Source: Thermomicrobiales bacterium
GTDB taxonomy: Bacteria > Chloroflexota > Chloroflexia > Thermomicrobiales > UBA6265
Direction: 5' to 3'
Assembly: GCA_039809985.1 (NCBI GenBank)
Contig: JBDHWC010000002.1
Coordinates: 21,917-85,916, forward strand
Length of the DNA: 64,000 nt
This document shows positions 1 through 64,000 of this stretch, in pieces. How positions within the stretch are numbered: position 1 is the stretch's first letter; each line of letters opens with the position of its first letter. The position numbers were made by a program, and so were the translations under genes. The notes beneath the pieces are model-generated. The model was given only the letters and a program-made list of their open reading frames with translations, did not search any database and was not told where the DNA came from.

Positions 1-128
1 CTCCGCTGCTTCGCCGAGTCGGCCCGGAAGGTTCGCCGACCCGCGCGCTTCCGTCGCAGCCTGTCAGTGCGTGCTAGAGTCGCCCACCGACGGCTGACTG
101 AAGAATCGTCACTCGGTCGCGGAGGCCC

Positions 129-830
129 ATGGACGGCTCGCCCTTTCCCGAGATCGACACACGCGGCCGGCACCGGCATCCGCTGTGGGCGCCGGGCACG
201 GACCTGGCCCGTCGCTGGCTCCTCGCGGTCCTCGCCGGTGTCGCCGCGTATGCTGCGGCGAGGACGAGCACCGGCCACTCGGCCGCGCTCTTGGTCGGCT
301 GGGACGTGACCCTCGTCGTCTCCCTCGTCCTGCCGTGGAGGCGCATCCTCCGCTCGACGCCGGAGACGTCACGCCTCCACGCGGTCCGCGACGACCCGGG
401 CAGCGTCGTCTTGTTGGTGGTGTCGTTGGCGGTGAGCATCGGCGCTCTGCTCACCGCCGTGCTCATTCTGACGCGGCCGGGGAGAATGGGCACGGGAATC
501 TGGGCCGACTTGGAACCGGCGCTCGTCGGCATCAGCATCGTCGCCGGCTGGGCCGTGCTGCAGACCGGCTTCACGCTCCACTACGCCCGGTTGTACTACC
601 GGGAGGACGACACGCCCGGCGGCCTCGATTTCAAGGGCGACAACCCGCCCGACGACCTCGACTTCGCCTATTTTGGCTTCGGCGTCGGCGTCGCCTTCCA
701 AACCTCCGACGTTGACATCACCAGCCGCGACATCCGCCGCACCGTGCTGGCCCACTCGGTGATCTCGTTTTTCTACAGCGCGTCCGTGCTCGCCCTGACA
801 GTCAACATCCTGGCCGGGAAGCTCGGCTGA
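129..830 (+). CDS. DUF1345-family membrane protein
   Basis: Several hydrophobic helices; motifs LHYARLYY, DLDFAYFGFGVGVAFQTSDVDIT, RRTVLAHSVISFFY; GGAGG RBS upstream. Confidence 0.85.
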   Translation: MDGSPFPEIDTRGRHRHPLWAPGTDLARRWLLAVLAGVAAYAAARTSTGHSAALLVGWDVTLVVSLVLPWRRILRSTPETSRLHAVRDDPGSVVLLVVSLAVSIGALLTAVLILTRPGRMGTGIWADLEPALVGISIVAGWAVLQTGFTLHYARLYYREDDTPGGLDFKGDNPPDDLDFAYFGFGVGVAFQTSDVDITSRDIRRTVLAHSVISFFYSASVLALTVNILAGKLG

Positions 831-853
831 GCCCCACCCTGCTCCGCATCCGT

Positions 854-1444
854 TCACGTCAGGTTGTCGACGAAAAGGACGAAGAGCCGCCCCGGCCCTT
901 GCACCCCGACTGTCAGCACCCGCTCGATGTCTGCCGTGCGGCTTGGCCCGGTGACGAGCGTCGCCATGCCACCGGGCCGCAGCGCGGCCGCTCGCAGTGC
1001 CGCCGCGCTGTCCGCGAGGCTCGCGACCAAGTGGTCACTCGCGCAAACCACGACGTGGTTACGTGGCAGCATGCCGATCGACCGGTCCTCAAGCGTCCGC
1101 TCGACCAGCAGGAGCGACCCGGTCTCCGCGACCGCCAAGTCAGCTAGGCTGAGCCCAAGCTGCGCATCGCGGACGGTTTCCGGCGACGGGGACACATGCC
1201 ACATTGTGCCGTTCGCTGTCACACCGCGCATCAGGTCTGGCGCACGTTCCCCCAGCTCGGCCGCGACGGATCCTTCCGTCAGGCCAAGCTCGGCCACGAC
1301 ACCGGCGATCCACGCCGCGGCCGCGTCGCTGTCGGCGACGGCCCCAACCCGGACGTCGAGGTCGGCGCAGCGCTGGGTGAACTCGTCCAAGGTCGGCCCG
1401 CCGACCAGGCGGCTGTCGATCGGCGGCATCGTCGGCTCCGTCAC
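854..1444 (-). CDS. LUD-domain (LutC/YkgG-like) protein
   Basis: Motifs AVAETGSLL and TGPSRTADIERVLTVGVQGP. Confidence 0.85.
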   Translation of the reverse strand: MTEPTMPPIDSRLVGGPTLDEFTQRCADLDVRVGAVADSDAAAAWIAGVVAELGLTEGSVAAELGERAPDLMRGVTANGTMWHVSPSPETVRDAQLGLSLADLAVAETGSLLLVERTLEDRSIGMLPRNHVVVCASDHLVASLADSAAALRAAALRPGGMATLVTGPSRTADIERVLTVGVQGPGRLFVLFVDNLT

Positions 1445-1499
1445 GTGAATTCGGGCACGGGCAGGGCGTCCGGTCCCGCCGCCGCCGCAAGCGACGCGG

Positions 1500-3110
1500 C
1501 TACAGCATCGCCCCGATGATCCACGGGTTGAATTCTTCCTCGCCGACCCCCGCCGCCTCGCTCTTGCTCTGCGCGCCGGACGCCACCGCGAGGACTCGTT
1601 CGAAGATCTCCTGTCCGAGTTCCTCCAGACTGACGCCGTCGAGGACCTTTCCGGCGTTGATGTCCATGTCCGGCTCCTGGTTGGCGTACAGCGTCGAGTT
1701 GGTCGCGATCTTGATCGACGGGGCCGGCTTGAAGCCGAACGCCGAGCCCCGGCCGGTGGTGAAGACGACCACGTTGCAGCCGCCGGCGACCTGCCCGGTG
1801 ACCGAGACCGGGTCGTAGCCGGGCGAGTCCATGTGGACGAAGCCGTGCTCGGTCACGCGCTCGGCATAGCGGACCACTTGGTTGAGCGGGGTGCTCCCCG
1901 CCTTGGCGATTGCCCCCAGCGACTTCTCGTAGATCGTCGTCAGCCCGCCGAGCTTGTTGCCCGGAGCCGGGTTGTTGTCGATCGACGCCCCGAACATCGC
2001 GGTGTACTTCTCCCACCAGTGGATACAGTCGATCAGGTCCTGCGCCACCTGCTCGTTCTTCGCCCGCCGAGTCAGCAGGTGCTCACCGCCGTAGACCTCG
2101 GTCGTCTCGCCCAGCACCACGGTCCCGCCCTGCCGCACGATCTCGTCGGCCGCCTTGCCGAGACCCGGGTTCGCGGTCACGCCCGACCAGCCGTCGGAGC
2201 CGCCGCACTGGAGGGCGACGACCAGCTCGGAGGCCGGCACCTCCTCGCGCACCGCCTCGTTCGCCTTCGGCAGCAACTGCTCGATCGCCGCGATCCCGGC
2301 CTCGACCGTCTTCTGGAAACCGCCGTCCTGCTGGATCGTCAGCACCGTCGGCCGATGGCCGTGGCCGAGCCCCGTCGCCTCGATCAGGTCGTCCGGCTGG
2401 TTCACCTCGCAGCCGAGACTGAGAATCACGTAGCCGCCGATGTTCGGGTGGTCGACGATTCCGGCCATGGTCCGCTGCAGCAGCCCGAGGTCGGAGGAAC
2501 CGTAGTGCGCCCCGCAGCCCCCCTTGGTCGGGAAGCCGATCACCCCGTCGACGTTCGGGTACGCGTCGAGCACGCCCGGCTGCTTGAAGTGGTCGACGAT
2601 CCGACGGGTGGCCGACGACGAGCAGTTGACCGAGGCGAGCACCGCGACGTAGTTTCGCGTCCCCACTCGGCCGTCGCTGCGGCGGTAGCCCATGAAGGTC
2701 CGGCGATTCGCCTCCGGCACGAATTCCACCGGCCGGTACTCGCTCGAGATCGCGTAGTCGAGCTCGAGCTCATGGCCAACCGACAGATTCTGGCTGTGGA
2801 CGTGCTGGCCGGGTGCGATGTCCTGCGTGGCAAAGCCGATGATCTGCCCGTAGCGGCGGACCTCGCCCCCCTTCTCGATCGCCCGCAGCGCGACCTTGTG
2901 GCCCGGCGGAATCACCTGCACGACCTTGACCTCACCATAGGGCGTCCGCAGCACCGTGCGAGGCACCAAAGGCTGCTTCGCGATCGCCACGGCGTCGCCT
3001 TCGTGCAGGAGGACCGCGACGTCGGCGAGGTCGACCGGTTCGGTGGGCGCCTTCCCCGTCAGGTTCAGCGACTCGCCGCGATAGGACTGCGACTTCGGGG
3101 GAACCGTCAT
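1500..3110 (-). CDS. UxaA/GarD-family sugar-acid dehydratase (SAF domain + catalytic domain)
   Basis: IPPGHKVAL..RYGQIIG..HSQN SAF domain; GRVGTRNYV, LQCGGSDGWSGVTANP, GNKLGGLTTIYEKSLG, FTTGRG. Start set at the ATG after AGGAG/GGAG; the ORF extends to 3188. Confidence 0.9.
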   Translation of the reverse strand: MTVPPKSQSYRGESLNLTGKAPTEPVDLADVAVLLHEGDAVAIAKQPLVPRTVLRTPYGEVKVVQVIPPGHKVALRAIEKGGEVRRYGQIIGFATQDIAPGQHVHSQNLSVGHELELDYAISSEYRPVEFVPEANRRTFMGYRRSDGRVGTRNYVAVLASVNCSSSATRRIVDHFKQPGVLDAYPNVDGVIGFPTKGGCGAHYGSSDLGLLQRTMAGIVDHPNIGGYVILSLGCEVNQPDDLIEATGLGHGHRPTVLTIQQDGGFQKTVEAGIAAIEQLLPKANEAVREEVPASELVVALQCGGSDGWSGVTANPGLGKAADEIVRQGGTVVLGETTEVYGGEHLLTRRAKNEQVAQDLIDCIHWWEKYTAMFGASIDNNPAPGNKLGGLTTIYEKSLGAIAKAGSTPLNQVVRYAERVTEHGFVHMDSPGYDPVSVTGQVAGGCNVVVFTTGRGSAFGFKPAPSIKIATNSTLYANQEPDMDINAGKVLDGVSLEELGQEIFERVLAVASGAQSKSEAAGVGEEEFNPWIIGAML

Positions 3111-3311
3111 CTCCGTGCTCCTCATGCTTGGTCTCGGCGCGGCGGAACGCGCCGACCGATCGCCGGTGGTGCGGGCGCGGGTCGTCACGCCACAACGGGC
3201 ACGCCAGCCCGCTCGACCGGCACGCGGTCGCTTCTGCCGTCATGATATCGCCCCGCAGCGCCGGCTGACCGGCCCCTGCGACACGTGACAGGGGGTCGAC
3301 CCGCCGTCCGG

Positions 3312-3698
3312 TCAGCCCGAGACGACGATCAGATTGGCGTACGGGCAAGTGTCTCCAGTGCGGACCGTCGCCTTGCCGGACTGGGCCAGCCGCTTCAACT
3401 CAAGGTGGCTCACGTACTGCAGCGGGAGGTCGCCGAGAAGTTCCCTCAACTCGGCGATCCGATGCGGACTGACTGCCGCCATCTCGTCGGTGACCACCAC
3501 CCGATCAATCCCGTACTCAGGGACGACCGCGCGCAGGACGTCGAGCACCGTCGGCAGGTCGTCGACCAGCGCGAGGTCGATTCGCTCCGGGCCGTCCGGC
3601 ACCGGGAACCCGCGGTCGCAAACGGTGAAGTAGTCGGTGTGGCCGGTCCGCGACAGAAGCAGGTTGAGTTGCGGATGGAGGATGCCCTGCTTCTTCAC
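3312..3698 (-). CDS. rbsD: D-ribose pyranase (RbsD/FucU family)
   Basis: MKKQGILHPQL..GHTD..CDRGFPVP and RTGDTCPYANLIVVSG are RbsD hallmarks. Confidence 0.9.
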   Translation of the reverse strand: MKKQGILHPQLNLLLSRTGHTDYFTVCDRGFPVPDGPERIDLALVDDLPTVLDVLRAVVPEYGIDRVVVTDEMAAVSPHRIAELRELLGDLPLQYVSHLELKRLAQSGKATVRTGDTCPYANLIVVSG

Positions 3699-3955
3699 GG
3701 CAGCTCCTCGTCAAACGGCACTCCGCCGACTCCTTCCACACGATCTGACCGTCCTAGGTAGGCCTCGCGCTGCTCCAGCGTCACCCGCTCCCGAAACCCG
3801 GGTGCCGGCCGCTTGAGAAACGCACGCGCGGCCTCGCCCCGCGCAGTGACCGCCACCAGTTCCCAGCCCTCCGCGCCGAGCGCGTTGAGCGCCTGCTCGT
3901 CCGGGTCCGCCGCCACGGTGTACTCCCACGCGACCGGGTGCCGGTCTCCCGCCAC
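3695..3955 (-). CDS. small DUF4177-like protein
   Basis: WEY...LNALGAEGWELVAV...FLKRP motif; AAGGAG before the GTG; stop overlaps the rbsD start (GTGA). Confidence 0.7.
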   Translation of the reverse strand: MAGDRHPVAWEYTVAADPDEQALNALGAEGWELVAVTARGEAARAFLKRPAPGFRERVTLEQREAYLGRSDRVEGVGGVPFDEELP

Positions 3956-4076
3956 GGGGCATGCTCCTTCGTCAAGACCACTCAGTCGCCGCCGGGCTGG
4001 CGGCACGTCGTCCGCTATCCTACCGTGTGCGAAGCGACCGGCAGGGAGGCGGGCGGCGACGCCCGTGGAGGACGCG

Positions 4077-5252
4077 ATGAAGCTCGCCACGCGAATGGGT
4101 CGGCTGGGAACGGAGACGGCATTCGAGGTGCTGGTGCGGGCGCGAGCGCTCGAGGCGAAGGGGGTCGACGTCGTCCACCTCGAGATCGGCGAGCCCGACT
4201 TCGACACCCCCCGCAACGTCGTCGACGCCGGCTGCGACGCACTCCAGAACGGCTGGACCCACTACGGCCCGGCCGCCGGCCTGCCCGACCTCAAGCAGGC
4301 GATCGCCACCTACCTGAACGGCAGCCGCGGCACCCGTTACCGCCCCGACAACATCGTCGTCACCCCCGGCGGCAAGCCGATCATGTTCTTCGTCATCCTC
4401 GCCCTGCTCGAGCGCGGGGACGAGGCGATCTACCCCGACCCGGGCTTCCCGATCTACGGCAGCATGATCAACTTCGTCGGCGCGACCCCCGTGCCGCTGC
4501 CCATCCGCGAGGAGAACGCCTTCCGCCTCGACGTCGACGAACTGGAACGGCTGATCACCCCGCGCACCAAGCTGCTGATCATCAACAGCCCGGCCAACCC
4601 GACCGGCGGCGTGCTGGAGCGTTCCGACATCGAGCGCATCGCCCGACTCGCGGTCGAGCACGACCTGATCGTCCTCTCGGACGAGATCTACGCCGAGATC
4701 CTCTACAGCGGGGAGCACGTCTCGATCGCCACCATGCCGGGCATGGCGGAGCGCACCGTCGTCCTCGACGGCTTCTCCAAGACCTACGCCATGACCGGCT
4801 GGCGGCTCGGCTACGGCGCGATGCCGGAGGAACTGGCGGCCGTCATCGCCAAGCTGATGGTCAACAGCGTCTCGTGCACCGCCGCCGCGGTCCAGAAGGC
4901 CGGGGTCGAGGCGCTCGAAGGACCGCAGGACGACGTCCGGGCGATGGTCGAGGCCTTCCGCCGACGCCGCGACTTGATGGTCTCCGGCCTGAACGCGATC
5001 GACGGCATCTCCTGCCTGGAGCCGAAGGGCGCGTTCTACGTCTTCCCCAACATCTCCGGCACGGGGATGACCAGCCGCGCCTTCGCCGACCGCTTGCTCG
5101 ACGAGTTCGGCGTCGCCGCGCTCGCCGGCACCTCGTTCGGCGCGCAGGGCGAGGGGTACCTCCGGCTCTCCTACGCCAACTCCGAGGAGAACCTCGCCAA
5201 GGCCCTCGACCGCATCGCCGCCGCGACACGGTCGGCGATCGCGACCGTCTGA
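4077..5252 (+). CDS. class I/II PLP-dependent aminotransferase (aspartate aminotransferase-like)
   Basis: IGEPDFDTP, NSPANPTG, SDEIY, DGFSKTYAMTGWRLG, PKGAFY, LRLSYA. Confidence 0.95.
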   Translation: MKLATRMGRLGTETAFEVLVRARALEAKGVDVVHLEIGEPDFDTPRNVVDAGCDALQNGWTHYGPAAGLPDLKQAIATYLNGSRGTRYRPDNIVVTPGGKPIMFFVILALLERGDEAIYPDPGFPIYGSMINFVGATPVPLPIREENAFRLDVDELERLITPRTKLLIINSPANPTGGVLERSDIERIARLAVEHDLIVLSDEIYAEILYSGEHVSIATMPGMAERTVVLDGFSKTYAMTGWRLGYGAMPEELAAVIAKLMVNSVSCTAAAVQKAGVEALEGPQDDVRAMVEAFRRRRDLMVSGLNAIDGISCLEPKGAFYVFPNISGTGMTSRAFADRLLDEFGVAALAGTSFGAQGEGYLRLSYANSEENLAKALDRIAAATRSAIATV

Positions 5253-5266
5253 AGCGAACGCATCGT

Positions 5267-5302
5267 CCGGGGCTGGGCCTTCGCGGGAAGGCCCGGCCCC
5301 GG
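5267..5302. terminator. GC-rich stem-loop after the aminotransferase (terminator or mRNA-stability hairpin)
   Basis: CCGGGGCTGGGCCTTC-GCGG-GAAGGCCCGGCCCCGG; no U-tract. Confidence 0.45.
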
Positions 5303-5355
5303 CTGAGCCACGCCCGCCGCGTCTCGGAAGGCGGGCGCGGTGCACGGAGGCAAAC

Positions 5356-7041
5356 ATGTCAGGCCAGTCATTGATCCTGCACGGGGTCGCCCGTCTCGAC
5401 GGCGCGGACAACCATCCGCACGCCGCGCGCCGCCTGCGCGAATCGTGGCCGTCCGTTGACCTCGCTGCCGCCGGTTCTGCCTCGGAGCCTTCCCACCCGG
5501 TGGTTCGGTTGCACACCGACGAATCGTTGCCGGAGGGCGCGTTCACCCTCGAGATCGGCGCGGGCGAGCCCGGCCCGGAGATCGTGGTCCGCGGCGGCCC
5601 CTTCTCCGGCGTGATCTACGGCGCGGAGGAACTGATCCGCCGATCACGGCCCTCGGCAGATGCCGTCGAGCTGGCTGCCGGCCGGGTTGAGGCCACGCCC
5701 GGCCTCCCCTACCGCACGTTCTGGACGTGGGACCACACCACCAACTGGGACGTCGAACAGATCGGCGTGCAAGAGATCGGCGTCGTCCACCCCTACAGCA
5801 AGCCGCCGGACGGCTTCCTCGCCGACTACCAGCGGATGGTCGACTTCATGAGCCGTCACCGCATCGCGGCGGTCGTCATCTTCGGCTTCTTCCGCGACAC
5901 CCACGGCGGCGTCGAAGCCGCCCGCGAACTCTGCCGCTACGCCAACGAGCGCGGCGTGCGCATCCTCCCCGGCGTCGCCATCAACGCCTACGGCGGGGTC
6001 TACTGGGAAGGCGAGCACCCCTACAACCTCGCCACGTGGCTCCGTCGGCACCCGGACCTCGCCGCCACGCTGGAGCGTCCGGTCGGCTTCCGGCTCGACG
6101 ACCTCGACTTCCCGCTCAACTTCCCGCGCAGCGACTACACCGTCTCCGGCTGCCCGTCCCGACCGGAGAACCTCCGCTGGATGGAGGAAGGCATCGCCTG
6201 GCTGGCCGAGACCTGCGAGATCGGCGGCATCAACATCGAGAGCGGCGACTACGGCGTCTGCGGCTGCCCCACCTGCGTCGCCCGCCGCGCCGCCCGCGAG
6301 GACGCTCGCCGCCGCGACGGCTACGCCGAGTCGTGGTCGCACGCCGACATGGCCGACTTCTACCCGCGCCTCTACGCCGCGGCCAACGCCCGCCGCGACA
6401 ACCTCTGGCTCTACTCCGAGTTGCAGTGGGACAACCTGCTCGACCCGGTCTCGCACGACGCCCTGCGCGTGCTGCCGGACGCCGGCATCTACCAGCACAC
6501 GCTCAACCGCAGCTACTGGAACCGCGTCCGGGCCGAGCTGACGCCCGACTACGTTCGCGCCCTGCCGACGAAGCGCAACGTCTTCCGCGCCCAGTTCGCC
6601 TGTCAGTGGAACGGCGACCACCGCACCGAGCGCTATCGCTTCAACGGTCGCGACTTCGCCGAACTGTCGTGGAAGGCCGCCGAGACCGGCCTCCAAGGAC
6701 TGACCGTCTGGGGCGAGCCGTCGCCGTACATCCCGCCGGTCGAGCTGAGCTACCTCGCGTTCGCCCGCTTCACCTACGACCCGACGCTGACGTGGGAGGC
6801 GTTCGTGCGCGAGGAGGTCGAACCCCGGCTCGGCGGCGAGGCCGCGGCCCGTCGCTATCTCGACCTCATCGCCGAGGTCGACGCCCCCGCGAGGCTCGAC
6901 GACGCGAGGTGGCGCGAACGGAGGGACGAAGCACGCGACGCGGCCCGAGGCATGGACGACGAGGCCTCCCGCCGCTGGACGTGGCTGGCGGACCGGATCG
7001 ACCGCCTTCGCTACAACGCCGCGACGGCCGCGGCGCGCTAG
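5356..7041 (+). CDS. hypothetical protein with glycoside-hydrolase-like architecture (GH20-type N-terminal domain + barrel-like domain)
   Basis: LPEGAFTLEI..IVVRGG..GVIYGAEEL..EATPGLPYR resembles the N-terminal domain of GH20/GH67-type enzymes; CGCPTC motif; GGAGG RBS; strong GC3 bias. Confidence 0.75.
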   Translation: MSGQSLILHGVARLDGADNHPHAARRLRESWPSVDLAAAGSASEPSHPVVRLHTDESLPEGAFTLEIGAGEPGPEIVVRGGPFSGVIYGAEELIRRSRPSADAVELAAGRVEATPGLPYRTFWTWDHTTNWDVEQIGVQEIGVVHPYSKPPDGFLADYQRMVDFMSRHRIAAVVIFGFFRDTHGGVEAARELCRYANERGVRILPGVAINAYGGVYWEGEHPYNLATWLRRHPDLAATLERPVGFRLDDLDFPLNFPRSDYTVSGCPSRPENLRWMEEGIAWLAETCEIGGINIESGDYGVCGCPTCVARRAAREDARRRDGYAESWSHADMADFYPRLYAAANARRDNLWLYSELQWDNLLDPVSHDALRVLPDAGIYQHTLNRSYWNRVRAELTPDYVRALPTKRNVFRAQFACQWNGDHRTERYRFNGRDFAELSWKAAETGLQGLTVWGEPSPYIPPVELSYLAFARFTYDPTLTWEAFVREEVEPRLGGEAAARRYLDLIAEVDAPARLDDARWRERRDEARDAARGMDDEASRRWTWLADRIDRLRYNAATAAAR

Positions 7042-8030
7042 CGCGGGTTCGAGGACTGCCCGAGCGAGATCGCCTCGGCCGTTCGGTACGCCGCCGAAAC
7101 GCTGGCCCCGGTGTGGATGCGCTGGATCGTCTCCCCGAGCAGGGGCGCGACCGACAGCACCGTCAGCTTCGGGAACCGCTTCTCCGGCGGCACCGCGATG
7201 CTGTTGGTGACGACGATCTCCTGCAGCGGACTGCGCTCCAGCCGCTCGATCGCCGGCCCGGAGAGGACCGGGTGAATGGACGAGGCGTAGACGGCCTTCG
7301 CCCCGTTCCGGACGCAGACCTCGGCCGCCTGGGTGATCGAGCCGGCGGTGTCGATCTCGTCGTCGACGATCACCACCGATCGGCCCTCGACCGAGCCGAT
7401 CAGGTTCAGCACCTCGGAGCGGTCCTCGTTGCCGTGCCGCCGCTTCTCGATGATCGCCAACGGCGCGTCGATCGACTCCGCGAAGTTGCGCGCCCGCTTC
7501 GTGTTGCCGAGGTCCGGCGAGACGACCACCGGGTCCGGCAGCCGCTTGCGCGCGAAATAGCCCGAGGTGATCGACATCGCGCTCATCTCGTCGACCGGCA
7601 CGTCGAAGAAGCCTTGGATCTGGCCGGCGTGAAGGTCGAGCGTCAGCACTCGGTCCGCGCCCGAGACGCCGACCAGCTTGGCCACCAGCCGGGCCGTGAT
7701 CGGCACTCGCGGCTGATCCTTCTTGTCGGTGCGGCCGTAGCCGAAGTACGGGATCACCGCCGTCACCCGGCCTGCCGACGCCCGCTTCGCGGTGTCGGTC
7801 ATGATCAGCAACTCCATGATCGAGTCGTTGATCGGCTTGGCGAACGACTGGACGATGAAGACGTCGTTCTCCCGTACGCTCTCCAGCAGGCGGACGAACG
7901 TGTTGTCGTTCGAGAACTTGAAGACCTCGGCCCGACCGAGCGGGATGCCGATGTAGTCGCACGTCTCGCGCGCCAGCTCGGGGTTCGCGTTCCCGGTGTA
8001 GACCATCAGGTCGTGGTAGTGCCCGGCCAC
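7038..8030 (-). CDS. prs: ribose-phosphate pyrophosphokinase
   Basis: IPYFGYGRTDKK, LDLHAGQIQGFFD, VVSPDLG, IVDDEIDTAGS. Confidence 0.97.
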   Translation of the reverse strand: MAGHYHDLMVYTGNANPELARETCDYIGIPLGRAEVFKFSNDNTFVRLLESVRENDVFIVQSFAKPINDSIMELLIMTDTAKRASAGRVTAVIPYFGYGRTDKKDQPRVPITARLVAKLVGVSGADRVLTLDLHAGQIQGFFDVPVDEMSAMSITSGYFARKRLPDPVVVSPDLGNTKRARNFAESIDAPLAIIEKRRHGNEDRSEVLNLIGSVEGRSVVIVDDEIDTAGSITQAAEVCVRNGAKAVYASSIHPVLSGPAIERLERSPLQEIVVTNSIAVPPEKRFPKLTVLSVAPLLGETIQRIHTGASVSAAYRTAEAISLGQSSNPR

Positions 8031-8177
8031 CTCGCGCTCCTCTCCCCCGACGGGGTGGTTGGTTTGGGGGCGACCACCCGGGCCGCGGTCCCGATGCTCA
8101 CGTCCTGCGACGCTCGTAGTAAAGCAAACCGCCGCCGCGCCCTGCGCCGCGCCGCATGAACGATGGTCCGCGGCTCG

Positions 8178-8984
8178 TCAGTCGGCGGGCGTCTCGCCCT
8201 CCGGCGGGTCCGGCTCCAGCGCGGCGAGGGCCGCCTCGGCCGCGCGTTGCTCCGCCTCCCGTTTGCTGCCACCCGTCCCGCTGCCGAGCGTCTCGCCGCG
8301 AAAGACGACCTCGACGGTGAACACCCGCTGGTGGTCCGGCCCCGCCGTGTCGACCACCCGGTAAATGGGGGACGCCCGGTGCCGGGCCTGCAACGCCATC
8401 TGGAGATCGCCCTTCGGGTTCGCCGCGCCCTCCGGCTCGGCGTCCCCCTCGCCGACCTCCTGCTCGAGGAACCCGGTCACGAACCGTTCGGCCACCGCGT
8501 CCCCTTGGTCGAGGGCGATCGCCCCGATCAGGGCCTCGAACGCCCCGGCCAGCATGCGGTCGCGAGCGCCCTCGCCGGGCCGCTCGCCGCGGCCAACGGT
8601 CAATGCCTCGGCCAGTCCGATCTCCCGCGCCCAGCGGACGAGCGACTCGGCCCGGACCAGCCCAACCCGGCGCTGGGTCAGCACCCCTTCCGGTGCCTCA
8701 GGGTCGGTCGCGTAGAGAAACTTCGACGCTGCGAGGCCGAGCACCGCGTCGCCGAGGAACTCGAGGCGCTCGTTGGTCAAGGTCGCCTGCGGGGCGTCGT
8801 CGCTCAGGTCGTTCAGGGTTGAGCGGTGGGTGAGGGCGAGTTCGAGCAGCGCGGGGTTGCCGAACCGCAGCCCGAGCCGCTCCGCGAGCGCGGCGGCCCG
8901 CTTGCCGCGTGTGCGAATCCCCAGCGGGTTGCGCGAACGGCGCGATTTCCCGCCAACCGAACCGTGTTCCGCCGGCGCGGTCAT
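8178..8984 (-). CDS. rnc: ribonuclease III
   Basis: ALTHRS, NERLEFLGDAVL, FEALIGAI; dsRBD NPKGDLQ..GPDHQRVF..SKREAEQRAA. Confidence 0.97.
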   Translation of the reverse strand: MTAPAEHGSVGGKSRRSRNPLGIRTRGKRAAALAERLGLRFGNPALLELALTHRSTLNDLSDDAPQATLTNERLEFLGDAVLGLAASKFLYATDPEAPEGVLTQRRVGLVRAESLVRWAREIGLAEALTVGRGERPGEGARDRMLAGAFEALIGAIALDQGDAVAERFVTGFLEQEVGEGDAEPEGAANPKGDLQMALQARHRASPIYRVVDTAGPDHQRVFTVEVVFRGETLGSGTGGSKREAEQRAAEAALAALEPDPPEGETPAD

Positions 8985-9032
8985 TCCTGCAAGCCCCCGG
9001 GCGCTGACGGGAGCACACGCGACTCCACCCGG

Positions 9033-9476
9033 CTAGCGGGCGGCATCGGCGACGGCCCGGTTGAGGTCCACGCCCGCGTTGGTGGCGACGGCACCGAGCG
9101 CGTCCCAGTTGACCGACACGGAGTAGACGTAGTGCATCGGCTCGGTCTCGCGCGAGCGGGACTCCGCGAGATCGTACGGCACGAGCAACTGGGTCAGCGC
9201 GTCGGCGACGGCATTCTGGTCCGGGTCGCGATCATCGAGGTCGATCGCCGGCTCGCCACGATCGCGTGCCGCGGCCGCAAGCGCCAGACCCCGGCGAAAC
9301 GGGTCGCGCAGCGCCGTTGCCCGTTCCCATTCGCGGGCTGCGACGTCGGACTTGGCGTCCATCAGGTCGTCGTCCGACGCCGAGGCATTGAGGTCGACGT
9401 CCTTCTGCCCGTCGTCGATGACGTCGTGCTCGACAATCCACGCCAGAAGCCGGTCCAGTCCGTCGCCCCGCTCCAT
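9033..9476 (-). CDS. hypothetical protein
   Basis: Acidic, globular-looking ORF with an AAGGG RBS, co-oriented between the deacetylase-like gene and rnc. Confidence 0.65.
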   Translation of the reverse strand: MERGDGLDRLLAWIVEHDVIDDGQKDVDLNASASDDDLMDAKSDVAAREWERATALRDPFRRGLALAAAARDRGEPAIDLDDRDPDQNAVADALTQLLVPYDLAESRSRETEPMHYVYSVSVNWDALGAVATNAGVDLNRAVADAAR

Positions 9477-9525
9477 TCCCCTTCCCTTCGTCGCTCCGAA
9501 CTCTTGCGGTCAACGCCGTTCGCGG

Positions 9526-10254
9526 TTAGCAGGCCCCCATCATCTGCGGCACGCTGACCAGCGAGAACCCGCGCCCCTGCAAGTCGCTGATGATCCACGG
9601 CAGAGCCGTTGCCGTCGACCACGTGCTGGTCGACGAGTCCATGTGCAGTTCGACGATCGCGCCGTCGTAGACGTTGTCCATCACGTTGGCGTAGACCGAG
9701 TCGGCGGTCGCGTTCAGTTCCCAGTCGTCCGACCTCACGTTCCAGCCGATGGTGGTGTAGCCGTTGTTGGCGATGATCCAGCGGACGCGGTCGTCGCTCG
9801 AGCCGCCGAAGCAGGTGAAGTACGGGGCTGGCGCGTAGCCGAGCGCATTGGTCAGCGCCGTGGTCGAGGCTTGCACGTCCCACGCCACGTCGTCATCGGA
9901 CCGGGTTGGCAGCTCCGGCGGGTTGTACCCGTGGCTGCCGACCGGCCCGTAGACGGCCATCTGCTGGATCAGCCACGGGTTCTGGTCGGCCAGCCAGCCC
10001 ATCGCGAAGAAGGACACCGGCACCCCGTAGGCGTTCAATGTGTCGAACACGCCGGTGGCGGGGCTGTAGCCGGAGCCGACGTTGAAGATCAACGCCACCC
10101 GGCCGCATCCCGGCTGCCCCTCGACGAAGTAGGGCGCTTCCTGCGCCGCCGCGCCCCGGCCGATCCTCCAGCCGCCGGGGCCTCGCCCCGGACGCGCCGT
10201 GACGGCACCCGCCGCCACGGCGGCGGTCAATAGAGTTCTCCGGGAAGTTGGCAT
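9526..10254 (-). CDS. Tat-exported polysaccharide deacetylase (NodB)-like protein with degenerate catalytic motifs
   Basis: SRRTLL..AAAQ Tat signal; SFFAMGW, VGSHGY, WNVRSDDW, GAIVELH, GFSLVSVPQM match the NodB fold pattern. Confidence 0.8.
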   Translation of the reverse strand: MPTSRRTLLTAAVAAGAVTARPGRGPGGWRIGRGAAAQEAPYFVEGQPGCGRVALIFNVGSGYSPATGVFDTLNAYGVPVSFFAMGWLADQNPWLIQQMAVYGPVGSHGYNPPELPTRSDDDVAWDVQASTTALTNALGYAPAPYFTCFGGSSDDRVRWIIANNGYTTIGWNVRSDDWELNATADSVYANVMDNVYDGAIVELHMDSSTSTWSTATALPWIISDLQGRGFSLVSVPQMMGAC

Positions 10255-10418
10255 CGGAACGTGGCCCCCGTCGACGGGCAGCGGGTCGCTCGTCTGGTGT
10301 ACGCGAAATCCCGATCTTGCGTACCCCGTGACGGGCCGTCGCGTCAAGGCGGGGCGGGCAGACCGAGCCGCACGCTGCGGCACCGATACTCAGCCCGTCG
10401 AATGGTCGCCCGTGCCGC

Positions 10419-10447
10419 TTGCCCGCAACGGCAACCTCGCGTATAAC
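10419..10447 (+). promoter_or_regulatory. putative sigma70-type promoter of the aco cluster
   Basis: TTGCCC-17 nt-TATAAC, about 80 nt upstream of acoA. Confidence 0.5.
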
Positions 10448-10526
10448 CGGCCATCCGCACCGGCCTCGCCGAGGTGGCGCGACGTTGCGCCGGCGCGGCA
10501 ACCAACCGTTCGGAAGGAGAAGGACG

Positions 10527-11519
10527 ATGGCAGTCGAAGCCCTCGCCGTCGACGTCAGCCCCAGCCGCGAGCAACTGCTCGACATGTACGAGCGGATGGT
10601 CCAGATTCGCGTCTTCGAGGATCTCGCCGGCAAGAACTTCGCGGCCGGCCTGATCCCCGGCTTCGTCCACCTCTACGCCGGCGAGGAGGCAGTTGCGGTC
10701 GGCATCTGCTCCCAGCTCACCGACCGCGACGTGATCACCAGCACCCACCGCGGCCACGGCCACTGCATCGCCAAGGGCGTCGACATCCCCGGCATGGTCG
10801 CCGAGCTGATGGGCAAGTCGACCGGCGTCTGCAAGGGCAAGGGCGGCTCGATGCACATCGCCGACGTCGAGCGCGGCATGCTCGGCGCGAACGGCATCGT
10901 CGGCGGCGGCATGCCGCTCGCCTGCGGCGCGGCCCTCTCCGCCAAGACGCTCGGCACCGGCGGCCTCGCCGTCAGCTTCTTCGGCGACGGCGCGTCGAAC
11001 CAGGGCACCTTCCACGAGAGCATGAACCTCGCCGCGATCTGGAAGCTGCCGGTCGTCTTCGTCTGCGAGAACAACGGCTACGCCGAGTCGACCCCGACTC
11101 GCTACCACTGCTCCGTTTCCGACATCGCCAACCGGGCCGCCGCCTACGAGATCCCCGGCGTCGTCGTCGACGGGCTCGACCTCTTCGCGGTCTACGAGAC
11201 CTTCCGCGAGGCGGCCGAGCGCGCCCGCCGCGGCGAGGGGCCGACCCTGATCGAGGCCAAGACCTACCGCTACTACGGGCACTTCCAAGGCGACCAAGTC
11301 ACGTACCGCACCGACGAGGAACTTCAGGCCCACAAGGAGCGCGACGCGATCGCCCACGTTCGCACGCAACTGATCGAGCAGGGTATCGCCAGCGCCGAGG
11401 AACTCGACGCCATCGACGCCCGCGTCGCCAAGCAGCTCGACGACGCGTGGGAGGTCGGCAAGGCCGCGCCGTTCCCGGAGCCGGAGGAGACCCTGACCGA
11501 CGTCTACGTCTCCTACTAG
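10527..11519 (+). CDS. acoA: TPP-dependent acetoin/2-oxoacid dehydrogenase E1 alpha subunit
   Basis: PGFVHLYAGEEAVAVG, STHRGHGHCIAKG, KGKGGSMH, GDGASNQGTFHE, YRYYGHFQGD. Confidence 0.92.
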   Translation: MAVEALAVDVSPSREQLLDMYERMVQIRVFEDLAGKNFAAGLIPGFVHLYAGEEAVAVGICSQLTDRDVITSTHRGHGHCIAKGVDIPGMVAELMGKSTGVCKGKGGSMHIADVERGMLGANGIVGGGMPLACGAALSAKTLGTGGLAVSFFGDGASNQGTFHESMNLAAIWKLPVVFVCENNGYAESTPTRYHCSVSDIANRAAAYEIPGVVVDGLDLFAVYETFREAAERARRGEGPTLIEAKTYRYYGHFQGDQVTYRTDEELQAHKERDAIAHVRTQLIEQGIASAEELDAIDARVAKQLDDAWEVGKAAPFPEPEETLTDVYVSY

Positions 11520-11570
11520 CCCGATCGTCGCCTGATCGGCGACCGCTCGACCGGACCGAGGAGGACCCCG

Positions 11571-12596
11571 ATGGCCACGGCCACCGCCGCTCGCACGATG
11601 ACCTACCAACAGGCGATCAACGACGCCTTGCGCATCGCGATGCGCGAGGACCCGCGCGTCGTGCTCCTCGGCGAGGACATCGCCGGCGGCGCGATGGTCG
11701 ACCACCTGATCAACGACGACGCCTGGGGCGGCCCGATGGGCGTCACCAAGGGCCTCGTCCAAGAGTTCGGCCGCGACCGCGTGCTCGACACCCCGATCAC
11801 CGAGGCCGGCTTCATCGGCGCGGCGGCAGGCGCGGCGGCGACCGGTCTCCGCCCCGTGGCCGAGCTCATGTTCGTCGACTTCTTCGGCTGCTGCATGGAC
11901 CAGATCTACAACCAGGGGGCGAAGTTCCGGTACATGTTCGGCGGCAAGGCGATCTGCCCGGTCGTCATCCGCACCCAGATCGGCGCGGGCGTCAGCGCGG
12001 CGGCCCAGCACTCCGGGTGCCACTACTCCGTCTTCACCCACATGCCCGGCATCAAGTGCGTGGTCCCCTCCACCCCGGCCGATGCCAAGGGGCTCCTGCT
12101 GACCGCCATCCGCGACGACGACCTCGTGCTCTTCTTCGAGAACAAGGTGCTCTACGGCACCAAGGGCGAGGTGCCCGAGGGCGACGAGGGGATCCCCTTC
12201 GGCGTTGCCGACATCAAGCGCGAGGGCGAGGACGTCACCATCGTCGCCATCTCCCGCATGGTGCAGCAGTCGCTGGCGGCGGCGAAGACCCTCGCCGCCG
12301 AGGGGATCGAGGCCGAGGTGGTCGACCCCCGGACGCTCTCGCCGCTCGACGAGGGGACGATCCTCGAGTCGGTCGCCAAGACCCACCACCTCGTGATCGT
12401 CGACGAGGACAACCCGCGCTGCAGCGTCGCCACCGACATCGCGGCGATGGTCGCCGACAAGGGCTTCGACCTGCTCGACGCCCCGGTCAAGATCGTCAGC
12501 GCCCCGCACACGCCGGTGCCGTTCAGCCCGCCGCTGGAGCATGCCTACGTGCCGAGCCCGGACCGGATCGTCGAGGCCGTCCGCTCGATCCGCTAG
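11571..12596 (+). CDS. acoB: acetoin/2-oxoacid dehydrogenase E1 beta subunit
   Basis: LLGEDIAGG with the AcoB-type insertion DDAWGG; DTPITEAGF, ELMFVDF, AAQHS, HTPVPFSPPLE. Confidence 0.92.
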   Translation: MATATAARTMTYQQAINDALRIAMREDPRVVLLGEDIAGGAMVDHLINDDAWGGPMGVTKGLVQEFGRDRVLDTPITEAGFIGAAAGAAATGLRPVAELMFVDFFGCCMDQIYNQGAKFRYMFGGKAICPVVIRTQIGAGVSAAAQHSGCHYSVFTHMPGIKCVVPSTPADAKGLLLTAIRDDDLVLFFENKVLYGTKGEVPEGDEGIPFGVADIKREGEDVTIVAISRMVQQSLAAAKTLAAEGIEAEVVDPRTLSPLDEGTILESVAKTHHLVIVDEDNPRCSVATDIAAMVADKGFDLLDAPVKIVSAPHTPVPFSPPLEHAYVPSPDRIVEAVRSIR

Positions 12597-12670
12597 ACTG
12601 GAGACCGACCACATCTGGTGAGTGGGGCGGTCCCCGGCGGGGCCGCCCCTCACGTGCGGGGGAGTCCGCG

Positions 12671-14176
12671 ATGCCGACGATCGTGACGATGCCGAAGTGG
12701 GGCCTGACGATGACCACCGGCACGATCACCAGCTGGATCGCCAGCGAGGGTGACGAGGTGGTCGAGGGGGCCCCGCTCCTGACCGTCGAGACCGAGAAGG
12801 CGGTCAACGACGTCGAGGCCCCGGCCGAGGGCGTCCTCGTCAAGATCGTCGCAGGCACCGGCGACGAAATCCCGGTGATGGGAGCCCTCGCCGTGATCGC
12901 GGCCAAGGGCGAGGTCGTCAGCGACGACGAGATCGCCGCCCTCGTCGGCGGTGCGGCCCCGGTCGCTGCCGCAGGCGCGGCCACGGCCGCCGCTGGACCG
13001 GCCCGTGCCCCCCGGGCTGCCGCCCGCGACGCCTCCGGACGCGTCAACGCCTCGCCCGCCGCCCGCAAGCGGGCGGCGGAGCTCGGCATCGACCTCGCCA
13101 CCGTCGAGGCCACCGGGCCGGGCGGCCGGATCACCAGCGAGGACATCGACCGCGCCGCGGCTGCCGCGAGAAGCGCCTCCGCCGCGCCGCGCGAGGACAT
13201 CGTGACCCTCGCCAGCGGCCGCCAGATCGCTGCGCTTGTCGCCGGCCCGGAGGACGCCGAGACCAAGCTCCTCTTCGTTCACGGCCTGACCGGGTCGCAG
13301 TCGACGTGGGGCGCGGTCCTCGGGCCGCTCGTCGACCGCTACCGCCTCGCGGCGATCGACCTGCCCGGCCACGGCAAGAGCGACAAGCCGATGCCGGAGG
13401 CGGCGGACTATAGCGCCGCCGGTCTCGCCGAGAACGTCGGCGAGGTGATCGTCTCGCTCGGCCTCGCTCCCGCGGTCGTGGTCGGCCACTCCTTCGGCGG
13501 CGCGGTCGCCCTCAGCCTCGCCCAGCAGCGCCCGAAGCTGGTCCGCGCCCTCGTCCTCGTCGACAGCGGCGGCCTCGGCCCGGAGATCAGCCCGGAGCTG
13601 ATCTCGCTGGCGGAGGCCCACCCCAGCAAGGACGTCGCCCGCAGCCTGCTCGAGCTCTTCATCGAGGACAAGCGGCTGGTTCTCGACCGCGGCGTCGACG
13701 ACATGTACCACGGTATCTCGCAGGCGGGCGCGCACGGCGCGATCCGGGCCATCGTCGACGACGCCTTCCCGGAAGGGAAGCAGAACCTGTCGCTGGCCGA
13801 GAAACTGGGAGACGTCCACACCCCGACCTTCCTGGTCTGGGGCGAACTCGACCGCGTCATCCCGGTTTCGCAGTCGGCCGCGGCCCACGACAAGATCGCC
13901 GGCTCGTGGCTCGAGGTGATCGAGGGCATCGGCCACGTGCCTCAGGTGGAAGCGCCGCAGCGGTTCGTCGAGTTGCTTGAGGAGTTCGTCACGTCGCTGC
14001 CGCCTGCGGCCGCCCCGGAGCCAGAGCCGGAATCTGAGCCGGAGCCCAAGACGGAAGCAGAGACGGCCACCGCTGAACCGGCCGCCGACGAGGTCGAGGC
14101 CGCGAACGCGGCCGCATCAAGCGAGGAGGAGCCGCCCTCCCCCTCGGAGTCGGAACTGACCAGCAACCAAGGCTAG
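12671..14176 (+). CDS. acoC: AcoC-type protein: lipoyl domain + E3-binding domain + alpha/beta-hydrolase domain + acidic tail
   Basis: MPKWGLTM..VETEKAVNDV (lipoyl Lys); ASPAARKRAAELGIDL..GPGGRIT; GHSFGG nucleophile elbow; WGELDRVIP; GHVPQVE. Confidence 0.85.
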   Translation: MPTIVTMPKWGLTMTTGTITSWIASEGDEVVEGAPLLTVETEKAVNDVEAPAEGVLVKIVAGTGDEIPVMGALAVIAAKGEVVSDDEIAALVGGAAPVAAAGAATAAAGPARAPRAAARDASGRVNASPAARKRAAELGIDLATVEATGPGGRITSEDIDRAAAAARSASAAPREDIVTLASGRQIAALVAGPEDAETKLLFVHGLTGSQSTWGAVLGPLVDRYRLAAIDLPGHGKSDKPMPEAADYSAAGLAENVGEVIVSLGLAPAVVVGHSFGGAVALSLAQQRPKLVRALVLVDSGGLGPEISPELISLAEAHPSKDVARSLLELFIEDKRLVLDRGVDDMYHGISQAGAHGAIRAIVDDAFPEGKQNLSLAEKLGDVHTPTFLVWGELDRVIPVSQSAAAHDKIAGSWLEVIEGIGHVPQVEAPQRFVELLEEFVTSLPPAAAPEPEPESEPEPKTEAETATAEPAADEVEAANAAASSEEEPPSPSESELTSNQG

Positions 14177-14189
14177 GAACGACGCCATC

Positions 14190-15227
14190 GTGCCGGAATC
14201 GCTCGTCGGAATCGTCGCCAACCCTGCCAGCGGCAAGGACATCCGCCGGCTCGTCGCCCACGGCTCGAGCTTCGACAACAACGAGAAGATCAACATCGTC
14301 CGCCGGGTGCTGCTCGGCATGGACGCGGTCGGGACCGAGCGCGTCGCCTACATGCCCGACACCTACGCCATCGTGGAGCGGGCCGCCGCCGGCATCACCC
14401 TCCGGCTGCGGCTCGAACCGCTGTCGATGCCGATGGTCGGCGTCGCCAGCGACTCGACCGAGGCGGCGCAGCGGCTCGCCGATCTTCGGGCCGGCTGCAT
14501 CGTCACCCTCGGCGGCGACGGCACTAACCGGGTGGTGGCCAAGGGCAGCGGAGACGTTCCGCTGATCCCCATCTCGACCGGCACGAACAACGCCTTCCCG
14601 ACCATGATCGAGGGCACGCTGGCAGGTCTGGCTGCCGGCCTCGTCGCCACCGGCAAGGCCGCGAACGGCCCGGACGAACCCGCGGTCGTCGCCCGGCACC
14701 CCGTTCTCCGCGTCGCCGTCGACGGCGCCGATCGCGACATCGCGCTGATCGACGTCGTCCTCTCGGCCCAGAGCTGGGTCGGGTCGCGCGCGATCTGGGA
14801 CCCGGCCAAGGTTCGCGCCGTCGTGCTCTCGCGGGTCAGCAAGGCGGACATCGGCCTCGCTAGCCTCGGCAGCAGCCTCGCGCCGAGCGCCAGCGACCAC
14901 GAAGCCGGCATCGCCGTCCGGCTCGCGCACCGACCGGACGAGGCGACCACGACCGTCATCGCCCCGGTCGCCCCCGGCCTCGTCCTGCCGGTCCACGTGG
15001 CGACGTGGCAGCTCCTGCGGCCGGGCCAGTCGGTCGCGCTGCCAGCCGAGGGCGGCACCGTCGCCCTCGACGGCGAGCGCGAGTTCCGCCTCGGCCGCGG
15101 CGACCGGTCCGTCGAGATCCGGCTCGATCCCGCAGGACCGTTGGTGGTCGACGTGCCGGCCGCGATCCGGGCCGGGGCGCTGGCCGGGGCGCTGACCGTC
15201 GCCAGCACCCCGCCCCTCGCGGTCTGA
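14190..15227 (+). CDS. acoX: AcoX / NAD-kinase-like protein
   Basis: GIVANPASGKDIRRLVA, LGGDGTNR, STGTNNAFP, ALDGERE; lies within the aco cluster. Confidence 0.88.
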   Translation: MPESLVGIVANPASGKDIRRLVAHGSSFDNNEKINIVRRVLLGMDAVGTERVAYMPDTYAIVERAAAGITLRLRLEPLSMPMVGVASDSTEAAQRLADLRAGCIVTLGGDGTNRVVAKGSGDVPLIPISTGTNNAFPTMIEGTLAGLAAGLVATGKAANGPDEPAVVARHPVLRVAVDGADRDIALIDVVLSAQSWVGSRAIWDPAKVRAVVLSRVSKADIGLASLGSSLAPSASDHEAGIAVRLAHRPDEATTTVIAPVAPGLVLPVHVATWQLLRPGQSVALPAEGGTVALDGEREFRLGRGDRSVEIRLDPAGPLVVDVPAAIRAGALAGALTVASTPPLAV

Positions 15228-15231
15228 CCCG

Positions 15232-16644
15232 TCAGTCGACCGGCGGCCTGCGGTCACCCCACGGGTGCGCCGCCTCGAACGCCGCCGACGCCCGCAGGAC
15301 GGCCACGTCGTCCTTCCAGCGCCCCACGATCTGGAGCCCGATCGGCAGCCCCTCGCGGTCGAACCCGCACGGCACCGTCGCCGCGGGCTGCCCGGTCAGG
15401 TCGAACGGGTAGGTGAACGGCGTCCAGTTCAGCGGCATGTCGGGGTTCGAGAGCGGGTTGTCCGGCTCGTCCCGCCCCGCCGTGAACGCGGTGATCGGCA
15501 ACGTCGGTGTCAGCAGCAGGTCGTAGTCGAGCATGAAGCGGCGCATCTGCTCGCAGTAGGCGTTCCGGCGCGACAGGACCGCCGCCAATTCCGTCGCCGA
15601 GACTCGGCTGCCCCGTTCCGCGACGGCGGCCAGCCCCGGATCGGTCACCGCGCGCGCCCCGTCGGTCAACGTGGAGAAGTAGCCCGCCATCGCGGTCGAC
15701 CACATGATGTCCAGCAACGGCCACGGGTCGATCTCCGGCGCGCCGACCTCGGTGACCTCGCAGCCAAGCGCCGCGAACGACTCCGCCGCCTTGGCCGTCG
15801 CCGCGGCCACGTCCGGCGCGACGCGGTGCCCGCCGAAGGCGGGCGACCACGCCACCTTGAAATCCCCGATCTCGCCGTCGGTCGCCGCGAGGTAGTCGAT
15901 GCCGCTGCTCCACGAGAGCCGGTCGCGGGCGTCTGCGCCGGCCACCACGCTCAGGCAGAGCGCCGCGTCCCGCACCGTCCGGGTGAGTGGGCCAAGGTGG
16001 GACAGGTCCCAGACCGCGCTCGCCGGGTACTGCGGCACGAGGCCGAACGACGGCTTGATGCCGTAGATGCCGCAGAACGCCGCCGGAATCCGGATCGAGC
16101 CTGCGCCGTCGCTCCCCTGTGCCATCGGACCCAGTCCAGCCGCCACCGCGGCGGCCGCGCCGCCGGACGAGCCGCCGGCCGTCTTGCCGTGCTTCCACGG
16201 ATTGTGGGTCGCCCCGACGAGGCCGTTGGCCGTGTCCCCCTTCCACCCGAGTTCGGGCGTGTTCGTCTTGCCGAGCATGACGCCGCCCGCGGCGTAGCTC
16301 CGCTCGACATACGGCGCGTCCTCGTCCGGCACCCAGTCCGGGTTGATCCGCGAGCCCATCGTCGTCCGGATCCCCTTGGTCGGGGTCAGGTCCTTGATCG
16401 AGAACGGCACCCCGGCCAGCGGGCCGGCATCGCCGCGGGCGTACGCGTCCTCTGCCGCCTTGGCCTGCGCCAGCGCCAAGTCCGGGGTCACGGTCACGAA
16501 CGCGGTCAGCTCGGGATTCAGCCGGTCGATGCGGCGCAGCATCGCATTGGCGACTTCGACCGGCGACAGCGCTCTGGCACGGTACGCCGCCACCAGCTCG
16601 GTGGCGGGCAGATAGGCGATCTCTTGCTCCGAAACAACCCCCAC
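15232..16644 (-). CDS. amidase-signature family protein
   Basis: LAGVPFSIKDL, GKTNTPE, GGSSGGAAAA, GSDGAGSIRIPA, GLPIGLQIVG. Start approximate. Confidence 0.93.
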   Translation of the reverse strand: MGVVSEQEIAYLPATELVAAYRARALSPVEVANAMLRRIDRLNPELTAFVTVTPDLALAQAKAAEDAYARGDAGPLAGVPFSIKDLTPTKGIRTTMGSRINPDWVPDEDAPYVERSYAAGGVMLGKTNTPELGWKGDTANGLVGATHNPWKHGKTAGGSSGGAAAAVAAGLGPMAQGSDGAGSIRIPAAFCGIYGIKPSFGLVPQYPASAVWDLSHLGPLTRTVRDAALCLSVVAGADARDRLSWSSGIDYLAATDGEIGDFKVAWSPAFGGHRVAPDVAAATAKAAESFAALGCEVTEVGAPEIDPWPLLDIMWSTAMAGYFSTLTDGARAVTDPGLAAVAERGSRVSATELAAVLSRRNAYCEQMRRFMLDYDLLLTPTLPITAFTAGRDEPDNPLSNPDMPLNWTPFTYPFDLTGQPAATVPCGFDREGLPIGLQIVGRWKDDVAVLRASAAFEAAHPWGDRRPPVD

Positions 16645-16801
16645 GGTGTTCGTGCCCCCCTCGTCATCCTCGTCGGCGAACCGCCTCGGAATTGTCGCGC
16701 ACCATTCCCTCGCGCGGGGCATCGTCCCCGACGGTCGGGTAGAGTGCGCGCTGGGCCGGCGTCCGTCGTCCGGCTCGTCCCGCCGACGAAGGAGCCAGTT
16801 G

Positions 16802-18246
16802 ATGCCCCGGCCGACCGAACTCGCCACCGGAACCGACCTCGCGGCCAGCTACGGCCCCGCGCTCGACCGCGCCCACGACCTCGCGTCAGCCTACCTGGCG
16901 GGCCTCCGCGGTCGCCCGGTCAGTCAGCGCGTCACGCCCGCCGAGATGGCAGCCCGGCTCGACGAACCACTGCCCGAGCAAGGCGTCGCCGCCGATACCG
17001 CGGTCTCCGAGTGGTTCGCCCGGGCCGAGCCGGGGATCGTCACCTCCACCGGGCCCCGCTACTTCGGGTTCGTCCTCGGCGGGGTCGTGCCGGCCGCGAT
17101 CGCCGGCGACTGGCTCGCCTCGACCATCGACCAGAACCGCGGGCTCTGGATGGCCAGCCCGGCGGCGGCCCAGACCGAGGTCGTCGTCCTCCGCTGGCTC
17201 GCGGAACTGTTCGACCTTCCGTCCCACTGGACCGGCACCATGACCAGCGGCGCGACCATGGCGAACATGGTCGGGCTCGCCGCCGGCCGCCAATGGGCCG
17301 CTGCCCGGCTCGGCTTCGACGCCGCCGCCGACGGCCTCGCCGGCCACCCGCCGATCACGGTCGTCTCCTCGACCGAGATTCACGCCAGCGCCCGCAAGGC
17401 CCTCGCCAACCTCGGGATCGGTCGCAACTCCGTCCGCACCGTGCCCGCGCCAAATGGGGCGATCGATCTCGCCGCGTTCGACGCCACGCTCTCCGGCATT
17501 GACGGTCCCGTGATCGTGGTCGGCAACGCCGGCGAGGTCAACGGCGGCGCGTTCGACAACCTGACGGCACTGGCCGACCGCTGCGCGGCGCACGCGCCGG
17601 GCGCGTGGCTGCACGTCGATGGTGCCTTCGGCCTCTTCGCCCGCCTCGATCCGCGCACCCGGCACTTGCTCGACGGCATCGAGCGGGCCGACTCCGTGGG
17701 CTCGGACGGCCACAAGTGGCTCAACGTCCCCTACGATTCGGGCTTCGCGTTCGTCCGCGACAAGTCAGCGCTGACCGGAGCCTTCGGAGTCGGCGCGGCC
17801 TATCTGACACGAGCGTCGGCCGACGCCGTCTCGTTCGACCAACGCGTGCCGGAGATGTCGCAGCGGTTCCGCGCTCTCGCGGTCTGGTGCGCCCTGAAGT
17901 CGCTCGGCCGCGAGGGGTACGAGCAGATCGTCCGGCGCTGCAACGACAACGCCGCGGCGTTCGGGGCGTGGGTGGCAGCCCAGCCGGACCTCGAACTGGT
18001 CGACCCGACGGTCATCAACATCGCCTGCTTCCGGGTCGCCCCAGCCGGCCTCAGCACGGACGACCAGGACGCGCTGACCCGCGAGACCGTCGCCCGCGTC
18101 CAAGCCAGCGGCGACGCGGTCGTCACCAGCACCGTGCGGCGGGGCCGAGCGGCGATTAGGGCCGCGTTCGACAACTGGCTGACCACCGACGCCGACGTGG
18201 CCATGCTCCAGTCGGCGGTGCGGGCGGCGGTCGACGACGCGAACGC

Positions 18247-18250
<4 letters not shown>
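16802..18250 (+). CDS. group II PLP-dependent amino acid decarboxylase
   Basis: PRYFGFV, TSGATMAN, WLHVDGAFG, DGHKWLNVPYDSG; AAGGAG RBS. Confidence 0.92.
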
Positions 18251-18951
<701 letters not shown>

Positions 18952-18959
18952 CGTCTGCC

Positions 18960-20675
18960 TCAATCCTCCCGGCCGGGCACTCCCTCGCGCCAGCCACGGG
19001 CCACCGGCAGAGTGACGGTGAACTCGGCTCCCTTGCCGACGCCTGCCGATGCCGCCGAGATGGTACCCCCTTGCGCCTCGACGAGGGCCCGGCTCAGGTA
19101 GAGCCCGAGACCCATCCCGCGCACCGTCGGGTCTGCTCCGGGCCGGCGGAACCGCTCGAACACCTGCCCGACGTGCTCCAGGCCGATGCCGACGCCTTGG
19201 TCGCGGACGCGCAGGCTGACGGTCGCGCCGTCGGTCACCGCCGTGGTGCGGATTTCGCCGCCGTCCGGGGAGTACTTGACCGCATTCTCGTACAGGTTCC
19301 GCAGCACTTGCTCGAGGAGGGCGGGGTCGCCCTCTGCCGCGGGCAGTCCGGGCGCGATGTCGACGACCCACGAATGCCCCGGCGCGGCCGGGGCCACCTG
19401 CTCGCCGATGCGCTTCGCGAGCGGAGCGAGCAGGACCGGCTCGGTTTCGGCCTCGAGCCGGCCCGCCTTGATCGCCGCGAGGCTGAGCATGTTCCCGAGC
19501 ATCTGCGTCAGGCGGTCGCTCTCCGTCACCACGTCGTCGAGCAGGGCGCGTCGCGTCTCCGGCGCCAGCGCCTCCACCTCGCGCCGGAGGAACTGCGCCC
19601 CGCCTTGAATCGCGGTCAACGGCGTCCGGAATTCGTGCGACACCAAGGACAGGAAGTCGTCCTTGAGTTGCTCCGCCTCGCGCAGCCGGGCGATGTCCTG
19701 GTAGATCACCACCCCGCCCTCCACCCGGCCCGACCGGTCCCGCAGCGGGGCCGCCTGCACCAGCACCGGCGTCTCCGACCCGTCCGCGCGCACCACGCCG
19801 AACTGTCGGCTCCGCACCGTCTCCCCACGCAGGGAGCGCTGCGACGGGGCTTCCGGGAACGGCACGACCCGGCCGTCGCCGTCGGTCAGGTGGTAGTCCC
19901 GCCCGTACTCCGGCATGACGCCGACCGGGACCAGCGGCCCGAGCAGCAGGTCGACCGCCAATTCGTTGACCAGCGTCGCCCCGCCGCCGTCCGCCGAGAC
20001 GAGCATGACGCCGACCGGGAGGGTCTCGAGGATGGTGTGCACGTCGTCGCGCTGCTGCTCGGCGCGTCGCCGGCTGTCCTCCAGTGCCCGGTAGAGGCGG
20101 GCCCGGTCGATCGCGTTGGCGGCGTGGGTCGCCATGATCTCAACCGCCTCGAGGTCCTCCACCGTGAACGGCTTGCCGTCGATCCGGTCGGTCAGGTAGA
20201 GGTTGCCGAGTGACTGCGTGCCAAGCAGAATCGGCACGCCGAGCAGGCTGGTCATCGGCGGGTGGTGCGCCGGGAAGCCGCTCGCCCGCGGGTCGTCGGC
20301 GATGCAGTCGACCAGCAGCGACTCCCGGTCGCGAATCAGCACTCCGAGCAGACCCCGCCCGACCGGCAAGTCGCCGATGGCGTCCCGCTCCTCGGGCGAG
20401 AGACCGGACACCATGAACTGGACCAGCCGACCGCTCTCGTCGGCCACTCCCAGCGCCCCGTAGCGCGCCCCGACGACCTCGCGGGCGAGATCGACGATCC
20501 GCTGCAGCACCCCCTCGACACTGACCTCCGAGGCGACGGCAAGGGCTGCCTCGTACGCCGCGACCACCGCCCGGCTGATCCGCCGCTCCTCGGCCGCCGT
20601 CGCCGACGCGGCCAGCGACGGCGTGTCGTGTGCCGCGGGGCGAACGTCTTCGGTTGCGAGCATCGCGTCGTCCAT
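18960..20675 (-). CDS. GAF-PAS sensor histidine kinase (HisKA/HATPase)
   Basis: GAF (ARYGALGV..LPVGRGLLG..GFPAHHPPMTSLLGVPI..GNLYL), PAS, SHEFRTPLT, NAVKYSP, DQGVGI, GMGLGL. Start uncertain (20663-20747). Confidence 0.93.
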   Translation of the reverse strand: MDDAMLATEDVRPAAHDTPSLAASATAAEERRISRAVVAAYEAALAVASEVSVEGVLQRIVDLAREVVGARYGALGVADESGRLVQFMVSGLSPEERDAIGDLPVGRGLLGVLIRDRESLLVDCIADDPRASGFPAHHPPMTSLLGVPILLGTQSLGNLYLTDRIDGKPFTVEDLEAVEIMATHAANAIDRARLYRALEDSRRRAEQQRDDVHTILETLPVGVMLVSADGGGATLVNELAVDLLLGPLVPVGVMPEYGRDYHLTDGDGRVVPFPEAPSQRSLRGETVRSRQFGVVRADGSETPVLVQAAPLRDRSGRVEGGVVIYQDIARLREAEQLKDDFLSLVSHEFRTPLTAIQGGAQFLRREVEALAPETRRALLDDVVTESDRLTQMLGNMLSLAAIKAGRLEAETEPVLLAPLAKRIGEQVAPAAPGHSWVVDIAPGLPAAEGDPALLEQVLRNLYENAVKYSPDGGEIRTTAVTDGATVSLRVRDQGVGIGLEHVGQVFERFRRPGADPTVRGMGLGLYLSRALVEAQGGTISAASAGVGKGAEFTVTLPVARGWREGVPGRED

Positions 20676-20842
20676 GGTGCCCTGCCCCTCGACGGTCGCG
20701 AGCCGCGTCGCCGCTGCCCGCCTCGTGCCCGCCGATGCCTCCAGCATGGAAGAGATCGCCGAAATCGTCCAGACGCGACCGATGCCCGGCGGCGTGCGAT
20801 GCTAGCCGAGCGACGTCACGCGAGATCGCAGGAAGGCGGTTC

Positions 20843-22435
20843 ATGTCGCGCCCGCAGTCAGACACGCTTCCGGCCGCGCTGCTCGATCCCGCGGCGTACC
20901 CGTGGTGCCCGGCCGAGGTGGAACTCATCGAGACGCACATGTCGTGGGTCTATCTTGCGGGCGACCGTGTCGTGAAGGTGCGGCGACCCGTCGCCTACTC
21001 CTTCGTCGACCACACCTCGCTCGCCGCCCGCGAGCAGTCCGCCCGGGACGAGGTTCGGGTCAACCGCCGTCTCTCCGACGACGTCTACCTCGGGGTCGAG
21101 CCGATCACCCGAGACGGGAACCGGCTGCGGCTCGGCGGCGACGGAACGGTCGTCGACTGGGCCACCGTGATGCGGCGACTGCCCGACGCGACCATGCTCG
21201 ACCGTTTGATCGCCGAACAAGCGTTGCCGCCCGACGCCGTGCGACGACTCGCCGACCGGCTAGTGCCGTTCCACCTCGGGCTCGCGGCCCGGTGCGAGAC
21301 GGCCGCGTTCGGCACGACCGCCTCCCTGCTCGCCGTGCTGACCGACAATCTCGACGACCTCTCCCCCTTCGCCGGCACGCTCCTCGGCGCGACGGAGTTC
21401 GCCCTCGTCGCCGAGTCCGTCCGGCGCGGCGTGCTGGAACTCGGACCGCTCGCCGAGGAGCGCCGGCAGCAAGGCTGGGTCCGCGACGGCCACGGCGACC
21501 TTCGGGCCGAGCACATCAACCTCGAAACCTCCGGCCAGACCCAAGTGTTCGACGCCGTCGAGTTCTCGGCCGCGATCCGGTGCGCGGACGTGGCAAGCGA
21601 CATCGCCTACCTGCTGGTCGACCTGCGGCGACGCGACGCCGACGCCTTGGCGGCCGATCTGCTCTCCGCGGTTCGGTCCGGCGGCGTGGACCTGCCGAAT
21701 CGCCTGCTCCGCCTCTACATGGCCCACCGTGCGCTGGTGAAGGCGAAGACCATCTGCTTGGCGACCCGGAACCGGACGGCCAGCGAAGCGGAGCTTGAGG
21801 ACGCCCGGTCGGCGCTGGACGCGGCGCAATGGGCTGCCCTCGAGATCATGCCGTCGTTGCTCGTGATGGCCGGGCTGAGCGGCACCGGCAAGTCAACGGT
21901 CGCCGCCCGCCTCTCGCGCAGCCTCGGCTACCGGGTCTGTTCGTCCGACGCCGTTCGTCGACGCCTGTTCGCGACCGCGGGGACGGCCGAGCGATACCGG
22001 GCCGACGCCACCGCCGCCACCTACCAAGCGATCCTGAGCGATGCCGCCGCCGAACTGCGCGCCGGCCGAGGCGCGATCCTCGACGCGACGTTCCAAGATT
22101 CCGCCTGGCGCGATGCTGCCACGAGGCTCGCCGCCGAACACAATGTGCCCTGTCTGCTTGTCGAGACGCTCGCCGCCGTTGAGACCACGTTGGAGCGGCT
22201 TCGCGCTCGCTCCCGCCAAGGCACGTCGCTCTCGGAGGCCGACGTGAACGTCTACTTGGCGCAGCGCCAGCGCGCGGCAGCGTCTCCGGTGCCGGTGCCC
22301 GCCGCCATGGTTCACGTGCCGGTGCACACCGACCAACCGCAGCCAGATCCGCTCGACCCGGTGTTCGCCGCGCTCGCCTCCCTCGGCGTGCTCGCACCGT
22401 CGATCCCGAACACGGAGCCGTTCAGCCCGGTCTGA
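20843..22435 (+). CDS. aminoglycoside-phosphotransferase-like / AAA_33 P-loop kinase fusion (Rv2004c-like)
   Basis: IETHMSWV, HGDLRAEHI, FDAVEFS..DVASDIA; C-terminal GLSGTGKS, SSDAVRR, ILDATF, SEAD. Confidence 0.9.
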   Translation: MSRPQSDTLPAALLDPAAYPWCPAEVELIETHMSWVYLAGDRVVKVRRPVAYSFVDHTSLAAREQSARDEVRVNRRLSDDVYLGVEPITRDGNRLRLGGDGTVVDWATVMRRLPDATMLDRLIAEQALPPDAVRRLADRLVPFHLGLAARCETAAFGTTASLLAVLTDNLDDLSPFAGTLLGATEFALVAESVRRGVLELGPLAEERRQQGWVRDGHGDLRAEHINLETSGQTQVFDAVEFSAAIRCADVASDIAYLLVDLRRRDADALAADLLSAVRSGGVDLPNRLLRLYMAHRALVKAKTICLATRNRTASEAELEDARSALDAAQWAALEIMPSLLVMAGLSGTGKSTVAARLSRSLGYRVCSSDAVRRRLFATAGTAERYRADATAATYQAILSDAAAELRAGRGAILDATFQDSAWRDAATRLAAEHNVPCLLVETLAAVETTLERLRARSRQGTSLSEADVNVYLAQRQRAAASPVPVPAAMVHVPVHTDQPQPDPLDPVFAALASLGVLAPSIPNTEPFSPV

Positions 22436-22592
22436 ACCGGCACGGACAGGTGGGGGTTGAGGATTGCGACCCCAAGGTCACGCAACGTTTCAGACAGCAC
22501 CCACGTCTCACATTTCAAGCGGGTTCGTGCGATGCAACGTGCCGCGAGTCATGGCACGACGCGGCATGGAACGACAACGAACGGAGGTGAGA

Positions 22593-23519
22593 ATGATCAG
22601 ATCACGCTTGCTGCCCGTTGTGGTGGCGCTCCTGCTGACCCTCGGCTTCGCCCCAAGCGTGAGCGCCCAGCAAGGACCGCCGGCCGGGGACGTCCTCGTC
22701 CGCGTCAACGGCGACCTGGACATCGCCGCGACCGAGACGGTCGAGAACGCGGTCGGCTTCAACAGCCGGGTCACGGTCGACGGCACCGTGCTCGACCGCC
22801 TGACCGTGATTGGCGGCAGCGCCACCGTCAACGGAGCCGTCGGGGGCGAACTGCAAGTCGTCAACGGCACGCTCAAGCTCGGGCCCAACGCCCGCGTCGG
22901 CGAGGTGGTGCTCACGAACAGCACCATGAGCGAGGACGCCGGCGCAGCGGTCAGCGGGGACGTTTCGCGCGGCCCCGGCCGGTCGTTCTCGTTGCTCGGG
23001 TCCCTTTTCTCGACCCTCTGGTGGTTCGGGATCACGCTGCTGGCCCTCTTGGCAGCGGTCGTCGTCGCCTTCGTCGCGCCGACGCTGAGCCGCCTCGCCG
23101 GGCAGTCCCTCACCCGTGAGGTCGGGGGCACGATCGCGGCTTCCGCCCTGCTCTGGATCGGCCTGCCGCTTCTCGGCCTGCTCCTGGTCTTCACGATCGT
23201 CGGCGTGCCGGTCAGCCTCGCGATCTGGTTCGGGCTGATGCCGCTGCTCTGGCTGGTCGGGTTCGCGATCTCCTCGATCCGGGTCGGGGACGAGATCGCG
23301 GTCCGCGCCAACCCCGGGATGGCAGGCCGCTCCCCGGTCGGCCCCGCGATCTTGGGCGTGCTCGTGCTGCGGCTGGTCGGCCTCGTGCCGGTGATCGGCG
23401 GCCTGGTGGTCTTCCTGGCAGGCATCCTCGGGGCCGGCGCGCTGGCGTGGCGGCTCTGGCGGGAGCGCCAAACGACGAAGGCGACCCCGTTGCCTCCGGT
23501 CACCACCGTCAGCCCGTGA
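22593..23519 (+). CDS. secreted/membrane protein with a bactofilin-like beta-repeat domain and C-terminal TM bundle
   Basis: Signal peptide ending SAQ; V-x-G-x-V repeats (VDGTV, VNGAVGGEL, VSGDV); about 5 TM helices ending GILGAGAL; GGAGGTG RBS. Confidence 0.8.
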   Translation: MIRSRLLPVVVALLLTLGFAPSVSAQQGPPAGDVLVRVNGDLDIAATETVENAVGFNSRVTVDGTVLDRLTVIGGSATVNGAVGGELQVVNGTLKLGPNARVGEVVLTNSTMSEDAGAAVSGDVSRGPGRSFSLLGSLFSTLWWFGITLLALLAAVVVAFVAPTLSRLAGQSLTREVGGTIAASALLWIGLPLLGLLLVFTIVGVPVSLAIWFGLMPLLWLVGFAISSIRVGDEIAVRANPGMAGRSPVGPAILGVLVLRLVGLVPVIGGLVVFLAGILGAGALAWRLWRERQTTKATPLPPVTTVSP

Positions 23520-23547
23520 CGGGAGCGCGGCGCTGCGCGGCAAAGCA

Positions 23548-23575
23548 GAGCGGGGGTCCGATTGGGCCCCCGCTC
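23548..23575. terminator. hairpin between convergent genes (likely bidirectional terminator)
   Basis: GAGCGGGGGTCC-GATT-GGGCCCCCGCTC. Confidence 0.55.
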
Positions 23576-23608
23576 GCTCGGTCCGTCAGTTGGGGCGAAG
23601 CCGCGCGC

Positions 23609-24160
23609 CTAGCGCTTGAGCGCCGCCACGTTGTCCTGGATGCCCTTCACCTTGAACGAGAGGGCGACCAGCGTGATGCCGAACAGGATCGCGTAGATCC
23701 CGATCAGCCAGACGATCGTCAGCGCGCCGACCGCGACGTTCCGCCAGATCAGGATACCGAAGATGATCGAGAGGATGCCGGCCAGAATCAGCCAGAACTC
23801 GCCCTCGATCTCGTCCCGCAGCTTGATGCCGGCGATGATCTCGAAGATGCCGGTGACGATCGCCCACGCGCCGATCACGATGACCAGCGTCAGGCCGGTC
23901 AGGATCGGGTTCGAGAAGGCGATGATGCCGGCGATGACGCTGATGATGCCCCAAATGATGTACCAGAACCGGCTGTCGGCCTTCCCGCTGAGGGCCGCCC
24001 AGATGTTGAGGATGCCCTCGGCAATCGCGTAGATGCCGAAGACGTAGACCAAGGCCAACGCCGTGGTCGTCGGCTGGGTGAACGCGATGATGCCGAAGAT
24101 GATCGCCAAGATCCCTCGGATCAACCACGCCCACCAGTTCGTTGTCAATGCGTTGAGCAT
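23609..24160 (-). CDS. HdeD-family (DUF308) acid-resistance membrane protein
   Basis: NWWAWLIRGILAIIFG..AWAIVTGIFEI..LRDEIEGEFWLILAGILSIIFG; GGAGG RBS. Confidence 0.92.
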   Translation of the reverse strand: MLNALTTNWWAWLIRGILAIIFGIIAFTQPTTTALALVYVFGIYAIAEGILNIWAALSGKADSRFWYIIWGIISVIAGIIAFSNPILTGLTLVIVIGAWAIVTGIFEIIAGIKLRDEIEGEFWLILAGILSIIFGILIWRNVAVGALTIVWLIGIYAILFGITLVALSFKVKGIQDNVAALKR

Positions 24161-24286
24161 GTGCTCGCTCCTCCCGTGTCGCGCTGCCCGCGGTTTCCCC
24201 TGCCGCGCGTCCGCCGACCAAGGCCGGCGAACGGAGCTGCCCGAACGGCACCGTGCCCCCGGGCCTCCACTCCCCAATCGGTCAGC

Positions 24287-24697
24287 TCACGAAGCCCCGC
24301 CCCCGGCGGAGTCGGACCTGCCGCCCAGACGGTCCTTCGCCTTGGTCGCCATCGAGTCAACCACGCCCTGGAGGTCGCTGACGCCCTTCTTCAGCTCCGG
24401 CTTGGTGGTCTCCCACTGGTCCCGGGCCGACTTCTCGACCTCGTCCCCGAACTCGCTCAGCGCCGATCGCAACCGGTCCAGCGACTCGCTGGTGTGCGGC
24501 TCGTCGCCCAGCTCCCTCAGCGTCGACTTGACCCGATTCAGCACCGCCGTCTTGTCCGGCTCCTCCGAAACGCCTCGCACCGACTCCTTCAGTTTGTCCA
24601 GGGTGCTGGCAGTGGCCACCTCGCCGCCAAGGTCCTTGACGGCGGCCGTCACCTTCCCGAGCGCACCGAGGAGGCCGCCCTTGTCCGAACTGCCCAT
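24287..24697 (-). CDS. hypothetical hydrophilic helical protein
   Basis: Lys/Glu/Asp-rich amphipathic sequence; GAGG RBS. Confidence 0.65.
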   Translation of the reverse strand: MGSSDKGGLLGALGKVTAAVKDLGGEVATASTLDKLKESVRGVSEEPDKTAVLNRVKSTLRELGDEPHTSESLDRLRSALSEFGDEVEKSARDQWETTKPELKKGVSDLQGVVDSMATKAKDRLGGRSDSAGGGAS

Positions 24698-24902
24698 CGC
24701 GCTTCCTCGCTTTCAGTGACGGCCACCGGCCGAAGGCCGATGCGCCGTTGGTCCGATCGGCCGCCGGCTCCCGCCGGGACCGCCCCACTCGCTCTATTTT
24801 ACACCCCGACTGGGTGAATCCCTAGTTATTGGCGAGCAGGAAGTCAGCGCGAAGTTCCGCGCGGCGCATGCCGCGTGCCGAAGGCGCCCCGAAGGAGTGA
24901 CC

Positions 24903-26234
24903 ATGACTCCACGTCCGCCCGTCGTCACCGCCGACGAAGCCGTCGCCTGCGTCGGCTCCGGGCAGCGCATCTACCTGCACGAGGTGGCGATGGCCCCGAT
25001 CGAACTGCTGGACGCGCTCGTTCGGCGCGCCGGCACGCTCGCCGGGGTCGAGGTGGTCGCGCTCCACACCGAGGGGCCCGCCCCCCACGTCGCGCCCGGG
25101 CTGCAGGCGCACATCCGCCACAACGCCCTGTTCGCCGGCAGCAACGTGCGCGAGGCGGTCAACGACGGCCGCGCCGACTACACCCCCGTCTTCCTCTCCG
25201 CGGTGCCCGGCCTCATTCGGCACGGCGCGATGAAGGTGGACGTCGCCTTCCTGCAAGTCTCGCCGCCGGACGACCACGGCTACTGCCGTCTCGGCACCTC
25301 GATCGCCTGCGCCCGGGCCGCAGTCGACTTCGCGGACCGGGCCATCGCCGTCGTCAACCCGCAGGTGCCGCGGACGATGGGCAACTCGGCGGTGCACGTC
25401 TCCCGCTTCTCCGCCCTCGTCCCCGTCGACCGCCCGTTGCCGTCGCCGCCGGCCCCCGCCGCTGGGGAAGTCGAGCGGCTGATCGGCGAGCAGGTGGCCG
25501 CCTTGGTCCCGCCGCACGCCGTGCTCCAGATGGGGATCGGCGCGATTCCCGACGCGGTGCTGCGGCACCTCGCCGATCGGGAGGACCTCGGCGTCCACAC
25601 CGAGATGTTCTCGGACGGCCTGCTGGCGCTGGCCGAGGCCGGGGTCGTCACCAACCGGTACAAGACCACCTTCCGCGGGCGGATCGTCACCTCGTTCGCG
25701 CTCGGCAGCCCGCGGCTGTACGACTTCGTCGACATGAACCCGTTCGTCGAGTTCCACGGCTCCGACATCGTCAACGACCCGCACGAGATCAGCAGGATCG
25801 AGCGGATGACCGCGATCAACTCCGCGATCGAGGTCGACCTCACCGGCCAGGTGGTCGCCGACTCGATCGGCGAGCGCATCTACAGCGGGATCGGCGGCCA
25901 GATGGACTTCATCACCGGGGCCAGCTTCGCGCCGGGCGGTGTCGCGGTCATCGCCCTGCCGTCGACCGCGAAGGCTGGCAGCGTCTCCCGCATCGTGCCG
26001 ACGATCCGCACCGGGGCCGGCGTCGTCACCACTCGCGGGCACGTTCAGTGGGTCGTCACCGAGTGGGGTGCGGTCAACCTCGCCGCGCGGTCGCTCCGCG
26101 AGCGGGCTGAACTCTTGATCTCGGTCGCGCATCCCGATTTCCGGGCGGACCTGCGCGACGCCGCGGTCGCCCGCCGCGTGCTGGCCGTCGGCAACGGATT
26201 GTCACGTCCTTGCAACACCCCCGCGGGCGAATGA
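24903..26234 (+). CDS. acetyl-CoA hydrolase / 4-hydroxybutyrate CoA-transferase family
   Basis: GRADYTPVFLS, LQMGIGAIPDAV, LGVHTEMFSDG, SGIGGQMDF, VVTEWG. Confidence 0.93.
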   Translation: MTPRPPVVTADEAVACVGSGQRIYLHEVAMAPIELLDALVRRAGTLAGVEVVALHTEGPAPHVAPGLQAHIRHNALFAGSNVREAVNDGRADYTPVFLSAVPGLIRHGAMKVDVAFLQVSPPDDHGYCRLGTSIACARAAVDFADRAIAVVNPQVPRTMGNSAVHVSRFSALVPVDRPLPSPPAPAAGEVERLIGEQVAALVPPHAVLQMGIGAIPDAVLRHLADREDLGVHTEMFSDGLLALAEAGVVTNRYKTTFRGRIVTSFALGSPRLYDFVDMNPFVEFHGSDIVNDPHEISRIERMTAINSAIEVDLTGQVVADSIGERIYSGIGGQMDFITGASFAPGGVAVIALPSTAKAGSVSRIVPTIRTGAGVVTTRGHVQWVVTEWGAVNLAARSLRERAELLISVAHPDFRADLRDAAVARRVLAVGNGLSRPCNTPAGE

Positions 26235-26381
26235 GTCGCGGCTGCCATGCCTCGTCCGCGACACTGTGCATGGTCGATTGACCGACCAGTCGCGGACGTG
26301 ACGTGGGGTGGCCGCGCCGCGCTCCGCCACCGCCAGCGGCCCGCCACCTGCGGACCGCTGGCGGCACGTCAGGGGCTGCCG

Positions 26382-26810
26382 ATGATCGGCCGACTCACCG
26401 ACAGCGAGATCGAAGGGGTGCTGCGGCGCGGGCGGGTCGGCAGGATCGCCTGCTCGATCGACGATCGCCCCTACATTGTCCCGATCACCTACCTCTACGA
26501 GTCCGGCATGGTCTACGCGCTGAGTACGCTCGGCCGCAAGATCGCGATGATGCGCCAGCAGCCGCGAGTCTGCTTCGAGGTCGAGGAGATCGACGAGCCG
26601 TCGAACTGGCGGTGCGTCATCGCCGATGCCGAGTACGAGGAGTACACCGACTGGCAGACCCGCACCGAGGTCGTTCGCCGCATCGCCTCGCTCGGCGGCC
26701 CGGTGCTGCCCCTTCCGACCAACGGGCACGTCGCCGTTGCCGATGCCTTGGTCGTGTTCCGCCTGCGTTTGACCGACGTCTCGGGACGGTTCTCCCGCCG
26801 CGACGCCTGA
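26382..26810 (+). CDS. pyridoxamine 5'-phosphate oxidase-like flavin-binding protein
   Basis: VGRIAC..PYIVPITY..GRKIAMMRQQPRVCFEVE..NWRCVIA..SGRF. Confidence 0.88.
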   Translation: MIGRLTDSEIEGVLRRGRVGRIACSIDDRPYIVPITYLYESGMVYALSTLGRKIAMMRQQPRVCFEVEEIDEPSNWRCVIADAEYEEYTDWQTRTEVVRRIASLGGPVLPLPTNGHVAVADALVVFRLRLTDVSGRFSRRDA

Positions 26811-26918
26811 TCCCGGGTCGCACGCCCGCATCGTGACGCCGACTTCCGCCCGTGGGGTAGCCTTCGCAAGCGGCGACTTGCCGCGGTGACGGGGAGGACG
26901 CGGGAGCGAGCAGGCAAC

Positions 26919-28064
26919 ATGGCCACTCGGGAACTTGGCATGACGACGCGCTGCGTGCACGCCGGCGAAGCGCCTGACCCGACAACCGGCGCCCACGGCG
27001 TGCCTCTCTACGCCAGCGTCACCTACGCCTTCCGCTCGTTCGACCAACTGGAGGGGATGCGGGCCGGGTCGGTACCGCACTTCACCTACGCCCCGCGCGG
27101 CAACCCGACCGTTCGCTGCCTCGAGCTCAAGCTGGCCGACCTCGAGCGGACCGAGGCGTCCGTCGCCGGCGCGTCCGGCATGTCGGTGATCAGCGCCACG
27201 CTGCTCGCCCTCTGTGGCAACGGGGGCCACGTCGTCGCAGCGGACAACATCTACGAGCTGACCCAGTCCTACCTGCGCGACGAACTGCCGGCGCTCGGCG
27301 GCTCGGTCTCCTTCGTCGACGCGAACGAGCCGGGCGCGATTGAGGCGGCGATCCGCCCGGCGACTCGGCTGGTCTACGCCGAGCCGTTCTCGAACCCGCT
27401 TCTCTCGGTCACCGACCTGCGACGCCTCGCCGACATCGCCCATGCTCGGGATTTGCCGCTGGTCGTCGACAACACGTTCCTCTCCCCGGCCGTGCTCCGC
27501 CCGGCGGAGCACGGGGCGGACCTCGTGCTGCACAGCGCCACCAAGTACCTCTCCGGCCACGGCCAAGTGCAGGGCGGCTTCGCCTCTGGCAGTCGGGCGC
27601 TGGTCGAGCCGATCCGTGAGCGGCTGATCCGCAACGGCGGCGCGATGCCCCCTTTCTCGGCTTGGACGATCCTCGCCGGGATCAAGACCCTCACGCTCCG
27701 CATGCGCCAGCACAGCGCCAACGCGCTCGCGCTCGGCCGCCTCTGCGCGACCCATCCGGCCGTCGCCGAGGTGCGCTACCCCGGCCTGGAGTGCCACCCG
27801 GGCCATGCCACCGCGATCGCCCTCACGGGCGGACCTTGCGGCGGCATGCTGAGCCTGACCCTGCGCGGCGGTCGCGCGTCGAAGGCGGCCTTCATCGACG
27901 CGCTGGAACTGCCGGTGCTGGCCGTCAGCCTCGGCGACGTCTCGACCTTGGTCTGGCCGTGGGCAACCGGCGACCTGATCCGGGTCTCGGTCGGGATCGA
28001 GGACGAAGCCGACCTCCTCGCCGACTTCGCGCAGGCTCTCGACGCGGCGCGTGCCGCAGGTTGA
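26919..28064 (+). CDS. Cys/Met-metabolism PLP enzyme (cystathionine gamma-synthase/lyase family)
   Basis: VHAGE, YAPRGNPT, ASGMS, VVDNTF, HSATKYLSGH, VSLGD, IRVSVGIED. Confidence 0.93.
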   Translation: MATRELGMTTRCVHAGEAPDPTTGAHGVPLYASVTYAFRSFDQLEGMRAGSVPHFTYAPRGNPTVRCLELKLADLERTEASVAGASGMSVISATLLALCGNGGHVVAADNIYELTQSYLRDELPALGGSVSFVDANEPGAIEAAIRPATRLVYAEPFSNPLLSVTDLRRLADIAHARDLPLVVDNTFLSPAVLRPAEHGADLVLHSATKYLSGHGQVQGGFASGSRALVEPIRERLIRNGGAMPPFSAWTILAGIKTLTLRMRQHSANALALGRLCATHPAVAEVRYPGLECHPGHATAIALTGGPCGGMLSLTLRGGRASKAAFIDALELPVLAVSLGDVSTLVWPWATGDLIRVSVGIEDEADLLADFAQALDAARAAG

Positions 28065-28120
28065 ATCCCGCCGGGGACGGGGGTAGGATCGGGTGGGATG
28101 ACGCGCGAGGGGAGCAACGG

Positions 28121-28642
28121 ATGGCCATCGAAGTCGGGCAGTCGGCACCGGAGATCCACGGGACGTTCGAGGACGCCGACGGCAAGCCGCACGATCTCGC
28201 CGCCGAACTGGGTGACGGCCCGACGCTGATCGGCCTCTACAAGAGTTCGTGCCAGGCCAGCAAGACGTTCTTCCCGTTCCTCGAGCGACTGCACGAGCGG
28301 TACAAGGACGCCGGCCTGCGCGTGGTCGGCATCGGCCAGGACTCGCCCAACATCACGCGCTCCTTCGCGCGGCGGCTCGGCCTCACCTTCCCGATCCTGA
28401 TCGAGCCTGAGGGCTACCCGGTCTCCAACGCCTTCGACATCGCCGCCACCCCGACAGTGTTCCTGATTGGTCGCGACGGGAAGATCGCGTACACGACGAT
28501 GGGGTTCCTGAAACCCGGCCTTGACGCAATGGGCGACGCGGTCGCCGACGCGCTCGGCCTGCCGCACCAGCCGCTCGTCGGCGAGGACGACGCCAGCGTC
28601 CCGATGTTCGTCCCCGGCTGACCCTCGAAGCATCTGGACTAG
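28121..28642 (+). CDS. TlpA/redoxin-family thioredoxin-fold protein, probable selenoprotein (in-frame TGA 28619-28621; ends at 28621 if TGA is a stop)
   Basis: VGQSAP, CQAS (CxxS), ATPTVFLIGRDGKI. The 3' end reads CCC GGC TGA CCC TCG AAG CAT CTG GAC TAG = PG(U)PSKHLD*. Confidence 0.85.
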
Positions 28643-28656
28643 GGGTGCCCTGGTCC
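28636..28656 (+). promoter_or_regulatory. candidate bacterial SECIS hairpin
   Basis: GGACTAGGG-GTG-CCCTGGTCC begins 14 nt after the TGA; the loop starts with G, about 23 nt from the UGA. Confidence 0.55.
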
Positions 28657-28685
28657 GACCGCACTCACCAAGGACGGCCCTTCGC

Positions 28686-28880
28686 GTGCGCCACCTGAGA
28701 CGCCTCTCCGTCCTGCTCACCGTGATCGGCATCGTGGCGACGGTCGCCGGCCTCGCGGGCGTGGTGCCGCCGACGGTGACGATCGGCGGCGTGCTGCTGG
28801 CTTGGGCCGGGGTCGTCAAGATCGTCGCGCTCGAGATTTGGCGCAGGGTGCTCAACCAGCCGCCGGAGCGGTCGTTGTAG
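28686..28880 (+). CDS. small 2-TM membrane protein
   Basis: MRHLRRLSVLLTVIGIVATVAGLAGVVPP..GGVLLAWAGVVKIVAL; AAGGA upstream. Confidence 0.6.
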   Translation: MRHLRRLSVLLTVIGIVATVAGLAGVVPPTVTIGGVLLAWAGVVKIVALEIWRRVLNQPPERSL

Positions 28881-28903
28881 GACGGGCAGCGCGAGGACGG
28901 ACC

Positions 28904-29176
28904 ATGACCGAGCGGACGCCCCAGCAGGAACGCGCCGAGCAGATTCGCCGGTCGCGGCAGGTGATCGCCGGCCCGGACCTTCCGCCGCCCGGTGACCCGC
29001 TCGAGTTCGCGGACGACGACGCGGCAACTTCCTCCCCGGTGTTCTGGTACCTGGTGGCCCTCAGCGTGCTCCTCGTGCTCTCGGCGCTGCTCTGGGCCGT
29101 CTGGGGCATGGGCGCGGCCTCGTTGCCGCTCCTGATCCTCGCGATCGGGCTGCTGCTCGCCTGGTTCATGCTGTAG
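28904..29176 (+). CDS. small membrane protein
   Basis: Hydrophilic N-half plus two C-terminal TM helices; GAGGA RBS. Confidence 0.65.
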   Translation: MTERTPQQERAEQIRRSRQVIAGPDLPPPGDPLEFADDDAATSSPVFWYLVALSVLLVLSALLWAVWGMGAASLPLLILAIGLLLAWFML

Positions 29177-29249
29177 GCGACTGCCGGAGCGCCAACGCCG
29201 CACGGGCCCGCGACACCCGGGTTCCAGCGGACTCCAGCCTGCTCACGGA

Positions 29250-29290
29250 ACGCAGCGGACGCGGGGGACAGACCCCCGCGCCCGCTGCGT
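29250..29290. terminator. hairpin between convergent genes
   Basis: ACGCAGCGG-ACGCGGGGG-ACAGA-CCCCCGCG-CCCGCTGCGT. Confidence 0.55.
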
Positions 29291-29311
29291 GTGTTGCTCG
29301 CTGGCCGTCGC

Positions 29312-30877
29312 CTACGGGTGGCTCGCCGGGTCGAGCGGGTCGGTCCCGTGGATCATCACCTCGTCGCCGTCGGACCAGCCGTCGCCGTCGGTGTCGGGGT
29401 TGTTCGGGTCGGTGCCGTGCGTGTTGATTTCCTGGCCGTCCAGCAGGCCGTCGCCGTCCGTGTCGACGCTGTAGAGGTCCTGCGTGCCGGTGGCGTCGCC
29501 GCCCGCGGCTGTGCCACCGGAGCCCGTCGATCCGGCTTCTCCGGTGCCGTTGCCGGGGGTCAGCGGATCCGTTCCCTGAGCGATCTCGTCGCCGTCGCCC
29601 ACGCCGTCGCCGTCGGTGTCGAACACGAGCGGCTGCGTCCCGATCTTCACTTCCTGCCCGTCGAGCAGACCGTCGCCGTCGGTGTCCGCCTTGCCCGGGT
29701 CCGTGTTCATCGCCTGTTCTTCGGCATCGGTCAACCCGTCGCCGTCGATGTCCGGACCCGACGTCTCCTCAGTCGCGACCGCCTCAGGGGCGACGGTCGG
29801 CTCCTCCGCGGGAGGCGCTTCGGTCGGCGCTTCCTCGGCCGGGGCCTGTGTCGCCTCCACCACGGCCTCTTCGGGTGGCGTCGGCTCCTCCTGCGCCTGC
29901 GTGTCAGGCGCCTGCTCCTGCGGCGCGACGGTGGCCTCCGCCGCGGCACCGGCCTGCCCCGACTGGCCGGCCTGGTCGTTATTCTTGTTCTTCTTGTCCT
30001 TGGCCTTGTCCTGAGCGGCGTTGGCGTCCGCGTTCGCGGCAGCCTGACCGGCTTGCCCGTTCTGCGCCGCCTTGTCCTTCGCCTGCTTGTCCGCCACGCC
30101 CGCACCGAGCTGCGGCACCTCCGGCCCGATCCTTCCGGCCAGCACGACCGCGCCCTCCGAGCCGCCCGTGAGCGTCAGGTCGCCGCTGAAGCTCCCCGAC
30201 TGCCCCGCGTCGAGGCTGGCCGACGCCCCGTTCGAGGTCGTCACCGTCGCCGCGCCCTCGGTCACCAGCACCACGGTCGGGCCGTCGCCGGCCGCCAGCG
30301 TCGCCGTCTCCCCGGCCGCCAGCGGGTCGCGCACCAGGTCGAGGTCGTGCCGCTTCGCGGGCGCGGCGAATGCCTCGCTCGTGAACGTCACTTGGCCACC
30401 GTCCGGCTTGCCGGCGTCGGTGCCGACCAACTCCAGCGCGTAGTACGCGGCCGGGTCGGACCCGAGCGAGGCTCGAATCTGCTTGCCACCTCCGCTGACG
30501 AACGCCGCCTCGCCGGCCGGCAGGCGATCCTGACTGCCGGTGTCGACGTCCTGCACGAGCAGCGTGCCTTGGTCGGCCACGATGAAGCCGAGCGAGGACC
30601 CGTCTTGGCTCGCCGAGTCCGCAGGATCGCCCGAGCCCTGAACCACGCGCCAGCTCGCGTTCCCCGTCGGCAGGTTGGCGACGCCTTGGGCCACCACGGC
30701 GGCGGTGCCGCTGGCCGGGGAATCCCCGCTCGGTGCCTGCTGGGCAAGCACGCCGAGCAGCGGCGCACCCGTCATCGCCGCGATCGCCAGCAAGCTCGCG
30801 AGGCCGCGGCGCGACCGCGACCTCGTCGCGGCGCGCGGCCGACCGTTCGTCACATCGTCCGAAGTTGACTGCGTCAT
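29312..30877 (-). CDS. secreted protein: cupin-like N-terminal module, Ala/Glu/Pro linker, bacterial TSP3-type Ca-binding repeats
   Basis: Signal peptide ending VLAQ; five D(T/I)DGDG..D.E...GT(D/Q)P-type repeats. Start uncertain (ORF extends to 30988). Confidence 0.8.
   Translation of the reverse strand: MTQSTSDDVTNGRPRAATRSRSRRGLASLLAIAAMTGAPLLGVLAQQAPSGDSPASGTAAVVAQGVANLPTGNASWRVVQGSGDPADSASQDGSSLGFIVADQGTLLVQDVDTGSQDRLPAGEAAFVSGGGKQIRASLGSDPAAYYALELVGTDAGKPDGGQVTFTSEAFAAPAKRHDLDLVRDPLAAGETATLAAGDGPTVVLVTEGAATVTTSNGASASLDAGQSGSFSGDLTLTGGSEGAVVLAGRIGPEVPQLGAGVADKQAKDKAAQNGQAGQAAANADANAAQDKAKDKKNKNNDQAGQSGQAGAAAEATVAPQEQAPDTQAQEEPTPPEEAVVEATQAPAEEAPTEAPPAEEPTVAPEAVATEETSGPDIDGDGLTDAEEQAMNTDPGKADTDGDGLLDGQEVKIGTQPLVFDTDGDGVGDGDEIAQGTDPLTPGNGTGEAGSTGSGGTAAGGDATGTQDLYSVDTDGDGLLDGQEINTHGTDPNNPDTDGDGWSDGDEVMIHGTDPLDPASHP
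29325..29755 (-). repeat. five coding DxDGDG (TSP3-like) repeats
   Basis: Repeated gccgtcgccgtcggtgtc-like units encoding DIDGDGLTD, DTDGDGLLD, DTDGDGVGD, DTDGDGLLD, DTDGDGWSD. Confidence 0.85.
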
Positions 30878-30984
30878 GCGAATCTGTCCCTTCCCTACCG
30901 TGCGTGCTCCCACGGTGCCGAGCGAATCATCACCCACCGACGGGCGTGCCGTCCTCCCCAAACCCTCCGCCTGATGACTGGCTG

Positions 30985-32916
30985 TCACGGCGTCGGAGAC
31001 GCCGCCGTGCCCGGACGCAACGAGTAGACCGCGATCCCGCCCGCGCGCTGGGTGTCCGTGAGCGAGATCGCGAACGCCGGCGGCGACACCGAGACCAAGC
31101 TCGCGCCGGGCGCGATCACGCCGCTCGCGTCAGGCGGCATGGAGACGACGTCGACCGTCACCGGACCGATCGGCACGTCACCCCAAGTCAGCGCGCCCGC
31201 CCCTACCGTGGCCTCGTTCGCACCGCGGCGTTCGCCGTCGGCGGTGACCAGCTCGACGCCGAGGCCTTTGGAAGGGCTGCAAGCATCTGGGCTGAACGTC
31301 TGGGCGGTCATGCCCGCAGGACAGTCGAACAAGGCGACGGTCATCGTCCCGTTGGCGCTCGGCGTGCCTGGGACCGGCGTGGGGCTGGCCGGCGCGCCCG
31401 CCGGTTGCAGGAAGAACGCTCGCAACGCCAGCTCTGGCTGCGACCCGTCGATGGTCAGGGTGTAGTCGCCGGCGGCCGGGTCGAACGTCGCCTCGGGCAC
31501 GACGTAGGTGTCGTAGCCGGCCGGGAGCGAGACGAACCCGAAGCGGTAGGTGCCGGTCGCCAAGCCGGACCACGTCGACCGCCCGCCCGAGCCGGTGTCC
31601 GTCGGCGCAACGGCTTGTCCGCCCGGAGCGGTCAACTGCGGCACGAACCCCGTGTCGACCGCGACGCAGTCGGCCTCGCGCTGGCGCAAGGTGTCCAGCG
31701 TGACCGTCGCGGGGCACGCGAACCCCTCCAGTGTCATCTGCGTCGCGCTCCCCGGCCGCAGGAAGTAGATCGTGGCCGTGAAGTCCGGTTGCGCCGCCGA
31801 CACGGGGAGGCCCGTCGCCGCGCTCTGCGCCGTCGTGCTGCCCGCGCCGATGACCGTGCCCGCGCCGTCGACCACGACGTACCGGTCAAACCCGTTGGGG
31901 ATCGTCACCGGAGACAACGGGAAGGTTCCGAACCTGAGCCCGGACCATCGATCCGTGCCCGTGGCCGAGTCCGACTGGCTCGGCGGCAGCGACGAGCCGT
32001 CAGCCAGCGCCAAGGTCGGCGGCGGGGTGAGCGTGACCGGGCTGCACGCCGTCGTGTCGTCGACTGCCACCGTGCTGCCGGCAAACGCATCGGGATCAAT
32101 CGAGGCGGGGCAGCCGCGGGCGACGAGGGCGATCGAGCCGGTCGGCGGCACCGGCGGCGCGGGCATCTCCGGCCCGATCACTGCCGCGACCACCACGGCG
32201 GGCTGGGTCCCGATGGAAGCGATGGTCAGGTTGCCGGCGAGCGACGCGGCATGTCCGGCAGTCAGGCGCACGGGAAGCTGGCCGCTCGACCTCACCTCAA
32301 GCTCGCCGTCGGTGGCGAGGACCAAGGCCGGCAGGTTCGGCGACGCGATGGAGGTGCTCTCGCCCTGCCTCAGAACGTCCCGGACGAGCGCGATGTCGAA
32401 CGCCCGGCCGACGGGGGCGGCGAACAGACTGCCGGCCAGCACCATCCGGTCGCCGCCGGCGTCGTTCGCCTGCTCTGCCGCGACCAGCGCCACGCGGTAG
32501 TACGGCGCGTCGGCGCTGCCCAGGCTGACGCGCTGCTGCTGCGCGCCGGACGGCACGAAGATCGCCTCGCCCGGTGCCAGTCGCCATTGCTGGCCGCTGC
32601 CGGTGTCGTTCACCGCCAGCGCAGCGCGGTCGGCGACGGCGAATCCGAGCGCGCGCTGCTCGGTCTCGGCCGCGGCGGGAAGTTCCGCCGTGTCGGCGAC
32701 AACTCGCCACGCGATTGATTCGGCCGGTATCGGCGCAACGCCGTGCGCGATGACCTGCGCGTGCCCGGTCGCGGGCGACGGCGCGTTTGCCGTCTGCAAC
32801 TGGACTGCCGCGGCAACCGCCGTCGGCAAGACCACCGCCGTCGCGACTGCGAGCAGGAGACGCCTGCCAGCGGATCGCCTCCAGCCGCGTCCCCATCGGT
32901 TCCCGCGGTCGCGCAC
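30985..32916 (-). CDS. secreted protein: the same cupin-like N-terminal module plus three Cys-pair beta-sandwich repeats
   Basis: Signal peptide; AQVIAHGVAPIP..WRVV parallels AVVAQGVANLP..WRVV of the neighbour; three CP...C units, each followed by W(S/G)(G/D)(L/V)xxG. Confidence 0.8.
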   Translation of the reverse strand: MRDRGNRWGRGWRRSAGRRLLLAVATAVVLPTAVAAAVQLQTANAPSPATGHAQVIAHGVAPIPAESIAWRVVADTAELPAAAETEQRALGFAVADRAALAVNDTGSGQQWRLAPGEAIFVPSGAQQQRVSLGSADAPYYRVALVAAEQANDAGGDRMVLAGSLFAAPVGRAFDIALVRDVLRQGESTSIASPNLPALVLATDGELEVRSSGQLPVRLTAGHAASLAGNLTIASIGTQPAVVVAAVIGPEMPAPPVPPTGSIALVARGCPASIDPDAFAGSTVAVDDTTACSPVTLTPPPTLALADGSSLPPSQSDSATGTDRWSGLRFGTFPLSPVTIPNGFDRYVVVDGAGTVIGAGSTTAQSAATGLPVSAAQPDFTATIYFLRPGSATQMTLEGFACPATVTLDTLRQREADCVAVDTGFVPQLTAPGGQAVAPTDTGSGGRSTWSGLATGTYRFGFVSLPAGYDTYVVPEATFDPAAGDYTLTIDGSQPELALRAFFLQPAGAPASPTPVPGTPSANGTMTVALFDCPAGMTAQTFSPDACSPSKGLGVELVTADGERRGANEATVGAGALTWGDVPIGPVTVDVVSMPPDASGVIAPGASLVSVSPPAFAISLTDTQRAGGIAVYSLRPGTAASPTP

Positions 32917-33114
32917 GTTGTTCCCCCTGTCCGTACGGGCACGTCGTTGCGCCCTTCAAACGACTGAACGAACAGGCGTGGGCCTTCGGTTTCGCAACCA
33001 CAGGGCGAGGATGCCGCGTCCGGCGTGCGCGGGTCGACAATCGTGGGGCGTCAGGTGCGATCCTATGCGATCGTCGGCAACGGGCCAAAGCCGTCGAGCC
33101 GGGGGGCGAACTGG

Positions 33115-33831
33115 ATGCGCGTGGTCGTGATGTCGGATGTCCACGGGTTCAGTCTCGCCTTGGCCCGGGTGCTCGACGACGTGGCAGCGATCGGGCCGCT
33201 TGACGGCTTGGTCGTCGCCGGTGACTTGGTGGAGGTTGGGCCGGACCCGCGTGGGTCGCTCGATCTGCTCGTCGCCTCCGGGGCCGACCTGCTCGTCGGC
33301 AACACCGATCTCGACGTGGTCGACGCAGCCCGACATGGCACGGGTGGCGCCGTCGACCACCACGCGGCGGCGGCACTCGGCGAGACCGGCATCGACCGCC
33401 TCGCCGAGCTTCGGTTCTCTTGCCGCTTCACGCCGCCCGGCGCGGACTCCCCGGACGACGACCTGCTCGTGGTGCACGCCAACCCGCACGACGTGCGGCG
33501 GCGGCTGAACCCGGAGCTGAGCGACCGGGCCGTGCGCGACGTGCTCGGGGACGCCAAGTTCTCGGCCCTGGCCTTCGGCCACCACCACGTTGCCTACCAG
33601 CGTCGCCTCGACGGTCGGCTGCTCGTCGATGTCTCCGCGGTCGGCAATCCGAAGGACGGCGATCTCCGCTGCCGGTACGGGGTCTTCACGTGGGACGCGG
33701 GCGCGTCCAGTTGGATGGCGGAGCATCGCTATGTCGACTACCCGCTCGAAGCCACCATCAGGCAGATCGAGGCAAGCAGTCTGCCCGACAAACTGGGGAC
33801 GATCCAGCGGCTGCTCCGGGCATCCTACTGA
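33115..33831 (+). CDS. YfcE-like metallophosphoesterase
   Basis: SDVHG, GDLV, GNTD, VVHANP, FGHHH, AVGNPKDGD. Confidence 0.88.
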   Translation: MRVVVMSDVHGFSLALARVLDDVAAIGPLDGLVVAGDLVEVGPDPRGSLDLLVASGADLLVGNTDLDVVDAARHGTGGAVDHHAAAALGETGIDRLAELRFSCRFTPPGADSPDDDLLVVHANPHDVRRRLNPELSDRAVRDVLGDAKFSALAFGHHHVAYQRRLDGRLLVDVSAVGNPKDGDLRCRYGVFTWDAGASSWMAEHRYVDYPLEATIRQIEASSLPDKLGTIQRLLRASY

Positions 33832-33989
33832 CGAGGACCGGTCGCCCGGCCGGCAGTTGTCCGACAGATGACGCCGTCGTCCGAGCAACTTGTGCTCTGG
33901 GGTCCACAACGTCGTTGCGCCGCCCGTCGGCCGCGTTGCGCGCGGAAACCTGCAGGCTCAGAAGTGACGTCCCTGCAGACACGCACCGA

Positions 33990-34011
33990 GGCCGTCCCCG
34001 AAGGGACGGCC
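33990..34011 (-). terminator. stem-loop with cUUCGg tetraloop downstream of the Gly/Asn-rich gene pair
   Basis: Minus strand GGCCGTCCC-TTCG-GGGACGGCC, about 28 nt after the stop. Confidence 0.6.
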
Positions 34012-34039
34012 CCGATTGAACCTTGCGTTGTCGGCAGCG

Positions 34040-34321
34040 CTAGCTGACGAAGGCGAGGTTGTAGTTGCCGCCCGAGGCGTCGGCGATGCCGGTGCCGCCG
34101 TTCGCCGAGAGGCCGAGGTCGGTGTTGTTCGAGATGTAGCCGCCGTTGATGACGGGATCCTGGTAGGAGTTGCCAACGCTGATCGCGTTGCCAACGTTCC
34201 CGCCGCTGTTGATGTCGCCGCCGGAGATGGCACCACCGTTGGCACCGGCCGTGGCCACCCCGCCGTTGCCGGCCGAGGCGACGAACGGGCCGCAGCACTG
34301 CGCGAAAATCTCGCTGCTCAT
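34040..34321 (-). CDS. small Gly/Asn/Ala/Ser-rich protein (93 aa), paralogue B
   Basis: MSSEIFAQCCGPFVASAGNGG...SANGGTGIADASGGNYNLAFVS; AAGGGGAG RBS; aligns end to end with the neighbour. Confidence 0.85.
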   Translation of the reverse strand: MSSEIFAQCCGPFVASAGNGGVATAGANGGAISGGDINSGGNVGNAISVGNSYQDPVINGGYISNNTDLGLSANGGTGIADASGGNYNLAFVS

Positions 34322-34347
34322 GAGACTCCCCTTCAACCCCGTTTCAG

Positions 34348-34382
34348 CGCATCGCCGCCCCGAGTGCCGGGGCGGCGATGCG
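34348..34382. promoter_or_regulatory. perfect 15-bp intergenic stem-loop between the two paralogues
   Basis: CGCATCGCCGCCCCG-AGTGC-CGGGGCGGCGATGCG. Confidence 0.65.
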
Positions 34383-34402
34383 GGAGATCAGTGCCTTCAG
34401 GC

Positions 34403-34675
34403 TTAGCTGACGAAGGCGAGGTTGTAGTTGCCGCCCGAGGCGTCGGCGATGCCGGTGCCGCCGTTGGCGGAAACGCCAAGGCCGGTGTTGTTCGAGATCG
34501 TGCCGCCGTTGACGGAGACGTCGCCGCCCCAAGTGTCACCAACGCCGATCGCGTTGCCGGCGTTCGAGCCGCTGTTGATGTCCCCGAGGGACGCCGCCCC
34601 GCCGCTCGCGCCCGCCGACGCGACGCCGCCGTTGCCAGCCGAGGCCGTGTACTGCGCGAAAAGCTCGTCGCTCAT
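34403..34675 (-). CDS. small Gly/Asn/Ala/Ser-rich protein (90 aa), paralogue A
   Basis: MSDELFAQYTASAGNGG...SANGGTGIADASGGNYNLAFVS; GGAGGGAG RBS. Confidence 0.85.
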   Translation of the reverse strand: MSDELFAQYTASAGNGGVASAGASGGAASLGDINSGSNAGNAIGVGDTWGGDVSVNGGTISNNTGLGVSANGGTGIADASGGNYNLAFVS

Positions 34676-34768
34676 GATTGTCTCCCTCCCTGGAGAGCCC
34701 GTTACCCACTACCCGTTTCGCCCGAGTCCGACCCGTTTCGGAGCCTGCTCGGTTCGAAACCCCGCCTT

Positions 34769-34821
34769 ACGCTACCATCCAGTCCCCCCACTGTCAATGC
34801 CGGGGTGTCCGGACAACCCGG
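34769..34821 (-). promoter_or_regulatory. sigma70-type promoter with adjacent palindromic operator for the small-protein pair
   Basis: Minus strand TTGACA (34797-34792)-17 nt-TAGCGT with TG extension; palindrome CCGGGGTGTCCGGACAACCCGG at 34800-34821. Confidence 0.6.
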
Positions 34822-34981
34822 ACTTTCGTGCAGCCGATCCGGTGCCGTCAGAGTCAATCGGCACGTGGGGCGCAGCAAGGCGGCGAGCTGCGCGACCGCC
34901 TCTCTTCGCGGGAACAGACAGGAGCGCTAGAATCTCGCGCCTCGTCAAGGATGCAGGCGTCGCGCGACCCGGGGGACTCCG

Positions 34982-36037
34982 TTGGCTGACCTCAACCTCC
35001 CGCTCCTGAAGCAACTGTGCGAGACACCGGCAGTGCCGAGCCGCGAGGACGCCATGCGCGAACTCGTCGCCCGCGAGATTCGGCCGCTGGTCGACGACCT
35101 GCGCGTCGACGTCCTCGGCAACCTGGTCGCCACGCGGCACGGGGCGCGGCCACGGGTCATGCTGGCGGCGCACATGGACGAGATCGGGTTCCTCGTCCGA
35201 CACATCGACGACAAGGGGTTCGTCCGGTTGCAGCCGGTCGGCGGCTTCGACCCGCGGACGCTGGTGGCCCAGCGCGTGGTCGTCCACGGGTTCGCCGGCC
35301 AGCGGCTCGTCGGCGCGCTTCAGCCGGGAACCAAGCCGATCCACGTCCTTGATCCCTCGGAGGTGAAGCCGCTCAAACTCGAGGAGCTTTACGTCGATCT
35401 TGGGATGGCAGCCGATGCGGTGCGGTCCATGGTCGAGGTCGGTGACATGGTGACCCTCGACCGCGGGCTCGAGCCGGTCGGCGACTGCGTGGTCAGCCGG
35501 GCGCTCGACGACCGGGTCGGGCTCTTCGTCATGATCGAGGCGATGCGCGCCGCGACCGGCACCGCATGCGAGATCGTGGCCGTCGCCACCACCCAGGAGG
35601 AGGTCGGCCTGCGCGGGGCTCGCACCTCCGCCCACGCGGTGCAGCCCGACGTTTCCGTGGCGCTCGACGTCACGCTCGCGGTCGACACGCCCGGCGGCAG
35701 CCCGGAAGCGGCGGTGACCGAGCTCGGCAAGGGCGTCGCCCTGAAGGTGATGGATTCCTCCCACCTCAGCAACCCGAAGCTCGTGCGCCATTTCCGCGAC
35801 CTCGCGGACGAGGCCGACATCCCCTACCAGCTCGAGCTGCTGCCGCGCGGCGGCACCGACGCCGGCGCGATGCAACTCTCCCGCGACGGCTCGGCGGCGA
35901 TCACGATCTCGATCCCGACCCGTTACGTCCACACGGTGAACGAGATGGCAAGCCAAGCCGACATCGCCGGCGCGATCGACCTGCTCGCCCGATTCCTCGG
36001 GACGGTCGGCGACCGCGACTACGGCTACGCGGTGTGA
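34982..36037 (+). CDS. M42-family metallo-aminopeptidase
   Basis: AAHMDEIG, ALDDRVG, TQEEVGLRGA, ALDVT, GGTDAG, RYVH; TTG start. Confidence 0.93.
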   Translation: MADLNLPLLKQLCETPAVPSREDAMRELVAREIRPLVDDLRVDVLGNLVATRHGARPRVMLAAHMDEIGFLVRHIDDKGFVRLQPVGGFDPRTLVAQRVVVHGFAGQRLVGALQPGTKPIHVLDPSEVKPLKLEELYVDLGMAADAVRSMVEVGDMVTLDRGLEPVGDCVVSRALDDRVGLFVMIEAMRAATGTACEIVAVATTQEEVGLRGARTSAHAVQPDVSVALDVTLAVDTPGGSPEAAVTELGKGVALKVMDSSHLSNPKLVRHFRDLADEADIPYQLELLPRGGTDAGAMQLSRDGSAAITISIPTRYVHTVNEMASQADIAGAIDLLARFLGTVGDRDYGYAV

Positions 36038-36054
36038 GCGGGGCACGATCGGCG

Positions 36055-36084
36055 TTGACGCCCGTTTCCGGCCTGTCGTACACT
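36055..36084 (+). promoter_or_regulatory. promoter of tRNA-Ala
   Basis: TTGACG-18 nt-TACACT just upstream of the tRNA. Confidence 0.6.
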
Positions 36085-36095
36085 CCGACCGCCTT

Positions 36096-36168
<73 letters not shown>

Positions 36169-36184
36169 CCCTCGGGGGACCACG

Positions 36185-36212
36185 AACGGCCCGGGCTTCT
36201 GCCCGGGCCGTT
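36185..36212. terminator. hairpin between convergent tRNA-Ala and ftsH
   Basis: AACGGCCCGGGC-TTCT-GCCCGGGCCGTT. Confidence 0.65.
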
Positions 36213-36237
36213 GTCATGGTGCGCGACGGCAGATGCG

Positions 36238-38199
36238 TCAGTCGGCCGGCTGCGGGGCGAGACGACCCGGCGCGGCCGGGTAGTCACGGTCCGGTCGACC
36301 GGGGTGCCCGTCGGCGGGCCGCGCCGCTGGGCGCCCGGTCGGCGGCCCGACCAAGTCCGGTCGCGGCCGCGGGCCGTCGAACAGCGCCTCGAGGTCGTCC
36401 CCCTCGATCGTCTCCTCACGGATCAGGAGCTGGGCGATCGCCTCGAGCTTGTCGGCGTGGTCCGCGAGGATCGCCTTCGCCCGTTGGTGCGCGGTCTCGA
36501 CAAGGTCGCGGATCTCCTGGTCGATCAGGTAGGCAACCTCGTCGCTGTAGTTCCGCTGCTCGCTGATCTCGCGGCCGAGAAAGACGAGCTCGTCCTTCTT
36601 GCCGAAGGCGAGCGGCCCGAGGGTCCGGCTCATCCCGAACTCGGTCACCATCCGGCGCGCGATCGCCGTCGCCCGCTCGATGTCGTTGGCAGCCCCGGTC
36701 GACTGCTCCTCGAACACCATCAGCTCGGCGACGTGGCCGGCCATGAAGACCGCCAGTTCGTCCTCGAACTGGGCCTTCGTCTTGAACAGCCGGTCCTCGT
36801 CCGGGACGACCCGGGTGTAGCCGCCCATCATGCCGCGGGCAACGATGCTCACCTTCCGCACCGGGTCGGCGTGCGGCAGCATCCGGGCCACCAGCGCGTG
36901 CCCGGCCTCGTGGTAGGCGGTCATCGACCGCTCGCGCTCGGAGATGACGCGGCTCTTGCGCTGCGGCCCCGCCAGCACCCGGTCGATCGCCTCGGTCATC
37001 TCGTCGCGACCGACGGTCTTCTTGTTGCGCCGTGCGGCGAGGATCGCCGCCTCGTTGACCAGGTTCTCGAGGTCGGCCCCGGAGAAGCCGGGCGTCTGCC
37101 GGGCGAGGTTCTCGATCGAGACGTCCTCCTCCAGCGGCTTGCCGCGGGCGTGGACCGACAGGATCGCGGTTCGGCCCTGGATGTCGGGCCGGTCGAGAAT
37201 CACCTGCCGATCGAAGCGCCCCGGCCGCAGCAGCGCGGGGTCGAGCACGTCGGGCCGGTTCGTCGCCGCGACGACGATTACGTTGGTCGAGCTGTCGAAG
37301 CCGTCCATCTCGACCAGGATTTGGTTCAAGGTCTGCTCGCGCTCGTCGTGGCTGCCGCCGAGCCCCGCGCCGCGCTGCCGCCCGACCGCGTCGATCTCGT
37401 CGACGAAGACGATGCACGGCGCGTTGCGCTTCGCCTGCTCGAACAGGTCACGCACCCGGCTCGCGCCGACGCCGACGAACATCTCGACGAACTCCGAGCC
37501 GGAGATCGAGAAGAACGGCACCCCGGCCTCGCCGGCGACGGCCCGCGAGAGGAGCGTCTTGCCGGTCCCAGGCGGCCCGACCAGCAGCACGCCGCGCGGG
37601 ATGCGCGCCCCGAGCGAGGCGAACTTGTCCGGGTACTTCAGGAACTCGACGACCTCGACTAGTTCCTCCTTCGCCTCGTCGACGCCCGCGACGTCGGCGA
37701 AGGTGACGGTCGGCTTGTTGCCGGTGAAGAGCCGGGCCCGGCTCTTCCCGAACGACATCGCCTGGTTGTTGCTCCCCTGGGCCTGCCGCATCATGAAGGC
37801 GAAGACGCCGATCAGCAGCGCGGTCGGCAGGATCAGGGTCAGCACGCTCAGCCAGCCGCCCCAGCGGCTCGCCGGCTCGAACTCGATCAGGCCGGGCGGC
37901 AGGGAAGCGGGATCGACCCCGTAGGTCTTGAGGACGGTCAGCAGGTCCGCGCCGGGCGGCATGGTCATCACCGCGTCGCGGCGCCCGGCCTCTGGCACGT
38001 ACTGGACGACGACGTTGCCGCTGTCCTCGGACTGGGTCAGCTTGGCGACCTTGTCGTCCCGCAGCTCGGCGACCACGTTGCCGATGCTGCGTTGGGTGGG
38101 GCCGCCCTCGCCGCCGACCAGCGTGAACCAGAGCGCGACGACGGCGACGACCAGAACGATCCAGACAAACCCGTTGCGCAGCCGTTTCGTGTCGCGCAT
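36238..38199 (-). CDS. ftsH: ATP-dependent zinc metalloprotease FtsH
   Basis: Two TM helices; [32 protein letters not shown]. Confidence 0.98.
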
Positions 38200-38283
38200 G
38201 CATGCTCCTGGCGGGCGGGATGCCGCGCCGTGCGGGCTTCCGGCGCGGTGGGTCGGCAGGCCCTGAGTATAGCGAAATCGCGG

Positions 38284-38862
38284 TCAGGCATCGCTCTCGC
38301 TCAGGAGCGACGGGTCGAGCACCGCGATGTACGGCAGGTTCCGGTAGCGCCCCGCAAAGTCGAGTCCGTAGCCGACGACGAACTCGTCAGGAATCCGGAA
38401 ACCGATCTTGTCGACCTGCACGTCGACGGCGTCCGGCTTGTCCTTGGTCAGGAGGGCAACGACCGTGATGTCCTTCGGGTTGCGGCGCTGGAGGACGTCG
38501 AGCAGGTATTTCAGGGTCAGGCCGCTGTCCACGATGTCCTCGACCACCAGCACTCGCCGGCCCTCGATGTCGCGGTCGAGGTCCTTCAGGATCCGCACCA
38601 CCCCTGAGCTCCGGGTCGCGTCGCCGTAGGACGAGATCGCCATGAAGTCGATCTCGACCGGCACCGTCATCTGCTTCATCAGGTCGCTCATGAAGGCGAC
38701 CGCGCCGTTGAGCACCCCGACCATCAGTGGCACGTCGCTCTGGTAGAGGTCGTCAAGCTCCGCGGCCAGCTCGGCCGTGCGGCCGGCGATCGTCGGCTGG
38801 TCGACCAGCACGCGCCGCACCCCGCGCGCTCGCAGTTCCGGCTTCGCCCCGGCTTCGGTCAC
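38284..38862 (-). CDS. hpt: hypoxanthine phosphoribosyltransferase
   Basis: GVLNGA, ISSYG, VVEDIVDSGLTL, FVVGYGLD..RNLPYI. Confidence 0.96.
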   Translation of the reverse strand: MTEAGAKPELRARGVRRVLVDQPTIAGRTAELAAELDDLYQSDVPLMVGVLNGAVAFMSDLMKQMTVPVEIDFMAISSYGDATRSSGVVRILKDLDRDIEGRRVLVVEDIVDSGLTLKYLLDVLQRRNPKDITVVALLTKDKPDAVDVQVDKIGFRIPDEFVVGYGLDFAGRYRNLPYIAVLDPSLLSESDA

Positions 38863-39938
38863 CGTGTCGCTCCTCCCCGCTCCCCGTCGCAGCTTGAAAG
38901 GGCCACGAGCGTCGTCCGCGTCCGCCGCACGGCCCGCCCGTTCCCGAGTTCGACCACGCTGCCGTTCTCGCCCGTCTCGGCCAGTCGCAGCAACGCTTCC
39001 GTCCGCTCCCGCGAGATCGGCGGCGAACCGCAGGCTTCGTCAACCCACCGCCGCACGAGGCGGCTCCGCAGTCCCCTCGGCGCATCGCGCAGTTCGGCGA
39101 GCGTCAGCGTCCCGTCGTTTCCGCGAGCACGTGCCAGCCAGTCTTCGCACAGTGAGCCGATGACCGCCTCGTCGTCCGCAGCGAGCGCAGCGTACCGTGT
39201 CAGCGCCGTGGTCGATCCCGGCATCAGCTGCTCGAACAGCGGCAGGAGCTGATGCCGGATCGCGTTGCGCCGGAAAACCGGATCGTCATTGGAAGAGTCG
39301 GCGTTCGGCTGAAACCCTGCTTGACCGACGTAGGCCACGAGGTCCGTCCGCCGTTCCTCGAGGAGCGGACGCCAGACGCGCCACTCGCAGGCGGGCTCGT
39401 CCGATGCCCACCATGGAACGGTCAGCGGCGTCAGCTCGCGCATTCCGCTCGCGCCGAGGGTGCCCGCCCCTCGCCCGAGATGCAGGAGGACGGTCTCGGC
39501 TTGGTCCTCGGCGTGGTGGGCGAGCGCGATGATTTCTGTGCCGTGCCCGCGTGCCGTCAAGGCCAGCCCGCGAAACCGTTCGCGCCGCAACGCCTCCTCT
39601 GGGCCGACACCCGGATGGAGGTCGCGCGCAGGCCGCGCGAGGACGTGCGGCGCAAACGCCAGCCCGAGTTGGTTCGCCAGCACCTGCGCGGCTGTCCGGT
39701 CCGCGCCAGACTCCGGGCGCGCCACATGGTCGACATGGCAGAGGACCGGCACCACGCCCGCCCGCGACGCAACTCTGGCAAGGCCGACGGCGAGGGCAAG
39801 CGAATCGGGTCCGCCAGAAAAGCCGACAACGACCCTCTGGCCGGCTGCGAGGCGCAACCGGCTCAGCCTGTCGAGCAGGCGCTGCTCGATGCCGAGGAGA
39901 GCATTGGCCGGGAGAGCGCCGACGCGAGTCAACGCCAC
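38859..39938 (-). CDS. tilS: tRNA(Ile)-lysidine synthetase
   Basis: PP-loop SGGPDS, VDH, AHHAEDQAETVL..RGAG, RPLL, DSSN..RNAIRH; tilS-hpt-ftsH synteny. Start moved to a GTG 3' of the tRNA. Confidence 0.93.
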   Translation of the reverse strand: MALTRVGALPANALLGIEQRLLDRLSRLRLAAGQRVVVGFSGGPDSLALAVGLARVASRAGVVPVLCHVDHVARPESGADRTAAQVLANQLGLAFAPHVLARPARDLHPGVGPEEALRRERFRGLALTARGHGTEIIALAHHAEDQAETVLLHLGRGAGTLGASGMRELTPLTVPWWASDEPACEWRVWRPLLEERRTDLVAYVGQAGFQPNADSSNDDPVFRRNAIRHQLLPLFEQLMPGSTTALTRYAALAADDEAVIGSLCEDWLARARGNDGTLTLAELRDAPRGLRSRLVRRWVDEACGSPPISRERTEALLRLAETGENGSVVELGNGRAVRRTRTTLVALSSCDGERGGATR

Positions 39939-39964
39939 AGTCTTCGGGAACGGCGCGGGGCGCG

Positions 39965-40039
39965 TGGTGCCGACGGGTGGACTCGAACCACCGGCCAAGG
40001 GCTTATGAGTCCCTTGCTCTGCCTCTGAGCTACGTCGGC
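39965..40039 (-). tRNA. tRNA with CAT anticodon (probably tRNA-Ile2; elongator Met not excluded)
   Basis: GCCGACG/CGTCGGC acceptor, discriminator A plus encoded CCA, anticodon loop CTCATAA; paired G1-C72, so not an initiator. Confidence 0.92.
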
Positions 40040-40064
40040 GAGGTGCGTCCTCACGGCACGGCGC

Positions 40065-40093
40065 AGTCTAACGGAGCCGTCCGAGGCGGTCAA
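40065..40093 (-). promoter_or_regulatory. promoter for tRNA(CAT)-tilS-hpt
   Basis: Minus strand TTGACC-17 nt-TAGACT, about 25 nt upstream of the tRNA. Confidence 0.6.
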
Positions 40094-40319
40094 ACTCGGC
40101 GTGGGTTCGCCGTGCGGTCAACGATGCCCTGTTGGGTGCCCAACAATGCCCCGACCCGGCGCATGCCGCCAGAATCGGACACCGCGCTCCCGAGCAGATG
40201 GCTGGCAGGACACGATGAATGGCGATTTCCGCCACTCTGTGCTACCGTGAGGGTCGTCTGAGGGGTCCACGGTCGCTCAACGGAGGTGGCAAGGACTGGC
40301 GTCCGCCAATGCTCACCGG

Positions 40320-40393
40320 TACCCCCAGCGGGATTCGAACCCGCGATCTTCACCTTGAAAGGGTGACGTCCTAGGCCGCTAGACTATGGGGGC
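40320..40393 (-). tRNA. tRNA-Glu(TTC)
   Basis: GCCCCCA/TGGGGGT acceptor, D-arm GTCTAGCGGCCTAGGAC, anticodon arm TCACC-CTTTCAA-GGTGA, T-loop TTCGAAT. Confidence 0.95.
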
Positions 40394-40403
40394 AGGCCCC
40401 GCA

Positions 40404-40433
40404 ACAATATCGCCAGTTCGCGCGGCGTGTCAA
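40404..40433 (-). promoter_or_regulatory. promoter of tRNA-Glu
   Basis: Minus strand TTGACA-18 nt-TATTGT. Confidence 0.55.
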
Positions 40434-40579
40434 CGGAATGCTGGCAAACCCGCCGGTCGGCCTCACCAGTGGCCCGGAACGCCGATCTTCCGAGCAACCC
40501 CGCCAGGGCGCGAACCTCCAACGACATCGGCGGCACGAACGGCCGCCCGGCGCCTCCTGAACACGTGGTGAGGAACGAC

Positions 40580-41848
40580 ATGACCGAACGCGATGCGTCA
40601 ACGGGAACGGTCACGACACTCGAGGCCGACCCCGTCGCGCCGTTCGCGCAGGAGCCGATGGACGACCCGGTCGCCGCCGACGGCAAGTCCGCCGACCGCC
40701 GGGCCGCCCGCGACCTGAAGCGGGCCGGGCGAGCGGAACGCCGCGCCGACCGCAAGGGCGGCAGCGCGAACGGCACTGCGCCGGACGCGGAGGACTCGCT
40801 GTCCCCGGTTTCGCGATCGATCCCCCTGACCGAACTGCCACTCGTCGGCCCGACCACCGACATCCGCCCCGATCCGGTGGTGGTCATCCTGCCGCCGTCG
40901 GAGCAGCCGGCCGCTGACGTGCTCACCGCCCTCGCCGCGGACTCGAGCGACGAAGCCGTGGCGATTGGCGAAGAGCCGGGGGCGGCTCCGCCGACCGACA
41001 GCCGGCAAGCGCGACGGGCCGACCGGCAATCCGCGCGTGCCGTTCGACGGGACTCCAAGAGTGGAGCCGAAAGCACCGCCGCAGTCGCGGCCGTCGCAAC
41101 CAACACGGACGCCGACGCGACCGCGCCGGCACCGGCCGACGGTTCGGCACCCGCCGCACAGCCGGCGTCCTTGATTCGGCCCCAGTTGGCCATCGTTCCG
41201 GGTGAGGACAAGGAGAAGCAGACGGCGAAGGCGATCGCCCGCATCGAGTCGCAGCACCGACAGGCCGAGGCGGCGATCGCCGGCGTCGACCTGCAAGGCG
41301 CGGCGATCGCCCCGCTGATCCGCTACGTCAACGCGATCTCGCACCAGCTCAACGAGTCGCAGAAGGCGATCGGCAAGCTTCAGGTTGAGCGCGACGCGCT
41401 GCGCACCCAAGTCATCGGTCTCAACGGCGTGCCGGTCGACGTTGACGCGCTGGCCGAGCAAGCCGGCAGCGCCGACCACCTCGCCGAGTCGGCAAAGCTG
41501 AGCCGACGGGAAGGCCGCAAGCCGGAGACGGAGAAGGAGCCGAAGACCGTCGAGGACATGGGCCGCCAGCGGCGTCTGATCGCCCTCGCCGGCCTCGCCG
41601 TGCTCGGCGCCGTCGCGTTGATCCTCCGCGTGACCTCCCATGCGGTCGATCTGTCCAACGTCTCGAAGAACGGCCTCGGCAGCGTGGCGATCATCGGCAG
41701 CTTCATGCAGGTGTTCCTGGCCGGGATGATCTTCTACCGCCTGATCCGCATCGGCGGCCGCGGCGCCAAGTGGCTCTTCCCGGAGAACGACCCGAAGGCT
41801 CAGAAGAAACTTGCCCAGGCGAAGCCGACGGGGCGAAAGCGGGGCTGA
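40580..41848 (+). CDS. hypothetical protein: disordered N-terminus, coiled coil, two C-terminal TM helices
   Basis: Ala/Pro/Asp-rich region; heptad segment ISHQLNESQKAIGKLQVERDALRTQV; two hydrophobic helices; GAGG RBS. Confidence 0.7.
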   Translation: MTERDASTGTVTTLEADPVAPFAQEPMDDPVAADGKSADRRAARDLKRAGRAERRADRKGGSANGTAPDAEDSLSPVSRSIPLTELPLVGPTTDIRPDPVVVILPPSEQPAADVLTALAADSSDEAVAIGEEPGAAPPTDSRQARRADRQSARAVRRDSKSGAESTAAVAAVATNTDADATAPAPADGSAPAAQPASLIRPQLAIVPGEDKEKQTAKAIARIESQHRQAEAAIAGVDLQGAAIAPLIRYVNAISHQLNESQKAIGKLQVERDALRTQVIGLNGVPVDVDALAEQAGSADHLAESAKLSRREGRKPETEKEPKTVEDMGRQRRLIALAGLAVLGAVALILRVTSHAVDLSNVSKNGLGSVAIIGSFMQVFLAGMIFYRLIRIGGRGAKWLFPENDPKAQKKLAQAKPTGRKRG

Positions 41849-41860
41849 TCCCCTCCGCCG

Positions 41861-43390
41861 TCACAGCAGCACGGTCAACAGCACCCCGAGCAGCGCACCC
41901 CCGACAAGGCCGATCCAGTCGAGCCGGGGGTGCGCCTTCGCGTCTCCCCCGCCGAGGTCGCGCCTCGCCCGTCTGACCAGTTGGCGTCCGTCGGCACTTG
42001 CCAGCACGATCGCCGCGGCGACGCCGACCGACAACACCAGCGCCGGCACGTCGCCGGGACGGCCCAACGGCTCGCTCGCCCATCCCGTCGCGCCGAACCG
42101 GTCGACGATCCCGAGCGCCAGCGAGGTCGCCAGCCGCGCCGGCACGGCGAGCGCTTCCCCGAGCGGGTACCAGACCAAGGCCCCCACTGCGGCGACCGCG
42201 CTGCCGACGAACGCCAGCTCGGCTGGGACAGCGATCAGCACGTTCGTCGGCAGCCCGGCGAGCGCCACCGTGCCGACCACCGGCAGCAGCACCGGCAGCG
42301 TGGCGATCTCGGCGACGGCCGTCGCGACGAGCGCCGCCACCAGCCAGCCGAACCGGCCCTCGGGTCGCATCCCGGTCATCACCAGCGCGAGGGCGAGCGA
42401 GGCCACCATCGACAGTCGAAACGAGAGCGACCAGATGTCCTGTGGCCGGGCCAGCACCTCGATCGCCCCGGCGAGGAGGATCAGCGTCACGAAGTCCGGC
42501 TTGCGACCGACGCGGAACGCCAGCACGGCGGCGGACGCCACCACCGCCGCCCGCAGCGCCGGCGGTTCGAGCCCGACCAGCACCGCGTAAGCCCAGACAG
42601 CAGCGACGACGCCCACCTGCCAGCCAACGGCGCGGCCGACGCCGAGCAGTCCACCCGCGCCGACGAGAATCACCACCAGCAACGCGAGGTTGGAACCGCT
42701 GACCGCCGTCAGGTGGACGGTGCTGGTCCGGACGAACGCCTCGTGCCGTGCGTCGGTGAGGGCGTTGTCGTCGCCGGTGACGAACCCGCTCATCAGCACC
42801 CCGGCGTCGCCCGGCGCGGCGTGCTGGAGCGCCATCGACATCCGGCCCCGCAGCAGGGCCATTGCCCGCAATGGGCCCGACCCCGGCTGGTCGACCGCGA
42901 GTCGCGAGGCGAAGACCGTGCCGCCGCAGCCGCGACTCTCCAGCCATGTGCGGACCGCGACCGGCTGGTCGTCGGTTCGCTCAAACGAACCCGCGAACCA
43001 GAGCCGGTCCCCGAGCGCCACGGTCGGGTACGCCTCGGCCGCGAGGCAGACTCTGCCCTCGGCCGGGCGACGTCCGATGTCCGTGGCGATGCGGTCGACG
43101 GCTACCACCGTCTGCTGATACTGCCCGTTGGTCGATGGCGCGGCAACCACCACGCCTTCGGCGGCCTCGGCCTCGTCCAGCCACGCGATCGCCGGCACCG
43201 TCAGCGGCGGCTCGTGCCGCGCCGCTCCCGCCGCGGCCGCGAGCAGAACGAACGCGGCAGCCGCCAGTTCCGCCCGCCCGGGCCGTCGCCAAACCCAGAC
43301 CAGCGCCGTCGCGCCGCCAACCAGCCCGACCACCGGCCAGCCGAACGCGGACGCGAAAATGACCGCCAGCGCGGCAGCGATCCCGGTCAC
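41861..43390 (-). CDS. comEC: ComEC/Rec2 competence channel protein (no C-terminal MBL domain)
   Basis: OB-like region, VHLTAVSGSN, PPALRA, SLSFRLS, multiple TM helices. Confidence 0.9.
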   Translation of the reverse strand: MTGIAAALAVIFASAFGWPVVGLVGGATALVWVWRRPGRAELAAAAFVLLAAAAGAARHEPPLTVPAIAWLDEAEAAEGVVVAAPSTNGQYQQTVVAVDRIATDIGRRPAEGRVCLAAEAYPTVALGDRLWFAGSFERTDDQPVAVRTWLESRGCGGTVFASRLAVDQPGSGPLRAMALLRGRMSMALQHAAPGDAGVLMSGFVTGDDNALTDARHEAFVRTSTVHLTAVSGSNLALLVVILVGAGGLLGVGRAVGWQVGVVAAVWAYAVLVGLEPPALRAAVVASAAVLAFRVGRKPDFVTLILLAGAIEVLARPQDIWSLSFRLSMVASLALALVMTGMRPEGRFGWLVAALVATAVAEIATLPVLLPVVGTVALAGLPTNVLIAVPAELAFVGSAVAAVGALVWYPLGEALAVPARLATSLALGIVDRFGATGWASEPLGRPGDVPALVLSVGVAAAIVLASADGRQLVRRARRDLGGGDAKAHPRLDWIGLVGGALLGVLLTVLL

Positions 43391-43400
43391 GCGGTCACGC

Positions 43401-44012
43401 TCACGGTGCGCTGATCATCGGCCGCATCTCGTCGATCATCCGCGGTGAAACTCCCTTCACGCGCGCGAGGTCGTCGACCGTCGCATAGGGCCCGTTCGCC
43501 TCACGGTCGGCCACGATACGGGCGGCCAGGGTCGGCCCGATCCCCGGCAACCGCTCCAGTTCGTCCGCTCCCGCTCGGTTGATATTGATCGTGCTGCCTT
43601 GGTCGCCCACCGGCGGCAACAACGCGGGCAATGACGTGCGGGTGGCATTCGCGCGCGTCGGGGCCGGTTTCGGTGTCCGCGTTGCGGTCGCCTCGGGTGT
43701 CGGCTGGATCGCCGGGATGTCGACGACCGGTGGCTGCCCGATCTGCCGGGCGACGTTGACCGAAGCGAGATCGGCGTCCGGGGCGAACCCGCCAGCGGCA
43801 TCGATCGCGTCGCCGTAGCGCGACCCGGCCGCGAGCGAGTAGGTGCCGGGCCGGGCCACCGCGCCGCGCACCTCGACCGAGATGCTGCCGAGCACCGCGG
43901 GCTGGTCGAGAACGAGGCGTGGCGCGGCCCGCTCGTCGGCCCAGGTCAGGAGGCCGAACACCGTGGCCAGCCCGAGGCCGACCGAGATGATCACCGCCAC
44001 GATCCGGGACAT
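43401..44012 (-). CDS. comEA: ComEA DNA receptor (SLBB + HhH)
   Basis: VEVRGAVARPGTY..AIDAAGG; ININRA..LERLPGIGPTLAARIV..RVKGV. Confidence 0.92.
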   Translation of the reverse strand: MSRIVAVIISVGLGLATVFGLLTWADERAAPRLVLDQPAVLGSISVEVRGAVARPGTYSLAAGSRYGDAIDAAGGFAPDADLASVNVARQIGQPPVVDIPAIQPTPEATATRTPKPAPTRANATRTSLPALLPPVGDQGSTININRAGADELERLPGIGPTLAARIVADREANGPYATVDDLARVKGVSPRMIDEMRPMISAP

Positions 44013-44209
44013 CGCGCGTCCGGTCCTCGCCCCGTGGGCCGTCGGCCCGGGCGGTGCGCCGGGTCGCGGCGCATCTTCGACGGTGGCCGGGGAGACCGCA
44101 AGCCGACAACGTGCTACCCTACCGCGCTCAGCGACGAGGGCGGGCCGTGCAGGCCGCGCCCCGTTGGTGGTTGCGCGTCGCTTCGCCGCGCCACCGTTCC
44201 GAGGTGCCG

Positions 44210-47200
44210 ATGTCCCTCTCCCATCTCCTGCCGAACGTCGTCGAGTCGCCGTCCGTCGCCGCAATCCTGGCCGCGGTCGCCGAAGGCGACATGCTCGGCC
44301 TGTCGGATGTGCCGTCCGCCGGGCGCCCGGTGGTTGCCGCAGCCCTCGCCGCCCGCGCCCCCGGCCCGCTGCTGATCGTCACGCCGCGCGCGGACCGGGC
44401 CGATCGGATGGCGGCCGCCCTCGGGACCTACTTGCCGCAAGGGCACGACCTGGCGCTCTGGCCCGCACCCGACGCGCTGCCGTTCGAGCAGTTGCCGTTC
44501 GACCTCGGCGTCGCCACCGAGCGGGTCCGGGTCCTCGACCGACTTGCCAACGCCGAAGCCGACGAGGGGCCGCCGCCGGTGGTGGTCACCTCGGTCAGCG
44601 GACTGTTGCACCTCGTCATGCCACCGGCGGCCCTCCGGGTCCACGCACGCAAGATCACCGTCGGCGGCCGGGTTGAGGTCGACTCGCTGCTGCACTGGGC
44701 CGTCGCGCACGGCTACCAGACCGTTCCGCTGGTCCAAGCCCCCGGCGAGCTGGCGCACCGCGGCGGCATCGTCGACCTCTTCCCGCCCGGCAACGACCTC
44801 CCGGTCCGGATCGACCTCTTCGGCGACGAGGTGGAGACGATCCGAACCTTCGACCCGTCCTCCCAGCGGTCCACTGCCCGCCTCCGCGAGATCCGGCTGC
44901 TGCCGCCGTCGGAACTGCCGATCTGGAACCTCGCGTCAGCGGCGGAGCGGCTCCGGCTCCTGCCGATCGACACACTCCGACCCGAGGTGGCGGCCGAGTG
45001 GCAGCGGATGCTGGACCAGATGGACGCCGGCGTCGTTCCCGCGTCGATTGACCTCTTCGCGCCCTACCTGCTCGATCGCGACGCGACTCTGGTCGACTAT
45101 CTCGGCGACCGGGCGACCGTGATCGTCGACGACCCGGCCGCCGTCGCCCTCGCCGCAAGTCAGCTCGCCGCTCAGGCCGCGGAACTCGAGCAGGCGTTCG
45201 TCGCCAACGCCGAGCTGCCGCCTGGCCTCGTCTCGCCGATCGCCACGTGGGAGCGCGTGTCGGAGCAGCTCGGCCTGTTCCCCGGCATCGCTTTTGGCGG
45301 CTCCCACGCGGATCGCCCTGCCGGCGTCGAGGACGCGCCCAACTTCGCCGGCCGTCTCGGCGACGTGGTCGAGCACGTCCGCGGCCGCCTCGCCGACGGA
45401 TGGCGGCTGGCGATCGCCACCGACCAAGTCGAACGGCTGACCGAGATCTTCGAGGACCACGACATCTTCCCGCGCCGGGACAAGCGGCGCGGCATCGACG
45501 CCGTCGCCGCCCTGCCGCTTCCCGCCGGCACCCTCGAGATTCGAGCCTCGGACCTCGACGGCGGCTGGGCGATGCCCGACGTGCGCACCTTGGTGCTGAG
45601 CGACCTGGAAATCTTCGGCTTCCGCAAGCAGGTTCGCCGGGCGCACCGGCGGCCCGGCTTCCAAGTGGACAGCGAGGCCTTCGCCCGCGGCTTGGTGCCG
45701 GGCGAGTTCGTCGTCCACGTCGACCACGGCGTTGCCCGGTTCGCCGGCCTCGCCCGGCTGGAGACGAACGGGGTCGAGCGGGAGTACATGCTCCTGACCT
45801 ACGCCAAGGACGAGAAGCTCTACGTGCCGGTCGACCAGAGCGACCGCGTCTCCCGCTACTCCGGCGGCGGTTTGGAGCCGACTCTCACCCGGCTCGGCTC
45901 CGGCGAGTGGGCGCAGGTCAAGCGCAAGGTGCGCAAGGCCGTCCGCGAGATGGCCTTCGAGCTGATCCAGCTCTACGCCGCCCGCGAGACGGCGACCGGC
46001 CACGCCTTCCCGGCCGACACCACGTGGGACCATGAACTGGCCGAGTCGTTCCCGTTCACCGAGACGCCCGACCAGCAACGGGCCATCGACGCCACCCGGG
46101 CCGACATGGAGTCGGCCGAGCCGATGGACCGCCTGATCTGCGGCGACGTCGGCTTCGGCAAGACCGAGGTCGCCCTTCGGGCGGCGTTCAAGGCCGTCAA
46201 CAACGGGCGGCAGGTGGCCGTGCTGGTGCCGACCACGGTGCTCGCCCTCCAGCACTTCACGACCTTCAGCCAGCGACTCGCCCCCTTCCCGGTCCGGGTC
46301 GAGATGCTCTCCCGCCTCCGCTCGAAAGCCGAGCAGCGCGAGACGCTCGAGGCGCTCGCCGACGGCGCGGTCGACATCGTGATCGGCACCCACCGGCTGG
46401 TGCAGCGCGACGTTGCCTTCCGCAACCTGGGACTCGTGGTGATCGACGAGGAGCAGCGCTTCGGCGTCCGCCAGAAGGAGTTCCTGAAGCAGCTGCGGAC
46501 CGAGGTCGACGTGATGACCATGAGCGCGACGCCGATCCCGCGCACCCTCCACATGGCCCTCGCCGGCATCCGCGACATCAGCATCATCGACACCGCGCCG
46601 CAACTGCGGCTGCCGGTTCGCACCTTCGTCACCGCACGCTCCGACCAGCTCGTGCGCGAGGCGATCCTGCGCGAGCTGGACCGTGGCGGGCAGGTCTACT
46701 TCGTCCACAACCGGGTCCACGACATCGACCATCAGCTGGCCAAGCTGAAGGAACTGGTCCCCGAGGCCCGACTCGGCGTCGGCCACGGCCAGATGGACGA
46801 GGACGTGCTGGAGGAGGTCGTCCTCGGCTTCGTCCGCCACGACTTCGACGTGCTGCTGTCGACGACGATCATCGAGTCCGGCATCGACATCCCGAACGTC
46901 AACACGATCGTCATCGACAACGCCGACACGCTCGGCCTCACCCAGCTCTACCAGCTGCGGGGCCGCGTCGGCCGCAGCGCGAACCGGGCCTACGCCTACC
47001 TCCTCTTCAAGCCGGACAAGTCCCTCTCGGACGAGGCGCACGAACGCCTCGACGCGATCCAAGAAGCAACCGAGCTCGGGGCGGGCCTGAAGGTCGCCAT
47101 GCGCGACATGGAAATCCGCGGCGCGGGCAATGTCCTCGGCGCGGAGCAGAGCGGGCACATCGCCGCCATCGGGTACGAACTGTACATTCGCCTTCTCAGC

Positions 47201-47710
47201 CAGGCAGTCGAGGAAATCCGGGCCGGCCAGCCGGTCGACGACCGAGGCCCCGTCACGCTCGACCTGCCGCTCACGGCTCTCATCCCGGTCGACTACATCC
47301 CGGACACCGAACTGCGACTGGCCACCTACCGCCGGGTGGCGGGGGTGGCCAGCCTCCCGGAGCTCGCCGCCATGCGCGACGAACTCGACGATCGGTTCGG
47401 GCCAGCGCCGGAGGAGGTCGAGCACCTGCTGGCCCTCATCGCCCTCCGGGTCAGGGCCGAGGCGCTCGGCATCGAGTCGATGGTCGAGCGCGAGCGCGAG
47501 ATCGTCCTGCGCCCGGTCGAGACCGCCGGGCTCGGACCCCGGCTGCGGAGTCGCCTCGGGCCGGCCCTGAAATTGACGCCGAACTCGGTCAGGCTGCGGC
47601 TGGCCGACCTCGCGATGCCGTGGCAGGAGGCGATCGACCTCGTCCTCGACGCGATTCCGCCACGGGCGGCGCCCGTCGCGGACGAGGCCGCCGTCGCCCT
47701 CGCGCGTTGA
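44210..47710 (+). CDS. mfd: transcription-repair coupling factor
   Basis: RGGIVDLFP, VVHVDHGV, GDVGFGKTEVA, DEEQRFG, SATPIPRTL, QLRGRVGR, RDMEIRGAGN. Confidence 0.98.
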   Translation: MSLSHLLPNVVESPSVAAILAAVAEGDMLGLSDVPSAGRPVVAAALAARAPGPLLIVTPRADRADRMAAALGTYLPQGHDLALWPAPDALPFEQLPFDLGVATERVRVLDRLANAEADEGPPPVVVTSVSGLLHLVMPPAALRVHARKITVGGRVEVDSLLHWAVAHGYQTVPLVQAPGELAHRGGIVDLFPPGNDLPVRIDLFGDEVETIRTFDPSSQRSTARLREIRLLPPSELPIWNLASAAERLRLLPIDTLRPEVAAEWQRMLDQMDAGVVPASIDLFAPYLLDRDATLVDYLGDRATVIVDDPAAVALAASQLAAQAAELEQAFVANAELPPGLVSPIATWERVSEQLGLFPGIAFGGSHADRPAGVEDAPNFAGRLGDVVEHVRGRLADGWRLAIATDQVERLTEIFEDHDIFPRRDKRRGIDAVAALPLPAGTLEIRASDLDGGWAMPDVRTLVLSDLEIFGFRKQVRRAHRRPGFQVDSEAFARGLVPGEFVVHVDHGVARFAGLARLETNGVEREYMLLTYAKDEKLYVPVDQSDRVSRYSGGGLEPTLTRLGSGEWAQVKRKVRKAVREMAFELIQLYAARETATGHAFPADTTWDHELAESFPFTETPDQQRAIDATRADMESAEPMDRLICGDVGFGKTEVALRAAFKAVNNGRQVAVLVPTTVLALQHFTTFSQRLAPFPVRVEMLSRLRSKAEQRETLEALADGAVDIVIGTHRLVQRDVAFRNLGLVVIDEEQRFGVRQKEFLKQLRTEVDVMTMSATPIPRTLHMALAGIRDISIIDTAPQLRLPVRTFVTARSDQLVREAILRELDRGGQVYFVHNRVHDIDHQLAKLKELVPEARLGVGHGQMDEDVLEEVVLGFVRHDFDVLLSTTIIESGIDIPNVNTIVIDNADTLGLTQLYQLRGRVGRSANRAYAYLLFKPDKSLSDEAHERLDAIQEATELGAGLKVAMRDMEIRGAGNVLGAEQSGHIAAIGYELYIRLLSQAVEEIRAGQPVDDRGPVTLDLPLTALIPVDYIPDTELRLATYRRVAGVASLPELAAMRDELDDRFGPAPEEVEHLLALIALRVRAEALGIESMVEREREIVLRPVETAGLGPRLRSRLGPALKLTPNSVRLRLADLAMPWQEAIDLVLDAIPPRAAPVADEAAVALAR

Positions 47711-47773
47711 CACGACGCGGGCCGCACGTCGCCGTGCGGCCCGCGCTCGGGGTCTTGTGCTCGGACGCGCGCC

Positions 47774-49594
<1,821 letters not shown>

Positions 49595-50377
49595 CTACTG
49601 AATCAGGGTCCAGGCGGCCGTCAGCAGCAAGCCGGCCATCCCGACTTGCAGCGGCCGTCGCGGCACCCAGTTGGCGAGGCGACTGCCGATCAGCACCCCG
49701 GGGATCGAGCCGATCAGCAACCGGCCGGCGATCCCGATCTGAACGTCCTGCATGAAGAACTGGTGGGCGAGCGCGCCCGCCGTGACGAGAACGAAGGCGT
49801 GGGCGATGTCCGTGCCGACCATCTTCGCCGGGGCCAGGGAGACCACCATCACCAGCAGGGCGATGATCAGGCTGCCGCTGCCGATCGAGGTCAGGCCGAC
49901 GAGGAAGCCGCCGAAGACGCCGATCGCGATGACCCTGCCGGTCGGCATGCTCTTGAGGTCGAACTCGGTGCTCGCGGTGACGCTCTTGGTGCCGACCAGC
50001 ACGCGGCGGATCATCATCACCGCGGCGATCACCAGCATCACCCCGATCAGCTGCTTCAGCCGGTGCTCGACCTCGGCCGAGGTATTGGCGGTGTGCAGGC
50101 GCGAGAGGATGCCGACCGCGACGACGGTCGCCGGCACGCTGCCGATCGCGAGCGCGCGGACCACCCGCCACTCGACCGTGCCCTGCCGCCCGTGCTGCCA
50201 CGTGCCGGCCAGTTTGGTCAGCGCCGAGTAGGCCAGGTCGGTGCCGACCGCTCCGGTCGGCGGCAGGCCGAGCAAGAGGAGCAAGGGGGTCATCAGGACG
50301 CCGCCGCCGATGCCGGTCAGGCCGATCAGCATGCCGACGATCAGGCCCGAGATCGGCAGCAGCAGGTCGTTGCTCAT
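49595..50377 (-). CDS. TauE/SafE-family sulfite/sulfate transporter
   Basis: GLTGIGGGVLMTP, AVGTDL, GLTSIGSGSL, VGTDIAHA. Confidence 0.92.
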   Translation of the reverse strand: MSNDLLLPISGLIVGMLIGLTGIGGGVLMTPLLLLLGLPPTGAVGTDLAYSALTKLAGTWQHGRQGTVEWRVVRALAIGSVPATVVAVGILSRLHTANTSAEVEHRLKQLIGVMLVIAAVMMIRRVLVGTKSVTASTEFDLKSMPTGRVIAIGVFGGFLVGLTSIGSGSLIIALLVMVVSLAPAKMVGTDIAHAFVLVTAGALAHQFFMQDVQIGIAGRLLIGSIPGVLIGSRLANWVPRRPLQVGMAGLLLTAAWTLIQ

Positions 50378-50443
50378 GGTTGGTCGTCCCCTCCGGCGGA
50401 CCGCGAGACCTGCCTCGCCGCCGCCATCCCCTGCCCCGACCGG

Positions 50444-50471
50444 AATCCCCACCAAATCGGTAGCCAATATA
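50444..50471 (-). promoter_or_regulatory. candidate -10 box and imperfect palindromic operator upstream of tauE-sat
   Basis: Minus strand TATATT overlapping ATTGGCTACCGATTTGGTGGGGATT, in an AT-enriched patch. Confidence 0.35.
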
Positions 50472-50547
50472 GAATCTCACGGAATTCCCGTGGACGCAAC
50501 CCTCTGATACGGCGTACGTACACCAACCGTCCGGCAGGCGGGAACGA

Positions 50548-52935
50548 TCAAGCCTCGCGCATCAGCGCCACCGTCGCCCCGTCGCCGCCCTGCTCCGGCG
50601 GGGCGAGCTCGTGCTCGGCCACGCCCGGGTGCTGCCGCAGCACGTCGCGCACGACCTGACGCAGCGTGCCCGTCCCCTTGCCGTGGATGATCCGGACGAA
50701 CGGCAGCCCGGACTCGTACGCCTCGTCGAGGTACTGGTCGAGCATCTCGACCACCTCCGCCGCCCGGTAGCCGCGCAGGTCGAGTTCGACCGCCGGCACC
50801 GCCCGGCTCGCCGCCCGCACCGTCACCCGTTCCTGCGGCGCGGCCTGCGCCCGTCCGAGCCGTTCCAGCGCCTCGACCGGCTGTCGCGTCTTGAGCGAGC
50901 CCATCTGGACGTCGGCGATCCCGTCCGAGACTGCCAGAACCTCCCCCTCCAGCCCGAACGCGGCCACTCGCACCCGGTCGCCCACGGCGACCGCCCGGCC
51001 ACCCGCCGGCAGGGCCGGCTTGCCGAGGCGCTCGCGGCGGAACGTGCGCACGCGGTCGCTGGCTCGTGTCACTTCCTGGCGGCGCTGCTCCAAGTGCTCG
51101 CGCGTCGCGGCCACCGTGTCCCGATCCCGCTGCAGGCGCTTCAGCGTCTCGCGCACTTCGGCCAGTTCAGCCTCGGCCTCGGCGAGCGCCTGCTCACGCG
51201 CCTCCATCCGCTGCAACTCGGCGTCGCGCACCGCGCGGGCGGCCACCCGCCGCAGTTGCCGCGTGTCCTGCTCGGTCTGCCGGGCCCGGGCCAGGGCGGC
51301 ATCGGCCTCCTCCCGCCGGGCCCGGATGTCGAGCAGCAGCGACTCGGCCCGGACCTCGTCCGGATCGACCAGACCGGACGCCGCCTCGATGATCGACTCC
51401 GGCATGCCGAGCCGCCGGGCGATCGCCAGCGCGTTCGACCGCCCCGGCACCCCGACCATCAGGCGATAGGTCGGCGCGAGCGTCTGGACGTCGAACTCGA
51501 CGCTCGCGTTCTCGACCCCCGGTGTGGCGTAGGCGTAGGCCTTCACTTCCGAATAGTGGGTCGTCGCGATCACGAGCGGCCCGCGTTCCAGCAGGGCGGA
51601 GATCAGCGCGCGGGCGAGCGCCGACCCCTCCTGCGGGTCGGTGCCTGCACCGAGTTCGTCGAGGAGGACGAGGCTCTCGCCGGTCACCTCCTGCAGCATC
51701 CCGATCACGGTCCGCATGTGCGCTGAGAAGGTCGAAAGGCTCTGGGCGATGCTCTGCTCGTCCCCGATGTCGGCAAAGATCGACGGCACCACCGAGACGA
51801 CGGTGGCGTCGTCGGCCGGCAGGAAGAGTCCGGTCTGGGCCATCACCGTCAGCAGGCCGACCGTCTTCAGGGCCACCGTCTTGCCGCCCGTGTTCGGGCC
51901 GGTGATCAGCAAGACCCGGAACCGTTCGCCAATCTCGAGGTTGGTCGGGACCACCGTCGCCGGGTCGAGCAGCGGATGCCGCGCCCGGACCAGCCGGATC
52001 ACGTGCGTCGGGTGGCCGTTCGGGTCAGGCGCGGCGGCCGGGTCGTGCAGACGAGGCCGGCTGGCTCGCATCGCGAACGCCAGACGGGCCTTGGCCATCG
52101 CCAAGTCGAACCGGGCCACCGCCTCGACCATCGCCCGCAGGGCGTCGGCCTTCGCCCCGACGGCCGCGCTCAACGCGTCGAGGATGCGGTCGACCTCGTG
52201 CTGCTCCTCAAGTTGCCGCTCGCGCCATTTGTTGTTCAGTTCGACGATCTCGAACGGCTCGACGAAGATCGTCTGGCCGCTGGCCGAGGTGTCGTGAACC
52301 ACGCCCGGCACCGCGGCCCGCGCCTCGGCCCGCACCGGCACCACGTAGCGACCGTCGCGCGAGGTCACGATCGTGTCCTGCAGCGCCGTGGCGTACTTGC
52401 CACCGGTGACCAGCGCGTTGAGCCGCTCCGCCAGCCGCGACTGGGCCACGCGCACCTCGCGCCGGATGTGGGCCAGGGAAGGGCTCGCCGTGTCGAGCAC
52501 GTCGCCCCGCGGTCCGATCGAGCGGCCGATGTCGGTCTCGAGGTTCGTCTGCTCGATGATCCCCTCAATGTGCCGGGCCAGTTCGGGGAACCGGTCGTCG
52601 ACCCCCGGCAGACGCAGGAAGCCGCGGCGCAGGTTGCGCGACGCCGCCAGCATGTCCTGCACGAGCTGCAAGTCGCTCGGCTGCAGCCGCGCCCCCTTCT
52701 CGGCCCGCTCGGCCAAGCCGCGGACGTCGCGCGCGCCGCCGATCCCGACTTCCGGGAAGGTCGTCAGCAGGTCGACCGCCTCGGCCGTCACGTCGAGTGA
52801 GCGGGCAACCAGAGAGCGCTCGTCGTCCGGGCGCAGCGTCAGCGCCCGCTCGGCGGCGACGCTGAACTGGCACTCCCGCGACAGCCGCTGGAGCACCTCG
52901 AAGAACTCGAGCTTGGCAAGGACATGGTCGTTCAT
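50548..52935 (-). CDS. mutS2: endonuclease/ribosome-rescue ATPase MutS2
   Basis: ITGPNTGGKT, DIGDEQSIAQSLSTFS, DELGAGTDP, TTHY; Smr domain LDLRG..IIHGKGTG. Confidence 0.97.
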   Translation of the reverse strand: MNDHVLAKLEFFEVLQRLSRECQFSVAAERALTLRPDDERSLVARSLDVTAEAVDLLTTFPEVGIGGARDVRGLAERAEKGARLQPSDLQLVQDMLAASRNLRRGFLRLPGVDDRFPELARHIEGIIEQTNLETDIGRSIGPRGDVLDTASPSLAHIRREVRVAQSRLAERLNALVTGGKYATALQDTIVTSRDGRYVVPVRAEARAAVPGVVHDTSASGQTIFVEPFEIVELNNKWRERQLEEQHEVDRILDALSAAVGAKADALRAMVEAVARFDLAMAKARLAFAMRASRPRLHDPAAAPDPNGHPTHVIRLVRARHPLLDPATVVPTNLEIGERFRVLLITGPNTGGKTVALKTVGLLTVMAQTGLFLPADDATVVSVVPSIFADIGDEQSIAQSLSTFSAHMRTVIGMLQEVTGESLVLLDELGAGTDPQEGSALARALISALLERGPLVIATTHYSEVKAYAYATPGVENASVEFDVQTLAPTYRLMVGVPGRSNALAIARRLGMPESIIEAASGLVDPDEVRAESLLLDIRARREEADAALARARQTEQDTRQLRRVAARAVRDAELQRMEAREQALAEAEAELAEVRETLKRLQRDRDTVAATREHLEQRRQEVTRASDRVRTFRRERLGKPALPAGGRAVAVGDRVRVAAFGLEGEVLAVSDGIADVQMGSLKTRQPVEALERLGRAQAAPQERVTVRAASRAVPAVELDLRGYRAAEVVEMLDQYLDEAYESGLPFVRIIHGKGTGTLRQVVRDVLRQHPGVAEHELAPPEQGGDGATVALMREA

Positions 52936-53060
52936 CGGAGGCCACTCGCAACCGGTGCAAGACGACGACGGTCAACATCGCGAGCCGGGACGCGCCCGCT
53001 GCGGCCCGGAAGTGTACTCGCGACGCGAGCCGACACCGACCGGCAAGTCCTGGTCCCCGG

Positions 53061-53090
53061 TTGACACGAACATGTGTTCGTTCCTATACT
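53061..53090 (+). promoter_or_regulatory. lexA promoter with SOS box (CGAAC-N4-GTTCG at 53067-53080)
   Basis: TTGACA-CGAACATGTGTTCG-TTCC-TATACT: palindromic box in the 18-nt spacer. Confidence 0.88.
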
Positions 53091-53168
53091 CGGGCCAACG
53101 CGCGTTGGGGATGCCGCACGCGGATTGGCCCGCACCGGTCTGCATCCCGGCACAAACGTGAGGGTCAC

Positions 53169-53813
53169 ATGAAAGACATCTCCCACCGCCAGCGCGAGAT
53201 GCTCACCTTCATCGAGCGCTTCATCGAAGACAACCACTACCCGCCGACGATCCGCGACATCCAGAGCGAGCTCGGGATCACCTCGACCAGCGTCGTCGAC
53301 TACAACCTGAAGGGGCTCGAGCAACGGGGGCTCATCCGGCGCAACGGCAAGATCTCCCGCGGCATCGAAGTGGTCGGGCTCTCCGGCGGTCGCCGCAGCG
53401 TCGTCCAGATCCCGGTCATCGGCCAGATCGCCGCCGGTCTGCCGATCCCGGTGCCGGGGGACCTCGAGGGCGCGGAGTCGGCCGACAAGGTCGAGCTCGG
53501 CAGCGACCTCGTCCCGGACCGGACCGACAACCTCTTCGCCCTGCGCGTCAAGGGACTCTCGATGATCGACGCCCTGATCAACGACGGCGACGTCGTCGTC
53601 CTCCGCCGCCAGGAGACCTGCGAGAACGGCGAGACCGTCGCGGTCTGGCTGAAGGACGAGCGGGAGACGACCCTCAAGAAGTTCTACCTTGAGGGGGACC
53701 GGGTCCGACTCCAGCCCGCCAACACGACGATGGAACCGATCTACACTGCCGCCGAGAACGTCGAGATCCAAGGCCGGCTCGTCACGGTGGTGCGACCCGT
53801 TCAGTCCTTCTGA
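53169..53813 (+). CDS. lexA: SOS repressor LexA
   Basis: YPPTIRDI..STSVVDYNL HTH; IAAG cleavage site; GLSMIDALINDGD (Ser); TLKKF (Lys). Confidence 0.97.
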   Translation: MKDISHRQREMLTFIERFIEDNHYPPTIRDIQSELGITSTSVVDYNLKGLEQRGLIRRNGKISRGIEVVGLSGGRRSVVQIPVIGQIAAGLPIPVPGDLEGAESADKVELGSDLVPDRTDNLFALRVKGLSMIDALINDGDVVVLRRQETCENGETVAVWLKDERETTLKKFYLEGDRVRLQPANTTMEPIYTAAENVEIQGRLVTVVRPVQSF

Positions 53814-53837
53814 CCGCACCCAACCAGCCTGCGAGCC

Positions 53838-53874
53838 GCATCGCCCCGTCGCCCTTCGGCTGACGGGGCGATGC
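53838..53874 (+). terminator. stem-loop after lexA, followed by an extended -10-like TGCTATACT
   Basis: GCATCGCCCCGTC..GACGGGGCGATGC, then TATACT at 53875-53880. Confidence 0.55.
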
Positions 53875-53923
53875 TATACTCCTGCTCGGCCGTGGCTCGG
53901 GCCCGGACGCCCTTCGAGAGGGA

Positions 53924-54508
53924 GTGCAGGGTTTGGAAACCGCGCTGCTGACCGGGCTCGGCCTCGCTGCGCCCGCCGGTCTCAACGCCTACATCCCGCT
54001 CCTCGTCCTCGCGCTGGCCGCGCGCGTCACCGACCAAGTCAGCCTCACCCCCCCCTACGACGTGCTCACCTCGACTCCGGTGATCATCCTCCTCCTCGTG
54101 CTGCTGACGATCGAGGTGGTCGCCGACAAGGTGCCGGGGGTGGACCACGCCAACGACCTCGTTCAGACCATCGTCCGCCCCGCGGCGGGAGCGATCCTGG
54201 TGCTGGCGACCACCGGTGCCGTTCACGTCAGCCCGGCGATCGCGGTCCCGCTCGGCATCCTGACTGCCGGCACCGTCCACGCCGCGAAGGCCACCGCCCG
54301 CCCGGCGGTGACGATCGGGTCGGCCGGCATGTTCAACCCGCTGGTCAGCGTCGGGGAGGACATGCTGGCGACCATCGCGTCGGTCGCGGCGATCTGGATG
54401 CCGTTGCTCGTGCTCCTCTTCCTCCTGATCTTCGTCGTCTTCGTCGCCTGGGCCGTCAGCCGGAAAGCGGCCGGGCGGGCGGCCCGCAGCGGGCCTTCGC
54501 GCTCCTAG
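53924..54508 (+). CDS. DUF4126-family membrane protein
   Basis: GLAAPAGLNAYIPLL, EVVADKVPGVDHAND..RPAAGA, NPLVSVGED. Confidence 0.88.
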   Translation: MQGLETALLTGLGLAAPAGLNAYIPLLVLALAARVTDQVSLTPPYDVLTSTPVIILLLVLLTIEVVADKVPGVDHANDLVQTIVRPAAGAILVLATTGAVHVSPAIAVPLGILTAGTVHAAKATARPAVTIGSAGMFNPLVSVGEDMLATIASVAAIWMPLLVLLFLLIFVVFVAWAVSRKAAGRAARSGPSRS

Positions 54509-54556
54509 CGAACCTGACCAAGGCCGGCGGCGGTCGCGCCGAGGCCGGAGCATTTC

Positions 54557-55660
54557 ATGGCGGGCGTCACGTTCAAGGACTACTACCAAGCGCTCGGGGT
54601 GCCACGCACCGCCGACGAGAAGGCGATCCGGACCGCGTACCGGAAACTCGCCCGCGAACACCACCCCGACCTCAATCCCGGCAAGAAGGAGGCCGAGGAG
54701 CGCTTCAAGGAGATCAACGAGGCCTACGAAGTGCTCTCGGACGCGGACAAGCGCAAGCTGTACGACCGCTTCGGGGAAGACTGGCAACGCTACCGCGACG
54801 CCGGTTTCACCGGCGACGAGGCCGACGTCCCGACCGGGTCCACCGGTCGCGCCCGGCGCGACGACGCTGACTTCGGCTCCTGGTTCTCCGGCCAGTCCGG
54901 CGGCGGCGGCCAGTGGTCGACCTTCAGTTCCGGCGGCGACGGCGACAACGAGGGGTTCTCCGACTTCTTCCAGACGCTCTTCGGCTCGCGGGCGGGAGGC
55001 ACCAGCGGCATGGGCGGCACCCGGACCCGCGCGCAGCCCCGGCCCCGCCGCGGCGAGGACCTCGAGGTCCCGGTCGACGTCACCTTCGACGAGGCGTTTC
55101 GCGGCACCTCCCGCCACCTGCAGCTGCAGGTGCCCGAGACCTGCGCCACCTGCGGCGGCTCCGGCATCGTCCGTGGCGCGGAGTGCCCGACCTGCGACGG
55201 CACCGGGCAGGTCATGCGTCTCAAGACCCTGGAAGTCACGATTCCGGCCGGGGTCGCCACCGGCTCCCGCGTCCGTGTCGCCGGCCAAGGCGGACCCGGA
55301 TTGAACGGCGGCCCGAACGGCGACGTCTACCTGCTGGTCACCGTCCGGCCCGACCGCCGATTCGAGCGCGACGGGGACAACCTCCATGTCGACGTCGACG
55401 TACCGGTGACCACTGCCGCCCTCGGCGGCGAGTCGCTGGTGACGACGCCGACCGGCCGGGTTGCGCTCACGATCCCGGCCGAGACCCAGTCGGGCCGCGT
55501 CTTCCGCCTGCGCGGCCAGGGGATGCCGAAACTGCGCGGCAAGGGCGCACGCGGCGACCTTCTGGCCCGGGCCCGGGTGGTGATCCCGACCGGCCTCTCG
55601 GAGCGGGAGCGCGAGCTCTACCGCGAGCTGCGCGACCTGCGCCCGGAGAAGGGCTCATGA
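54557..55660 (+). CDS. DnaJ/CbpA-like J-domain co-chaperone with a half zinc finger
   Basis: KDYY..HPD..FKEINEAYEVLSD; G/F-rich region; CATCGGSG and CPTCDGTG; DnaJ C-terminal domain. Confidence 0.93.
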   Translation: MAGVTFKDYYQALGVPRTADEKAIRTAYRKLAREHHPDLNPGKKEAEERFKEINEAYEVLSDADKRKLYDRFGEDWQRYRDAGFTGDEADVPTGSTGRARRDDADFGSWFSGQSGGGGQWSTFSSGGDGDNEGFSDFFQTLFGSRAGGTSGMGGTRTRAQPRPRRGEDLEVPVDVTFDEAFRGTSRHLQLQVPETCATCGGSGIVRGAECPTCDGTGQVMRLKTLEVTIPAGVATGSRVRVAGQGGPGLNGGPNGDVYLLVTVRPDRRFERDGDNLHVDVDVPVTTAALGGESLVTTPTGRVALTIPAETQSGRVFRLRGQGMPKLRGKGARGDLLARARVVIPTGLSERERELYRELRDLRPEKGS

Positions 55661-56007
55661 TGCCGCACGACCAATCGATGGCCGCGGTCTCGATCGAGAT
55701 CGACCTCGACGAGAACCTGAGCCGCGAGCCCCGCTACGCCAGCACCGTCGTCGCCAGCCGCGTTGGCGTCCGAGTGCAGACACTGCGCCGCTACGAGTCG
55801 TACGGCCTGCTCGACCCGGTCCGCTCCAAGACCGGCTACCGGCTCTACTCCGAGTCGGACATCGCCCGCGTCCGCCGCATCCGTCGGCTGACCGACGACC
55901 TCGGCGTCAACCTCGCCGGCGTCGCGGCGATCCTCCACCTCCGGAACCAGCTGATCCTCAGCCAACGCGAGCTCGAGCGCTACCGGGAGCAAACCGGGCG
56001 CGACTGA
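55657..56007 (+). CDS. MerR-family HspR/CbpM-like regulator
   Basis: QTLRRYE..GLL..GYRLYSESDI..RRLTDDLGVNLAGV; start overlaps the J-protein stop (ATGA). Confidence 0.9.
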   Translation: MMPHDQSMAAVSIEIDLDENLSREPRYASTVVASRVGVRVQTLRRYESYGLLDPVRSKTGYRLYSESDIARVRRIRRLTDDLGVNLAGVAAILHLRNQLILSQRELERYREQTGRD

Positions 56008-56092
56008 CGCGCGGTCGGTGCGGTCGCGCGCCGTCGCTTTCCCGGCGACGGGGGGACGACGCGCCCGCACGGCCCGCCAGAGAGGAACCACG

Positions 56093-57397
56093 ATGCCGGC
56101 AACGATCGTGATGGGCGGCCAGTGGGGCGACGAGGGCAAGGGCAAGCTGACCGACGCCCTCGCCGGTCGCGCCGGAATGGTCGTCCGCGCCAACGGCGGC
56201 GCGAACGCGGGCCACACGGTCGAGACCGAGCAAGGCGTGTTCAAGCTCCACCTCGTCCCCTCCGGCATCCTCAACCCCGACTGCGTCTGCGTCGTCGGCG
56301 CGGGCGTCGTCGTCGAGCCGGCGGCGATCCTGCGGGAGATGGACGAGCTCGCCGGGCGCGGCATCTCGCTCGCCAACCTGCGCATCTCCGACCGGGCCCA
56401 CGTCGTAATGCCGTACCACCCGATGCTCGACCGCCTGGAGGAGGCGCAGCGGGCCGACGACGAGATCGGCACCACCCTCCGCGGCAACGGCCCCGCCTAC
56501 GCCGACAAGGCGGCCCGCCACGGCATCCGGATCGCCGACCTGCTCGACGAACCGACGCTCGCCCAGACCGTTGGCCGGGAGACTGCGCGCAAGAACAAGA
56601 TCCTGACCGGCGTCTTCGGCGCGCCGCCGATCGACGTGGACGCTCTCTGTCAGGAGTTCGCCGCGCTCGGCCAGCGACTCTGGCCCTACGTCGTCCCGTC
56701 CGAGCTGGTCGTCCAGGACGCGCTGGCAGACGGGCGTGAAGTCGTCGTCGAGTGCGCCCAAGGCGCGATGCTCGACGTCGACTACGGCACCTACCCGTAC
56801 GTCACCTCCTCCTCGCCGACCGCCGCCGGGGCCTGCCAGGGCTCGGGCGTCGCGCCAACGCAGGTCGAGCGGGTGATCGGCGTCTACAAGGCGTACAGCA
56901 CCCGGGTCGGCGGCGGCCCGCTGCCGACCGAACTGTTCGACGACGTCGGGCAGGAGATCCGCGAGCGCGGCCGAGAGTACGGCACCACCACCGGCCGACC
57001 GCGCCGCACCGGCTGGTTCGACGCGGTCGCCGCCCGCGCGGTCGCCCGCCAGAACGGCGTCACCGAGATCTGCCTCACCCTGCTCGACGTCTTCGACACC
57101 TTCGACGAAGTGCGCATCTGCACCGCCTACCGGCTCGGCGACCAGATCATCCGCCACGTCCCCGCCCGGCACGATGTGCTGGCGCAAATGGAGCCGGTCT
57201 ACGAGTCGTTCCCCGGCTGGCAGGCCAGCACCTGCGACGCTCGCCGCCCGGGAGACCTTCCGTCGGCCGCCCGCGCCTACGTCGCGGCGCTCGAGGCCGC
57301 GGTCGGCGCGCCGGTGTCGCTGGTCGGGGTCGGCCCGGGCCGCGAGCAACTGGTGCCGATGCGGGCCGACAGCGCGATCGGCCGCGCCGGGTCCTGA
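56093..57397 (+). CDS. purA: adenylosuccinate synthetase
   Basis: GGQWGDEGKGK, GGANAGHT, IGTTLRGNGPAYADK, YGTYPYVTSS, EYGTTTGRPRR. Confidence 0.97.
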   Translation: MPATIVMGGQWGDEGKGKLTDALAGRAGMVVRANGGANAGHTVETEQGVFKLHLVPSGILNPDCVCVVGAGVVVEPAAILREMDELAGRGISLANLRISDRAHVVMPYHPMLDRLEEAQRADDEIGTTLRGNGPAYADKAARHGIRIADLLDEPTLAQTVGRETARKNKILTGVFGAPPIDVDALCQEFAALGQRLWPYVVPSELVVQDALADGREVVVECAQGAMLDVDYGTYPYVTSSSPTAAGACQGSGVAPTQVERVIGVYKAYSTRVGGGPLPTELFDDVGQEIRERGREYGTTTGRPRRTGWFDAVAARAVARQNGVTEICLTLLDVFDTFDEVRICTAYRLGDQIIRHVPARHDVLAQMEPVYESFPGWQASTCDARRPGDLPSAARAYVAALEAAVGAPVSLVGVGPGREQLVPMRADSAIGRAGS

Positions 57398-57405
57398 CGG
57401 CGAAC

Positions 57406-58425
57406 TCACCCGCCGGGCTCGATGCCCCACAGTTCTCGCGTCTGCTCGCGCGCCATCAGCCGCCGCATGGCCTCGACCGGCGTCCGCTCGCCGGCGAGCA
57501 CCGCGGCGACCTGTGCCGCGATCGGCAGTTCCACGCCGTGGCGCTGGCCGAGGGCGACCGCGGCCGGAGCCGTCCAGACGCCTTCCGCCACTTGGCCGAG
57601 CATCGCCAGCGTCTCGGCCAGCGACCGTCCCTCGCCGAGGCCCAGCCCGACGCGACGATTGCGACTGAGCGGGCTGGCGCAGGTCGCCACGAGGTCGCCC
57701 AACCCGGACAGGCCGGCGAACGTCAGCGGGTTCCCGCCGCACGCTGCGCCAAGGCGGGTCATCTCCGCGAGGCCGCGCGTCACCAGCGCGGCCTTGGCGT
57801 TGTCGCCCATGCCGAGACCGTCACCGATGCCGGCGGCGATGGCGACCACGTTCTTCAGGCTGCCGCCGAGTTCCACCCCCACCGGGTCGTCGCTGGTGTA
57901 GATCCTGAACGCAGCCGACTGGAAGCACGCGGCCACCGCCGCCGCCGCCGCTCGGTCACGACTCGCCACCACGCTGGCCGCCGGTTGCCCGGCCGCGATC
58001 TCCCGCGCCAGGTTCGGCCCGGAGAGCGCCGCGACCACGACCCGGTCGACGGCGAGTTCCTCCTCCAGCACCGCGGTCATCCGCCGCAGGGTTCCCTGCT
58101 CGAGACCCTTCGCCACGCTGACCACCGCGCCACCCCGGAGCACCGGAGCGATTCGCCGCGCCGTTTCCCGCATCGCCCCGACCGGAACCGCGAGGACGAC
58201 CACGCCGGCACGCCCGACCGCTTCCTGCGCGTCGGCGACGATCTCGATCGACGGCGGCAGCGCGATACCGGGGAGGTAGCGTTCATTGACTCGTTGTTCG
58301 TGCATCCGCCGGGCGGAATCCGGGTCGCGGGCCACCAGCGTCACCGCGAAGCGGTTGCCGGCGGCGAGGACCGCCAGCGTCGTTCCCCACGAACCGGCAC
58401 CGACGACGGTGACCCGATCGCTCAT
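57406..58425 (-). CDS. gpsA: NAD(P)H-dependent glycerol-3-phosphate dehydrogenase
   Basis: GAGSWGT, KGLE, SGPNLA, LKNVVAIAAG, GLGDLVATC..SRNR, VAEG. Confidence 0.97.
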   Translation of the reverse strand: MSDRVTVVGAGSWGTTLAVLAAGNRFAVTLVARDPDSARRMHEQRVNERYLPGIALPPSIEIVADAQEAVGRAGVVVLAVPVGAMRETARRIAPVLRGGAVVSVAKGLEQGTLRRMTAVLEEELAVDRVVVAALSGPNLAREIAAGQPAASVVASRDRAAAAAVAACFQSAAFRIYTSDDPVGVELGGSLKNVVAIAAGIGDGLGMGDNAKAALVTRGLAEMTRLGAACGGNPLTFAGLSGLGDLVATCASPLSRNRRVGLGLGEGRSLAETLAMLGQVAEGVWTAPAAVALGQRHGVELPIAAQVAAVLAGERTPVEAMRRLMAREQTRELWGIEPGG

Positions 58426-58538
58426 CGGTCCCCTCCCGCGACCCGGCTCCCGGGATCGCCATTGACGCCGTGTGGGGTCGTCTCTAGACTCGCCCGACGG
58501 CCGGCCCGGTGGCCGTTGCCAGAGCGGGGAGGCGAACT

Positions 58539-59009
58539 GTGACCGGTCAGGACGGCACGACGCGTCGGGAACTCGACGCGACCGAGATCATGCGCATCAT
58601 CCCGCACCGGTACCCGTTCCTGCTCGTGGACCGCATCGTCGAACTCGAGCCGGGCAAGGGCGGCGTCGGCATCAAGAACGTCTCCATCGGCGAGCCCTTC
58701 TTCGCCGGCCACTTCCCCGCCTACCCGGTGATGCCCGGCGTGCTGGTGGTCGAGGCGCTGGCCCAAGTCGGCGCGGTCGCGATCTGCAGCGACGACGCCT
58801 TCAAGGGCAAGCTCGCCCTCTTCGCCGGCATCGACAACGTCCGCTTCAAGCGACAGGTGAAGCCGGGCGACACCCTCCGGCTCGCGGTCCAGCTGTCACA
58901 GTTGCGACGCGGTATCGGCATGGGCCACGGCGAGGCCACCGTCGACGGCGAACTGGCCTGCAAGGGCGACTTCATGTTCGCCGTGATCCCGGCCCCCGAA
59001 GGCATCTGA
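58539..59009 (+). CDS. fabZ: 3-hydroxyacyl-ACP dehydratase
   Basis: [44 protein letters not shown]. Confidence 0.96.
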
Positions 59010-59115
59010 CGGCGCGGTCACCAGCGGACGGGCATTCACGCCGCGCAGCCACTACCATTGGACGCGGACCGCCCGCGCCGAGGATGCGACGGGCCGCATG
59101 GAGGGATCGTCCCGG

Positions 59116-59640
59116 ATGGCGACGTCGCGCGTGCTCGGCCTGATCCTGACAGCGGCCGGCGTCATCCTCGGGGTGGCGATCGCCGCGTGGCTCCTCTCCG
59201 GGATGCGACAAGGCGACCTGAACTCCAGCGGCGCAATCTTCGGCGCGGTGCTCTCCTTCGGCGCGCTGGTTATCCCGCTGGTGGGCGGCGGCATCTTTCT
59301 GCTGGTTCGCGGCAAGGAGGAGCAAGAACGGCTCGACGCCGCCCAGCAGCAGCGCAAACTGCTCGACATCGTCACCACCCGCGGCGCGGTCTCGATTCCC
59401 GATCTCGTGCTCGAATTGGGCACCAGCCGGGACAATGTCCAGCAGGACCTCTACGGCCTCGTCGGCCGCGGTCTCTTCACGGGCTACGTCGACTGGAACC
59501 GCGGCATGCTCTATTCCGTCGAAGCATCGCAACTGCAAGGACGGCAGACCTGCCCGAACTGCGGCGGCAAGCTCGAGCTCGCCGGCAAGGGGCTCGTCAA
59601 GTGCCCCTTCTGCGGGGCCGAGATCTTCCTTCAGGGCTAG
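59116..59640 (+). CDS. membrane protein: 2 TM + winged-helix-like domain + zinc ribbon
   Basis: Two hydrophobic helices; RGAVSIPDLVLELG..LVGRGLFTGYVDW; CPNCGG..CPFCG. Confidence 0.8.
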   Translation: MATSRVLGLILTAAGVILGVAIAAWLLSGMRQGDLNSSGAIFGAVLSFGALVIPLVGGGIFLLVRGKEEQERLDAAQQQRKLLDIVTTRGAVSIPDLVLELGTSRDNVQQDLYGLVGRGLFTGYVDWNRGMLYSVEASQLQGRQTCPNCGGKLELAGKGLVKCPFCGAEIFLQG

Positions 59641-59688
59641 GCCCGAGACGTGCGACCCGGCGGCGACCGCCGGCACGACGGAGGAAAC

Positions 59689-60693
59689 ATGGGCACCGAT
59701 TTCATGGCCAGCGTTCGCCAATGGACCGAGGACGCCATGGCCCGCGGCCAGCAGACTCTCAGCGAGATCCCGGGCTACTCCGGCTACCGGCAGAAGGAGG
59801 ACCGGCGCGACGAGGACAAGCGCGTCCGCGACCAAGTTGCCGCCAAGTACCGGGCCGAGGGACGGCGAGTCGAGCGGATCGCCGGCGAACTGGCCGACCA
59901 GCGTCGGATCGGCGACATCAAGCCGGTCGACGACCTCGCCAAGGCGATCCAGCATCTCGTCGACCGCGTCAAGACCGCCACCTACGGCTACGGCGGCATC
60001 TTCGGCAGCAACGACATCGACCTGACCGCCCTCGACCAACTGCGCGCCTTCGACCTCGGCCTGCTGGACGGCGTCGCCCAGCTCGACACGTCGGTTGCCG
60101 CCCTCGAGCAGGCTCACGCTTCAGGCGGTGACCTCGCCGCGCCGGCGAAGGCCGGACTCGCCGTGGTCCGCTCGCTGCAGGACACCTTCGACCTCCGCGG
60201 CCAAGTCGTCGAGTCCGGCAAGCCGGCCCCCGCCGAGCAGGTGCTTTCCGTCCTGCAAGCGCCAAGCACACCGGTGACCGCACCGAAGATCGGCATCGGC
60301 GACGCGGTTTCGATCCTCGGTGACGACTTCGTGGCCGAGGCCGCGATCACGGTGTCCGGCGGGCCGGCCGAGTTCGAACTCCTGCGCCTCCGCTCGCAAC
60401 CGGAGGAATGGCTCCTCGTTCCCGGCAAGGGGACGACGGGTTACGCCCGTCTCAAGCCGGGCGACACCTCCTCGCTGGTGGTCAGCGCCTCCGGCAGCGG
60501 CCAAGGGAACGCGACCGGCGCAGGCGGCACGTCGACGCCGCGCCCGGTGCGCTGGGAGCTGCTCGCCGGCAAGGCGGATCAATCCGCCCGCGGCGTGCGT
60601 CTCAACTGGGGAGCCGACGCCCTCTCGCTCGTCGGCACGGAGGTCGACGCGTCGGACATCGACGTCTACGGCAAGCCCGCCAAGGGCAACTGA
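59689..60693 (+). CDS. hypothetical protein (helical N-domain + DUF4178-like beta domain)
   Basis: IPGYSGYRQKEDRRDEDK..TATYGYGGIF; C-terminal IGDAVS..EEWL region; GGAGG RBS; in the pspA operon. Confidence 0.75.
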   Translation: MGTDFMASVRQWTEDAMARGQQTLSEIPGYSGYRQKEDRRDEDKRVRDQVAAKYRAEGRRVERIAGELADQRRIGDIKPVDDLAKAIQHLVDRVKTATYGYGGIFGSNDIDLTALDQLRAFDLGLLDGVAQLDTSVAALEQAHASGGDLAAPAKAGLAVVRSLQDTFDLRGQVVESGKPAPAEQVLSVLQAPSTPVTAPKIGIGDAVSILGDDFVAEAAITVSGGPAEFELLRLRSQPEEWLLVPGKGTTGYARLKPGDTSSLVVSASGSGQGNATGAGGTSTPRPVRWELLAGKADQSARGVRLNWGADALSLVGTEVDASDIDVYGKPAKGN

Positions 60694-60743
60694 GCCGGAT
60701 TCGGAGTGGAGCCGGACGAACGCCGGCTCGGAGGAGTCAGCAG

Positions 60744-61451
60744 ATGGGCATCCTGGATCGTGTCTCGCGCCTCGTTCGCGCCAACGTCAACGACCTCCTC
60801 GACTCGGCCGAGGACCCGGAGAAGATGCTCGACCAGATTCTGCGGGACATGCAGTCGAGCATCACCGACGCCCGTTCGCAGGTGGCGGCGATGATCGCGC
60901 AGGAGAAGGAACTCGAGGCCGACGCCGCGCAGACGCGCCACCTCGCCGACGAGTGGGGCGCGAAGGCCGAACGGGCGGTCAACGCCGGCAAGGACGACCT
61001 CGCCAAGGTGGCCCTCACCCGGCAGCGCGACTACCAGCAGCACTCCGCCACCTACGAGCAGCAACTGGCCGTCCAGAAGCAGACCGTCGAGCAGCTCAAG
61101 GGCCAGCTCCGGCAACTGGAGGCCAAGTACGAGACCGCCTCCGGCCAACGCGACGCGCTGATCGCGCGCCAGCGCCGCGCCCACGCCCAGCGGCAGGTCG
61201 CGGAGCAGGTGGTGGTCTTCTCGCCGTCCGACCCGTCGGCGGAACTCGACCGCATGGAGAAGAAGATCCGCACCGACGAGGCGCGCACCGCCGCCGCGCT
61301 GGAGATGCACGACGACAGTCTCGAGGCCCAGTTCCGCGAACTGAACGACGACGACACCGACATCGACATCGCCCTCGCCGACCTCAAGCAGCGGCTTGGC
61401 AAGGGCGACGGCGCGAAGTCGCTGCCGGCCGGGGACGACAAGAAGGCGTAG
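60744..61451 (+). CDS. pspA: PspA/IM30 (ESCRT-III-like) protein
   Basis: MGILDRVSRLVRANVNDLLDSAEDPEKMLDQ..W..KAERAV..DDLAKVAL..LDRMEKKI..LEAQF. Confidence 0.95.
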   Translation: MGILDRVSRLVRANVNDLLDSAEDPEKMLDQILRDMQSSITDARSQVAAMIAQEKELEADAAQTRHLADEWGAKAERAVNAGKDDLAKVALTRQRDYQQHSATYEQQLAVQKQTVEQLKGQLRQLEAKYETASGQRDALIARQRRAHAQRQVAEQVVVFSPSDPSAELDRMEKKIRTDEARTAAALEMHDDSLEAQFRELNDDDTDIDIALADLKQRLGKGDGAKSLPAGDDKKA

Positions 61452-61492
61452 CGCGGCGTCGGACGGACGTCCCGCGGCGGAGGGAGGGACCG

Positions 61493-62539
61493 ATGGCGGT
61501 TCTCGATCTGGTCCAGTACCCGGTTGAATACCCGAACGAGGTGGTCCACCGCGTTCCGGAGTCGGGATCGGGCGAGTTCCGGCTCGGCTCGCAACTGGTC
61601 GTCCGCGAGAGCCAGACCGCGGTCTTCGCCCGCGACGGCAAGGCGCTCGACGTCTTCGGCCCGGGCCGGCACACCATCTCGACGAACAACATCCCCCTCC
61701 TGACGGGCCTGATCGGCCTGCCGTTCGGCGGCAAGAGCCCGTTCACGGCAGAGGTCTACTTCGTCTCGATGCGGGAGTTCACCGACCTCAAGTGGGGCAC
61801 CTCCCAGCCGCTCGTCTACCGCGACAAGGAACTCGGCATGGTCCGCCTGCGGGCCTTCGGCACCTACTCCTTCCGGGTGCAGGACCCGCAGCTCCTCACC
61901 AACCAGTTCGTCGGCACGCGGGCCAGCTACACCACCAACGACGTCGAAGAGTTCATGCGGCCGATCATCGTCAACGAGTTCAACGACCTGCTCGGCAACG
62001 CCCAGACCTCGATCCTCGACATCCAAGGGATGACCGGGGAACTGGCGACCACGGCCCGCAACGCCCTGCAGGACGACTTCGGGCGGGTCGGCCTCCAACT
62101 CGCCACGTTCCAGATCTCGGCCATCACGCCGCCGGACGAGGTGCAGCAACGGATCGACGAGCGATCGTCGATGGCCGCGCTCGGCGACCTGAACGCCTAC
62201 ACCCAGTTCAAGACCGCCGAGGCCATCGGCACCGCCGCGGCCAACGAAGGGGCCGGCGGCGGCGCGGCGGCGACCGGCGTCGGGTTCGGCGCGGGGATCG
62301 GGATGGGCCAAGCCATGGCCGACGCCATGCGCGAGGCCCGGTCCGCGCCGCAGGGTGGCGCGGCGGCCCCGGCGACCATGAACTGCCCGCGCTGCCACGC
62401 GCAAGTGCCGGTCGGCAGCAAGTTCTGCCCGAACTGCGGGCAGACGCTGCAGGCCGAGCCGGTCATCTGTCCGAAGTGCGGCACCCAGAACCCCGCCGGC
62501 AGCAAGTTCTGCACCAACTGCGGCACGGCGCTGACCTGA
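61493..62539 (+). CDS. SPFH (band 7, YdjI-like) protein with double zinc ribbon
   Basis: GSQLVVRESQTAVF..GPGRHT..KWGT..RLRAFGTY; CPRC..CPNCG..CPKCG..CTNCG. Confidence 0.92.
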   Translation: MAVLDLVQYPVEYPNEVVHRVPESGSGEFRLGSQLVVRESQTAVFARDGKALDVFGPGRHTISTNNIPLLTGLIGLPFGGKSPFTAEVYFVSMREFTDLKWGTSQPLVYRDKELGMVRLRAFGTYSFRVQDPQLLTNQFVGTRASYTTNDVEEFMRPIIVNEFNDLLGNAQTSILDIQGMTGELATTARNALQDDFGRVGLQLATFQISAITPPDEVQQRIDERSSMAALGDLNAYTQFKTAEAIGTAAANEGAGGGAAATGVGFGAGIGMGQAMADAMREARSAPQGGAAAPATMNCPRCHAQVPVGSKFCPNCGQTLQAEPVICPKCGTQNPAGSKFCTNCGTALT

Positions 62540-62570
62540 CCGCCGATTCGAAGCAACTCGGGGGCGCGTC

Positions 62571-62603
62571 GCGAACGGGCCGGCCGCGTGCCGGCCCGTT
62601 CGC
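62571..62603 (+). terminator. stem-loop after the pspA operon
   Basis: GCGAACGGGCCGGC-CGCGT-GCCGGCCCGTTCGC. Confidence 0.6.
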
Positions 62604-62725
62604 TCGCCCCCGAAGCCTCGACATTGGTGTCCGTACAGGTCGGAACCGGCGCTCCAACACGGAAAATGGTAAGATTCCCTTGACAATCGCCATTCAAATG
62701 GGTTGCCAACGAGAGGATTCGTCGC

Positions 62726-64000
62726 GTGGAGATCGGCAACGTCCGGCTGGCCAGCATCGACACCGAGATGCGCCAGTCCTATCTCGACTACGCCATGAGC
62801 GTGATCGTCCAGCGCGCCCTGCCGGACGCGCGGGACGGCCTGAAGCCGGTCCACCGGCGCGTCCTCTACGCCATGGCCGAGATGGGTCTCCGCTCCAACG
62901 CCCGCTACCGGAAGAGCGCCGGCGTCGTCGGCGAGGTGCTCAAGAGCTACCACCCGCACAGCGACAGCGCCGTCTACGACACCATCGTCCGGCTGGCGCA
63001 GGACTTCAACCTCCGCTACCCGCTGGTTGACGGCCAAGGCAACTTCGGCTCGATCGACGGCGACGGCGCGGCGGCGATGCGCTACACCGAAGTGCGCCTG
63101 ACCAGCATCGCCGACGAGCTGCTGGCCGACATCGACAAGCAGACGGTCGACTTCAAGCCGAACTACGACGGTTCCGCCGAGGAGCCGACCGTGCTCCCCG
63201 CCCGCCTGCCGAATCTGCTGATCAACGGCGCGGCCGGGATCGCGGTCGGCATGGCGACCAACATCCCCCCGCACAACCTCGGCGAGATCTGCGACGCGAT
63301 CTCGCTGCTGATCGACAACCCCGAAGCCACGCTCGACGACCTGATGGAGGTGGTCAAAGGTCCGGACTTCCCGACCGCTGGCGTCATCCTCGGGCGCGAG
63401 GGCATCCGATCCGCCTACGCCACCGGTCGCGGCCGCGTCGTGATCCGAGCCAAGGCGTTCGTCGAGGAGTCGCCGCGCGGCGGCCGCTTCCAGATCGTCG
63501 TCAACGAACTCCCCTACCAAGTCAACAAGGCGGCCTTGCTCGAGCGCATCGCCGAACTCGTCAAGGACGGCAAGCTCGACGGCATCAGCGACCTGCGCGA
63601 CGAGTCGGACCGCACCGGCATGCGAGCCGTGATCGAGCTGAAGCGCGACGCCCAGCCGATGAAGGTGCTCAACAGCCTCTTCAAGCACACCGCGCTGCAG
63701 ACGACCTTCGGCGTCAACATGCTCGCCCTCGTCGAGAACGGCACCCAGCCGCGCGTGCTGACGCTGAAGCGGGCCCTGCAGGAGTACGTCTCCCACCGAC
63801 AGATCGTGGTCACCCGGCGCACCGAGTTCGAGCTCGAGCGGGCCCGCCGCCGCGCCCACATCCTCGAAGGGCTCAAGATCGCGCTCGACCAGATCGACGC
63901 GGTGATCGCCACCATTCGCCGCTCGCGGACGACCGAGACCGCCCGCACGAACCTGATGGGCGAGTTCAAGCTCTCCGAGCTGCAGGCCAACGCCATCCTC
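62726..64000 (+). CDS. gyrA: DNA gyrase subunit A (5' part; runs off the window end)
   Basis: [70 protein letters not shown]. Absent from the ORF track because there is no stop in the window. Confidence 0.97.

Follow-up and report, generated by a model that had tools for sequence, protein, structure and literature searches.

Nucleotides 28121..28642 on the forward strand of a 64,000-nucleotide stretch of a Thermomicrobiales genome (hereafter the window; all coordinates refer to it and all features lie on its forward strand) constitute a real selenoprotein gene. It has 173 codons, with selenocysteine (Sec) at codon 167 and TAG as the true stop, and the UGA at codon 167 is almost certainly decoded as Sec. 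The position of the Sec appears to be new among thioredoxin-fold selenoproteins, and its chemistry is something that we infer. As a whole, the explanation developed here, a Sec-decoded ResA/TlpA-like redoxin that works through Cys44 and Sec167, is one that we hold with good confidence. It is one member of a large family of soil-bacterial proteins that are routinely truncated and that were not found in the selenoprotein catalogues consulted.

The UGA codon, its tail and its hairpin

The original prediction, made from the letters alone, was of a hidden selenoprotein with C-terminal Sec read-through and a SECIS element, and the gene has the layout that it described. The ATG at 28121 stands 6 nt downstream of GGGAG (28110..28114), a candidate Shine-Dalgarno-like sequence, and the conventional open reading frame, 28121..28621, closes with VPMFVPG and TGA (28619..28621). 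Past the TGA the frame continues as CCC TCG AAG CAT CTG GAC (PSKHLD) to TAG at 28640-28642. When TGA is translated as U, the tail conserved among homologues is V-P-M-F-V-P-G-U-P-S-K-H-L-D (28601..28639). The active-site motif C44-Q-A-S47, in the context YKSSCQASK, occupies 28250..28261 (Cys44 codon, 28250-28252), and Cys44 is the only cysteine of the protein, as had been claimed.

The genome also contains selA, selB, selC and selD, all four above curated cut-offs, which the prediction had named as a point to be checked. The tRNA-Sec scores 67.3 bits against an Rfam gathering score of 47 and is called tRNA-SeC with anticodon TCA by ARAGORN. Matches to selA (469.9 bits), selB (324.8 bits, covering only model positions 1-345 of 581) and selD (363.1 bits, with one in-frame TGA within the gene) complete the set. 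In a hand comparison of tables, 50 of the 51 genomes with the TGA form, among them that of the window, had a selA match; the lone genome without one (G110) is about 70% complete. A genome with the Cys form, G093, has no selA match.

Comparison across loci carries most of the argument. Of 50 orthologous loci in the order, 47 have TGA at codon 167 (45 of 48 if two unpublished genomes are left out) and the other three (L045, L061 and L071) have TGT or TGC, for Cys; these orthologues are kin, and the counts are of non-independent events. After the TGA, the 47 loci read P-[SG]-[KQRN]-[HN]..-stop, and the three Cys loci have the same tail in frame. Several database proteins (P0129, P0154, P0200, P0219, P0232, P0240 and P0255) likewise have Cys at the Sec position, and the ends of P0129 (..FVPGCPSKHLI), P0232 (..RPGCMSKQPA) and P0240 (..KPGCESKRPA) bear out the PG-C-x-S-K ending that had been proposed for relatives. 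The residues downstream of the TGA are kept at the protein level while their codons vary: the tail Pro is written with four different codons, Ser with both TCN and AGY, and His with CAT and CAC. This synonymous variation points to selection on the tail as protein. In a distant branch, mostly Acidobacteriota, TGA-[GSHT]S[KR][NG]-stop with a hairpin was found in 80 of 80 loci, the best 80 of at least 577 confirmed stretches. None of the 127 TGA loci (47 + 80) has TAA or TAG in place of the TGA. The comparisons proposed with the prediction, for Cys aligned to the TGA, for a TGA never exchanged for TAA or TAG and for conserved residues beyond it, all came out in its favor, and orthologues stopping at PG with TAA or TAG, named beforehand as grounds for refutation, do not occur among the loci examined.

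The predicted 9-bp hairpin with a G-initiated loop about 23 nt downstream is also present. GGACTAGGG (28636-28644) pairs with CCCTGGTCC (28648-28656) around the loop GUG (28645-28647), and RNAfold adds a U-G pair, 28635-28657, to give a SECIS-type hairpin of 10 bp (28635..28657) that encloses the true stop. It begins 14 nt past the TGA, has a UGA-to-loop spacing of 23 nt and folds at -16.2 kcal/mol. The bSECIS consensus is given as a loop of 3-9 nt with G in its first two positions, an upper stem of 4-16 bp, a UGA-loop distance of 16-37 nt and a minimum free energy of -7.5 kcal/mol or lower (PMC13188914, section 5), and the window hairpin falls within these limits as quoted there. By itself, the hairpin is not beyond chance in this genome of 72.7% G+C: of its 1293 long TGA-ended ORFs, 4.9% have a hairpin that passes this bSECIS-like filter, and over the same interval 7.3% reach -16.2 kcal/mol or lower. 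It is the TGA/Cys comparison across loci that raises the reading above chance. A hairpin stands in the same place in 47 of 47 TGA loci, with stems of 7-13 bp starting 10-16 nt 3' of the UGA, versus none of the three Cys loci, whose folds reach only -3.0 to -4.7 kcal/mol. Since loop lengths differ and MAFFT (alignment A1) put the 3' arms out of register, base pairs were counted on 18 loci, the subset of the 47 picked for one common hairpin geometry. In these, 97.9% of cells pair and compensatory changes occur in four of the eight pairs, a covariation score matched by none of 500 shuffles. A covariance model (R1) made from the 18 loci found the hairpin where expected in 43 of the 47 TGA loci and matched no acidobacterial-branch hairpin at its place; the alignment derived from it (A7), which included four spurious matches, was kept out of the pair counts. 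Together, the TGA, the tail, the hairpin and the Sec genes support the hidden selenoprotein that had been predicted.

Fold, predicted tail docking and the probable Cys44-Sec167 pair

The protein matches the Pfam families AhpC-TSA (PF00578, 56.1 bits; cut-off, 26) and Redoxin (PF08534, 52.5 bits; cut-off, 26.6). The best PDB matches in Foldseek are ResA chains (E about 5e-14; target-normalised TM-score, 0.80-0.85), and ResA is also first in a PDB sequence profile search. The N-terminus, MAIEVGQSAPEI, opens directly at the first strand and, as read from the sequence, has no hydrophobic segment; lacking an N-terminal signal or membrane anchor, the protein is presumably cytoplasmic. Lys41 and Cys44 are invariant or nearly so in alignments A4 and A5, and Pro111 (28451..28453, context A-T-P-T), invariant in both, is presumed from the fold family to be the cis-proline.

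An AlphaFold2 model, built with Cys in place of Sec, has a mean pLDDT of 95.6, with residues 161-170 at 96. DSSP reports bridges at 109-110, 129-130, 163-164 and 167-168 in this tail-bearing model, and a control model of residues 1-148 is without those at 109-110 and 129-130. Since the bridges beside cis-Pro111 are seen in the tail-bearing model and not in the control, the models suggest that Sec167 docks beside Cys44, the pairing of segments being read from the DSSP strings alone.

The two positions also appear to have changed together. CxxS is present in each of the order's 47 Sec forms, and CxxC in the three Cys loci and P0129. In the tree, the Cys/CxxC forms are nested within the Sec/CxxS clade, a topology that suggests at least two coupled switches at positions 47 and 167 among them; the Cys-tail label requires at least three changes on well-supported branches. 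The homologue P0133 has Gly at position 44 together with Leu at 167. Given the predicted docking, the coupled switching and the joint loss in P0133, Cys44 and Sec167 probably form a redox pair. The Sec/CxxS coupling is specific to the Thermomicrobiales lineage.

We propose the following mechanism. SelB and tRNA-Sec would decode the UGA, directed by the hairpin at 28635-28657 across the true stop. The conserved tail would fold back onto the substrate groove of the same protein, alongside cis-Pro111, and so bring Sec167 close to Cys44, the nucleophile of what was once a CxxC motif; the two residues would alternate between selenolate/thiol and a Cys44-Sec167 selenenylsulfide. Sec, on a mobile tail, would meet the oxidised substrate, which might be a hydroperoxide or else a disulfide or sulfoxide; Cys44 would resolve the intermediate that follows Sec attack, and an external thiol system such as thioredoxin would re-reduce the Se-S bond. 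Where relatives have retained CxxC, this re-reduction would fall to their second cysteine and take place internally. We rate the chances that Sec is the substrate-attacking residue as about even, and a peroxidase-type activity is doubtful. The protein is not a classical peroxiredoxin (AhpC/TSA) by its motif, PxxxT/SxxC: three residues before Cys44 it has Lys41 where Thr or Ser is required, which weakens a classical peroxidase reading.

The roles might instead be reversed, with Cys44 as the primary or peroxidatic nucleophile and Sec167 as the resolving residue, in place of the lost second Cys of CxxC. The matches to ResA/TlpA and AhpC-TSA do put Cys44 at the nucleophilic or peroxidatic position of the fold, and in typical 2-Cys peroxiredoxins the resolving Cys lies in a C-terminal tail and immediately precedes a Pro. 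Moreover, in the window's lineage the gain of Sec goes with the loss of Cys47, and the reverse, as would be expected if Sec took over the role of Cys47. However, a simple replacement of Cys47 by Sec does not fit the wider family, in which 77 of 100 inferred Sec forms still have CxxC; the Thr/Ser of the peroxiredoxin motif is absent; and, to our knowledge, in the characterised natural selenoenzymes (GPx, TrxR, MsrA/B and Sec-peroxiredoxin) Sec attacks rather than resolves. On this balance we regard a resolving Sec as possible but unlikely.

Far less probable is a metal or metalloid site formed by Cys44 and Sec167, possibly with His171, in a Sco-like chaperone or a detoxification protein. Sco proteins, which have the thioredoxin fold, hold copper through two Cys and one His, and His171 is kept in 46 of the 47 Sec loci of the order. 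Metal binding has also been proposed for several selenoproteins newly described in bacteria (PMC13188914, Table 1 and text). Against such a site, the His is not kept in the wider family, where the acidobacterial tail reads U-G-S-K-N; no metal transporter or regulator is a conserved neighbour in the loci examined; and no Sco-type entry is found among the Foldseek and PDB profile matches listed. Least probable of all is that the TGA is a true stop ending a 166-aa protein, with the hairpin a terminator or other RNA element: all public gene calls end there and hairpins right after a stop codon are common in this genome, but the TGA is never exchanged for TAG even though TAG ends 45% of the genome's long ORFs (TGA, 52%; TAA, 3%), Cys codons with the same tail in frame and synonymous variation downstream argue for a translated tail, the hairpin is gone exactly where Cys replaces Sec and has no T run after it in the window, and the abrupt end in the conserved motif, ..FVPG or a one-residue variant in 119 of the 120 best homologues, is the usual mark of truncation.

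Distribution, neighbours and annotation of the family

The count of at least 577 refers to stretches confirmed in species-representative genomes. The best 80 come from Acidobacteriota, Dormibacterota, Methylomirabilota, Verrucomicrobiia, Eremiobacteraceae and Limnocylindrales; the Thermomicrobiales orthologues are additional to these. Among the best 150 cluster representatives, 100 finish in PG or AG, 77 of them with CxxC, and six have a Cys tail; one Cys-tail form of the wider family, P0232, has CxxV. The V of VPGU is mostly K or R in this wider family. Sec forms greatly outnumber Cys forms in this family, whereas the opposite trend is stated for nearly all selenoenzymes (PMC13188914).

The original prediction had also suggested that the upstream Cys/Met-metabolism PLP enzyme (26886..28064; Pfam PF01053, E 4.9e-101) links the redoxin to sulfur or selenium metabolism. 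Synteny does not bear this out: among the 30 loci with flanks, only 10, that of the window being one, have the enzyme next to the redoxin gene, and all 10 are close kin. We therefore rejected the functional link. Elsewhere the upstream gene encodes a Kelch-repeat protein (seven loci) or a Trp/Tyr-tRNA synthetase (four loci), in one further locus the gene is flanked by amidase and malate synthase genes, and an SMP-30-like protein and a short-chain dehydrogenase are other neighbours in Thermomicrobiales. No conserved partner gene, redox or other, was found in the Thermomicrobiales loci with flanks, nor was one found in the best 80 acidobacterial-branch loci, where the upstream gene encodes a VWA-domain protein and the downstream gene an amidohydrolase, in genomes that are close kin.

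Standard annotation truncates the protein, as had been expected. The 166-aa records HEX5499528.1, MCC7022535.1 and MDF2757531.1 are annotated as TlpA family, alkyl hydroperoxide reductase or peroxiredoxin, and all public records examined for the family end 5-9 residues early. What such records drop is probably the key catalytic residue. No NCBIfam model reaches its cut-off on the family. None of the 119 families in a 2026 review table (PMC13188914, Table 1) has Sec at this position; no PG-U-x-S-K redoxin turned up in passages of PMC2398784, PMC1976440, PMC12013277, PMC13326102 and PMC5029168; and a redoxin with a C-terminal PG-U-x-S-K is not described in the full-text literature searched. If the catalogues truly lack the family, the thioredoxin-fold selenoproteins gain a new Sec position, on a docked C-terminal tail.

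We offer as a tentative reading, one that we consider somewhat less likely than not, that these proteins form an undescribed, widespread, Sec-dominated family of single-domain selenol enzymes, in which a thioredoxin fold carries a pseudo-substrate Sec tail, Sec is the nucleophile and the Cys of the fold is its partner. On that reading, the gain of Sec may have let the second active-site cysteine be lost in the Thermomicrobiales lineage. The family suggests that Thermomicrobiales and soil Acidobacteriota use selenium to a substantial extent and, given how widely it is spread, it could be one of the main uses of selenium in aerobic soil bacteria. In addition, the natural pairs of Sec with CxxS and Cys with CxxC are a ready experiment on what Sec brings to an enzyme.

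Comparison with known redoxins and selenoproteins

The closest known relatives by fold are ResA, TlpA and CcmG (DsbE). They share with the window protein the fold, the order of the domain, a Cys at the start of helix 1, the x-x-[C/S]-K that follows the active-site Cys and the conserved cis-Pro loop. Unlike them, the window protein has neither an N-terminal signal nor a membrane anchor, and the absence of a hydrophobic N-terminal segment in its sequence speaks against the extracytoplasmic location that marks TlpA/ResA proteins. Its signature is K-x-S-C rather than W-C, and it has C-Q-A-S where they have the CxxC dithiol, which is kept in the Cys forms of the present family and in most of its wider membership. 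It also has an extension of about 25 residues closing with P-G-U-x-S-K; this is uncovered by solved structures, the PDB matches listed stopping at or before profile position 151. Membership in the ResA subfamily proper (NCBIfam NF002854) was rejected at 62.4 bits, well under its cut-off of 170.

Several bacterial selenoprotein families share the thioredoxin-fold superfamily, a UGA-coded Sec and a downstream SECIS: the Prx-like thiol:disulfide oxidoreductase (UxxC/UxxU), the UGC-containing TlpA, Redoxin (UxxC) and the thiol-disulfide isomerase-like family (UxxC). As with the present gene, annotation routinely truncates or splits them (PMC13188914, Table 1 and section 6). In those families, Sec belongs to the CxxC-type motif with which helix 1 starts, whereas the window protein has Cys there and its Sec about 120 residues later. 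The nearest NCBIfam selenoprotein model, WAxxUGC_long (NF041054), gives 13.8 bits against a cut-off of 300, and the PrxU and SelL-related models fall far under their cut-offs on the window protein.

A motif closer to the present one occurs in the VPGUxxT family (OS_HP5; NF041383), which is thioredoxin-like by name and motif (PMC13188914, Table 1). V-P-G-U and a thioredoxin-like fold are common to both, but P-S-K follows the U in the window protein and x-x-T in that family. The 287-position NF041383 model has no match to the window protein at E up to 10, and its best match in the genome, which lies elsewhere, on contig C54, reaches 36.5 bits against a cut-off of 275. We take the shared V-P-G-U to be coincidental, since the V is mostly K or R in the window protein's wider family.

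In the position of Sec, a few residues from the true end, the window protein resembles the bacterial 'star' selenoproteins, the UXX-star families and the KCU-star family (names from PMC13188914, Table 1), which have other folds and motifs. Because the Sec is so near the C-terminus in the 'star' families and in the window protein, the SECIS lies over or beyond the real stop and annotation loses only a few residues. The 'star' NCBIfam models are not among the matches listed for the window protein at E up to 10.

Mammalian thioredoxin reductase likewise has its Sec a few residues from the C-terminus. It is a eukaryotic flavoprotein dimer with a Gly-Cys-Sec-Gly tail and a SECIS in the 3' UTR; its flexible arm exchanges electrons with a cysteine centre buried in the same enzyme and passes them on to the substrate, and its oxidised state is a selenenylsulfide. 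There the partner of Sec is the adjacent Cys of the tail, whereas in the window protein it would be the active-site Cys of a single thioredoxin domain. By this analogy, and within the tentative reading of the family given above, these redoxins may be a bacterial one-domain counterpart of the reductase's swinging selenol arm.

Conserved TGA and probable read-through of the redoxin frame

The redoxin frame opens at ATG 28121 (+), with GGGAG 6 nt upstream, and encodes MAIEVGQSAPEI...YKSSCQASK...VPMFVPG before meeting TGA at 28619-28621; past this codon it continues as PSKHLD to TAG 28640-28642. The original prediction had described this TGA and the frame beyond it, together with a CQAS motif that leaves only one other Cys; Cys44 (28250-28252) is the sole cysteine of the protein. 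In Pfam the product belongs to AhpC-TSA, with 56.1 bits, and to Redoxin, with 52.5 bits; in NCBIfam ResA ranks first, scoring 62.4 bits where the cut-off is 170. No model of NCBIfam Release 20.0 reached its cut-off on the window redoxin, two acidobacterial read-throughs or two Cys forms.

A word-indexed search of 5.8 billion proteins returned 502 matches. Nearly all of the best 120 are exactly 166 residues long, and in 119 of these 120 the last residues are FVPG or differ from it at one position. Such an abrupt C-terminal end to a strongly conserved motif is a typical mark of truncated selenoproteins. The nearest NCBI records, named 'TlpA disulfide reductase family protein', 'TlpA family protein disulfide reductase' or 'alkyl hydroperoxide reductase/...', all stop at 166 aa, so that standard annotation does truncate the protein, as had been anticipated.

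Searching 151 genomes of the same order, Thermomicrobiales, with stop read-through allowed gave a match in 54. DNA was compared at 50 loci including that of the window, with the matching genomes G053, G088, G110 and G128 left out. The aligned codon is TGA in 47 of the 50, where P-[SG]-[KQRN]-[HN]-x-x then leads to a stop, and Cys in the other three, which have the same tail (45 TGA and three Cys among 48 without L029 and L030, loci from genomes flagged unpublished). Both the Cys counterpart and the conserved downstream residues that were to be looked for in homologues are thus present. The Cys tails read FIPG-C-PGKHLD-stop in G019 and G081 and FVPA-C-PSKHLESVFRS-stop in G093. Long ORFs of the window genome end in TGA (52%), TAG (45%) or TAA (3%); as its second stop the redoxin gene has TAG in 37 loci and TGA in eight. 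The tail codons vary at Pro (CCA 23, CCC 12, CCG 11, CCT 1), Ser (TCN 31, AGY 15) and His (CAC 24, CAT 22), a synonymous variation indicative of selection on the peptide.

The downstream hairpin and the Sec machinery

The hairpin with a G-initiated loop claimed downstream of the TGA was located at 28635-28657 (+). Two of its 10 bp are G-U pairs, and the loop is GUG (28645-28647); the stem begins 14 nt past the TGA, the UGA-to-loop spacing is 23 nt, the folding energy is -16.2 kcal/mol, and the true stop TAG is enclosed. These values satisfy the bSECIS consensus constraints as given in section 5 of PMC13188914. The window genome has a G+C content of 72.7%. Among 1293 long, high-GC3, TGA-ended ORFs of this genome, 4.9% pass a bSECIS-like filter (7 or more contiguous bp, a loop of 3-9 nt with G within its initial two positions, spacing of 16-37 nt and at most -7.5 kcal/mol), and 7.3% fold at -16.2 kcal/mol or below in the corresponding stretch. 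Taken alone, the hairpin is not beyond chance; the case for Sec rests on comparison with other genomes.

All 47 TGA loci of the order have a hairpin of 7-13 bp starting 10-16 nt past the UGA, with energies of -6.6 to -16.2 kcal/mol and loops of GUU (25), C-GNG-N (six), GUG (five), GUC (four), GGUC (four), GGG (two) or GUA (one). The three Cys loci reach only -3.0 to -4.7 kcal/mol, without a comparable helix. Because loop length varies, a gap-free alignment misplaces the 3' arms, and pairs were therefore counted on 18 loci of the same geometry. In this subset, selected by the shared hairpin geometry itself, 97.9% of cells pair and four of eight pairs have changes on both sides; the covariation score was reached by none of 500 shuffles, and sliding the partner columns reduced pairing to 31-49%. 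A covariance model built from the 18 loci found its match in the right place at 43 of the 47 TGA loci.

All four components of the Sec machinery sought were found in the window genome, which comprises 365 contigs and is 85.8% complete. The tRNA-Sec scored 67.3 bits in Rfam (gathering score 47) and was called tRNA-SeC, anticodon TCA, by ARAGORN; selA (469.9 bits) is cut by a contig end. The selD gene (363.1 bits; contig C4:49372-50307, -, locus L018) contains a single in-frame TGA, within SCAG-TGA-AAKLG, and a hairpin lies downstream. SelD is probably itself a selenoprotein and, given this TGA and hairpin, the organism would already make at least one. The selB match (324.8 bits, model positions 1-345 of 581; contig C211:1540-2622, +, locus L012) sits within an open frame of 1089 codons; the frame may take in other sequence, or the mRNA-binding C-terminal portion of SelB may have diverged. 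Across the order, selA is present in 121 of 151 genomes and, by hand comparison of the search tables, in 50 of 51 TGA-form genomes, the window's own counted (tallies that take in the unpublished genomes G076, G134, G035 and G095). The sole TGA-form genome without a selA match, G110, is ~70% complete. As for the Cys forms, G093 has no selA match (genome 88% complete), and G019 and G081 have selA.

Sequence comparison of these genomes shows UGA selected as a sense codon equivalent to Cys, accompanied in Sec-machinery genomes by a conserved, covarying hairpin that is gone where Cys takes over. The redoxin is almost certainly a real selenoprotein.

The wider family and its genomic setting

When 1.84 billion cluster representatives were searched exhaustively with HMMER, there were 12,162 matches at E<=0.001 and 552 at E<=1e-10. 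Among the best 150 representatives, 100 are PG/AG-ended (typically D-x-x-P-x-[FWY]-[KR]-P-G, length near 160-165), six have a Cys tail (e.g., RPGCMSKQPA, KPGCESKRPA and PACPSKHIQ), and the other 44 comprise fragments, frameshifted products and multidomain TlpA proteins. A DNA scan of one genome per species, using patterns from an alignment of 14 wider-family proteins, confirmed at least 577 stretches. The best 80 loci (L073-L152) are mostly from Acidobacteriota (Acidoferrales / 'Acidiferrum'), with one each from Dormibacterota, Methylomirabilota, Verrucomicrobiia, Eremiobacteraceae and Limnocylindrales. In all 80 the codon after [KR]PG is TGA; next come [GSHT]-[SA]-[KR]-[NG] and a stop codon, then a hairpin whose loop is of the GGU(C) type. 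The truncation of the remaining PG/AG-ended representatives suggests TGA there as well. The family is widespread, Sec-dominated and systematically truncated in annotation.

Gene neighbourhoods in the order and at the 80 wider-branch loci gave no clue to redoxin function. A link to the upstream Cys/Met-metabolism PLP enzyme (26886-28064, +; methionine gamma-lyase best, 312 bits versus a cut-off of 549.7) had been suggested. It did not hold up: the PLP gene adjoins the redoxin gene in only 10 of 30 loci, all close kin. Downstream lie two small hydrophobic ORFs without a Pfam match, 28686-28880 (+) and 28802-29176 (+); by tblastn, 8 of 29 related loci have a relative of the first, and 11 a relative of the second, on the downstream side of the redoxin gene. 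A 558-residue ORF at 29312-30988 (-) carries many D-T-D-G-D-G-[LW]-x-D-G-x-E-type repeats, by eye calcium-binding and thrombospondin-type-3-like, and a long low-complexity stretch rich in Ala/Gln/Lys/Asp; several related loci have partial relatives of this ORF flanking the redoxin gene. At L073-L152, a VWA-domain protein gene precedes the redoxin gene in 57 of 80 loci and an amidohydrolase gene follows it in 72 of 80, both on the same strand; since these genomes are close kin, this linkage may be mere synteny.

A proposed docked selenocysteine tail and its relation to known systems

In the order, all 47 Sec forms are C-x-x-S, and the three Cys loci and the protein P0129 are C-x-x-C. In a maximum-likelihood tree of 57 rows (L029 and L030 left out, four rows only from the acidobacterial-type branch), G019 with G081, and P0129, fall inside a well-supported clade (96/92) whose other members and successive outgroups are Sec/CxxS. 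From this nested topology we infer at least two joint switches of residues 167 (the tail Sec/Cys) and 47 (the last of CxxS/CxxC); taken overall, the Cys-tail label requires at least three changes on well-supported branches. Another relative, P0133 (179 aa, 48% identical), has Gly at 44 and Leu at 167 in an otherwise whole tail (FVPG-L-PSRHLE); both residues were lost at once, apparently leaving a redox-dead version. The 100 PG/AG-ended representatives include 77 CxxC, 12 CxxS and one CxxT, and one Cys-tail protein of the wider family is CxxV. The 47/167 coupling is specific to the Thermomicrobiales lineage, and the constant core is therefore Cys44 plus the tail Sec/Cys, with residue 47 accessory.

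The full-length AlphaFold2 model (107-row alignment, Sec given as Cys, L029 and L030 left out) has a mean pLDDT of 95.6 and a pTM of 0.91. Mean pLDDT is 96 for residues 161-170 and 85 for residues 171-173, so the tail is placed confidently in the predicted model. Among solved structures, ResA chains and further TlpA/DsbE-like proteins are the best relatives; none of the PDB sequence matches listed extends past profile position 151, and among these the tail is therefore covered by no solved structure. DSSP assigns short bridges at 109-110, 129-130, 163-164 and 167-168 in the full model; those at 109-110 and 129-130 are absent from a control model limited to residues 1-148 (alignment of 74 rows, pLDDT 94.2). 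Residues 109-110 directly precede the invariant Pro111. In thioredoxin folds, the strand that precedes the cis-proline is the pairing site of substrate peptides, directly next to the nucleophilic Cys. Comparison of the DSSP strings of the two models suggests that the tail fills the redoxin's own substrate groove, which would put Sec167 next to Cys44. As a reasoned proposal, Sec167 and Cys44 would form a redox pair alternating between selenolate/thiol and selenenylsulfide: Sec on the mobile tail would meet the substrate, Cys44 would resolve, and an external reductant, or Cys47 where present, would complete the cycle.

Peroxiredoxins have Thr/Ser at -3 of the Cys, whereas the redoxin has Lys, which argues against a classical peroxiredoxin. 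The lack of an anchor speaks against the periplasmic roles that ResA and TlpA have. The VPGUxxT family (OS_HP5, NF041383) has its tetrapeptide in common with the redoxin, but membership was rejected, as the NF041383 model gave no match. Full-text searches of the literature turned up no description of the redoxin family, and neither did text passages from the studies on GOS, Olavius, deep-Sep and BSepDB and from Peng 2016. Table 1 of a 2026 review (PMC13188914) lists 119 families or subfamilies of prokaryotic selenoproteins, and a C-terminal PG-U-x-S-K is in none of these table entries. Its thioredoxin-fold rows are Prx-like UxxC/UxxU, thiol-disulfide isomerase-like UxxC, UGC-containing TlpA, Redoxin UxxC and peroxiredoxin-like cd02970 UxxS. 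The motifs listed in these rows are all of the CxxC-site type, whereas the redoxin carries its Sec in the C-terminal tail; Sec in a C-terminal tail that is predicted to dock is a new variant among thioredoxin-fold selenoproteins.

Follow-up and report, generated by a model that had tools for sequence, protein, structure and literature searches.

A tandem pair of Lys-, Arg- and His-free proteins in Thermomicrobiales belongs to a multicopy domain family with LPxTG-tailed members and may contribute to a chaplin-like surface polymer

Introduction

Genes A and B, which lie in tandem within a 64,000-nucleotide stretch of a Thermomicrobiales bacterium genome (the window), are paralogues in a multicopy family built on a ~83-residue Gly/Ala/Ser/Asn domain that is found here in six Thermomicrobiales genera. 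The pair is genuine and probably transcribed, and the structural gene family to which it belongs is clade-restricted and has no name. In the reading that we favor, and to which we give somewhat better than even chances, A and B serve as free subunits of a cross-beta polymer at the cell surface that resembles the chaplin layer and is stacked on wall-anchored copies of the same domain. If this reading is right, the gene family behind a surface polymer of activated-sludge and soil Thermomicrobiales gets a name. In excerpts of a survey of wastewater Chloroflexota, the adhesion mechanism is described as unclear, only known adhesin genes are screened, and Thermomicrobiales are not mentioned (PMC10746286).

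Results and discussion

Genes A and B and their surroundings

The features of the A/B region, in window coordinates, are as follows.

34403-34675, reverse strand: gene A, a 90-aa single-domain member of the family, with the alpha half followed by the beta half
34040-34321, reverse strand: gene B, a 93-aa paralogue of A with 72-74% identity to it
34769..34797, reverse strand: sigma70-type promoter, with the -35 element TTGACA at 34792-34797 and the extended -10 element TGG-TAGCGT at 34769-34777
34800..34821, no strand assigned: imperfect palindrome of 22 bp, with a 10-bp perfect core at 34806-34815
34682..34690, reverse strand: RBS of gene A, assigned from sequence
34326..34334, reverse strand: RBS of gene B, assigned likewise
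34348..34382, reverse strand: intergenic stem-loop with a perfect 15-bp stem (fold z -4.5)
33990..34011, reverse strand: terminal GC-rich hairpin with a C(UUCG)G loop (fold z -4.6)

A preliminary description of this stretch, made from the letters alone, had reported two ORFs without Lys, Arg or His that share an identical tail and similar heads, and both ORFs are where it placed them. Neither A nor B contains a single K, R or H, their last 22 amino acids are identical (with 3 nt differences across the last 69 nt), and their N-terminal heads read MSDELFAQ in A and MSSEIFAQCC in B. The product of gene A begins with a short, acidic head that closes with FA|Q, and its C-terminus reads NLAFVS; it contains no Cys, and B contains only its N-terminal CC. 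The turn units ending (N/S)GG that were described earlier are present with one correction, which is that A reads DINSGS and not DINSGG. Likewise, the reported absence of a Sec/Tat signal holds, as no upstream in-frame start would add a signal peptide to either protein.

A heuristic call of the genome's ORFs (80 aa or longer) gave 2599, of which just five are free of K, R and H; all five are family members. This result, the GC3 of the pair (0.91-0.93) and the 1014 near-length homologues described below indicate that the pair is real beyond chance. By a table of synthesis costs, A and B are the 9th and 34th cheapest of the same 2599 ORFs. CsgA, flagellin and FimA are reported to be among the cheapest E. 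coli proteins, and cheap synthesis is a feature of subunits that build extracellular fibres, CsgA being an example (PMC2932507).

A multicopy family confined to six genera of the order

The preliminary description had suggested a search for relatives, their copy number and versions with signal peptides. That search identified 1014 near-length and 171 longer homologues (120 of each listed), which form 334 clusters at 50% identity (150 listed), and versions with signal peptides do exist. The same description had recognized no signature of a characterised family, and this is borne out: A and B match no Pfam family at E <= 1, and the domain has no match in Pfam, NCBIfam or PDB sequences. When 46 divergent members were compared with Pfam (E <= 0.5), eight scattered single matches with E values of 0.03-0.26 were obtained. 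The ESM Atlas returned, by features, only clusters without names, and for a repeat protein no usable named match. Among the papers listed for the open-access literature, none was on the family, and none linked Thermomicrobiales with amyloid.

Of the order's 192 genomes, 28 contain the family; they comprise every searched member of six genera and none of the other 50 genera, with 10-31 matches per positive genome (these tallies include the unpublished genomes G422 and G436, and the maximum of 31 comes from G436, being 28 without it). The identical 28 genomes were recovered with a divergent profile, for which 46 of 74 candidate stretches were used, and none of 300 other genomes sampled across the phylum contained the family. 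The named homologues among the matches listed carry Thermomicrobiales or Chloroflexota labels, plus one Planctomycetes label (P0144) that is possibly a binning error. The source genome (G000), which is 86% complete, contains 17-21 domain matches, LPxTG-tailed forms among them; the earlier view of A and B as a self-contained cassette therefore does not hold.

Short, secreted and LPxTG-tailed forms share one domain

The domain is composed of an alpha half (SAGNGG...GNAIGVGDT) and a beta half (VxVxGG...ADASGGxxNLA), and N15, N34, N38, N62, N85 and the GG turns are near-invariant across the family. G000 encodes 12 short forms, all signal-less (11 canonical and one divergent), three LPxTG-tailed forms (two with one layer and one with two), one protein that combines a signal peptide with the alpha half alone, and two further secreted forms that are divergent. 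Three further genomes (G385, G431 and G435) contain short, LPxTG-tailed and secreted multi-repeat forms, and the long forms of G397 are cut or have no scored LPxTG. By regular expression, an LPxTG-type end signal is present in 63 of the 120 longer homologues listed. In the 83 stored LPxTG forms, the alpha half comes last in 83 and the beta half first in 77, which is the reverse of the order in A and B. Natural concatemers span 1 to 10 layers and, should the polymer reading be right, would allow a direct test of how the fibre is built, for which a synthetic protein of 90 residues would suffice.

These architectures bear on the alternative, raised in the preliminary description, that A and B are RiPP-like precursors whose enzymes are encoded elsewhere. 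The short forms are indeed signal-less, multicopy and Ser/Thr/Asn-rich, with a short shared head, as such precursors might be. However, conservation spans the whole 80-residue core, tandem arrays and LPxTG-tailed proteins contain the same core, the 30 recurrent neighbor families scanned at 92 loci include neither a RiPP enzyme nor an exporter, and no C39 peptidase (PF03412) gene was found in the 86% complete source genome. These data contradict the precursor reading, and we assign it a negligible probability.

The combination of forms is instead reminiscent of the chaplins. Streptomyces coelicolor ChpA-H include short single-domain forms and long multi-domain forms with sortase signals; one proposal is that the long chaplins tether the short ones, which form a cross-beta layer, and chaplin Cys pairs are intramolecular (PMC5618241). 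As in that system, short and LPxTG-tailed, putatively anchored forms occur in one Thermomicrobiales genome (12 and three, respectively, in G000, with LPxTG-tailed forms also in G385, G431 and G435). The two systems also differ in several respects. The chaplin family PF03777/DUF320 is absent from A and B (E <= 1) and from the 46 divergent members (E <= 0.5), the domain described here is ~83 aa whereas that of chaplins is ~55 aa, and the anchored forms have a swapped order of halves. Short chaplins are secreted, whereas about three-quarters of the short forms here, including all 12 in G000, have no signal peptide; and each chaplin domain contains two Cys (except in ChpE), whereas A has none and B has only the N-terminal CC. 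Cys pairs do exist in anchored members of the A/B family and in one of its subfamilies. If our reading is right, the A/B family would be non-homologous to the chaplins in sequence yet chaplin-like in logic, a reinvention of that logic.

Structure predictions suggest one domain per cross-beta layer

The AlphaFold2 model of monomeric A (pLDDT 71, pTM 0.28) contains a single strand pair, joining residues 11-13 to residues 87-89, and is globally unreliable at that pTM. The AlphaFold model of P0248, a natural protein with four repeats, has a mean pLDDT of 80, 208 residues at 90 or above and a pTM of 0.67; it is all-beta, and the strand pattern is the same in every repeat. Because the strands are unpaired in the single domain yet paired in the array, these models suggest that one domain forms one cross-beta layer, as read from DSSP strings rather than from coordinates. 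AlphaFold tends to render tandem repeats as solenoids. The preliminary description had expected a beta-solenoid or cross-beta fold from modelling; the natural four-repeat member is predicted to form all-beta repeats in one register, and monomeric A is nearly unpaired. A prediction for a four-copy complex of A (score 0.03, mark 0.42) counts neither way, since its controls were not folded, and mutual-information contacts on A2 (Neff 63) were noise. The undescribed beta polymer proposed at the outset is a candidate supported by family architecture and by these models.

No structure matched by Foldseek at E <= 0.001; the top row was FapC (E 0.0099, TM 0.07-0.14), which is not significant. By VIA-align, the repeat model aligned with a beetle antifreeze solenoid (Z 9.4, rmsd 6.3, 90 residues aligned), a springtail PPII bundle (Z 9.1, rmsd 2.7, 111 aligned), the CsgA fibril (Z 6.3-6.6; at Z 6.3, rmsd 8.0 and 93 aligned) and FapC, whose layer is a Greek-key beta-solenoid (Z 2.4, rmsd 11.6, 102 aligned). 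The best of these matches to the predicted model are to stacked-strand proteins and are of middling quality, with Z scores of 6-9 and, in several cases, an rmsd above 6. The model of monomeric A matched no solved chain at Z >= 2. Ena and chaplin structures were absent from all fold lists, which excludes nothing.

Given that the two highest Z scores belong to antifreeze proteins, A and B could be soluble or low-order oligomeric binders of ice, mineral or polysaccharide, folded as a non-amyloid beta-solenoid. Consistent with such a role, the strands have alternating Ala faces, and they are tightly packed and composed of Gly/Ala/Ser, as in the Rhagium beetle solenoid and the springtail PPII bundle. 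In addition, one paralogue precedes a cluster of glycosyltransferase, sulfotransferase and epimerase genes at up to 17 loci. However, only 90-111 of the ~330 residues of the repeat model align with the antifreeze proteins, so that the match may reflect no more than a common arrangement; the consensus has no regular TxT array; a single domain is nearly without internal strand pairing in the model and so would need partners; and the sequencing runs that contain the A/B stretch are mostly of activated-sludge and wastewater DNA. We regard a surface-binding role as quite unlikely.

The predicted layer invites comparison with functional amyloids. By repeat sizes, it would be about twice the length of that of FapC and more than three times that of CsgA. 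FapC and CsgA have one repeat per layer, conserved Asn residues and flexible linkers (PMC12822426). The A/B family is similar in its predicted one-repeat layers and its cheap, Gly/Asn-rich composition, and is different in that it matches no Curlin or Fap family and in that A and B are single-repeat proteins. Neither csgEFG/fapDF-type secretion genes nor a chaperone/channel operon were present among the 30 recurrent neighbor families.

If A and B are subunits of a surface polymer, each domain would be a single serpentine beta layer, paired exclusively with the equivalent strands of neighboring domains, with predicted Asn ladders and Gly-Gly turns. Sortase would fix the forms with a signal peptide and LPxTG to the wall, where they would seed the polymer or tether it; secreted multi-repeat forms could serve as pre-stacked seeds, and short forms such as A and B would make up the bulk of the polymer. 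With 5-6 acidic residues and no basic ones, A and B would probably depend on Ca2+/Mg2+ or low pH to stack, and in-register columns of the conserved Asp would be repulsive in the absence of counter-ions. The weakest step of this mechanism is export: since A and B have no signal peptide, they would have to reach the surface by a signal-independent route or by cell lysis.

Cysteines and the relationship between A and B

In anchored forms, Cys residues are present on both sides of the short-form linker point in 34 of 46 one-layer and 24 of 26 two-layer proteins (the one-layer anchors were sorted by regular expression, and some of the 12 misses are mis-sorted two-layer forms). We infer that these residues could form a disulfide that closes a circularly permuted ring, with which their positions fit as expected. 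A second pair of Cys residues covaries, with both present in six sequences, one in two and neither in 196 (n = 204).

The N-terminal CC of B had been taken to mark a minor subunit that crosslinks the fibre, with the intergenic hairpin setting the ratio of A to B. The vicinal CC is common to four copies in G000 (B and three on contig C132), CC follows the domain in several anchored homologues, the 15-bp intergenic stem is real, and the tandem pair at the A/B position is conserved at 16 other loci. As a general feature, however, a Cys-crosslinking minor subunit is not supported by the distribution of the motif, which is present in two of 128 complete short homologues (one of which is B itself) and absent from all 16 orthologues of B; moreover, acceptor Cys residues are absent from A and from the core of B. 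The stem is not conserved either: in 16 orthologous spacers, folding was no better than that of shuffled sequences (z -0.8 to +1.9), which argues against a role in setting stoichiometry. We therefore judge a major/minor pair of this type to be very unlikely. The intergenic stem-loop is possibly a 3' stabiliser or partial terminator for the gene A mRNA.

Bacillus cereus Ena1A and Ena1B are also small tandem paralogues with an N-terminal Cys-Cys motif, encoded at a bicistronic locus (10.1101/2020.08.21.260141). Similarity to the A/B pair is limited to the tandem arrangement of small paralogues and, for B, the N-terminal CC. Ena subunits are jelly-rolls in which the CC is bonded to two core Cys, whereas B has no core Cys; furthermore, no DUF3992 match was obtained here, and the CC is not conserved in orthologues of B.

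Signal peptides are absent from many short forms

At the 16 loci orthologous to A/B, gene 2 encodes a signal peptide in eight and starts directly at M|Q in seven, and the 16th, from a close relative, has a short acidic head like that of B. In the seven orthologues with the direct start, the signal peptide is cleanly absent, exactly at M|Q, and the spacers preceding gene 2 are of the same length (61-67 nt) with and without it. Trees of neighboring genes require one or two changes of signal-peptide state at this locus and are therefore compatible with a single loss. How proteins might be exported independently of a signal is a concrete question raised by this clean loss at orthologous positions.

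Of 117 short forms encoded at the loci, 26 were scored as having a signal peptide, 27 a short head and 64 neither (four are visibly mis-scored and were kept in the tally). On well-supported branches of a 79-column tree, the signal-peptide label changes at least five times, a count that is weak because paralogues may convert each other. One subfamily, marked by QT(R/K)IQD(K/R)FF, includes all three states. A genome-wide search with the short-head pattern returned 12 ORFs, all of them family members, a result that is circular for the positives and informative on the absence of others.

A competing explanation is that the signal-less forms build a beta stack inside the cell, as an inclusion or as the coat of a resting stage that is exposed after lysis, and that the forms with signal peptides act separately at the surface. 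Several observations fit: none of the 12 short copies in G000 and none of the canonical short copies in G385 and G397 has a signal peptide, its clean absence extends to seven of 15 orthologues of B, no candidate exporter was found (WXG100 and C39-peptidase genes were not detected in the 86% complete source genome), and the secreted multi-repeat forms of G385, G431 and G435 could form a surface polymer alone. Opposing this explanation, a single orthologous position is occupied in some genomes by a form with a signal peptide and in others by one without, the core being the same, Cys pairs persist in the signal-less P0259 and in two signal-less G385 copies, and the very low cost of synthesis fits proteins that are not recycled. 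We consider an intracellular stack unlikely.

For a surface polymer, one conceivable route is that short forms hitch-hike on Tat substrates. The source genome contains two TatC genes, yet this route is a guess because no Tat-type domain carrier was seen in that genome. A more ambitious version of the surface-polymer reading is that the family is an independently evolved functional amyloid of the Chloroflexota, in which a ~83-residue subunit is a whole layer, permuted sortase-anchored copies act as seeds, and bulk subunits, which leave the cell by a signal-independent exit, have repeatedly shed the signal peptide at its cleavage site or exchanged it for a 6-8-residue acidic FA|Q head. We put this version forward only tentatively and consider it doubtful as a whole.

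The promoter is conserved and transcription is likely

A near-consensus promoter had been noted upstream of gene A, and it is real: TTGACA-17-TAGCGT with an extended -10 TG, at 34797-34769. All 16 positional orthologues have the pattern CATTGACA-14-TG-N-TAG-NN-T upstream; of its three occurrences in the genome, two precede family genes. A consensus promoter scanner reported no promoter at its own thresholds. The palindrome upstream of the promoter exists as well; its interpretation as an operator is unsupported, as the genome has 191 comparable centers and the core is present at none of the 16 orthologous loci, and it is probably not a conserved operator. Both the intergenic stem and the terminal UUCG hairpin that were described earlier are real. 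The latter is likely the end of the transcript: a stem of at least 10 pairs follows gene 2 at all 16 orthologous loci (scored with no shuffled control). A consensus scanner found no terminator-type U-tract. A search of Rfam yielded five sub-threshold matches and no riboswitch.

Transcription of A and B is likely, because contigs from RNA libraries match both genes. In one study, contigs of 219 and 310 nt match A with no differences (two runs) and one of 183 nt matches B with a single difference (one run), for an identity of 99-100%; RNA contigs from two further studies are ~95% alike and come from relatives. Two runs of one study (X15 and X16) yielded contigs that stop at 34746 and 34749, close to the predicted start; from these runs, no contig matched the 20 kb that begin at the rpsJ gene, and almost none matched the window flanks. 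We do not claim high expression, because these runs were chosen for containing the cassette and contigs cannot rank genes.

Neighboring genes and further family members

The genes that recur as neighbors at 92 loci serve housekeeping, competence, glycosylation and transport. Two candidates for partners were rejected. Sortase, a gene for which is present in the source genome, is not a specific partner, since it is found in 185 of the 192 genomes of the order. The cupin-like secreted proteins encoded downstream are not dedicated partners, as homologues are present in 101 of 108 genomes of the taxonomic family. Three proteins, encoded at 29312-30988 and 30985-32916 (reverse strand) in the window and at G000:C6:5413-6123, share an unclassified cupin-like region; the two in the window are secreted, and one has TSP3 repeats. 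Their homologues are often multicopy and recur beside this A/B pair and beside an anchored member.

The paralogue at the glycosyltransferase/sulfotransferase/epimerase cluster lies between that cluster and a phosphomannomutase gene (L004, at G000:C13:39669-39935, and L017 are examples), a position hinting at a link to surface polysaccharide.

Several members depart from the canonical plan. Short proteins consisting of the alpha half with a signal peptide and a helix-like tail occur once each in G000, G385 and G431 (L011, at ~44955-45206 of G000:C7, L115 and L144), and may be a cap or adaptor. A divergent subfamily, which retains mainly the last 20 residues of the domain, is encoded upstream of a canonical copy at L003:2314-2559 (G000:C294), L042, L057 and other loci; the copy in G000 is preceded by the same conserved promoter as A. 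P0193, P0199-P0201, L106, L116 and L166 are Cys-rich proteins that incorporate the domain, or the alpha half of it, as a fusion; their N-termini look twin-arginine-like by eye, and they are possibly cargo displayed on the polymer. P0191 (563 aa) has the domain fused to an N-terminal region that, by eye, resembles a papain/C39-type peptidase. On contig C132, three CC-bearing B-type copies lie in tandem (L005:3239-4619) with long hairpins between them, and two have their own promoter-like TTCACA...TGGTAGGAT stretch.

The promoter is preceded closely by the end of a tRNA gene at most of the orthologous loci. In the window, the interval between the promoter and tRNA-Glu (34982-40393) is occupied by genes for an M42 peptidase and tRNA-Ala and by three that we take to be ftsH-, hpt- and tilS-like.
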